Source: Bdellovibrionota bacterium (GTDB lineage: Bacteria > Bdellovibrionota_C > UBA2361). From it: 34,988 nt of DNA. The stretch covers positions 1-34,988 of the forward strand of contig JBILDU010000024.1 of the NCBI GenBank assembly GCA_044352465.1, in the 5' to 3' direction. Both the position numbers and the translations under genes were made by a program. Positions 1 through 34,988 of the stretch are shown one piece after another. Below the pieces are notes generated by a model that searched no databases, was not told where the DNA came from, and was given only the letters and a program-made list of their open reading frames with translations. The first letter of the stretch is position 1, and each line of letters begins with the position of its first letter.

Positions 1-690
1 CAGCATATACCAATTCGCCACAACGATAGAGAGCGCCAGGGTCAGGATCGGAGTGACAGTTCCCCCGAGCAGCGCCGCGATTGGGAGAGGGACGATGAGA
101 GCTGGGGAGAGCGGGTCGATGCTTGCGAGGGAGATGAGGACGACATCGTAGCTTTGCATCAGTGCTGGCAAAAGCAGGAACACCAGAGGGAGGAACCAAG
201 CTAAGGCGTGGTCGCGGGTAAACTCGGCGGCGCGCCCGAGCGCCGGCATGCTCTCGATTCGCTCGACGATAATCACTTCGGGTATGGCGTTGAAAACGAA
301 GGCGAGCCCAAGCCCTAAGAAGAGTAGGAAAGTTTTGTCGATACCTTGGAGGAGTGAGCCTACCACGAATTGGATAATAAAAAAGACGAACGCAACGCTG
401 ATGACCGTAAAGAACATTCCGTAATCGAACCCGAGCAGCGAGCGTAGCGAGAGCTTCTCCCGCTCCACCGTCGCAGCAAGCCAGGAATAGTGGAGTGATA
501 GAACAGCTACCTGAGCCATCCCGACCAGCATTCCCCCAGCGATGCCGAGACTCCCGAAGGTGTTTCGGATAACGATGATAAGAATCGCCAGAGCAATAGA
601 GCCGATGAGGATCGGCCAGTTGCGGCGGAGCCCCTGGGTAGCCTCGTATGCCGCTGCACGGTAGAGGGCAAGCAGAGAGCTTTTACTCAT
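1..690 (-). CDS. Multi-pass membrane protein of unknown function (3'-truncated by the window edge; absent from the ORF track)
   Basis: ATG at 688-690 overlaps the end of pcnB (ATGAGTAA). The frame is open for 230 codons to base 1: MSKSSLLALYRAAAYEATQGLRRNWPILIGSIALAILIIVIR...FNAIPEVII...WFLPLVFLLLP..., with several hydrophobic helices. Confidence 0.8.
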   Translation of the reverse strand, partial: MSKSSLLALYRAAAYEATQGLRRNWPILIGSIALAILIIVIRNTFGSLGIAGGMLVGMAQVAVLSLHYSWLAATVEREKLSLRSLLGFDYGMFFTVISVAFVFFIIQFVVGSLLQGIDKTFLLFLGLGLAFVFNAIPEVIIVERIESMPALGRAAEFTRDHALAWFLPLVFLLLPALMQSYDVVLISLASIDPLSPALIVPLPIAALLGGTVTPILTLALSIVVANWYML

Positions 691-2092
691 GACTCACCCG
701 GCGACGGCGCCGACGACGGCGGTTTTTTTGAGTTTCGTTCTCCTCCGCTAAGGGGGAGAGCTCCGCGGTCTCGCTGCCTGCGGTTGCTTCGTCTGGGGAA
801 GAGCCGCGTCGGCTGCGGCCCCCGCGCCGTCCCCGACGGCGTCCCCGTCCGCGGGGGAACTCGTCGTCGGCGTCCTCGTCGATCTCTGGGCGGAGCGCCT
901 GGGCCGCCTCGATGAGATCGCTGGAGATGGGGGCATATCCGAGCATAAGCAGGAGGGGCTGAAGATCCTCAGCCCCCTCACGGCGGAGCGCTCGCCCGAG
1001 TCGTTGGGGCGAGTAAGGTGGTTTGCCAAGGTCAAACCAGATATTCAAAAGATGCTCCACCCTTTCCCGTTCTTTTCGGGGAACCGCAAGCCTCGTAAAG
1101 CAACCTTTCATAAACTCAGTCGGTGCATTTTGCGGATCATCGAGCGCGTAAGGATCGGGCCGAGCGATTGCTCCGGAAGAGAAAAGAGCCAGGAGGGCCA
1201 ATACCGCTGTCGGTGATGGCGCGGTGCCGGCGTGCACAAGCTCGTCAGCCCGTTGGAGGCACTCAGTGAAGCGGCTACCGTATTTTAAGAGCTGACCGTC
1301 GTTCGCTTCGATCTCGGGGAGGAGGTGTTGCAGAAGTTGGTGCGCATGGAGAAGTTGGAGGATCGTACAGAAATGGCCACAGACCAGATCTTTCTTAAGC
1401 TCCTCGTACACCCGCATCGTTGAGCTCGTGGTGATGAGGTGATGATTTCGTAGGATCGACTCACGGCAAGCTGGATCGATCTGAAAGCCGCTGCGAGCGG
1501 CATGGCGTACCACTCGCACGAGCCGCACCGGATCCTCGGCAAAGCGGACGTCGGGATCGCCGATGATCCGAACAATGCCGGCATGAAGATCCCGTACTCC
1601 GCCGACGTAGTCGATAATCGAAAACGTCGAGAGGTCGTAAAACAAACCGTTGATCGTCAGGTCGCGCCGGAGCGCATCGGTCGCCTCAGTGCCGTAGCGA
1701 TTATCTCCGATCGATTTGCGATCGTCGCTCGACTCTCCCTCGGCCGTTTCGTCAACGCTCGCGTCCCGAAACGTAGCTACCTCGATGATTTTGCTCCCCC
1801 GAAAGAACACGTGAACGAGCTTGAAGCGGCGCCCAATAATGCGACTATTACTGAATATCGCTTTCACGCGGCGTGGGGTGGCGTCGGTGGCGATGTCAAA
1901 GTCTTTCGGCTTCTTGTTGAGCAACAGGTCTCGGACTCCTCCCCCGACGAGAAAAGCCTTGAAGCCGTAGTGAATCAGTCGGTACATGATCTTAATCGCG
2001 TCGGGATCGATCATCGACCGTGAGATGTTGTGTTGATTTCGTGAGTAGATGACCGGAGTGTGTGGAGCCGGTGCAGAAGTGTCGCTTGTCAT
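683..2092 (-). CDS. pcnB: Poly(A) polymerase I
   Basis: Class II nucleotidyltransferase motifs VGGGVRDLLL..KDFDI, RRDLTIN and EDPVR; PAP-diagnostic IIGRRFKLVHV signature; Arg-rich C-terminal tail. Confidence 0.92.
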   Translation of the reverse strand: MTSDTSAPAPHTPVIYSRNQHNISRSMIDPDAIKIMYRLIHYGFKAFLVGGGVRDLLLNKKPKDFDIATDATPRRVKAIFSNSRIIGRRFKLVHVFFRGSKIIEVATFRDASVDETAEGESSDDRKSIGDNRYGTEATDALRRDLTINGLFYDLSTFSIIDYVGGVRDLHAGIVRIIGDPDVRFAEDPVRLVRVVRHAARSGFQIDPACRESILRNHHLITTSSTMRVYEELKKDLVCGHFCTILQLLHAHQLLQHLLPEIEANDGQLLKYGSRFTECLQRADELVHAGTAPSPTAVLALLALFSSGAIARPDPYALDDPQNAPTEFMKGCFTRLAVPRKERERVEHLLNIWFDLGKPPYSPQRLGRALRREGAEDLQPLLLMLGYAPISSDLIEAAQALRPEIDEDADDEFPRGRGRRRGRRGGRSRRGSSPDEATAGSETAELSPLAEENETQKNRRRRRRRRVSHE

Positions 2093-2226
2093 TCGTCGTC
2101 TATTGAGGGCGCCAGCTGCTCTCTATTAAGCGCTGTATCGGGGCCTAACCCAACGCCACGATGGGTGTACCATAATAACGCTCTTTCTAGGAGTAGGCCG
2201 GGATAAAAAGAGTGATTTAAAGCCTG

Positions 2227-2240
2227 GCATTTTAAAATGC
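2227..2240. promoter_or_regulatory. Perfect 14-bp palindrome GCATTTTAAAATGC, candidate operator
   Basis: Self-complementary, AT-rich, and located in the divergent intergenic region between pcnB and the small ORF. Confidence 0.35.
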
Positions 2241-2412
2241 GTAGCGTAATCAGGCGGTTGCTTTAAGGAGCTTCCCCTTGGCGGTGGGGGAGTAGGTTAA
2301 GAAAACTCGCTATGAAGACCGGGCTCAAGCCCGGCGGTCCATCGGTCGAAATAGTTCACTAGAGACGTATGTGTGGTTTTCGGGTGGTGCGAAGTGTGGC
2401 GCAGCATCCCGG

Positions 2413-2436
2413 TGGTAATCCTCGGGAGGATTACCA
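2413..2436. repeat. Perfect inverted repeat TGGTAATCCTC-GG-GAGGATTACCA
   Basis: 11-bp arms read directly from the sequence, about 85 nt upstream of the ATG at 2521. Confidence 0.6.
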
Positions 2437-2520
2437 AACGAGACAAACGAGCCTTTTCTTAGTGAGTCGTAGACGAAGAGGCCTCCGGTTACTTTGCTAC
2501 GAACTCATGGAGGAGTTTTT

Positions 2521-2742
2521 ATGGGACGACCGCTCTACCCCTATGAACTAGGGGATCCTGATTTTTCTTGGTTGCTTTCAAGTTTTCAAGAGAACAACCC
2601 CGGCTGGATTATGATCGAAGCGACGAATCTGCCGGTCGTGTTGCTCCAGTCGGCCACGGGCGCGCTGAGCGTTCCGATAGCGCTGCCCCCAGCGGCGCGT
2701 GCTGAGGTAAGCGAAGACGCACTGGAGAAGCCTGAGCCGTAA
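2521..2742 (+). CDS. Small hypothetical protein, 73 aa (MGRPLYPYELGDPDFSWLLSSFQENNPG...)
   Basis: Strong SD GGAGGAG (2509-2515) 5 nt before ATG 2521; fills an intergenic gap; followed by a hairpin. Confidence 0.7.
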   Translation: MGRPLYPYELGDPDFSWLLSSFQENNPGWIMIEATNLPVVLLQSATGALSVPIALPPAARAEVSEDALEKPEP

Positions 2743-2756
2743 CGCTTGTGGCGGCA

Positions 2757-2784
2757 CCTTGGTTCGCACCGCTGCGAACCAAGG
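2757..2784. terminator. 12-bp stem hairpin between convergent genes (candidate bidirectional terminator)
   Basis: CCTTGGTTCGCA-ccgc-TGCGAACCAAGG; no U-tract on either side. Confidence 0.55.
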
Positions 2785-2785
2785 C

Positions 2786-4165
2786 CTAAGCAACGAGACT
2801 CGACTTTATAGACTCTATTTCGCTCGTCACCAAATTTTGGTACTCCGCGAGTCGAGCGGCTGAGTCGGCCTCGAACCGCAGGACCAGCACAGGCTGAGTG
2901 TTTGAGGCGCGGATAAGCCCCCAGCCGTGTTCAAAGTTGATGCGGACTCCGTCGATGGTGTTCACCTCGTAGTCTTTAAAACGCTCCTTCGCCCTCTCAG
3001 GGATCTTAAACTTCATGTTTTCGGGGCAGTCGACCCGTATCTCTGGGGTCGAGACCGCCTTCGGCAGATCGGCAAGGAGTTGCGACGCAGCTTTGTCGGT
3101 GTGACTGAGGATCTCCACGAGCCGGCTGCTCGAGTAGATCGCGTCGTCGAACCCGAAAAAGCGGTGCTTGAAAAAGATATGACCGCTCATCTCGCCACCG
3201 AGCTCGCCCTTGATCTCACGGAGCTTATTCTTAATCAGCGAGTGTCCGGTCTTCCACATGATAGCGTTGCCTCCGCGAGCGACCAGATCGGAGAATAGTC
3301 GCCCCGAGCACTTCACGTCGCCGATAATAGTTGCGCCGGGAACTTTCTCGAGAATCGAACGGCCGTAGATAAGGAGCAGCATGTCTCCGAATATCACGTT
3401 GCCCTGTTCGTCGACGGCACCGATGCGATCCGCATCGCCGTCCCATCCGATACCAAGGTCTGCACCCGTTTTCTTAACCGTGGCGATGAGTTCCTCGATG
3501 TTTTCAAGGACGGTCGGGTCGGGGTGGTGATTGGGGAAGCGTCCGTCCGGCTCACAGTACAATTCAATAACCTCGAGTCCGAGTCCTCGTAGTACCTTCG
3601 GGCCGACCATGCCGCCCACGCCGTTGCCGGCATCGACGACGACTTTGAGCTTGCGGTTACCCATGTGGGGTTTCGAATTATCGATCAGCGCCTGGATGTA
3701 TTCCTCTTGAATCTCCAGAGGTTTGATCGTTCCCGGCGTGGCGGCAGGCTTGATGCCGCTGAGCTTCACCATTCGTTGATACAGGTCTTGAATGCCCTCT
3801 CCAGAGAGGGTCAATTCACCGAGGCAGATCTTAAACCCGTTCATGTCTGGCGGGTTGTGGCTTCCCGTGACCTGAATCCCTCCACCTAATTTATGGGCAA
3901 AGATGGTGTAGTAAAGCTGTGGCGTGGGGCCCATTCCCGTATGCAGCACGTTGAGTCCCTCGTCCGCGATTCCGCGAGCAAGAGCTTGGGCGTACCCGGG
4001 GGAGCTTATACGGCAATCGTGACCTACCGCGATATTTTGGCGGTGGTTCTCTCGCGCCAGCGTGCCGTAAGCCCGGCCAAGAAGGTAGGCAAAGTCCTCG
4101 CTGAGGTCAGCGCCAACAACACCACGGATGTCGTATTCGCGAAAAATATGGGGTTCGATCTTCAT
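2786..4165 (-). CDS. algC: Phosphomannomutase/phosphoglucomutase (AlgC-type)
   Basis: IFREYDIRG start, phosphoserine loop TGSHNP, metal loop DGDADR, GEMSGH and C-terminal RASNTQP. Confidence 0.9.
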   Translation of the reverse strand: MKIEPHIFREYDIRGVVGADLSEDFAYLLGRAYGTLARENHRQNIAVGHDCRISSPGYAQALARGIADEGLNVLHTGMGPTPQLYYTIFAHKLGGGIQVTGSHNPPDMNGFKICLGELTLSGEGIQDLYQRMVKLSGIKPAATPGTIKPLEIQEEYIQALIDNSKPHMGNRKLKVVVDAGNGVGGMVGPKVLRGLGLEVIELYCEPDGRFPNHHPDPTVLENIEELIATVKKTGADLGIGWDGDADRIGAVDEQGNVIFGDMLLLIYGRSILEKVPGATIIGDVKCSGRLFSDLVARGGNAIMWKTGHSLIKNKLREIKGELGGEMSGHIFFKHRFFGFDDAIYSSSRLVEILSHTDKAASQLLADLPKAVSTPEIRVDCPENMKFKIPERAKERFKDYEVNTIDGVRINFEHGWGLIRASNTQPVLVLRFEADSAARLAEYQNLVTSEIESIKSSLVA

Positions 4166-4185
4166 AACGCACTCCGACGAGGGAA

Positions 4186-5169
4186 TTAAATCTTTCGATC
4201 CACTGAGTGAGCCTTGTACAGCTCGGTGGTAAAGTAGCTCTCGACCTTCTGGCGAGCTTTTTGCTCCTTGAGCGTCTTCCGAACGTCCTCAAGGAGGCGA
4301 GTGCTTTCCTCGGTGTCCGACTCGCTAAAGCGCTCATCGACCCAAAAAAGGTGCCATCCCTGGGCTGTTCGGGTTATTTCCGATACTTCGCCGCTCTTCA
4401 GCGAAAACACCGCGTCGAATATCTCAGGGCTCAGGTCCTTCTCGGCAACCACCCCAAGTAATCCTCCCTCGGTTCGATCAATACCCTCCGAAACCTCCGC
4501 GGCGACTGCACGAAAGTCCTCGCCACCTTGGATACGTGTCTTGGCGTTTTGAAGTATCTCACGCGCAGCTGCCTCACTTCGTGACGACGGCGAGAGGACG
4601 ATCTGGCGGAGTTTCAGTTTGGCACCGGCGCGGGCGAATTCAGGGTGCTCTGCTAAGAACTGCTCCACCTCCCGTTCCGTCACTGCCACGCCCGCTTGCA
4701 TGAGCGAGCCGGTGATCCGTGAACGGAGGATGTCGGTCTTGATCTGACGTCGGTACTCCGCAAAGTCACGTTTCTCTTCGGCGAGCGCAGCTTTAAATGC
4801 CTCGATAGACAGATTGTTCCGGTTCGCGATTTCGCCGACGTAACGATCAACCTCAGCATCGCTCGCCGTCATTTTCCGAGCGGCTGCTTCTGCCTCGATC
4901 AATCGCTCGAACACCAGGGCGTCAACCGCGCGCTGCGCAGCAACATCGGTCGCAATTTCCTGGAGGGTCAGGGATTTCCGGCCGCCGAGGCGGCGCATAA
5001 CATCACTGAGCGTAATCGGTTGATCGTTAACACTCGCCACCACTGAGTCGATGACAAATTCGGTGGGAGTTGCCGCTGCGTCACCGGGATGGAGCAGCGG
5101 GACGAGCATAAGGACCGAGAGCGTGCGTGCAAGGGCGGTCGGGATGATGAGTCGATAACGTGCCAACAT
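4186..5169 (-). CDS. surA: SurA-like periplasmic chaperone/parvulin PPIase
   Basis: Signal peptide, IDSVVASVNDQPITLSD SurA N-terminal motif, and one rotamase domain (FRAVAAEVSE..GGLLG..GEVSEITRTAQGWHL); downstream of mfd. Confidence 0.85.
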   Translation of the reverse strand: MLARYRLIIPTALARTLSVLMLVPLLHPGDAAATPTEFVIDSVVASVNDQPITLSDVMRRLGGRKSLTLQEIATDVAAQRAVDALVFERLIEAEAAARKMTASDAEVDRYVGEIANRNNLSIEAFKAALAEEKRDFAEYRRQIKTDILRSRITGSLMQAGVAVTEREVEQFLAEHPEFARAGAKLKLRQIVLSPSSRSEAAAREILQNAKTRIQGGEDFRAVAAEVSEGIDRTEGGLLGVVAEKDLSPEIFDAVFSLKSGEVSEITRTAQGWHLFWVDERFSESDTEESTRLLEDVRKTLKEQKARQKVESYFTTELYKAHSVDRKI

Positions 5170-5392
5170 GGCGGTATCTTATTGAAGTCGTGGGGGGATG
5201 GCAAGGAATCGGGGAGGGGTGAAGTGGTTGAAAAGTCGGCCTAAAATAGCTTGTGGTCGTCGTCTGAATCGCTGCGAGCGTCAAACTAGACGCCACCCCG
5301 TTTTCGCGCGGTGCGCTGTTCGGCCGAGAAGGTGCGGTTCGGCGACAGTCCGTCAGTCCCCAGGGGGCAGTGAAAAAAGCGCCTTTATCGGT

Positions 5393-8300
5393 CTAAGGGC
5401 GGGACAGTGGAGGCCGAGGCACGTCTCTGCGCTCGGCGGCGATAAGTTCGAGGACCTCTTCCGTGAGGGCATGCACCTGACTCGGCTGATCGATCTCCAC
5501 GACATTGAGCTCGATGGTGAATGTTAAGTTTTTGGAAAACTTATACCGTGCCGGGTTGCGATTGACGAGCGCGAGCATTTTCGTTGCATCGATCGGTGCT
5601 CGCGGAGAGAACACCAGCCGCAGCTTACCGTGAGCGAATTCGGCGGTCACGATTCCGTAGGTACGAAGCAACGACCGAAACGCCATGAGTTCGATCAGAT
5701 TTTGCGTCTCGCGTCCCATCGGCCCAAAGCGATCCTCAATCTCGTCACCGAGGTCGAGCGCCTCTTGGCGTGAAAGAACGGCGGCGAGGCGTTGGTAGAG
5801 AACGAGCCGCTCGGAGACATCCGGTACATAGGCATCGGGGATAAACGCCGGCATGCCGAGTTTGACCTCGGGGTCGATGACTTCTTCGATCGCGAGCTCT
5901 TCCCCTTTGAGGTTGAGCACCGCCTCTTTAAGGATCTTGCTATACAGGTCGAATCCAACTGAGAGAACGGTCCCACTCTGTTCCTTCCCGAGAAGGTTTC
6001 CCGCCCCTCTAATCTCGAGATCGCGAATGGCGAGATTAAATCCTATGCCGAGATCGTCGAGCGATTGGAGCACTTTGAGCCGCTTTTGCGCGTCGGCGCC
6101 GAGACTCCGCGCTCCGGGGACAAGAAAATAAGCGTAAGCTTGGCGGGTGCTTCGTCCCACTCGACCACGGAGTTGATAGAGCTGGGCTAATCCGAACATA
6201 TCGGCCCGGTCGATGACGATAGTGTTCACATTCGGCAGGTCGAGCCCCGATTCGATAATAGTCGTGGTGACGAGGACGTCGAACTCACGTTGCATAAAGC
6301 GATGCATAATTTTTTCAAGCTTACCCTCCTCCATCTGACCGTGGGCGAACTCGAATCGCGCCTCAGGGATGAGCTCAGCCAGTCGGGCGGTGACGACAGG
6401 GAGGCTATCGATGCGATTATGAACAAAAAAACTCTGCCCGCCTCTTTGTAATTCCCGCACGATAGCGTCCCGAATAATCGAGTCGTTGTGAGTCGCGGTA
6501 TAGGTTCGCACTACTTTGCGATCGTGCGGTGGGGTGGTGATGACGCTGATGTCACGAATACCCAGGAGCGACATGTGGAGTGTGCGCGGGATCGGAGTGG
6601 CGGTGAGGCTCAAGACATCCACCTGCTTCTTCATCTGCTTGAGTCGCTCCTTCTGTTTGACACCAAAGCGGTGTTCCTCATCGATGATGACGAGCCCGAG
6701 GTCTTTAAAGACGACGTCCCGTTGGAGGAGCCGGTGAGTTCCCACAATAATATCGATCTCGCCCCATGCTAATTGGTCGAGAGTCGCGCGATTTTCGGCG
6801 GGAGAGTAAAAACGGCTCACCGCGCCAACGCGAGCATCGTACCCCATGAGGCGCTCCGCAAATGCGCGGCGATGCTGCTCGACTAAGATCGTGGTGGGAA
6901 CGAGCACCGCCACCTGCCGGGCGTGTTGCACCGCTTTAAAGCCAGCCCGGAGCGCTACCTCTGTTTTGCCGAATCCCACGTCTCCGCAGACGAGTCGATC
7001 CATCGGGCGCTCACTCGCCATATCTCGAACCGTATCTTGAATCGCCGCTTCTTGGTCGGGGGTCTCTTCAAAAGCAAAGCCGTCGGCAAACCGTTCATCC
7101 TCAGCACCGAACGGTTCGTAGCGCCATCCTTTGGCAACACTGCGTTGGGCATAGAGTTTGATCAAATCACCAGCGAGAGCGACGACCGATTCGCGGACCT
7201 TCTGGCGTGTCTTGACCCAACGGGTTGATCCAAGTTTGTCGAGGACCGGGCGTTGCCCCTCCGCGGCGACAAACTTTTGGATCTTCCCGATATTTTGAAC
7301 GGGGAGATAGAGTTTGCTGTCAGCATACTCGATATGGAGAAAGTCACTTTCGGCGCCCTCTATATTAAGGTGTTTCAGCCCATGGTAGACCCCGATTCCG
7401 TAATCGGTATGGACGATGAAGTCACCTTCAGCGAGTTGGGCGAGTGTCCCCATGATCTTTTTGATGCTGAGGGTTCGCGACTTCGCGCGCCGGTGCGACC
7501 GCTCGCTGAATATCTCGCTCTCGGCGATGAAGACGAGTTGCTCACGCGGGAGCTGAAAGCCCGCTGAGAGGGTGCCCTCAATGATCGAAACTCGGGTGCG
7601 GTGGGGGGAGTCGATCCATTCGAGCCCGCCGAGCTTTGTCGGGACGGCTTCGATCCCGATATCGAGAAGAAGCTTTTGCAGCCGTTCGGCCCGGTGTGGT
7701 GAGCCCACGACAAACGCAATCGAAAATCCGTGGTCGATCCACGTCACCAATTTCTCGCGGAGGGGGAGTAACGCTTTGCCCGAGCCGGCTTTTGATTTGA
7801 GGCGAGTGGTGAGTTCGGTTAAAGAGAAGGATTGAATCGAAGTGGGGGGGCGACTGTCGATGCCCTCGCCGCTATCATCAAGAAGCTCAAGCTGATCGAT
7901 GATCGCGCTCGTGCGGGGAGAGATGTGGGCACGCACTTCAGCTGGCGTGAGGTAAAGGGTCTCGATAGTCGGCACGAGGTAGTGCTCGGCGGCCATTCTC
8001 TTGCCCCGCTCCTCGACCAGTTCGTAGTATTCGTCGAGGGCCTGGCGAATTCCGAGCTCGTCGCAAACGATGACAGAGCTTTCCGTCGGAAGGTAGTCAA
8101 AGAAGGTTTCATAACCGGGGCTGCCGATCGCTTCGATAAGCTCGAGTGCGGGATAGTCAGTCCCCGTGCGGAGAGCGCTCATCGCCCGAGCGATCTCCCG
8201 TGGTGGTGTTTCGAGTTTTTTCCCCCGAGTTTTAAGCCGATCGGTTGCGGAATGCAGGGCGGCACCCGTCAAACGGGGCGGTAGCTCCCGCACCGGAAGG

Positions 8301-8899
8301 ACGGTAATACGATCGAGCGAGTCGGTGGAGCGCTGTGATTCCGGCTCGAAAAGCCGCAGAGCTTGGATTTCCGCCCCGTGAAACTCAATCCGGACGGGGA
8401 GGGGGGATGTCGCGGGGAAGAAGTCGATGACTTGCCCGCGTATGGCGAGATCACCGAGATTCTCGACAAGGGAGACCTCTTGATATCCGGCTTGTCGAAA
8501 GCGTGGCCCGAGTTCTGCCACCGTGCCGAGTTGGCCGAGCGTCAGCTCAAAACGGAGCTGTTGGAGCGCTGCGCGGGGCACGATTCGCTGGATCAGAGCC
8601 TCGGCCGGTGCCACAATTATCTTTGGTGTGGGCATCTCAAGCGAGAGAAGGGTTTCGATGCGCTGGGCTGAAACCTCGGTTTGGGGGGATACCGTCTCAA
8701 AGGGGAGGGTATCCCACGCTGCGAGTTGCTTTATCTCGGCACCGCCAAGAAAGAATTTGAGGTCGTGAACGAGATCCTCTCCAGCTGCTCGATCCTTACA
8801 GAGGATCACGACGCAGCGCCGATCGCGCACGAAGCGGGCAAGGAGCCACGCCCGCGCAGCGCCGAATAATCCTACATAGCGTTCGATCTCGTTTCTCAT
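5393..8899 (-). CDS. mfd: Transcription-repair coupling factor (start ATG 8899 or GTG 8935)
   Basis: UvrB-homology N-terminus, RID (HTDYGIG), [48 protein letters not shown] and C-terminal TRCF domain. Confidence 0.97.
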
Positions 8900-9001
8900 T
8901 ATACTCGCTTCACGATCTCTCCGAATGAGCCCCACGGCGACAAGTGGAGGAGAGGTTCGGTCTTCTAGTTAACTATAGCGAAGAGTTCTGGCTGCGTCAG
9001 T

Positions 9002-9069
9002 CTTTCTAACTAAAAGACCTTTCTAACTAAAAGACCTGTCTGACTAAAAGACTGGTGTGACTAAAAGAG
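9002..9069. repeat. Tandem repeat, 4 x 17 bp, invariant core ACTAAAAGA
   Basis: Units are CTTTCTAACTAAAAGAC, CTTTCTAACTAAAAGAC, CTGTCTGACTAAAAGAC and TGGTGTGACTAAAAGAG. Confidence 0.9.
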
Positions 9070-9190
9070 CTTCAGAACCAGGAAAGGGGGCGGTCGTTGT
9101 CGGGCCGGCCGTTCCCCGCAAAAGGCTTCCCGTGCAGCCGTGTGCTCGCTGAGCGATTCGAAGTGGGAGACCGATTAAGGTCAGGACTTT

Positions 9191-9397
9191 ATGGTGCGAT
9201 ACAAGGGAGATATCACTCCACAAGATCGGGGCTTTGAGGCGCTCTCGCCCGGTCGTTCGCGCGGCTCGACACTCCTTGAGTACGTTATTCTGGTGGGCTT
9301 TGTGGCGCTGGTCTGCGTTGGAGCGATGCAGGTGGTGGGGCGTCGTATGTCCGAATCTTTTAGTCGGGTCGCGAGCGGCTTTGACACAAACCCCTAA
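9191..9397 (+). CDS. flp: Flp-family (Tad/type IVc) prepilin
   Basis: 68 aa; hydrophilic leader, then G|STLLEY Flp motif and a hydrophobic helix (VILVGFVALVCVGAM); AGGA SD upstream. Confidence 0.8.
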   Translation: MVRYKGDITPQDRGFEALSPGRSRGSTLLEYVILVGFVALVCVGAMQVVGRRMSESFSRVASGFDTNP

Positions 9398-9530
9398 GGC
9401 GACAGCTCTTCCGCCGGTAGTCAAAAGTTCGTCCGTGCGGTGACCCATAATTTTCTCCTCCGTTTTGATAACAGCCTGGTTTTATTCGCTATCTTCGCGC
9501 TTCGGTCGAGTGGGATGGCGGCTTCGGTGT

Positions 9531-9557
9531 TTATCTCTTCAGCGAGGATGCCGATAA
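9531..9557 (+). promoter_or_regulatory. Possible sigma28 (FliA)-type promoter upstream of pilT
   Basis: Perfect -10 GCCGATAA (9550-9557); -35 position 15 nt upstream is TTAT, a weak match to TAAA. Confidence 0.25.
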
Positions 9558-9685
9558 GTAAAGGAGGGCTCTCGGGCGACTCGGCGCGTTCGTTCCGGAG
9601 AGGTTCCCTTCCCCCGAATCTCCCGTGCCAATTCGCACCCATCGTGGGGGGCGCGTGAGTTCGTGAATAGCTTTGTGCTTCAACT

Positions 9686-10765
9686 ATGGACATCACGCAG
9701 TTACTTCAATTTTCACACCAGCAAGAGGCTTCCGACCTCCACATCAGCGCGGGGGAACCGCCGATGCTACGGGTGCATGGCGACATGAAGCGAATTAAGG
9801 TGCCGGCGTTGTCACCGGAAGAGACCGTCAAGATGGTCTACGACGTCATGGGAGATAATCAACGTCGGACCTTCGAGGAACGGAGCGAACTCGACTTTTC
9901 GATGCAACTTGGTGAGCTCGCCCGTTTTCGAGTGAACGTATTTCGACAAAATCGGGGCGTTGGAGCGGTCTTTCGAAAAATCCCCACCACAATCCTGAGC
10001 CTTGAGGAGCTGGGTATGCCCGCGATACTCGCAGATATCTCCCGTCGGGAGAAGGGGTTGGTGTTAGTTACCGGCCCGACTGGCTCGGGAAAATCGACGA
10101 CGCTCGCCGGGATGATCGACCTCATCAATTCAGAGTTAGAGGGCCATATCCTCACTATCGAGGATCCGATTGAATTCGTGCATCGCTCTAAAAAATGTCT
10201 CGTGAATCAGCGCGAGGTCGGTCCACACACCCAGTCTTTTAATAACGCGCTCCGCGCAGCGCTGCGAGAAGATCCCGATATCGTGCTTGTGGGTGAGCTG
10301 CGGGATCTTGAAACAATTCAATTAGCCCTGACCGCTGCTGAGACAGGCCATCTGGTCTTCGGCACCTTACACACCTCGAGTGCTCCGAAAACAGTCGATC
10401 GAGTCATCGATGTGTTTCCGCCGAATCAACAAGCTCAGGTGCGGGCGATGTTTGCCGAGTCCCTCCAGGCTGTCATTACCCAAACCCTTTGCAAAAAGAC
10501 CGGTGGCGGGCGGGTGGCAGCACTCGAGATCATGATCGGGACTACGGCGGTGAAAAATCTCATTCGCGAAGGGAAGATTCATCAGTTGCCGGGAGTCATT
10601 CAAACTTCGCAGAACGTTGGAATGCAAACGTTGGAGATGCATCTCCATGATCTAGTTCAGCGCGGGTTGATTAGCCGACAGGCCGCGATTGAGAAATCGG
10701 GGAACGCGGAGATGTTTCGAGAAGCCGATCAAAGTCTCGCGGCTCCAGGTCGCCAGGGACGTTAA
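9686..10765 (+). CDS. pilT: Type IV pilus retraction ATPase PilT
   Basis: ASDLH, Walker A GPTGSGKSTT, EDPIE Asp box, LREDPD..GELRD, His box GHLVFGTLHT and the AIRNLIRE-like AVKNLIRE. Confidence 0.95.
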   Translation: MDITQLLQFSHQQEASDLHISAGEPPMLRVHGDMKRIKVPALSPEETVKMVYDVMGDNQRRTFEERSELDFSMQLGELARFRVNVFRQNRGVGAVFRKIPTTILSLEELGMPAILADISRREKGLVLVTGPTGSGKSTTLAGMIDLINSELEGHILTIEDPIEFVHRSKKCLVNQREVGPHTQSFNNALRAALREDPDIVLVGELRDLETIQLALTAAETGHLVFGTLHTSSAPKTVDRVIDVFPPNQQAQVRAMFAESLQAVITQTLCKKTGGGRVAALEIMIGTTAVKNLIREGKIHQLPGVIQTSQNVGMQTLEMHLHDLVQRGLISRQAAIEKSGNAEMFREADQSLAAPGRQGR

Positions 10766-10792
10766 GGCATGTCGAGACGATAAGGACCCACT

Positions 10793-11920
10793 ATGCTCGA
10801 TCTGTCCAAACTTCTGGCAGTGATGATCGAACACGATGCCTCCGATCTGTACATCACCGTCGATAGCCCACCGATGTACCGGATTAATGGCGTCGTGCGC
10901 CCGGCGGGTAATCGGTGTCTGCAGTCTGCCGATACGGAGGGTCTTGCCAATAGCTTCATGAATGACAAACAGCAACGGGAGTTCCAAGAGAAACACGAAC
11001 AGAATCTTGCTCTCTACTTCCCCGCGCTCGGTCGTTTTCGGGTGAATATCTTCCGGCAGCGCACCTGTGTCGGGCTTGTCATTCGACAGATTCGCTCGAA
11101 TATTCGCAGCATCGACGATCTGGCGCTTCCGCCGATTCTGAAGGATATCGCCCTCACGAAGCGAGGGTTGGTCCTTGTTGTCGGAGCGACCGGCGCGGGA
11201 AAATCCACGACTCTTGCCGCGCTGATCGATTACCGCAACGAGCAGAGTCCTGGTCATATTATTACGATTGAAGATCCGATCGAATTTATGCATGCGCATA
11301 AAAAATCGATCGTCACTCAGCGCGAGGTGGGGATCGATACGAGTAGCTTTCAGATTGGGCTCAAGAACGCTCTGCGTCAGGCTCCTGATGTTATCCTTGT
11401 GGGTGAAATTCGAGACGCGGAGACGATGGAGGCGGCGATTGCCTTCGCCGAGACCGGTCATCTCTGTTTGGCGACGCTGCACAGCAATAACGCCGATCAG
11501 GCGATGGAACGAATCCTTAATTTCTTCCCAGCGGAACGGCATCCACAGATATACATGCAGCTCAGCCTCAATCTTCGCGCGATCGTGAGCCAACGGCTTT
11601 TGCCGACGGTCGATGGCGGTCGGGTCGCAGCGTTTGAAATGTTGCTCGATAGCCCGCGAGTCAAAGACCTCATTCACAAAGGTCAAACCGCGGATTTGAA
11701 GGAAGCGATGGAGAAGGGAGCTCCTGTTGGTATGGCCACGTTTGATCACTCGCTTTTCGAGCTTTATCGCGGCGGCCGGATCTCACTAGAGGAGGCGCTA
11801 CACAATGCCGACAGTGCGAATAACCTCCGTTTGCGCATCAAGCTTTTCGAGGACGGGCAACAGATGAGTGGTGGCGTCGATCCAAATACTTCAAAACTGC
11901 AAGTGGATCTGGGCTCATAG
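10793..11920 (+). CDS. pilU: Type IV pilus retraction ATPase PilU
   Basis: PilT paralog with GATGAGKSTT, ATLHSNNADQAMERILNFFP and ADSANNLRLRIK, typical of PilU; directly follows pilT. Confidence 0.88.
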   Translation: MLDLSKLLAVMIEHDASDLYITVDSPPMYRINGVVRPAGNRCLQSADTEGLANSFMNDKQQREFQEKHEQNLALYFPALGRFRVNIFRQRTCVGLVIRQIRSNIRSIDDLALPPILKDIALTKRGLVLVVGATGAGKSTTLAALIDYRNEQSPGHIITIEDPIEFMHAHKKSIVTQREVGIDTSSFQIGLKNALRQAPDVILVGEIRDAETMEAAIAFAETGHLCLATLHSNNADQAMERILNFFPAERHPQIYMQLSLNLRAIVSQRLLPTVDGGRVAAFEMLLDSPRVKDLIHKGQTADLKEAMEKGAPVGMATFDHSLFELYRGGRISLEEALHNADSANNLRLRIKLFEDGQQMSGGVDPNTSKLQVDLGS

Positions 11921-12025
11921 GTCCTTGAGGAGAGGCCGATCTACTGCATCATCTGTCGCTGTGGGTCGTGTTCCTTTCCCGAGGGGATTTTCATGTTGGT
12001 TCCAGCGTCGTGGGGCTCTCGGATG

Positions 12026-12098
12026 AGCGCACGCCTCAGGTTCGACTCGACTGAGTTCGCCGAAGTCCCGGCCGAAGTCTGCCCGAAGCGTGGGCGCT
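12026..12098. repeat. REP-like palindromic element with internal direct repeats
   Basis: Imperfect outer inverted repeat (AGCGCACGCCTCAGG ... CCCGAAGCGTGGGCGCT) enclosing TCGACTCGACT and two GCCGAAGTC copies (12059-12067, 12071-12079). Confidence 0.5.
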
Positions 12099-12200
12099 GA
12101 TTGAAGCGATGTGGCGATGCGGCTGGAGGCTTAAAGCGCTGCGTTTTCGACGCCGTGACAACTATTCTGCCACCGCGCGGTTTGTGGTAGGCTGCCCACT

Positions 12201-12659
12201 ATGGATGAAACTACCAAAGCGATTATTGAGAAAATCACGCTCCGCTCGGCGGCCGGGGTTCGCTACAATCTTGCGGCGCTTTCTCCAAATGATCTCGCCC
12301 GAATGGCTGCAGAAGCGATCGGAGACCTCCCCGAGGGAACTTTCGATGTTGTCCTCGGAGTCGCTTATCAAGGTATCGTCTTCGCTGCCGCGGTGGCAGG
12401 TGGTCATCCCGTTGCGATCCTTCAACATGATGGGGCGATTCACGGACCATCTGTGTCTGGTCGGCGGGTGCTTATCGTCGACGATATGTTTACAGGAGAC
12501 GACCGATTGTCTGGCGCGCGTGCCGCGGTCATCGCCGGAGGCGGAACGGTTATCGGCGGGGCGTGCATCGTTGATAGCTCGGAGAGCGGGATGTTCGAGG
12601 GGCGACTGCCGGTTTGGAGCGCCTTCCAAACGAAGGCTATCGCTGAGGAGAAAAGGTAG
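12201..12659 (+). CDS. Short, divergent type I phosphoribosyltransferase (PyrE-like fold)
   Basis: FDVVLGVAYQGIVFA, PRPP-loop-like RVLIVDDMFTG and AGGTVIGGACIVD; lacks the canonical catalytic loop. Confidence 0.7.
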   Translation: MDETTKAIIEKITLRSAAGVRYNLAALSPNDLARMAAEAIGDLPEGTFDVVLGVAYQGIVFAAAVAGGHPVAILQHDGAIHGPSVSGRRVLIVDDMFTGDDRLSGARAAVIAGGGTVIGGACIVDSSESGMFEGRLPVWSAFQTKAIAEEKR

Positions 12660-12670
12660 GATCTTTCAAG

Positions 12671-13228
12671 ATGGAGCAGTTGACCGACAAAGAGGCTAAT
12701 CCGTGGAGGACCGAGGGCACTCGGCTCGTCTACGAGAATCCGTGGATTCGTGTCCGCGAGGATCGGGTTATTACGCCCTCCGGGACGCCGGGTATCTACG
12801 GAGTTGTTGAGGCACGGATAGCCACTGGAGTGGTGGCGCTGGATGACCGGGGATATGTTCAACTCGTGGGGCAATATCGGTATCCGACCGAGGAGTATTC
12901 GTGGGAGATCGTTGAAGGGGGCGCTGAGCCCGGGGAGGATCCTGCACTTGCGATAAGGCGAGAGCTTCGCGAAGAAGCTGGCCTCGAAGCGGCTGAGTGG
13001 GATGTCCTCGGTGGGCCAGTGCATCTGAGCAACTGTTTCTCCTCCGAAGTCGCGCATTTATACATTGCTCGGGGTCTCCGTGAAGTGGAGCGCGCCCCGG
13101 ATGAGACCGAACAGCTCCAATTGCGGCGGGTGCCATTTGCGGAGGCCTTGACTATGGTCGATAGGGGGGAGGTCAAGGACGCCCTCACGATTATCGCCCT
13201 GCTAAGGGCTGCCCGGCGAGGCCTATGA
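12671..13228 (+). CDS. Nudix hydrolase (ADP-ribose pyrophosphatase-like)
   Basis: Complete Nudix box GGAEPGEDPALAIRRELREEAGL, plus QYRYP and GEVKDALT. Confidence 0.92.
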   Translation: MEQLTDKEANPWRTEGTRLVYENPWIRVREDRVITPSGTPGIYGVVEARIATGVVALDDRGYVQLVGQYRYPTEEYSWEIVEGGAEPGEDPALAIRRELREEAGLEAAEWDVLGGPVHLSNCFSSEVAHLYIARGLREVERAPDETEQLQLRRVPFAEALTMVDRGEVKDALTIIALLRAARRGL

Positions 13229-13971
13229 AGCCGGCGATGACTCCGCAGCAGGCTTTTCTGTCGGGCGAGAAGAACTCGGCGCTGGCGGTATATCGTGAGC
13301 TGGCAGTGGGTCAGGCTTCGCTGCCGTTTTTCCTTTGGTATGAGACGGTGAGCTGTCTCAGCGCGAATCTTCCAGGCTTACCTGGATTCGCGTTACGGAG
13401 CCTGTTGTATCCGACGCTGCTGGGTGCCAGTGGGGCCCGGCCGGCGTTTGGGCGTGGTGCTGTCATTCGGAATCCCCGCCGTATTTCCCTCGGTCGGCGA
13501 GTCATGGTTGATGACTATGCGGTGCTTGATGTTCGGGGTGTCGAGGGCCAGCTGACGCTCAGTGATCACGTGAGTATCGGGCGCTTCACCACCGTGGCTG
13601 CCAAAGGGGGAGTAATCTCCATCGGTGCCGGAGCGAATATCGGGTCGTATTGCCGTGTCGCAACCCAATCGAAGGTTGTTATTGGGGAAAGCGTTCTCGT
13701 TGCCGCGTATTGTTATATCGGCCCGGGGAATCATCAAAGCGGCGATGCGGCTACTCCCCTTATCGCTCGGGAGATGGAAAACCGTGGGGGGGTGAACATC
13801 GGGGCCCACGCGTGGATCGGGGCACATTCCACGATTCTGGATGGGGTGACTATCGGCGCCGGAGCGATCGTGGGAGCCCACTCGTTGGTACGTGATGATG
13901 TTCCACCCGGAGCTGTGGTCGCGGGGGCGCCGGCTCGAATCATTCGTTGTCCCGAGCCCGTCGCTTTGTAG
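13225..13971 (+). CDS. Hexapeptide-repeat (left-handed beta-helix) acyltransferase
   Basis: Repeated [IV]GxxxxIG units, GPGNH and C-terminal DDVPPGAVVAGAPARII; ATGA overlap with the Nudix gene. Confidence 0.88.
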   Translation: MKPAMTPQQAFLSGEKNSALAVYRELAVGQASLPFFLWYETVSCLSANLPGLPGFALRSLLYPTLLGASGARPAFGRGAVIRNPRRISLGRRVMVDDYAVLDVRGVEGQLTLSDHVSIGRFTTVAAKGGVISIGAGANIGSYCRVATQSKVVIGESVLVAAYCYIGPGNHQSGDAATPLIAREMENRGGVNIGAHAWIGAHSTILDGVTIGAGAIVGAHSLVRDDVPPGAVVAGAPARIIRCPEPVAL

Positions 13972-13996
13972 GTTTGTGCTCCGCGCGAAATTCCCT

Positions 13997-14020
13997 CGGC
14001 CTTGACCGTAGGCAAGGCCG
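13997..14020 (+). terminator. GC-rich hairpin after the acyltransferase
   Basis: CGGCCTTG-accgtagg-CAAGGCCG; no U-tract. Confidence 0.35.
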
Positions 14021-14260
14021 CAGTCAAAACGTAGGGGCTTCGCCGGGCAGAGCTTCAAGAGCAATGTTACGGAATTCTAACACAAATAGCTTTGACTCAG
14101 CGGTGAGGGCGCTCTAGAACTTCACCAACGGAGCGCCTCGATCGCTATGTGGTAGTTGCGTTCGAGTGATGATCATGAGCGCAGCGGTGATAAGAAATGT
14201 CATCTCCGGGCGAGTGAACTTGTCTCCGGTCAATGTCATGACACGATAAGGAATAAATTT

Positions 14261-15478
14261 ATGCGGCGACTATCGGTGATTGCGGCGTTAGCCTGCCTTT
14301 TCCCCGCAGTGGGGCAAGCCACGACGTTGGAGGACCTCTTGGTCGAAAAGGGGGTGCTTTCGCGCGGGGAGGCCACTGCGGCCCACGCAGCGGGTGCTTC
14401 GAAGATCTACTGGAAGAAGGGTACCCGAATCGAGTTTCCTGATAGTGGCTTTACGGTGGGTATCACCTCGTTTCTCCAGACACGCTACACTTTTACCGAT
14501 AACGACGCCGATTCCGGCAAGGTGAATACCTCGAGTTTCTCGGTCAAACGCGCACGACTCATCGTCTCTGGCACGGCGCTCAACGAGGAGTTCGCCTATA
14601 AGTTAGAGGGAGATTTCGTCGGGGGTAAAGGCTCCGATGGCGCTGCCTCAGCCAACATGAAGGATGGCTATCTTGAGTGGAACGCCTGTGATTGGGCAGG
14701 GGTGCGGCTCGGCCAATTTAAGACGAATCTCGGGCGGCAACACCTCAACTCGGATACCGCGCTGCAGTTCGCGGATCGGTCGGTGGTGAGTGATTACTTC
14801 ACCCTCGATCGTCAAAACGGGGCCATGGCGACCTCGAAGCTTATGGGCGACGAGCTCGTGATGACCGCCGGTATTTTTAACGGAGAGAGCGACGGTGAGT
14901 CTGGCCCGAATAAGTCGGGAGTTGATACGAACCACACTGGGATCGTGTCACTCCGGTGGAATCCTCTCGCCAAGATAAATGCCTATGAAGAGGGGGATGT
15001 CGATTGGAGCGAAGAGATGGCGCTCTCCTTCGGAGCTTCCTATGGGTTCGCCGACTCCAAGAATGAGATCGGTGGCGCACTTGAGGGGGTAACTCAAAAC
15101 ATTGTGGCTGTTGATGCGAACATGAAATACCTCGGTTGGAGCGTCCATGCCGAGCTCTTTAATAATAACGCTGAAGCAGACGATGTGGATGTAGAGTCGG
15201 ATCCCTCGGGTTTCTACGCCCAGGTCGGCTACTTCTTTGACCCGAAGACCATGGAGGTTGCGGCCCGATATAGCTACCTCGACTGTGATAACGGAGCTGC
15301 GGGTGGTGACTGCTCGGGCAACGATAGCCTCGATGAGGTTACGGTCGGCTTAAACTACTATTGGTGGAAGCACCATCTGAAGGCGCAATTGAACTACGTG
15401 CGTCTGGCTGAGGATGCGGTCGCTGGGGAGGACCTGACGACCAATCGTTGGCTCGTCCAGCTATCGGCGACGTTTTAA
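14261..15478 (+). CDS. Outer-membrane porin, OprO/OprP (phosphate-selective)-like
   Basis: AAGGAA SD and ATG 14261 (preferred over TTG 14156); signal peptide; FSVKRARL, RLGQFK and LQFADRS motifs; VGLNYY; terminal Phe (QLSATF). Confidence 0.8.
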   Translation: MRRLSVIAALACLFPAVGQATTLEDLLVEKGVLSRGEATAAHAAGASKIYWKKGTRIEFPDSGFTVGITSFLQTRYTFTDNDADSGKVNTSSFSVKRARLIVSGTALNEEFAYKLEGDFVGGKGSDGAASANMKDGYLEWNACDWAGVRLGQFKTNLGRQHLNSDTALQFADRSVVSDYFTLDRQNGAMATSKLMGDELVMTAGIFNGESDGESGPNKSGVDTNHTGIVSLRWNPLAKINAYEEGDVDWSEEMALSFGASYGFADSKNEIGGALEGVTQNIVAVDANMKYLGWSVHAELFNNNAEADDVDVESDPSGFYAQVGYFFDPKTMEVAARYSYLDCDNGAAGGDCSGNDSLDEVTVGLNYYWWKHHLKAQLNYVRLAEDAVAGEDLTTNRWLVQLSATF

Positions 15479-15682
15479 GGGCACCTCCCCGAATAGACCC
15501 GTCGCGAGAAGGTGGAGCTTGGCAAAAATGCAAGGAAGGCAGCGGAGCGAGAGCAGAGGAGGCCTCTTTGGCCGGCGAGCGCTCGCGAAAAGGTTAACGT
15601 CGCAGATTCGCCGAGTTTCGCTTTCGTCGTAGGGGATATTTTGTCTGGGTCGCTACGGTAATTTCGATGCATGTAGTTTGAG

Positions 15683-15711
15683 AAGGGGGGGCATCTGCCC
15701 CCCCTTTTTTT
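15683..15711 (+). terminator. Intrinsic (Rho-independent) terminator
   Basis: AAGGGGGGGCA-tc-TGCCCCCCCTT followed by a T-run. Confidence 0.85.
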
Positions 15712-15908
15712 GTTTCAATCAGTCGAAGCAGCTCCCCGGCAGGGTTCCAAGGCATGTTTTTTGGAGGAGGCGTCACGATCTGCCGGCGGTCTCAGGCATA
15801 GTCTTCGCAGTGATAGGACTTTACCGAAGAGGGAGGGGGCGGTAGCCTGTCGGGTCAGTACTTCGACCGAAGGAATTTTTCAGTCGGAGTGCGCGATGGC
15901 GAGGCACC

Positions 15909-16934
15909 ATGGGGACGGTAAAAGAATTTCCGAATAAGGGGGCGCGCAGAGGGCTGGAGCGTGCTCTTCAGGCGCTGGGTGGTCTCGTCACCAGTCGAAC
16001 ACTTCCCCATGTGGTTGCGAGTGGCGCGCTCCTCTTGCTACTGGGGGTGAGCCTCCTCTTGTGGATCGAGATGAAGAAGCGATTTCCGGCGATCGAGCCG
16101 GCGAGCTATTACGGAACCATCGAGGGGATCTTTGCCTCGGTTGATGGCTCGCCGAGTCGCTTTTATATTGAGCGCCAGCCCGGCAGTGATGAGATGATCG
16201 GGGTGGTGGTGCGAGCAGGGTGGTTGCCGCAAGTCGTCTCCGTGGTGACCCGCAGCGGTCGATCCGGCGGAGATGAATGGATACTCCCCCTCACCATTAA
16301 TGGTCCTGATGGCACGTTGAGTCTCATTGGAACGCGGGCTGGTCCGGGAGAGTATGTCGGTAGAGCGGTGAACAGCGACACCGGTCGGGAGGGCTCGTGG
16401 CAGCTGGCGAAGATCGACGATATGGCTCCCGTGGCCCAGCGAGATGAGCGGGAGTTGACCCTATGGCTTTCGCTGCGCTACGAGCTCCTCGAAGTGCGTG
16501 AGCAGATAGCTGGTTTGGAGAAGCAGGTTCCCGCTCAGAAAGCAGAGATCGATAAGCTTTCCGCGTTTATCTCTGAAGGTACCCGTCTTCGTTCGAGTGC
16601 TGATGAGAAGTTTCTCAAGGTTAAAGAGCAGCTTCGCGAGGCGCAGCTCGAGCTGAAGCAGCGCCAAGAGGAGGCACGGAAACTTGAGGCACAGCTTGAT
16701 TTGGCGCAGCGCTTTACCGGGATGGGACGGTTAGTGTCTCTCGCGCGCGAGTCTCTCGAGCGCGAGGGGCGGTGGATCGACTCGATGCTGCGGGGGGATG
16801 TTGTCTCAACGCAAAGTGAGATTGAACGCGCTGTGGCTCGAGCTGAGGCGGTCGCTCGAGTAAAGCGCGAGATCCAAAAGCTTCAGCGGGGAACGACCGC
16901 GCCCCAAAGCGGTCCCGCACAGGAGGATTCATGA
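15909..16934 (+). CDS. Hypothetical bitopic membrane protein with beta-rich domain and long coiled coil
   Basis: One hydrophobic helix (VVASGALLLLLGVSLLLWI), a Gly/beta-rich middle and a heptad-rich E/K/Q/L C-terminal half. Confidence 0.8.
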   Translation: MGTVKEFPNKGARRGLERALQALGGLVTSRTLPHVVASGALLLLLGVSLLLWIEMKKRFPAIEPASYYGTIEGIFASVDGSPSRFYIERQPGSDEMIGVVVRAGWLPQVVSVVTRSGRSGGDEWILPLTINGPDGTLSLIGTRAGPGEYVGRAVNSDTGREGSWQLAKIDDMAPVAQRDERELTLWLSLRYELLEVREQIAGLEKQVPAQKAEIDKLSAFISEGTRLRSSADEKFLKVKEQLREAQLELKQRQEEARKLEAQLDLAQRFTGMGRLVSLARESLEREGRWIDSMLRGDVVSTQSEIERAVARAEAVARVKREIQKLQRGTTAPQSGPAQEDS

Positions 16935-17815
16935 GGCGCATCGGCCGTGGGTTTGTGAGCGGTATTATCTCTGTCGCTGTGTCTTTCGCGCTATCCTGTG
17001 CCGTGGCAGTGAGAGCTGAGGCCACCGAAATTTTTATCGATCAGGTCCGTCGCCTGGCCTTTCCCCCGACTGAAGCATTCTTCCTCGTCAGTTTCAGCGA
17101 CGTTCGAGTAGTCAGGGTGGCTGCAACCCTTGTGCAGCTTGGGGGAAAAAACGGGGATGATGCCCTGAACTCTGTCGTGGGTGCAGTCGCCCGAATCCAG
17201 ATTCCGGACGAGATCCCTCATCTGACCTATAGCGCGGTTTTTCTTGGTACCGGCAGTCGGCTCGAGTTCGTGGCGCCCGTCAGGGTGAATCTTCATGACG
17301 CCAGCCAAAGGGAGGTCTCGGTCGATACGATACGCGAGGAGCTTCTTCAGCATAAAGCGGTTCTCGGAAGTTGGCGGATGCAGGTACAAGCACAAGAGGA
17401 GAGCCTGAAGCGACTGCGCTCCGACGCAGAGATTCTCGGTGATTTTGGGCGAATTATCGATAAGCGAGAGGAGCTTGATCGAGCCAAAAGCGATTTAGCC
17501 AACGTCGAGCGTGATATTGAAAATCTAACTCGTTTCGTGAAGCTCGCGAAGACACGGCCCGCACCGGCGAATCAGGTGGGACGAGAGGCACAGCTCGTCA
17601 AACAGCTTTCCGAGATTACCCAAGTAAGTCATGCGGTCGAACTCACCGAGATTCGCCGCCGTTCCGCAGCTGAGGCGGACTTGCAGAGGAAGCTCGCTCT
17701 TATTGAAGCGACCCGGCAAGAGGATTTGGCGGGTCTCACGAGTGAACTTGAGCGATTAAAGCGCGCTCCACGACCCGCGCCATCAAACTCTACATCCGCG
17801 GAGAATGCTGAGTGA
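16931..17815 (+). CDS. Hypothetical exported coiled-coil protein
   Basis: Signal-peptide-like N-terminus ending AVRAEA, a beta-rich domain and a coiled-coil C-terminus; ATGA overlap with the upstream gene. Confidence 0.8.
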   Translation: MRRIGRGFVSGIISVAVSFALSCAVAVRAEATEIFIDQVRRLAFPPTEAFFLVSFSDVRVVRVAATLVQLGGKNGDDALNSVVGAVARIQIPDEIPHLTYSAVFLGTGSRLEFVAPVRVNLHDASQREVSVDTIREELLQHKAVLGSWRMQVQAQEESLKRLRSDAEILGDFGRIIDKREELDRAKSDLANVERDIENLTRFVKLAKTRPAPANQVGREAQLVKQLSEITQVSHAVELTEIRRRSAAEADLQRKLALIEATRQEDLAGLTSELERLKRAPRPAPSNSTSAENAE

Positions 17816-18096
17816 CCGAAACGCAGCCGAACCTTGAGCTCCGCGAGCTCGATTCATTTGCTGACGGCATCGTGCGGCGAGGTCTGACGGTTCCGGCTAT
17901 TTTTCTTTTGGAGTTACACAAACCTCTCACCGGTATCGGACACCTTGTTGCTGAGGCGTTTGATCCGCTGACGCGGTGTCTTCTTGGTTCCGAGCGGGCG
18001 GCGACTGTGTTAAAACTGTTGGAATCTCGAGCTCATGTAGAGTACGTCCTGACTCGCCTCGAAATGACGGCACGGAGTAATCCCCATGGGGGTTGA
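17812..18096 (+). CDS. Small hypothetical protein (GLTVPAIFLLELHKPL)
   Basis: GTGA overlap with the upstream stop; amphipathic 94 aa; overlaps the next gene. Confidence 0.75.
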   Translation: MTETQPNLELRELDSFADGIVRRGLTVPAIFLLELHKPLTGIGHLVAEAFDPLTRCLLGSERAATVLKLLESRAHVEYVLTRLEMTARSNPHGG

Positions 18097-18883
18097 ACAC
18101 GCCACGCTTGGAATTTTGGTATTGACCCTCGGCATGGTCGTGCCGGTGCTCTATTTTATTCGCCAGGCGCGCCATCGCCCCGACATGTACGTACGCCGTA
18201 TTCCCGGTGTCGATGCCATCGACGAAGCAATCGGCCGTTCGGCTGAGCTCGGACGACCGGTGGTTTTTTCGACGGGTCTCGCCGCGGTAGGTCCGGTGCT
18301 CTATGCCTGCTTAGGGGTGGTCTACTACGTCGCGCGGAAAGTTGCTCGGTATAAGACGAAGCTTCTTCTGCCGCAGAATAATCCTGAGGTCATGGCGATT
18401 ACCGAAGATGTAGTGCGCGATGCCTATCGAGCTGAGGGGCGGGGAGCCGCGTTTGACCCGGGAACGATTACGTTCCTGTCGGACGAGCAGTTCGCCTTCG
18501 CCGCTGGGTACATCGGTCTTGTGCAGCGAGAGCGGGTGGCGACGGCGTTTCTCTTCGGCTCATTCGCGGCCGAATCGCTCGTTCTTGCGGAGGCGGGACA
18601 GCAGGTTGGGGCGATGCAGGTCGCCGCGAGTGTGAGTCCGGAGCAGGTCGCCTTCTTTATCTGCGCGTGTGACTATACCCTTATCGGGGAGGAGCTCTTC
18701 GCTGCGTCAGCATACCTCACCCGTGAGGAGGTGCAGCTCGGCAGTCTCTACGGGCAAGATCGGGCCAAGCTCATGATTCTTGCCCTGATACTCCTCGGTG
18801 TCGTCATCGCGACGATTAATTCGATTTTCCCAGAGTTGGCTATTCCGAATATCGACCACTTCATTTTATACGAGGTATGGTGA
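18086..18883 (+). CDS. DUF6754-like membrane protein (TM - alpha/beta domain - TM)
   Basis: RRIPGVDAIDEAIGRSAELGRPV, GSFAAESLVLAEAG and CDYTLIGEELFAASAYL resemble DUF6754 as recalled; terminal TM helices. Confidence 0.7.
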   Translation: MGVEHATLGILVLTLGMVVPVLYFIRQARHRPDMYVRRIPGVDAIDEAIGRSAELGRPVVFSTGLAAVGPVLYACLGVVYYVARKVARYKTKLLLPQNNPEVMAITEDVVRDAYRAEGRGAAFDPGTITFLSDEQFAFAAGYIGLVQRERVATAFLFGSFAAESLVLAEAGQQVGAMQVAASVSPEQVAFFICACDYTLIGEELFAASAYLTREEVQLGSLYGQDRAKLMILALILLGVVIATINSIFPELAIPNIDHFILYEVW

Positions 18884-19947
18884 GTGGTCGTCAGCGGAGT
18901 TTCGTGGGTTCGTTTGGGCACATGTCGTATCGGCAGAAATTAATCAGGCTCTTTACGTTTCTGGGGGGGGTGTATTTTTTCCTCCAATTCGTTCTGCCCG
19001 CCACACTTTTCGGGGTTCGACTCGATGCCTATGATCGGGAGATCTCGGATGGGTTTGTGGCTATCGGAGCGATGGCCGTGGGGCTGGGTTTAATCAATTT
19101 GCTCCATGTCCATGGGGGCAAGATCGTTTTCCGGCGGGCCGGCTGGTTTAATAGCTGCGGTCTCATGCTGGGGTTGTGCGTCATGCTTGTGGTCACGGCG
19201 TTGGATTGGCGCGCCTCGGCGAGGATGACGACCGATGTGGAAAAGATTTCGCACCTCCGTGATTTCGCAGAGCGGATTGTATCCGATCAACGCGCGGCTA
19301 CCCCTGGAGTGCGCTCACTCGGGGAGCGGAGTGCGCTCCTCGCGCGGAGCTTTGTTGAGCTCGGGCCCTCACTTGATCCAGCGGGGCTCCGTCCTCCTGG
19401 TCAGAATAACGACCCCGAGAGCTTGTGGTTCCGAACGGTGCGAGAGTATACCGAGCTGCTTCGCGGCGCTCAGATAGAGATTGCGCAGCTCTCCGAGAGT
19501 GCGACAGCGGAGGGAATCCTCTCGCTTATCCCCAAGCTCAGCGCGCTCAGTGCGGTGCGACGGGATCTCCTCCTGCAGGAGTATCGGGGTTCGACGATCC
19601 AGGATACCTACTCGCTTCTCTATGACGGTCTTTTTGTGGCCCTCGGGTCGGCGATGTTTTCGCTCCTGGGATTTTACATCGCTGCCGCTGCATATCGTGC
19701 TTTTCGGGTGCGTAGTGCGGAGTCCGCGTTGATGATGACGGCAGCGCTTTTGGTTATGCTGGGACAGATTCCCTTCGGTATTTGGCTATGGGAGGGCTTT
19801 CCTGAGGTCCGGCTGTGGCTCCTTTCGGTGCCGAGCACCGCGGCTTTTCGCGCGATTAAGATCGGAGCCGCGGTTGCCGGTTTGATACTCGCTTTTCGCG
19901 TGTGGTTCTCTATTGAGTCAGAGAGTTTTTCGCGGGGGAAAAGATGA
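18877..19947 (+). CDS. Multi-pass membrane protein of unknown function with helical soluble insert
   Basis: About 3 N-terminal TMs, a soluble helical segment and about 3-4 C-terminal TMs (SAMFSLLGFYIAAAAYRAFRVRSAESALMM..LGQIP). Confidence 0.85.
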   Translation: MVSGRQRSFVGSFGHMSYRQKLIRLFTFLGGVYFFLQFVLPATLFGVRLDAYDREISDGFVAIGAMAVGLGLINLLHVHGGKIVFRRAGWFNSCGLMLGLCVMLVVTALDWRASARMTTDVEKISHLRDFAERIVSDQRAATPGVRSLGERSALLARSFVELGPSLDPAGLRPPGQNNDPESLWFRTVREYTELLRGAQIEIAQLSESATAEGILSLIPKLSALSAVRRDLLLQEYRGSTIQDTYSLLYDGLFVALGSAMFSLLGFYIAAAAYRAFRVRSAESALMMTAALLVMLGQIPFGIWLWEGFPEVRLWLLSVPSTAAFRAIKIGAAVAGLILAFRVWFSIESESFSRGKR

Positions 19948-20822
19948 GATTCGACATCTCCGCGATCGATCGCCGACTGATCTATCTTTTGGTTTTTCTG
20001 TCCCTCGCCCTCCCCTTGTCGTGGGGGTATCGGGTCACGCCGGCGCGTCTTGAGAGCGCCGAGAAGTTATATGCGGCGGTTGAGTCGATCGAGCGTCAGC
20101 CTGGCCGTATCGCGGTGGTGGCGATGGATTTCGGTCCCAACCTCATCGCCGAAAACGGTGCTCAAACCGAAGTGGTGCTGGAGCATCTTTTCCGACGCCG
20201 CATCCCGGTCGTTTTGTTTTCACTCTATAACCAGGCGGAGCCTTTTCTTACCTCGATTCCCGAGGGGGTGGCTGATCGGCTAGCCGCTGAATTTCCCGGT
20301 GAGCGGTGGACTTACGGAGTTGACTGGGTGAACGTCGGATTTCAGCCAGGCGGATATCTCTTTGTTCAAAGTCTTCCCAAGGCGGATAATTTTATGGCCG
20401 CCCTGGGTAAGGATGTGCGGGGAAATACGATTACGACCCTCCCGATAGCCCAAGGCGTGGGGGGATTTGAGAGCGTGGCGCTCCTGGGACAATTCACCGG
20501 CCTCCTGGGGATGTTCGACTTATACATCCAGTTTTTTCAAACAAAGGAGTATCGCCCGATTTTTACCCACGGTTGTACCTCGATCACGATCCCCGAGGCG
20601 TTCATTTATCTCGATTCGGGGCAGTTAACCGGTCTGCTTGAGGGAATCGCCGGAGCGGCCTGGTACTCCGAGATGCTTCAGCGTGCGCACCCTGGGCGCA
20701 AAGCCGATAGCTCGGGTGCGATTAACACCGGTCTCGGAGTCGCCCACCTTATCATCATTGTTTTCATCCTCCTGGGGAATCTTGGCATGGTGTTTCGGGG
20801 GCGGCGTGAGGAGGGACGGTGA
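19944..20822 (+). CDS. Membrane protein, TM - alpha/beta domain - TM
   Basis: IDRRLIYLLVFLSL N-terminal TM, DFGP..E, YGVDWVNVGF, SGQLTGLLEGIAGAA and a C-terminal TM; ATGA overlap. Confidence 0.85.
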   Translation: MRFDISAIDRRLIYLLVFLSLALPLSWGYRVTPARLESAEKLYAAVESIERQPGRIAVVAMDFGPNLIAENGAQTEVVLEHLFRRRIPVVLFSLYNQAEPFLTSIPEGVADRLAAEFPGERWTYGVDWVNVGFQPGGYLFVQSLPKADNFMAALGKDVRGNTITTLPIAQGVGGFESVALLGQFTGLLGMFDLYIQFFQTKEYRPIFTHGCTSITIPEAFIYLDSGQLTGLLEGIAGAAWYSEMLQRAHPGRKADSSGAINTGLGVAHLIIIVFILLGNLGMVFRGRREEGR

Positions 20823-21529
20823 TGTTGTCAGTTGATCCAGCTGTTCTCACCGTCCTTGTCGGTGGTTTCGCTACCCTGGCGATTTTTAGCTTTCTCGTGA
20901 AAGAGAATCCGTTTTATCGTTTCTTTGAGCATGTATACATCGGTATCGCGGCGGGGTTCGGGGTCATTTTGACCTTCAAAAATTTTTTGTGGCCGCGCAT
21001 CCTCTCTCCCATGGTCGGTCATTCCATCGTCGTCTTCCCCGATGGGACGACGTCGGCACCTTATAACCCTGGATATCTGCTCTATCTCGTCCCGATGGCG
21101 TTTGGATTACTGTATTATTTTATCTATTCAAAGAAGCATGGATGGCTCGCCAAACTGGTCATCGGCTTTTCCCTCGGTATGAGTGGTGGAATCGCTCTGA
21201 AGGGTTTCTACAATGAGATGATGCCTCAGATCGTGGGTAGCTTTAAGCCGCTCGTTGTCGTCGGTCCGGGTGGTATCGATTGGTGGGGAAGTTTCGAGAA
21301 TATCGTCTTTATCTTCACCTTAGTTGCGGTGATGTATTATTTCTTCTTTTCTTTTCGGGGTGAAGGTCGTCTCGCGCGCGGGCTCTCCGCTTCGGGGCGA
21401 TGGCTGATGATGGTCTGTTTTGGGGCCTTTTTCGGCTCAACTGTCATGGCGCGTATGGCGTTACTCGTTGAGCGGGTACAGTTTCTCCTTCACGACTGGT
21501 GGGGAGCGCTGCGGAGTTTGTGGATTTAG
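20819..21529 (+). CDS. Highly hydrophobic multi-pass membrane protein of unknown function
   Basis: About 6 TMs; KENPFYRFFEHVYIG and GRWLMMVCFGAFFGSTVMARM; GAGGAGG SD; overlaps the upstream stop. Confidence 0.85.
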   Translation: MMLSVDPAVLTVLVGGFATLAIFSFLVKENPFYRFFEHVYIGIAAGFGVILTFKNFLWPRILSPMVGHSIVVFPDGTTSAPYNPGYLLYLVPMAFGLLYYFIYSKKHGWLAKLVIGFSLGMSGGIALKGFYNEMMPQIVGSFKPLVVVGPGGIDWWGSFENIVFIFTLVAVMYYFFFSFRGEGRLARGLSASGRWLMMVCFGAFFGSTVMARMALLVERVQFLLHDWWGALRSLWI

Positions 21530-21532
21530 GCA

Positions 21533-23359
21533 ATGAAGACAGATCCGGCCACCCTTCGTACCGTCTTGGTTACCGATTGCGGTTCAACCACTACCAAAGC
21601 GCTGCTGTTCGAGCGGACCGAAATGGGTTGGCGCCAAACGTGTCGCGGGGAAGCTCCGACGACCGTTGAGTCACCCGTCGCCGATGTTACCGTCGGCGCC
21701 CTGAATGCTTTTACCGAGGTGCAGGAGCTCTCGGGGCGAACGATTTTATCGGGTGATGCGGGGGCACCGTTCTTGATGACGGCGGCGGAGCCGCGGGAAG
21801 GGATCGACCTCTATCTTTCGACGAGTTCAGCCGGAGGGGGACTCCAGATGCTCGTGGCGGGTGTGGTGAAAGAGATGACCACCGAATCTGCAGAGCGGGC
21901 TGCTTTAGGGGCAGGGGCGATCGTCATGGATGCGATCTCTGCCGATGATGGTCGAGAGGACTACGAGCGAATTGAACGGATACGCCATCTTCGGCCGGAC
22001 ATCGTGCTTCTCACCGGCGGAGTCGACGGTGGGTCGCGTACCCATGTCGTCGAGGTCGCCGAGATGCTCCTTGCGGCCTCTCCGCGCCCCCGTTTCGGCG
22101 AGACATTGAAGCTGCCGATTATCTATGCTGGCAATTGCGATGCGGTCGACGAGGTTCGGGAGATACTCGAGCGATTTGCCCAGCTTTCCGTCGTGGCGAA
22201 CGTGAGGCCAACTCTTGAAGCCGAGAATCTCGCTCCGGCGCGGGAGGCGATCCATGAGTTCTTTCTCACTCACGTCATGAGCCACTCCCCGGGGTACGGC
22301 ACCCTCTTGGGATGGTCCCCCGTACCGGTCATGCCGACGCCCGCAGCGGTTGGGTTGATGGTCGAGCGGTTCGCCGCGCGTCAGCGTAAAAATGTACTGT
22401 GTGTTGATATCGGCGGTGCAACGACCGACGTGTTTAGCGTCTTTCGCGACCGCTCTGGCACCCCGATATTTAATCGCACCGTGAGTGCCAACTTGGGGAT
22501 GAGCTATTCGGTAGCAAACGTGCTTATCGAGGCCGGTGTTCCCGCGATTCGGCGTTGGCTCGCTGAGCCGATTGAAGATAGTGAGCTACGTGACCGTCTT
22601 CGCAATAAGATGATTCGGCCGACCTCAATCCCTCAGACCTTGCCGGATTTGCGCCTGGAGCAGGCTGTCTGTCGCGAGGCGCTGCGTCTGTCCCTGGAGC
22701 ATCACCGCTCTCTTGCCGTGGGATTGAGCGGCATGCAGCGGCGTCGGGGTATCGCCGATATCTTTAATCAAGAGGGCTCCCGTTACGAATTGGTTAATAT
22801 GATGGCGCTCGACGTTGTGATCGGCTCCGGAGGAGTCATAAGTCATGCGCCGGATCGCATGAGCGCCGCACTGATGATGCTCGACGGATTTGAGCTCTGT
22901 GGGGTGACCCAGCTCACCGTTGATTCGATTTTCATGTTGCCCCATCTCGGTGTTTTTTCGGCGGTCCATCCCGAAGCAGCGGATGAGATTTTCCAGCACG
23001 ATTGTATCGTCAATGTCGCCCATGCGATCGCCCCCGTTTTCTCCCGGCGGGTGCGAATCCCGAGTGAGCTCGCGACCGTGACTTTTCGGGGGGCCGTGGT
23101 CGGTCGAGTCCTCAAAGATCGTGTCACGGTCATTCGTGATATCGCGGGGCAGCGGGGGGATCTGCGGATCGAGCCGTTGCACACCGCTATCGATGTCGGT
23201 GCAGGTCCGGGGCTTGCTTGGGAGCGCGAGGTCGAGGTTGGTCAATGTGGTGTTATTCTTGACGGGCGTAACCGTCCGCTCATCATGGCCGAGGATCCGG
23301 CAACGCAAGCCCGACAACAACGCGACATTGAGCAACAGCTCGGCCTTTCGGAGGGATAG
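21533..23359 (+). CDS. GlmL/MutL (glutamate-mutase-reactivase-like) actin/ASKHA-fold ATPase
   Basis: Phosphate-1 VTDCGSTTTK, SSAGGGL, LLTGGVDGG, YAGN, MPTP, phosphate-2 VDIGGATTDV, RTVSANLGMSYS and adenosine motif IGSGGV. Confidence 0.85.
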   Translation: MKTDPATLRTVLVTDCGSTTTKALLFERTEMGWRQTCRGEAPTTVESPVADVTVGALNAFTEVQELSGRTILSGDAGAPFLMTAAEPREGIDLYLSTSSAGGGLQMLVAGVVKEMTTESAERAALGAGAIVMDAISADDGREDYERIERIRHLRPDIVLLTGGVDGGSRTHVVEVAEMLLAASPRPRFGETLKLPIIYAGNCDAVDEVREILERFAQLSVVANVRPTLEAENLAPAREAIHEFFLTHVMSHSPGYGTLLGWSPVPVMPTPAAVGLMVERFAARQRKNVLCVDIGGATTDVFSVFRDRSGTPIFNRTVSANLGMSYSVANVLIEAGVPAIRRWLAEPIEDSELRDRLRNKMIRPTSIPQTLPDLRLEQAVCREALRLSLEHHRSLAVGLSGMQRRRGIADIFNQEGSRYELVNMMALDVVIGSGGVISHAPDRMSAALMMLDGFELCGVTQLTVDSIFMLPHLGVFSAVHPEAADEIFQHDCIVNVAHAIAPVFSRRVRIPSELATVTFRGAVVGRVLKDRVTVIRDIAGQRGDLRIEPLHTAIDVGAGPGLAWEREVEVGQCGVILDGRNRPLIMAEDPATQARQQRDIEQQLGLSEG

Positions 23360-23367
23360 CGGCGATT

Positions 23368-24489
23368 ATGGGACAGCTTTTTTCTCCGGGATTACAAGCA
23401 AAGCGTATTGCGACTATCCGTAAGGTCCGCGAACTCTCCATTCCAGGCACGGTGACGGTCGGCGTCGGCGATCGGGTGAGGGCTGGTGATATTGTGGCGT
23501 ATGCTGACCAGGCCGGAGAGGTCCTCATGCTTCGAGTCCCGGAGAAGCTGGGAATTGATCCGAGTGAGGTCGAGCGGGGACTGCGGGTTTCTGTCGGGCA
23601 GTCAATCGCCGCAGGGCAGGTCGTGTGTGAGCATGCGGGGCTTTTCGGACTTTTTCGATCAACTTTTATCGCGCCGGCAGATGGAGTTGTTGATTTCGTC
23701 ACGGCACGCACGGGTCACATTGGATTGCGTTTGCCCTCGAAGCGGCTTGAGTTGAACGCCTATATCGACGGCACCGTCGTCGATGTCGTTCCTGGTAAAG
23801 GAGTTACTCTCGAGACGCGCGGTGCGATTATTCAGGGCATCTTTGGAGTCGGCGGGGAGCGGGTAGGCACCTTAGCGGCTCTTCCGATTCCGCCGCATGA
23901 GCTGATCTCCGAAGAGCACGTGGCGGGTCTTGCGCCTGGAACGATCGTTATTGGTGGCACTTGTCCGAGCGGTGCGGCGTTACGTGCTGCAGCGGCGCGC
24001 GGAGTCGTTGGAATGATCGTTGGATCGATCGATGACCGCGCCCTGGCAGAGTATCTCGGCTACGATCTCGGGATCGCGCTCACCGGAGACGAAGCGGTGT
24101 CGATGAGTGTGATTGTTACCGAAGGATTTGGAACCATGCCGATGGCGGAGCGCACCCGGAGCCTTTTAACCGAGTTTGCCGGTCGACGGGCCTCGATCAA
24201 TGGAGCCACCCAGGTTCGCGCCGGAGCGCTCCGACCGGAGATCCTCGTTCCGCACGGCGAGGGGGGCGACGAGGATGTCGATGCTACATTGCGTGGCTTA
24301 GTCGTCGGTGCCCCGATTCGACTCATTCGAGTGCCGTATTTTGGTCTCCGGGGTACCGTGGTTGAGCTGCCCCGGGAAGCTGCCCGAATAGACACCGGCG
24401 CCTTCGCGCGCGTTCTTGTCGCCCAGCTCCAAGATGGGCGTCGGGTGGTGGTCCCTCGCGCCAATGTCGAGATAGCACCGGAAAACTGA
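23368..24489 (+). CDS. Hypothetical protein with barrel-sandwich-hybrid (biotinyl/lipoyl-like) motifs, alpha/beta core and C-terminal KOW-like domain
   Basis: VGVGDRVRAGDIVA and VSVGQSIAAGQVV..APADGVV hybrid motifs; QGIFGVGGE and VTEGFG; C-terminal VGAPIRLIRVPYFGLRGTV..VPRANVE. Confidence 0.8.
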   Translation: MGQLFSPGLQAKRIATIRKVRELSIPGTVTVGVGDRVRAGDIVAYADQAGEVLMLRVPEKLGIDPSEVERGLRVSVGQSIAAGQVVCEHAGLFGLFRSTFIAPADGVVDFVTARTGHIGLRLPSKRLELNAYIDGTVVDVVPGKGVTLETRGAIIQGIFGVGGERVGTLAALPIPPHELISEEHVAGLAPGTIVIGGTCPSGAALRAAAARGVVGMIVGSIDDRALAEYLGYDLGIALTGDEAVSMSVIVTEGFGTMPMAERTRSLLTEFAGRRASINGATQVRAGALRPEILVPHGEGGDEDVDATLRGLVVGAPIRLIRVPYFGLRGTVVELPREAARIDTGAFARVLVAQLQDGRRVVVPRANVEIAPEN

Positions 24490-24513
24490 CGAAAAACAGC
24501 CGTCATCCCCTGG

Positions 24514-24542
24514 TTGAAGTTTCCCCTTTTCCTCGATATCCT
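24514..24542 (+). promoter_or_regulatory. Candidate sigma70 promoter for thrS
   Basis: TTGAAG-N17-TATCCT in the intergenic region. Confidence 0.45.
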
Positions 24543-24669
24543 GGTGCCTTAACGGGCCGAATTTACCAAAAATTTCGCCTGGTCGCCCCTTTTCGAGACC
24601 CTCTCGAGGGGCGCGCAGATAAAACTCAGATTGAAGAGCCCAGCAGCAAGCGGCTCCAGTGGGACCGAC

Positions 24670-26463
24670 ATGAAACAAGAAGCCGATAATCTCTACAAGA
24701 TACGTCACTCCCTCGCTCACGTGCTCGCTCAAGCGGTGCTTGAGCTTCGGCCCGGTTCGAAACTCGCCTTCGGTCCTCCGATCGATAACGGGTGTTACTA
24801 CGATTTCATGTTTGAAACGCCGCTGACGAGCGATGATTTCGCCGATATCGAGAAAAGGATGCGGCGTATTATTGGTGAGCGGCAGGAGTTCGTCGCGTCG
24901 AAGCGTTCGGCCGAAGAGGCGCTCCAGTTCTTGAAGGTCAGTGGCCAGAATTTTAAGTACGAGTACTGCGCTGAGCTCGTCTCTCAAGGTGAGGCTGAGA
25001 TCGGCTTCTACACCAACGGCTCGTTCGAGGATATGTGCGCGGGGCCACACCTCGCGCACACGGGGCAGATTCCCCCCGACTGTTTTGCGATCGATTCACT
25101 CGCAGGGGCGTATTGGCGTGGAAGCGAGAAGAATCCCCAGTTAACCCGGATCTATTGCCTTGCCTTCAATAATAAATTTGAGCTCAAGGAGTTTATCGAG
25201 AAACGGAAGCTCGCGCAGGAGCGGGATCATCGAAAGCTTGGCAAAGAGCTTGAGCTCTTCATGATCTCAGACCAGGTCGGCCCCGGGTTGGCTTTGTGGA
25301 TGCCGAACGGGACCGTGGTACGCGAGGCGCTCGAAAACTTTGCGAAGGAAACCGAAGCGCGCCACGGCTATGTCCGGGTCGTCACTCCCCACATCGCCAA
25401 GGAGGACCTCTACGTCACGTCGGGGCATCTCCCGTACTATAAAGATGGACTCTTTCCACCGATGGAGATTGAGGGGGAGTCGAACTACTACCTCAAGGCG
25501 ATGAATTGTCCCCATCACCACATTATTTTCGGACACCGACCACGGAGTTATCGCGAGCTGCCACTGCGGATGGCGGAGTACGGCACGGTCTATCGTTTCG
25601 AGCCTTCGGGCACCTTGGCTGGTCTTTTGAGAGTTCGCTCGATCGCGCAAAACGATGCCCATATCTACTGCACTCTTGAGCAGTTGAAGGCGGAGCTCAT
25701 CGATACCTTCAATATGACCCTTGAGTACTATAAGAAGTTTCGCTTCCAAAATATCAAGGTTCGCTTTTCGACCCATGATCCGCGGAATAAGGAGAAGTTT
25801 GTTGATAATCCCGAATTGTGGGAGTTCTCCGAGAAGATAGTCCGTGACGTCATTGACCAAGTTGGTATTGAGCATTTTTTGGGTGAGGGTGAGGCCGCTT
25901 TTTACGGGCCGAAGATCGACTTTCAGGCGACGACATTGCTTGGTCGGGAGGAGTCGATTAGTACGACCCAGCTCGACTTTGCCCAGCCACTTCGATTTAA
26001 CCTGAGCTACGTCGGTGAGGATGGGCGGGAGCACCGGCCGTACGTCGTGCATCGGGCACCGTTAGGTTCGCATGAGCGCTTCTTGGCTTTTCTCATCGAG
26101 CATTTCGGTGGGGCATTTCCGACATGGATGGCGCCGGTTCAGGCGTTGGTAATACCGGTCGCGGAGACGTTCGAAGGCTATGCGAATGAAATCGCCGCGA
26201 CGCTACGCCAAGATCTCTTCCGCGTTGAGGTCGATGCCTCGAGTAATTCTTTTAACAAGCGGATCCGCGAGGGGGTCGTACGTAAGATCCCGAATATCGT
26301 CGTCGTGGGAGGGCGTGAAGCGGAGCAACGTACGATCACCCTGCGCCGTTATTGCGTCAAAGAGCAGGAGTCCTTACCGCTCGATCGGTTTATCGGTCGG
26401 ATGAAGCGTTTAGTCGCGGAGCGGGTGATGGATAATTTCCCTGACGTGATCCTCGGCGATTAG
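24670..26463 (+). CDS. thrS: Threonine--tRNA ligase, short form lacking the N-terminal TGS domain
   Basis: Editing domain RHSLAH and DMCAGPH, RDHRKLGKEL, Zn ligands MNCPHH/NDAH/HRA, GEAAFYGPKID and anticodon domain. ATG 24670 preferred over TTG 24631. Confidence 0.97.
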   Translation: MKQEADNLYKIRHSLAHVLAQAVLELRPGSKLAFGPPIDNGCYYDFMFETPLTSDDFADIEKRMRRIIGERQEFVASKRSAEEALQFLKVSGQNFKYEYCAELVSQGEAEIGFYTNGSFEDMCAGPHLAHTGQIPPDCFAIDSLAGAYWRGSEKNPQLTRIYCLAFNNKFELKEFIEKRKLAQERDHRKLGKELELFMISDQVGPGLALWMPNGTVVREALENFAKETEARHGYVRVVTPHIAKEDLYVTSGHLPYYKDGLFPPMEIEGESNYYLKAMNCPHHHIIFGHRPRSYRELPLRMAEYGTVYRFEPSGTLAGLLRVRSIAQNDAHIYCTLEQLKAELIDTFNMTLEYYKKFRFQNIKVRFSTHDPRNKEKFVDNPELWEFSEKIVRDVIDQVGIEHFLGEGEAAFYGPKIDFQATTLLGREESISTTQLDFAQPLRFNLSYVGEDGREHRPYVVHRAPLGSHERFLAFLIEHFGGAFPTWMAPVQALVIPVAETFEGYANEIAATLRQDLFRVEVDASSNSFNKRIREGVVRKIPNIVVVGGREAEQRTITLRRYCVKEQESLPLDRFIGRMKRLVAERVMDNFPDVILGD

Positions 26464-26534
26464 TACTGAGGCCCGCGGGGTAATCAGTATCCAAGGGATT
26501 CGCACCTAGGGAGGCCCCACGCCGGGCCTTGGAT

Positions 26535-27437
26535 TTAGCGGTTCCAAGCTGCCTCATTCTGCGTGGGCTCGGGGCCCGCTATTTGACGAAGGATCTCCTC
26601 AAGGTGTTCGACAACCAGGAGATGCCCCTCTCCGGGGAACTGGTGATAGCGCGCTGCCGGAATATGCTCGGCGAGATAGCTTCCCATCGCCGGAGGTACG
26701 TAGGTATCGGCGAGACCATGCCAGACCGTGACCGGTACTTTGATGCCGTCGAGTGGAAACCCCCATGGTCGAGCGATGATCTCAAAGTCAGCGCTGGGTC
26801 CTGTCGGGCCGTGCTCGAAAGCGGTGCGGATATTTTGAAGCATGACATCGCGGACCAGCGGTCGATCCAGAATCTTGCGATCGCACGGTGGCACGAACGC
26901 GCGGAACCAGCTGAGACAGAGACGCGGGGAGGCGTGCCACGCCGCTCCGATGCTCCGCACTAACCTCTGCCCGATTCGGGGATTCCGGCGCATCAGCGCA
27001 AACATAGCCCGGTTTCCAAAGGCCATGCCCGCGGTCACTCCAGGAAACTCGGTCGAGGCAAGGCCGCTGACGACATGGACTGAGGCGATAAGATCGGGCA
27101 GCGCATAGGCGCAGGCGAGTGCGTACGGACACCCCCCGGAAACCCCGATAACCGTCGGGTGAGAGATCGCGAGGGCGGCGCACAGTTTGGAGACGTCGTT
27201 GGGCCAATCGAGAAGCTGTCGACCGGTATACCCCGCGGAGGATCCGAATCCGGGACGGTCGGGGGCGAGGACGGTAAGACCCGCCCGCCGCGCGGCTTCA
27301 TCCCAGAGGACTCCCTCTTCCCGCGAACCGGGGAACCCGTGGAGGTAGATTATCCATCGCTCTCGCGCTGGTGAGCCGTAGAGCGAGTAGGCGAGGTGAC
27401 GTTGAGACGAGAGGGTAAATATGTAGGGAGTTGCCAT
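26535..27437 (-). CDS. Alpha/beta-fold hydrolase
   Basis: HGFPGS oxyanion motif, PDRPGFGSS, nucleophile elbow GVSGG, WHGLAD acid and EGH His. Confidence 0.92.
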   Translation of the reverse strand: MATPYIFTLSSQRHLAYSLYGSPARERWIIYLHGFPGSREEGVLWDEAARRAGLTVLAPDRPGFGSSAGYTGRQLLDWPNDVSKLCAALAISHPTVIGVSGGCPYALACAYALPDLIASVHVVSGLASTEFPGVTAGMAFGNRAMFALMRRNPRIGQRLVRSIGAAWHASPRLCLSWFRAFVPPCDRKILDRPLVRDVMLQNIRTAFEHGPTGPSADFEIIARPWGFPLDGIKVPVTVWHGLADTYVPPAMGSYLAEHIPAARYHQFPGEGHLLVVEHLEEILRQIAGPEPTQNEAAWNR

Positions 27438-27488
27438 GAGTGAACAAGAGCGATGTCAGAGTTTTAAAGAACTCTTTGAACGCTCATG

Positions 27489-27842
27489 TTAGCTCTTTTT
27501 CTTCTTTTTTTGCTTCTCTTTTTCCTTCTGTTTTTTCTTGCGTTCCTTTTCGATCAGCTTCTTCTTTTTGGCCTCTTCTTTCTCTTTCTTCTTTTTGGCT
27601 CGGTCGAGTTCGATCTGACGCCGTTTGAGCTCCCGTTCATACTCTTTACCCGCGCGCGAATGGGGCGAGAGCGTCGGCTGCGGGGCGATGAATTGATTGC
27701 GGTACTGCATCGGGACTTGATCGATATTATCGACAAAGTAGATATTCCCCGCCTCGTCGACGTAGTTCAGTCCCTGGGCAGAGATTATTCCGGGGATAAG
27801 TAAAAGAACTACGAGAGCAAAGCTGGTACGAAAGCGGCGCAT
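27489..27842 (-). CDS. Exported DUF4124-like protein with Lys/Glu-rich tail
   Basis: GGAGAG SD before ATG 27842; signal peptide; YVDEAGNIYFVDNIDQVP motif; low-complexity K-rich C-terminus. Confidence 0.75.
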   Translation of the reverse strand: MRRFRTSFALVVLLLIPGIISAQGLNYVDEAGNIYFVDNIDQVPMQYRNQFIAPQPTLSPHSRAGKEYERELKRRQIELDRAKKKKEKEEAKKKKLIEKERKKKQKEKEKQKKKKKS

Positions 27843-27960
27843 GGGGAGTCTCTCTCCAAAACGATGCACGGAGGGGCAACAAACCGCTCCGCTTGATTAC
27901 CACTGTTATGCTCGTTCGGCCGGACGGTGTGCCGCCTGACGCAGCCTCTCGACGAGTTGG

Positions 27961-29949
27961 TTAACTGTCTGATTTCGATAGTCTTTTTGGCACTACCCCG
28001 AGGCCATCTTCGATGTAGCCCCGTAAAATCTCGGCGACCCCCCAGGCTTGGGCGATCGCTCCGCGAGGGGTATGGGGGGCTTCGCCATCGAAGATCTCGG
28101 AAACAGTACCGATGCCACCGTTGAGGAGGTGCGGTTTAAAAAGCTCGACGATCTCTAGTACTCGGGCGCTTCCCCCGGCGCCCCGGTATCGCCTCATCGC
28201 GGTCATATAAGGACCTAAGAGCCAGCTCCAGGCCGTCCCTTGATGGTAGGCGCTATCACGGCTATGGGGGGAGCCTTGATAGCGCGGTTGAAAATTCGGG
28301 TGACCCGACTCAAGGCTCCGTAACCCAAAGGGGGTGTAGAGACGCTCCTCAACCACGCGTAAAACATGGCGGGCGCGGACCGGCTCGAGAAGCGCAAACG
28401 GAAGGGCGAGGGGGATAACTTGGTTCGGGCGAATCGTCTCGTCGGCGTGGCGCTCGTCGATATAGTCGAAGAGCGCGCCCGCCTCCTCGTTCCAAAATCG
28501 GTCGTTGAAGCTGCGGAGAGTGTGCGCCGCTTTTCCACGGAGCGTGCGACTGTCATTACTGTCCCCCCATCGATTCGCCAAATCCGCCGCGATCATAAGC
28601 GCGTTGTACCACAGCGCGTTGACCTCGACCGCTTTGCCTGAGCGGGGTGTCACCACCCAATCACCGATCTTCGCGTCCATCCACGTGAGTTGAACTCCGG
28701 GCGCACCTGCCTTCAAGAGGCCGTCGGCGTCGACTTGAATACCGAAACGGGTCCCGCGCTCGTGCCACCCAATAATCTCGCGGAGGGTCGGCCAGATATT
28801 CTTGCGAACAAAGTCCTCGTCGGCGGTGTAGTCGAGAAAGCGATATGTTGCGATAAAAAACCACAACGTCGCATCTACCGTATTATATTCGGGGCGATCG
28901 CTGGGGTGGTCAGGAAAACGATTCGGCAACATCCCCTCGCTGCAGTGCTGCGCAAAGGTTTGCAAGATGCTGCGAGCCTCATCGAAACGGCCTGTCACCA
29001 GACAGATTCCGGGAAGAGCAATCATCGTGTCGCGCCCCCAGTCGGTGAACCAATGATACCCGGCGATGATGGTGTGACCGTTACCTCGCTTCACGAGAAA
29101 CTGGTCTGCCGCGAGGGCCAGAGTCTGCGTGAACGGATCGCGAACTGCGATCTTTTGTTTAAGCTCCTCACGCCGGAGACGTTCCCGTTCAAGGAGCATC
29201 CATCCGTCCCGGGGTGCGAAGTGGTCGGTGGAAGCCACTACCGCCCACCGTTCCCCCGGCCGCAGCACCCTCTGGATGACTCCGTAGCAGAAAAGATCCT
29301 CCTGGAAGTCAAAACCTCGCGCACGCTCCTCCGGATATTCGACGTTATAGAGCCAATACGGAGCGGGGCTGAAGCCACTTGCCGGAGCGTCGAGTGAAAG
29401 GTTGATCTCGTCGTAGGGGCTCACGGCAAGTCGGTTTCCCTCCCAATGAGACCCCCAACGCAGATAGGGATTTGCACGATTCAGCGCGTGATAGAGCCGA
29501 CCGGCCACGATCGGGCGTATCTCCATCGTCACCGCGCCGGGGGCGTCAAGCACTTCATAGCCAACGACGACCGTGTTCTCTCCGTGGATCATCCCGATCG
29601 TTTTGCGTACGGTGACCTGGCCACAGCGGAATGTGAAAGTCGGGAAAACCTCGCGCTCGAATCGTTCGAGTAGTTCGAAGCCGCGGGGATGAATCGCTCC
29701 GGGATAAAAGTTACATCCGAGCTCGTAGGATACTCCCGCGGAGACCACCGTTTCGTCGAGCCGTGAAAGCACCACGACACGCTCCGTTGGGGGATGAACC
29801 GCCGCCACGAGAAGACCGTGATATCGGCGCGTGTGGGCCCCTGAAACTGACGAACTGGCGTACCCGCCCAGCCCGTTGGTCTCAAGCCATTCTCGATGAG
29901 AGCTTTCCTCGAGGTGGTGGAGGAGTGCGCGTCCGAGGGAGAGTTCCAT
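27961..29949 (-). CDS. Glycogen debranching enzyme, archaeal/Bacteroidetes-type amylo-alpha-1,6-glucosidase
   Basis: EWLETNGLGGYAS, TRRYHGLL, IAGYHWFTDWGRDTMI, TWMDAK, VEVNALWYN, RPNQ, YHQGTAW, EIFDG and QAWGVAE. Confidence 0.93.
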   Translation of the reverse strand: MELSLGRALLHHLEESSHREWLETNGLGGYASSSVSGAHTRRYHGLLVAAVHPPTERVVVLSRLDETVVSAGVSYELGCNFYPGAIHPRGFELLERFEREVFPTFTFRCGQVTVRKTIGMIHGENTVVVGYEVLDAPGAVTMEIRPIVAGRLYHALNRANPYLRWGSHWEGNRLAVSPYDEINLSLDAPASGFSPAPYWLYNVEYPEERARGFDFQEDLFCYGVIQRVLRPGERWAVVASTDHFAPRDGWMLLERERLRREELKQKIAVRDPFTQTLALAADQFLVKRGNGHTIIAGYHWFTDWGRDTMIALPGICLVTGRFDEARSILQTFAQHCSEGMLPNRFPDHPSDRPEYNTVDATLWFFIATYRFLDYTADEDFVRKNIWPTLREIIGWHERGTRFGIQVDADGLLKAGAPGVQLTWMDAKIGDWVVTPRSGKAVEVNALWYNALMIAADLANRWGDSNDSRTLRGKAAHTLRSFNDRFWNEEAGALFDYIDERHADETIRPNQVIPLALPFALLEPVRARHVLRVVEERLYTPFGLRSLESGHPNFQPRYQGSPHSRDSAYHQGTAWSWLLGPYMTAMRRYRGAGGSARVLEIVELFKPHLLNGGIGTVSEIFDGEAPHTPRGAIAQAWGVAEILRGYIEDGLGVVPKRLSKSDS

Positions 29950-29960
29950 GATGGTGCGCT

Positions 29961-30938
29961 TTATAAGCGAGCAGCGATGTGGCCGGTGCCGTAGGTAGCC
30001 GCTTCATCATCCATGATGACGAAGAGCGGTATGGAGCGGACAAATTCGCTGAGCCGTCCTTTATCTCCATAGGCGCGCACCGTTGCTCCCCTCTTCAATT
30101 TGTCGATAATTCGAGGGGGCATCCCGCCGCCGAGGTAGACACCGCCGGTCGGCAGATAAGTTAACGCGATGTTACCTGCTTGAGTTCCGATGAGGCTTGC
30201 AAGCATATCAAGCGCTTTGACGCACAGCGCGCACTCGCCGGCGAGCCCCACCCGGGTGATCACTACTGCGGCGGGCTCGTGTTCCATGAGCTGAGCGACC
30301 GCGGTAGATTCGGCGGCGAACCCGGTGGCACGGAGGAAGCGATATATATTCTCGAGTCCCATACCCGAAATGACCCGTTCCGCACTGACATGGCCAAGTT
30401 CGGCTCGCAGGAACCGCATCAGCTCGACCTCTTCGTCCGTCCAGGCCGCGAACTCAACGTGCCCTCCCTCCGAGGCGATGACGTGGTGTTCTCCACCATG
30501 GGAGAAAAGACACGCCTGCCCGAGTCCGGTACCCGGAGCGAGCACCGCTCGAACGGAGGCCGCCGGATCCGGAACGCCCTCGTGAAGAACGTGCAATTGC
30601 TGGGGAGAAAGGTGAGGAATAGCCGCGGTTGTCGCGGCAAGATCGTTGACGAGTCGCACCTTGGGGATACACAGCGAGGTCGAAAGTTCAGCTTCGCTCA
30701 TCTTCCACGGAAGATTCGGGGTCCACACCGATCCATTTTTGACCGGCCCAGGAATGCCGAAGCACGCACTCTCGATCTTCACCGGATGTTTCTCGAGAAA
30801 CTGACGCACTAGGTCTGTGAGGCTTTCAAAGGAACGGCTCTCGAATTTTTCGACCGTATTCCGCTCGATGCCTCGACCCGTTCGCTCAAAAAGGGCTAAC
30901 TTCGTTTTGGTTCCACCGACATCGCCACCGAGTAACAT
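29961..30938 (-). CDS. glk: Glucokinase
   Basis: GGDVGGTKT, GIPGPV, LVNDL, PGTGLG, SEGGH, SAERVISG and GGVYLGGG; GAGGAG SD precedes ATG 30938. Confidence 0.93.
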   Translation of the reverse strand: MLLGGDVGGTKTKLALFERTGRGIERNTVEKFESRSFESLTDLVRQFLEKHPVKIESACFGIPGPVKNGSVWTPNLPWKMSEAELSTSLCIPKVRLVNDLAATTAAIPHLSPQQLHVLHEGVPDPAASVRAVLAPGTGLGQACLFSHGGEHHVIASEGGHVEFAAWTDEEVELMRFLRAELGHVSAERVISGMGLENIYRFLRATGFAAESTAVAQLMEHEPAAVVITRVGLAGECALCVKALDMLASLIGTQAGNIALTYLPTGGVYLGGGMPPRIIDKLKRGATVRAYGDKGRLSEFVRSIPLFVIMDDEAATYGTGHIAARL

Positions 30939-31014
30939 GGTTGAGCTCCTCGTCACCAAAGAAACGGCGGTCAGTGTGTCACACCGGCTCGTGAGGTCAA
31001 TCAGATTCGGGGGG

Positions 31015-31122
31015 CGGGGATAACCCGGTACTCTTTGTGGACAATGCGGTCAGTGATCTGTATAATCCACTGAATTTTCGATGCTTTTTTCTAGCCAGAG
31101 CGTTCTTAACATCTGTGGATAA
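31015..31122. promoter_or_regulatory. Cluster of DnaA-box-like 9-mers
   Basis: Against TGTGNATAA: CGGGGATAA (31015, 2 mismatches), TGTGGACAA (31036, 1), TCTGTATAA (31057, 1) and TGTGGATAA (31114, perfect). Opposite-orientation TAATCCACT at 31063 (2 mismatches). Confidence 0.55.
31038..31066 (+). promoter_or_regulatory. Near-consensus sigma70 promoter for GT4-GH57
   Basis: TGGACA-N17-TATAAT, 65 nt upstream of ATG 31132. Confidence 0.7.
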
Positions 31123-31131
31123 CTTGAGCCC

Positions 31132-32445
31132 ATGAAGGTCTTCATGTTGGGGTGGGAGTACCCCCCACATATTAGCGGTGGCCTCGGCACGGCGTGTGAG
31201 GGCCTTACTCGTGCCCTCGCTGAGAACGGGGTCTCGATTGAGTTCGTGATGCCGCGTCTCCCAGGGGGCGAGGTCGCCCCGCACATGGAGTTGAAAACCG
31301 CCGTTGCGCAGCGCTCAGCTCAGTCAGCCGCTCCCATGACCCCGCCGCTTCCTCCAAGCTTGACGCTCACTCCCATCGCTGCCCCACTCAGGCCGTATCA
31401 AAGTCCGGCTGACTACGCGGCGCTCCGGGAAGCCCAGCTTCATCAAGGCTTTGGATCGGTCGATCCGACGCTCCTCAAAAAAATTGTTGCCGTGACAGCC
31501 GGAGAAGGGACTCCCACGGCGAGTTACGGTGAAGACATCTTTGCGGAGGTAGCCCGTTACGCTCGACAGGTCGAGGCGCATGGGCTGACGGCGTCGTTTG
31601 ACCTCATTCATGCCCATGACTGGATGACCTTTCCCGCAGCGGTGTCGCTCAAAGAAAGAGTCGGTAAGCCACTTATCGTCCATGTTCACAGCCTCGAGCA
31701 CGATAGAAGTGGAGGTGATGGGGATCCACGCATTGAGGAGATCGAACGCCTCGGTCTCGTGCATGCCGACCTCATCATCGCGGTGAGCTACCTTACCCGC
31801 GCGATGATTCACCAACATTACGGCATCTCACTAGATAAGATCTTTGTCGTGCATAACGGCGTCTATACCAAAGAGGTTACCCAGTCGTATCGCCGAGCAC
31901 GGGGGTGGCCAGCCAAAGTGGTGCTCTTTCTCGGTCGAATGACTTTGCAAAAAGGTCCGGATTATTTTGTCGAAGCTGCAGCGAAGGTGCTCCCCCATGT
32001 CCCTGACGCCTTATTTGTCATGGCCGGCACGGGGGATATGCTTCCCCGGATGCTGGAACGGGTGAAGCAATTAGGGCTCACCGAGCATTTCTATTTCCCC
32101 GGATTTTTACGTGGCCAAGAGGTCGAGCAGATATTTTCGCTGGCGGATGTCTATGTGATGCCGTCTGTATCCGAGCCATTTGGAATCGCAGCTCTCGAGG
32201 CGATCAGTTTCGACACCCCCGTCATTATCTCGCGTCAATCGGGGGTCGCGGAGGTTCTCAAAAACGCTTTGAAAGTCGATTTCTGGGACACCAATCGTTT
32301 AGCCGATCTGATCATCAATTCTCTGCTCCACAGCGAGCTTAGGGGTGAAATGGTTGAGCTCGCACGGGAAGAGTTAACCCGGCTCCGCTGGAGCGCTGCG
32401 GCGCTTAAGACGATCGATTTTTACCGGATGGTCGTTTCTGAGTAG
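31132..32445 (+). CDS. GT4 glycosyltransferase (probable glycogen/alpha-glucan synthase)
   Basis: GWEYPPHISGGLG, HAHDWMT, FLGRMTLQKG and PSVSEPFGIAALEA; context with debranching enzyme and GH57. Confidence 0.88.
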   Translation: MKVFMLGWEYPPHISGGLGTACEGLTRALAENGVSIEFVMPRLPGGEVAPHMELKTAVAQRSAQSAAPMTPPLPPSLTLTPIAAPLRPYQSPADYAALREAQLHQGFGSVDPTLLKKIVAVTAGEGTPTASYGEDIFAEVARYARQVEAHGLTASFDLIHAHDWMTFPAAVSLKERVGKPLIVHVHSLEHDRSGGDGDPRIEEIERLGLVHADLIIAVSYLTRAMIHQHYGISLDKIFVVHNGVYTKEVTQSYRRARGWPAKVVLFLGRMTLQKGPDYFVEAAAKVLPHVPDALFVMAGTGDMLPRMLERVKQLGLTEHFYFPGFLRGQEVEQIFSLADVYVMPSVSEPFGIAALEAISFDTPVIISRQSGVAEVLKNALKVDFWDTNRLADLIINSLLHSELRGEMVELAREELTRLRWSAAALKTIDFYRMVVSE

Positions 32446-32484
32446 CGGTGAGCGATCGCAGCGCTGATTTTTACCCCTTCGAGG

Positions 32485-33738
32485 ATGTTTGCGGTAATGA
32501 CTAGGGCCACGAGACCGTCACGCTCGCTCACCCTTATCTTCAAGGTTCATGAACCTTTTCGCCTGCGATCGTGCTCGGTGGTTGCTCCACCAGCTGATGG
32601 CGTCGTCTTCGAGGAACAGGTAACCGCCGCGCAACTTCGCGCGCTCTCCGAGCGATGGTTCCTCCCGGCGAATCGAAAGCTGCTTGAACTCGTGTCGCGC
32701 CACCGTAGTTTTTTTCGATGTGCATTTTTCCTGAGTGGTCCGCTGTTAGCGCAGCTCCCGAGCGCGGCGCCTGGTGTCGTCGCTTCTTTTCGCGAAATCG
32801 TGAGTTCAGGCAACGTCGAGCTTCTCGGAGGTACTTCGCATCATACGTTTCCCTCTATCCTTGATAGTGACGAATTCGCGACCCAGATTTCTCTATATCA
32901 AGAGGAGCTTCGCCGGTTTTTCGGCGTTGCCGCGGAGATCTTTGTCAGTCCTGAACTCAACTATCCCGCGGCCCTTAGCCCCGTCCTCGCACGAATGGGA
33001 TTTCGGGGAGTTGTGAGCTCGGCCCCAGCCCGGTCTTTTGACCGAACGGGCGTTGATTTTTTAGGGCTCAGCGGAGCGGTGCCTCCGCTCCTTATCGCCG
33101 ATCGGACTCTTTCAACGGTGCTGACAAGCCAGCTCCGTGAGGTCGAGTGTCCCTTACACGGAGCCGAGCAGATGTTACGACAGCTCGAGGCTGTTGTTCC
33201 GAGTGGGCGCGGGGCGATTGTATGCATCGATTATGCGGCACTCGCGGGAACGGATGATCATGTGCTGAGAGCCCTTGAATCGCTCGGCGCCCTGATCGAG
33301 TTGCTTGCGGGACAGACCGATTGGTCTTTCACCTCGCTGACAGAATGCCTTCACCGGGTACAAGCCCCGCCGGCAGGTAAAAACGGTACGCCGCTCACGG
33401 GAGTTCATGCGTGGGGCGCTCACGGCGAGACACCGCTCAACGAAATGCAGCGCCGTGCGCTTCGAGAGCTCCGCGAGTTAGCCCCATTTCTCAAGCGGTG
33501 GGGGGACGCGCCGGCCCTGGAGACGTGGCGACGATTTTTGTGCTGTGATCATATCGAGTATATGCGCACCTGTGTCGAAGCCGGGTGCGTCGACACCCTG
33601 TGCCAGGGGCCGTACGAAAGTCCTTACGACGCCTTTATCAACTTTATGAATGCGCTACGAGCGTTTCGCCGGCACATCTCTATTGCGGCTGGGGAGAGTA
33701 TCATCAGTGGAGACGAACTCTGTACCACTGCCGAGTAG
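32485..33738 (+). CDS. Divergent GH57 alpha-amylase-like protein
   Basis: FKVHEPFRL, FLPANR, LSG, GNVELLGGTSHH, SPEL, CIDY, NEMQ, WRRFLCCDHIEYM and SPYDAFINFMN match the GH57 layout with many substitutions. Confidence 0.78.
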   Translation: MFAVMTRATRPSRSLTLIFKVHEPFRLRSCSVVAPPADGVVFEEQVTAAQLRALSERWFLPANRKLLELVSRHRSFFRCAFFLSGPLLAQLPSAAPGVVASFREIVSSGNVELLGGTSHHTFPSILDSDEFATQISLYQEELRRFFGVAAEIFVSPELNYPAALSPVLARMGFRGVVSSAPARSFDRTGVDFLGLSGAVPPLLIADRTLSTVLTSQLREVECPLHGAEQMLRQLEAVVPSGRGAIVCIDYAALAGTDDHVLRALESLGALIELLAGQTDWSFTSLTECLHRVQAPPAGKNGTPLTGVHAWGAHGETPLNEMQRRALRELRELAPFLKRWGDAPALETWRRFLCCDHIEYMRTCVEAGCVDTLCQGPYESPYDAFINFMNALRAFRRHISIAAGESIISGDELCTTAE

Positions 33739-34983
33739 GCTCCCTGGGGCATGAATCGGAGTGAACGCATAGCGCATCGACCGCACATGATAGCCGCCGA
33801 GGATTACGGCGAGCTGCGTACCGGTCTGAAGTTTCTCAGGGGAGAAGCCCACCGGAATACCGAGCACCCCGAGGGCTGGAACGTACAGCAGCTTCGTTCC
33901 CCGGGTATCCTCTTCGACCACCGCTTCGAGGGCCACGCGCTCAGCGGAGAGTCGCTCCTCGATCCGTTGAAGCATCGCTAGACGCTGGGTGTTCTGGCCG
34001 GCACCACGAGCTTTGCGATTAAGATGACGCACCTCTCGCTCCATCTGGGCTGAGGAGAGCAGTCCACTCCCCGTCGAAAAATAGCGATCTGCTTGCCACT
34101 GGGTCAGGAGGCCAGCATAGGTGCGCAGCCCCTTTATTTCAGTATATTGTTCACATTTGGCTCCGATATGCGGACCACGATACCGACTAAAACGTGCACG
34201 CTGCAAATGTGCGTCGAGGATCTCATGGAAGAGATGGCGACCCGCTGGATGACGCTCTACGGTATCGAGAAGGTCGGAGAAACGCTCCGGATCACCAAAA
34301 TCATCCGGACGAACCCTTAATCCGATTGCTCGCGCCGTCTGCATAAAATGGCGTCGTTGGCGCGCCCCCGGAGGGCCGTGCACCCGAAACGGCACCGCGA
34401 TCCCTCGACTTGAGAAGAAGTGGGCGATGCGCTCTCGCGCTGTGACCATACAGGCGCTCACGATGTGGTCACTCGGTGCTGTGGGCTCGATCTTGACGAA
34501 TCCACGATAACCGATGCCGCGACGCTCCAACAGATTCGCCACCTGCTGCAATCGCCCGAAGAGGGCTTGATCATCAACCACGGCGCGACCTGCCGAGCCG
34601 TCGAAGTCAACATGCGCGTGCGCTGCAGCGACCTTGATGAGGGCGCGATAGAAATCGTAGCGGACGATCTTTCCCCGGGGTGAGACATCCATCTCGACCG
34701 TCCAGGTGAGCCGCTCGGCTCCAGGGATGAGGCTGAGCTGCTCATAAGTGACCATCTCGCCGAGCATCGGCACCGCGGTATCACCGTGATAAAGAGAAAA
34801 CCCGGCCCGCCGGGCGTGTCGAGCGAGCTTTGAGTCGGGTGGAACAGCCCGAGAAACGTCGGTAAAGCTTACGTAGAGCCGAATGGTGCCGTCAGACAGC
34901 GACTCGGCAAAGAGAGCATCTTCCGGCTCGCGGGTCGCGACCGAATCAAAGGTGAGAAAGCCCAGCCTGCGCAGATCCATCAC
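33655..34983 (-). CDS. RNB-domain (RNase II/R family) protein with non-canonical motifs; probably 5'-truncated by the window
   Basis: DLRRLGFLTFD..EDAL, LYVSFTDVS, SLY...PML, LSL and PFRVH; the frame stays open to the window end. Confidence 0.78.
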   Translation of the reverse strand: MMDLRRLGFLTFDSVATREPEDALFAESLSDGTIRLYVSFTDVSRAVPPDSKLARHARRAGFSLYHGDTAVPMLGEMVTYEQLSLIPGAERLTWTVEMDVSPRGKIVRYDFYRALIKVAAAHAHVDFDGSAGRAVVDDQALFGRLQQVANLLERRGIGYRGFVKIEPTAPSDHIVSACMVTARERIAHFFSSRGIAVPFRVHGPPGARQRRHFMQTARAIGLRVRPDDFGDPERFSDLLDTVERHPAGRHLFHEILDAHLQRARFSRYRGPHIGAKCEQYTEIKGLRTYAGLLTQWQADRYFSTGSGLLSSAQMEREVRHLNRKARGAGQNTQRLAMLQRIEERLSAERVALEAVVEEDTRGTKLLYVPALGVLGIPVGFSPEKLQTGTQLAVILGGYHVRSMRYAFTPIHAPGSLLGSGTEFVSTDDTLPSRNRDVPAKRS

Positions 34984-34988
34984 GGGCC

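Follow-up and report, generated by a model that had tools for sequence, protein, structure and literature searches.

A widespread seven-gene set links a GlmL-like ASKHA ATPase to a membrane cassette without matches to named transporter families

The window, a stretch of 34,988 nt from a Bdellovibrionota contig (JBILDU010000024.1), carries one lake bacterium's copy of a widespread and highly conserved gene set. The conserved unit is seven genes, o3 to o9 (17812-24489), and the system that they encode has two parts: a membrane cassette, o4-o7, and a cytoplasmic trio, o3, o8 and o9. Databases label the ATPase of the trio, o8, as a helper of vitamin-B12 enzymes; this label is wrong, and the system is not a B12-mutase reactivase. 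Judging from gene linkage, namely the ordered o4-o7 genes, the co-occurrence of the parts and the existence of o8-o9 fusions, the trio very probably works on the cassette, with ATP binding and hydrolysis by o8-o9 coupled to it. As to what the whole does, our best explanation, which we put forward tentatively, is ATP-coupled uptake, with the cytoplasmic module as a shared part. A literature search found no paper on the o3-o9 system, and the PADLOC anti-phage defence models matched none of the nine proteins of the surrounding block.

The block comprises nine co-directional open reading frames (o1-o9, 15909-24489 on the + strand). The junctions from o1 to o7 are overlaps of 4, 4, 11, 7, 4 and 4 nt, in that order, while o7 and o8 are separated by 3 nt and o8 and o9 by 8 nt; the overlapping or near-abutting arrangement described in the initial annotation is thus confirmed. 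So is the strong upstream terminator, a stem of 13 pairs, 8 of them G-C, and then a run of T (15680-15709, + strand), which closes the preceding porin gene and delimits the block on its 5' side; a terminator scan found no comparable hairpin inside the block. Downstream, thrS itself was correctly named (TIGR00418, E 1e-181), but the separate promoter ascribed to it was not recovered, as a simple scan of the 141-nt gap before the gene found no consensus promoter.

Comparison across genomes separates the conserved unit from its surroundings. The order o4-o5-o6-o7 is kept in 73-80 of 80 loci (o5 in 76, o6 in 73 and o7 in 73), which span Binatia, Bdellovibrionota, Dadabacteria, Planctomycetota, Poribacteria, WOR-3, Fermentibacteria, Eisenbacteria, Cloacimonadota and one Bacillota MAG. 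The genes o3, o8 and o9 adjoin the cassette in 25-26 of the 80 loci, and where the trio is not beside the cassette, o8 and o9 were found elsewhere in the genome in five genomes out of five. In the phylum of the window, o4 was detected in 117 of 124 genomes and o9 in 119 of 124, rising to 72 of 73 and 73 of 73, respectively, for high-quality genomes; here the set consists of single-copy, near-universal core genes of very high conservation. Both o4 and o9 occur in 24 of 301 Bacillota genomes, o4 alone in two, o9 alone in one and neither in 274, so that, with the counts for the cassette, homologues of the set do co-occur across genomes. Copy number and arrangement vary between lineages: one WOR-3 locus (L079) holds three tandem cassettes, in a genome (G002) where o8 and o9 have one match each; some Bacillota genomes have at least eight o4 matches and up to six o9 matches; and in Poribacteria genomes the parts are dispersed to three separate places.

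The first two genes of the block do not share this conservation. In the all-phyla set, o1 is found in 4 of 80 loci and o2 in 5 of 80, and even in same-phylum loci they are present in only 7 of 20 and 3 of 20, respectively; the proposed conserved module therefore holds for the seven genes o3-o9, but not for nine. The o1 protein (15909-16934, + strand; 341 aa) appears to be an N-terminally anchored envelope protein, with a hydrophobic segment at residues 35-53, a beta-rich part and then a charged, helical, coiled-coil-like half; o2 (16931-17815, + strand; 294 aa) has a hydrophobic N-terminus, is probably exported or anchored, and likewise has a coiled-coil-like C-terminal half. Neither belongs to a Pfam family. 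The two had been read as coiled-coil envelope proteins, and the composition of their C-terminal halves (63% and 60% E/K/R/Q/L/A, respectively, both poor in P and G) makes a coiled coil plausible in each, while the SMC-type coiled-coil matches of o1 in an NCBIfam scan are weak. Both are clade-specific additions, plausibly periplasmic coiled-coil proteins, present in part of the phylum only.

The o8 protein (21533-23359, + strand; 608 aa) is a GlmL-like ASKHA ATPase of a long form, extended by ~115 aa at its C-terminus. It matches Pfam MutL (PF13941) with 404 bits against a threshold of 27 (E 9e-121; residues 11-491, model positions 1-450), and its mean column identity across phyla is 64%. Three motifs, D15-K22 (DCGSTTTK), D292-D299 (DIGGATTD) and G431-V435 (GSGGV), are invariant in 22 orthologues; we take these to be the ASKHA phosphate-1, phosphate-2 and adenosine motifs, which had been called intact and are so. 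The protein has PF13941, the ASKHA fold and intact nucleotide motifs in common with GlmL/MutL and Or-4, but is ~150 aa longer and has o9, o3 and four membrane proteins as its partners. Its scores against the curated models are low: 215 bits for GlmL (NF040745), where the cut-off is 475, and 205 bits for Or-4 (NF040744), where it is 600, and it lies under the TIGR01319 cut-off as well. Proteins of 600-650 aa in the 301 Bacillota genomes behave in the same way, with ~225-245 bits against NF040745 compared to at least 475 for true GlmL. A quick IQ-TREE analysis of 54 rows puts a long branch with 100% SH-aLRT support between the 29 o8-type sequences and the other 25, which are GlmL and intermediates.

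Gene context draws the same line. MutL/GlmL is described as a chaperone for the reactivation of glutamate mutase (PMC4682846), and a Met_asp_mut_E gene lies next door in all 14 reference GlmL loci, with a B12-binding gene in 13 of the 14. In the loci read, o8 is never beside a mutase; its constant neighbours are o9, o3 and the cassette. A Met_asp_mut_E search of the genome, which is 94.9% complete, returned no methylaspartate mutase E gene. As the initial annotation had it, the window holds no mutase or cobalamin gene: its contig has no B12-binding domain, and all four such domains in the genome are on other contigs. Searches with OAM_dimer and Lys-AminoMut_A gave no match in this genome and none in the control genomes either.

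All four cassette proteins have the hydrophobic segments expected from their earlier description as membrane proteins, but o4 and o6 are mainly soluble domains held between two TM helices. The o4 protein (18086-18883, + strand; 265 aa) is a DUF6754 protein (PF20539; 283 bits, E 2e-84, gathering threshold 27 bits), for which an AF2 model (pLDDT 90.3, pTM 0.85) predicts a Rossmann-like alpha/beta domain flanked by one TM helix on each side. VIA-align places the model nearest to a sirtuin (Z 11.0), the C-domain of PGK (10.9) and transhydrogenase dIII (10.0); this match of a predicted fold is generic, because 211 chains reach Z of at least 8. Long relatives of o4 carry additional domains at their ends, and among 120 listed long DUF6754 forms these are PKD (18), PQQ-type beta-propeller (12), Ig (3) and fn3 (2). 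From its hydropathy profile, o6 (19944-20822, + strand; 292 aa) probably also has a TM helix, an alpha/beta-type domain and a second TM helix; in an alignment of 32 orthologues it has DRR before TM1 and RR after the last TM. The fused domains and the charge distribution suggest that the soluble domain of o4 is cytoplasmic and that of o6 extracytoplasmic.

The other two cassette subunits are polytopic by their hydropathy profiles. A six-TM topology is predicted for o5 (18877-19947, + strand; 356 aa), in which a clade-specific insertion of ~130 aa separates TM3 and TM4; in an alignment of 34 orthologues, short forms of ~210 aa match both ends of the window protein, and an AAYRAFRxRS motif is conserved. 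For o7 (20819-21529, + strand; 236 aa), 5-6 TM helices are predicted, and N30, E37 and R212 are invariant in an alignment of 30 orthologues. Neither Pfam nor NCBIfam contains a family matching o5, o6 or o7, also when members were scanned individually; the sole match of o4-o7 to either collection is DUF6754, and no named transporter or other named family was hit. Profiles of o4 and o6 found no solved structure among PDB sequences, and family scans detected no cofactor-binding motif or redox family in any subunit. The initial annotation could match the complex to no described system, and these searches agree with it.

The ATPase is accompanied by two further proteins. The small helical o3 (17812-18096, + strand; 94 aa), which occurs in 25 of the 80 loci, has no Pfam family but a conserved motif, LTVPAIxFLExxKPL. 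It adjoins o8 in two loci (L084, L085) and o4 in two others (L017, L018) where o8 is elsewhere in the genome; it can thus accompany the ATPase or the cassette, and is a candidate adaptor. The constant partner of o8 is o9 (23368-24489, + strand; 373 aa), and 37 long proteins fuse the two. Its AF2 model (pLDDT 86.6) predicts barrel-sandwich hybrid, swivelling beta/beta/alpha and KOW-like domains, with VIA-align matches to the His domain of PTS Enzyme I (Z 9.7), the NqrA N-terminus (8.1) and the NusG KOW domain (8.1); RnfC_N of Pfam was matched in 14 of 22 o9 members. The predicted N-terminal domain thus resembles the barrel-sandwich hybrid domain of NqrA and RnfC of Na+-NQR and Rnf (Z 8.1 and 7.8, middling values for this tool), but this one small domain is all that they have in common, and membrane subunits of the Nqr or Rnf complexes are absent.

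The initial annotation had the ATPase powering or gating a membrane machine, which we likewise infer from gene linkage. In the uptake system that we tentatively favour, the o6 domain, together with the Ig, PKD or beta-propeller domains on the o4 proteins of other lineages, would face outward and capture the substrate, while o5 and o7 would provide the membrane passage. On the cytoplasmic side, the o8-o9 unit would dock on o3 and the Rossmann-like domain of o4, and it could be common to one or several cassettes in the manner of ECF transporter ATPases or PTS Enzyme I. Uptake is favoured by the tandem or multiple cassettes of some genomes, with one o8 and one o9 match in the WOR-3 case, and by the scattered parts in Poribacteria, all of which follow a transporter-like modular logic; by the presumably outward-facing PKD, Ig, fn3 and propeller parts of long DUF6754 forms; and by outer-membrane channel genes next door. 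Among the latter, where all counts of neighbouring genes are raw, with no background rate, a porin gene lies next to the block in the window and in L012, L016 and L094, and in Fermentibacteria-type loci a TonB-dependent receptor gene adjoins with those for ExbB, ExbD and TonB. The cargo may be peptides or amino acids, for which there are faint hints: SBP_bac_5 immediately 3' of o9 in four Binatia loci, an M20 peptidase between o8 and o9 in L012, an S9 peptidase in four loci, glycine-cleavage genes in nine loci, and one Peptidase_M1-o8 fusion among unusually long o8 relatives.

With ECF and ABC importers and the PTS the system shares its genomic logic, in that one o8-o9 set goes with one to many cassettes, adjacent or dispersed. 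However, in Pfam and NCBIfam no subunit matched ABC, ECF, PTS, TRAP, MFS or other transporter families, and the ATPase has an actin/Hsp70 fold rather than a P-loop. Further points weigh against uptake: none of o4-o7 matches a known transporter family, and the polytopic o5 and o7 are small; each neighbour hint is limited to one lineage; the DNA-binding domains on some o8 forms suit a sensor better than a motor; and the single-copy core status and housekeeping context fit a basic cell-envelope role as well or better.

Such a role would be that of a mechanotransmission machine rather than a transporter, in which ATP-driven movements of o8-o9 would be relayed through o4-o7 to outward parts (the domain of o6, the ectodomains of o4 of the Ig, PKD or propeller type, and in this clade o1 and o2) whose work lies in the periplasm or at the surface, on the model of FtsEX, MacB/LolCDE or Tol-Pal. 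We consider this somewhat unlikely, although it agrees with several observations besides the near-universal, single-copy and very conserved nature of the set in the phylum. The gene neighbourhoods there are of a housekeeping kind (ABC-F in ten loci, GreA in eight, Sua5 in five, and thrS in the window), the ectodomains fused to o4 are of a protein-binding type, and in some members of the phylum the set is directly preceded by o1 and o2, a putative pair of periplasmic coiled-coil proteins. MacB_PCD/FtsX permease genes also adjoin the cassette in three Eisenbacteria-type loci. Type VII ABC systems (MacB, LolCDE, FtsEX) indeed combine a cytoplasmic ATPase with small membrane subunits and large outward-facing domains, and FtsX-type genes are cassette neighbours in those few loci, but the nine proteins contain no MacB_PCD or FtsX domain and the ATPase fold is another one. 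An expansion to at least eight cassettes per genome, as in some Bacillota, or to a tandem triplet, as in WOR-3, would be unusual for a morphogenetic machine; the loci read show no constant neighbour among peptidoglycan, lipoprotein or LPS genes; and the genome retains MreB, FtsA and FtsZ, so that no known machine is visibly missing.

ROK/Mlc-type ASKHA regulators bind a membrane transporter, and by comparison the cassette could sense an outside or membrane cue, with o8-o9 as a nucleotide- or ligand-dependent readout switch. Of 10 unusually long o8 relatives scanned, one has an N-terminal GntR HTH, one an HTH_3 (in an HTH-o8-o9 fusion) and one a zinc ribbon, and Ig, PKD and propeller ectodomains are common on sensors too. 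We nevertheless regard a sensory or regulatory device as improbable: the DNA-binding forms are a small minority (among the top 150 o8 representatives, eight have an N-terminal extension of ~75-120 aa, and HTH was found in two of the six of these that were scanned), Pfam scans found no DNA-binding or output domain in the window's o8 and o9, and four conserved membrane subunits are many for a sensor.

Also very doubtful is the idea that a reactivase-like chaperone keeps a membrane-bound enzyme or redox complex active, with the Rossmann-like domain of o4 as the target of o8 and the o9 swivelling domain. The reactivase of glycerol dehydratase is described as an Hsp70-like ATPase with a swivelling domain, whose ATP hydrolysis releases a Rossmann-like beta subunit (PMC7674605). 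The make-up is the same here, with an ASKHA ATPase and a swivelling beta/beta/alpha domain (in a single chain in the 37 fusions) and a Rossmann-like domain in the partner, o4, which has NAD(P)-binding folds, among them those of sirtuins and transhydrogenase dIII, in its list of structural matches. There is, however, no sequence relation to the glycerol and diol dehydratase reactivases, and no reactivase chain among the 50 listed structural matches of either o9 or o4; the swivelling domain belongs to a second protein, the putative target is anchored in the membrane, and no B12 enzyme would be involved. The generic nature of the o4 match and the lack of any detected cofactor-binding motif or redox family speak against it as well. 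Finally, that o8 is a true GlmL/MutL helping a coenzyme-B12-dependent mutase encoded elsewhere in the genome is extremely improbable, since its place within Pfam MutL and the four B12-binding-domain genes on other contigs are outweighed by its scores, its fully supported separation from the 14 mutase-flanked GlmL, the missing Met_asp_mut_E and its own constant neighbours, all of which contradict such an assignment.

Returning to an o8-o9 unit that drives the cassette, it is possible, if on balance unlikely, that here an ASKHA ATPase, paired with a swivelling-domain protein, takes the place of a P-loop, P-type or rotary ATPase as the motor, and that the system represents a new class of primary active membrane machine. 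Here o8-o9 would dock on the Rossmann-like domain of the DUF6754 protein and drive uptake or periplasmic work. If this is true, a machine with four subunits that have no known relatives would serve a core function in several uncultured phyla.

The nine co-directional open reading frames on the + strand (15909-24489; o1 to o9 below) were confirmed by ORF listing, as were their tight junctions, with overlaps of 4, 4, 11, 7, 4 and 4 nt followed by gaps of 3 and 8 nt. The strong upstream terminator of the initial annotation was also recovered, at 15680-15709, as 13 pairs (8 G-C) followed by a T run; no terminator of comparable strength was found inside the o1-o9 block. Directly upstream of both block and terminator lies a phosphate-type porin gene (14156-15478; Porin_O_P, E 4e-27), which recurs before o1 in loci L012, L016 (same record as L102) and L094. 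On the other side, thrS begins 141 nt past o9; the separate promoter that had been proposed for it could not be confirmed, as a simple scan of this 141-nt gap gave no consensus promoter. Although the thrS ORF is listed from a TTG at 24631, its TIGR00418 match opens at residue 25, and an ATG that stands at about 24670 is probably the real start codon. Elsewhere in the window, the minus strand holds a 1180-aa ORF (5393-8935). The listed public runs containing this stretch are all DNA runs from lake and freshwater metagenomes, with no RNA run among them.

The o8 protein matches Pfam MutL (PF13941) along the whole model (E 9e-121), and o4 is a DUF6754 protein (Pfam, E 2e-84); for the remaining seven proteins (o1-o3, o5-o7 and o9) no Pfam or NCBIfam family was found, and o1, o2, o3, o5, o6 and o7 stayed family-less when their orthologues were scanned singly or as extra sequences. 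By hydropathy, o3, o8 and o9 lack hydrophobic segments, which the other six proteins all have. Searching the PDB by sequence with o8, as a single sequence and as a profile, returned nothing related, and the best E-values for o4 (2.2) and o6 (0.4) likewise gave no related solved structure; in the ESM Atlas, o4 had no usable match and o6 matched only its own family. That o4 and o6 might be paralogues was rejected (hhalign probability 2%). A full-text literature search found no paper mentioning DUF6754 or PF13941, and a broader search around GlmL, membranes and ASKHA brought up nothing but noise.

The membrane cassette formed by o4 to o7 is widespread. Among 7999 candidates scored, the o4 search gave 4623 relatives, many of them 65-75% identical, and a one-genome-per-species scan with o4-derived DNA patterns matched at least 641 stretches, 638 of which were confirmed; we estimate about 3400 matching stretches across the collection of 185,579 species genomes. 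The best 80 of the at least 641 matched stretches were compared with 10-kb flanks. They come from metagenome-assembled genomes (MAGs), as do all carriers seen, labelled Binatia, Bdellovibrionota, Dadabacteria, Planctomycetota, Poribacteria, WOR-3, Fermentibacteria/Aegiribacteria, Eisenbacteria, Cloacimonadota, Ignavibacteriales and Bacillota. Besides o4, present in 80/80 by construction, o5 was found in 76/80 loci and o6 and o7 in 73/80 each, in the order o4, o5, o6, o7 and with misses mostly at contig ends, while o3 and o8 were found in 25/80 each, o9 in 26/80, o1 in 4/80 and o2 in 5/80. Some loci carry the four-gene cassette in tandem: twice in L069, L046 and L070, and three times in a complete WOR-3 chromosome (L079:5961-16741), whose genome has a single o8 and a single o9 elsewhere. 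The ATPase gene itself is represented by 2490 clusters among 1.84 billion proteins, and its conservation is roughly equal to that of core cell machinery. The o4 matches of four genomes (G028, G020, G076 and G229) each contain a single in-frame stop codon, which sequencing error, pseudogene formation or recoding might explain.

Where o8 and o9 do lie near the cassette, they are placed either directly 3' of o7, as in the window, or within an o3-o8-o9 block directly before o4 (Fermentibacteria-type loci). We examined five genomes without o8 and o9 within 10 kb of the cassette (two Poribacteria, one WOR-3, one Planctomycetota and one Bacillota MAG), and all five encode a full-length o8 (52-59% identity, E <= 3e-183) and an o9 (E <= 1e-138) elsewhere; in two of the five, o3 immediately precedes o8. 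At Planctomycetota loci o3 adjoins o4, whereas o8 and o9 sit elsewhere. In the Fermentibacteria-type loci and one Phycisphaerae locus (L027, L028, L036, L046, L060 and L074), the gene directly upstream of o3 (L028:5638-6120, for example) encodes a protein of some 120-180 aa that matches no Pfam family and may serve these lineages as an eighth component.

In the window's phylum, sampled as 124 genomes of one class, o4 was found in 117 and o9 in 119 (72/73 and 73/73 of the high-quality genomes), both nearly always in single copy. Twenty loci cut from this sample, two of them records already among the 80, have o4 to o9 contiguous in 19 cases, with o3 detected in 11, o1 in 7, o2 in 3, the porin in only 2 and thrS in none. 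In 301 Bacillota genomes, where the set is patchy, o4 was found in 26 and o9 in 25: 24 genomes have both, 2 have o4 only (in one case as a fragment containing a stop codon), 1 has o9 only and 274 have neither. Co-occurrence of o4 and o9 in Bacillota is clear, although these are raw counts and related genomes are not independent. The expectation of a conserved module is therefore borne out; o3 to o9 (17812-24489) form a conserved seven-gene set, in which o8 and o9 co-occur strongly with the cassette. Five Bacillota genomes of 2-4 Mb (G003, G259, G361, G388 and G420) show a large paralogue expansion compared with the single copy in the window's phylum, each having at least 8 DUF6754 matches and 4-6 o9 matches (4 in G388 and G420).

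Fused genes also tie o8 to o9. All 37 long proteins that cover o9 carry PF13941, and because 35 of them are 974-1022 aa long we read these as o8-o9 fusions, which on sequence grounds show the two to be a functional unit. Among ten unusually long o8 relatives scanned, we found single fusions to a GntR-HTH, to an XRE-type HTH_3 in an HTH-o8-o9 chain, to a zinc ribbon, to Peptidase_M1 and to TSP3 repeats (P0331, P0361, P0373, P0289 and P0287). The N-terminal extension of another relative, P0291, was considered as a fused o3 and rejected (hhalign probability 0.3%).

The initial annotation had also set the ATPase apart from mutase-linked GlmL, and this view holds. The legend of Fig. 4 in a paper on mesaconase, which does not deal with the present gene set, describes MutL/GlmL as a reactivating chaperone (PMC4682846). 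The reference GlmL loci are flanked by Met_asp_mut_E, the E gene of the glutamate mutase, in 14/14 cases and by a B12-binding protein in 13/14. In the window's genome (94.9% complete) there is one PF13941 gene and no Met_asp_mut_E gene was found, while its four B12-binding domains all lie on other contigs; the lysine/ornithine aminomutase families gave no matches, though the control genomes were likewise silent. The o8 score falls below all three NCBIfam GlmL-type cut-offs (215 vs 475, 205 vs 600 and 176 vs 204). Running the GlmL model over the 301 Bacillota genomes separated three tiers: true GlmL, reaching the 475-bit cut-off in 72 genomes (reading frames of about 460-490 aa), a middle tier at about 370-470 bits with frames of similar length, and the o8 type at about 225-245 bits with frames of about 600-650 aa. 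A quick maximum-likelihood tree of 54 rows, with a midpoint root only, split the 29 long forms (22 o8 orthologues and 7 long Bacillota forms) from the other 25 rows (14 GlmL and 11 middle-tier) with an SH-aLRT of 100% and a branch length of 2.12 + 0.79. By sequence, o8 thus falls in a long-form clade that stands apart within the MutL family; it is not a mutase helper, and the label "glutamate mutase L" is misleading for it.

Structure prediction for o9, from a 22-row alignment (pLDDT 86.6, pTM 0.66), gave three parts: a predicted barrel-sandwich hybrid at about 49-123, resembling NqrA (4u9o_A; Z 8.1, rmsd 1.8 Å, 64 aligned) and RnfC (8ahx_C; Z 7.8, rmsd 2.7 Å, 67 aligned); a swivelling beta/beta/alpha domain at about 152-299, resembling PTS Enzyme I (2wqd_A; Z 9.7, rmsd 2.8 Å, 109 aligned), with further matches to rifampin phosphotransferase, RraA and the aconitase X small subunit; and a KOW/Tudor-like domain at about 310-373, resembling NusG (1m1g_A; Z 8.1, rmsd 1.4 Å, 52 aligned). 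Values of Z near 8 are middling by the comparison tool's own warning; the first domain is backed by Pfam in single members (RnfC_N in 14/22, Biotin_lipoyl in 13/22). A whole-chain Foldseek search gave weak multi-domain matches only. A phospho-acceptor role for residue 241 of o9 (His in FCB-type clades, Asp in that of the window) was considered and dropped, as L016 has Lys there.

The o4 model (75-row alignment, pLDDT 90.3, pTM 0.85) runs from a transmembrane helix (8-30) through a six-stranded alpha/beta domain (40-212) to a long helix (215-247). Its central domain appears Rossmann-like (sirtuin Z 11.0, phosphoglycerate kinase C-domain 10.9, transhydrogenase domain III 10.0 and 9.5, RCK/KTN domains about 9), a generic match, since 211 chains reach Z >= 8. 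Of 120 listed long DUF6754 proteins, none carries PF13941, and at their N- or C-terminal ends 18 carry PKD, 3 Ig, 2 fn3 and 12 PQQ-type beta-propeller domains, which as a rule are found outside the cytoplasm. An 863-aa DUF6754 protein (L019:9980-12571) has PKD domains in a long C-terminal extension, and many relatives are built in this way. Because of these fused domains and the basic residues after the first transmembrane helix, o4 probably has both ends outside and the alpha/beta domain on the cytoplasmic side. In o6, a conserved DRR ahead of the first and RR behind the last transmembrane helix suggest that the large domain is outside. The o5 protein has three predicted transmembrane helices at each end, separated in the window's clade by an insertion of about 130 aa. 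Complex prediction of o3 with o4 and o8 gave an ipSAE of 0.00 in two runs (mark 0.32), which, without controls, weighs neither for nor against an interaction.

The neighbours seen across phyla have housekeeping functions, with ABC-F in 10 loci, GreA in 8 and Sua5 in 5. Fermentibacteria-type loci are preceded by genes for glycine cleavage (T, H and P) and followed by those for a TonB-dependent receptor, ExbB, ExbD and TonB; the gene immediately after o9 encodes a peptide-type binding protein (SBP_bac_5) in 4 loci from Binatia. In L012 an M20 peptidase gene separates o8 from o9, an S9 peptidase is found in 4 loci, and MacB_PCD/FtsX genes in 3 Eisenbacteria-type loci. Counted without a background rate, these lineage-specific neighbours, the porin included, are no more than hints.

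Taken together, the o8-o9 unit probably acts on the cassette, and our tentative preference is for ATP-coupled uptake, in which o8-o9 would be a cytoplasmic module shared among membrane cassettes. We lean this way because the copy number and dispersal of the system resemble the logic of ECF/ABC and PTS transporters, because capture-type domains probably face outward, and because outer-membrane channel genes often adjoin. Somewhat less likely is a mechanotransmission machine of the envelope, which is favoured by the set being core in the window's phylum, by its housekeeping neighbours and by the putative coiled-coil proteins o1 and o2. A sensor seems improbable, and so does a membrane enzyme serviced by a reactivase-like chaperone, a reading that draws on a likeness in domain make-up to the glycerol dehydratase reactivase as set out in a passage of PMC7674605. 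Replacement of a "missing machine" is rejected, the genome having MreB (3 copies), FtsZ and FtsA, and so is anti-phage defence, with no PADLOC matches.

This is an old and large gene set that at least one phylum carries almost universally, yet for four of its proteins databases offer a DUF number or no family at all. If the ATPase truly drives the membrane part, this would be an energy-coupling principle unseen in known transporters and envelope machines; it would correct thousands of annotations, and would make a core function accessible to experiment in phyla such as Poribacteria, WOR-3, Fermentibacteria and Binatia.
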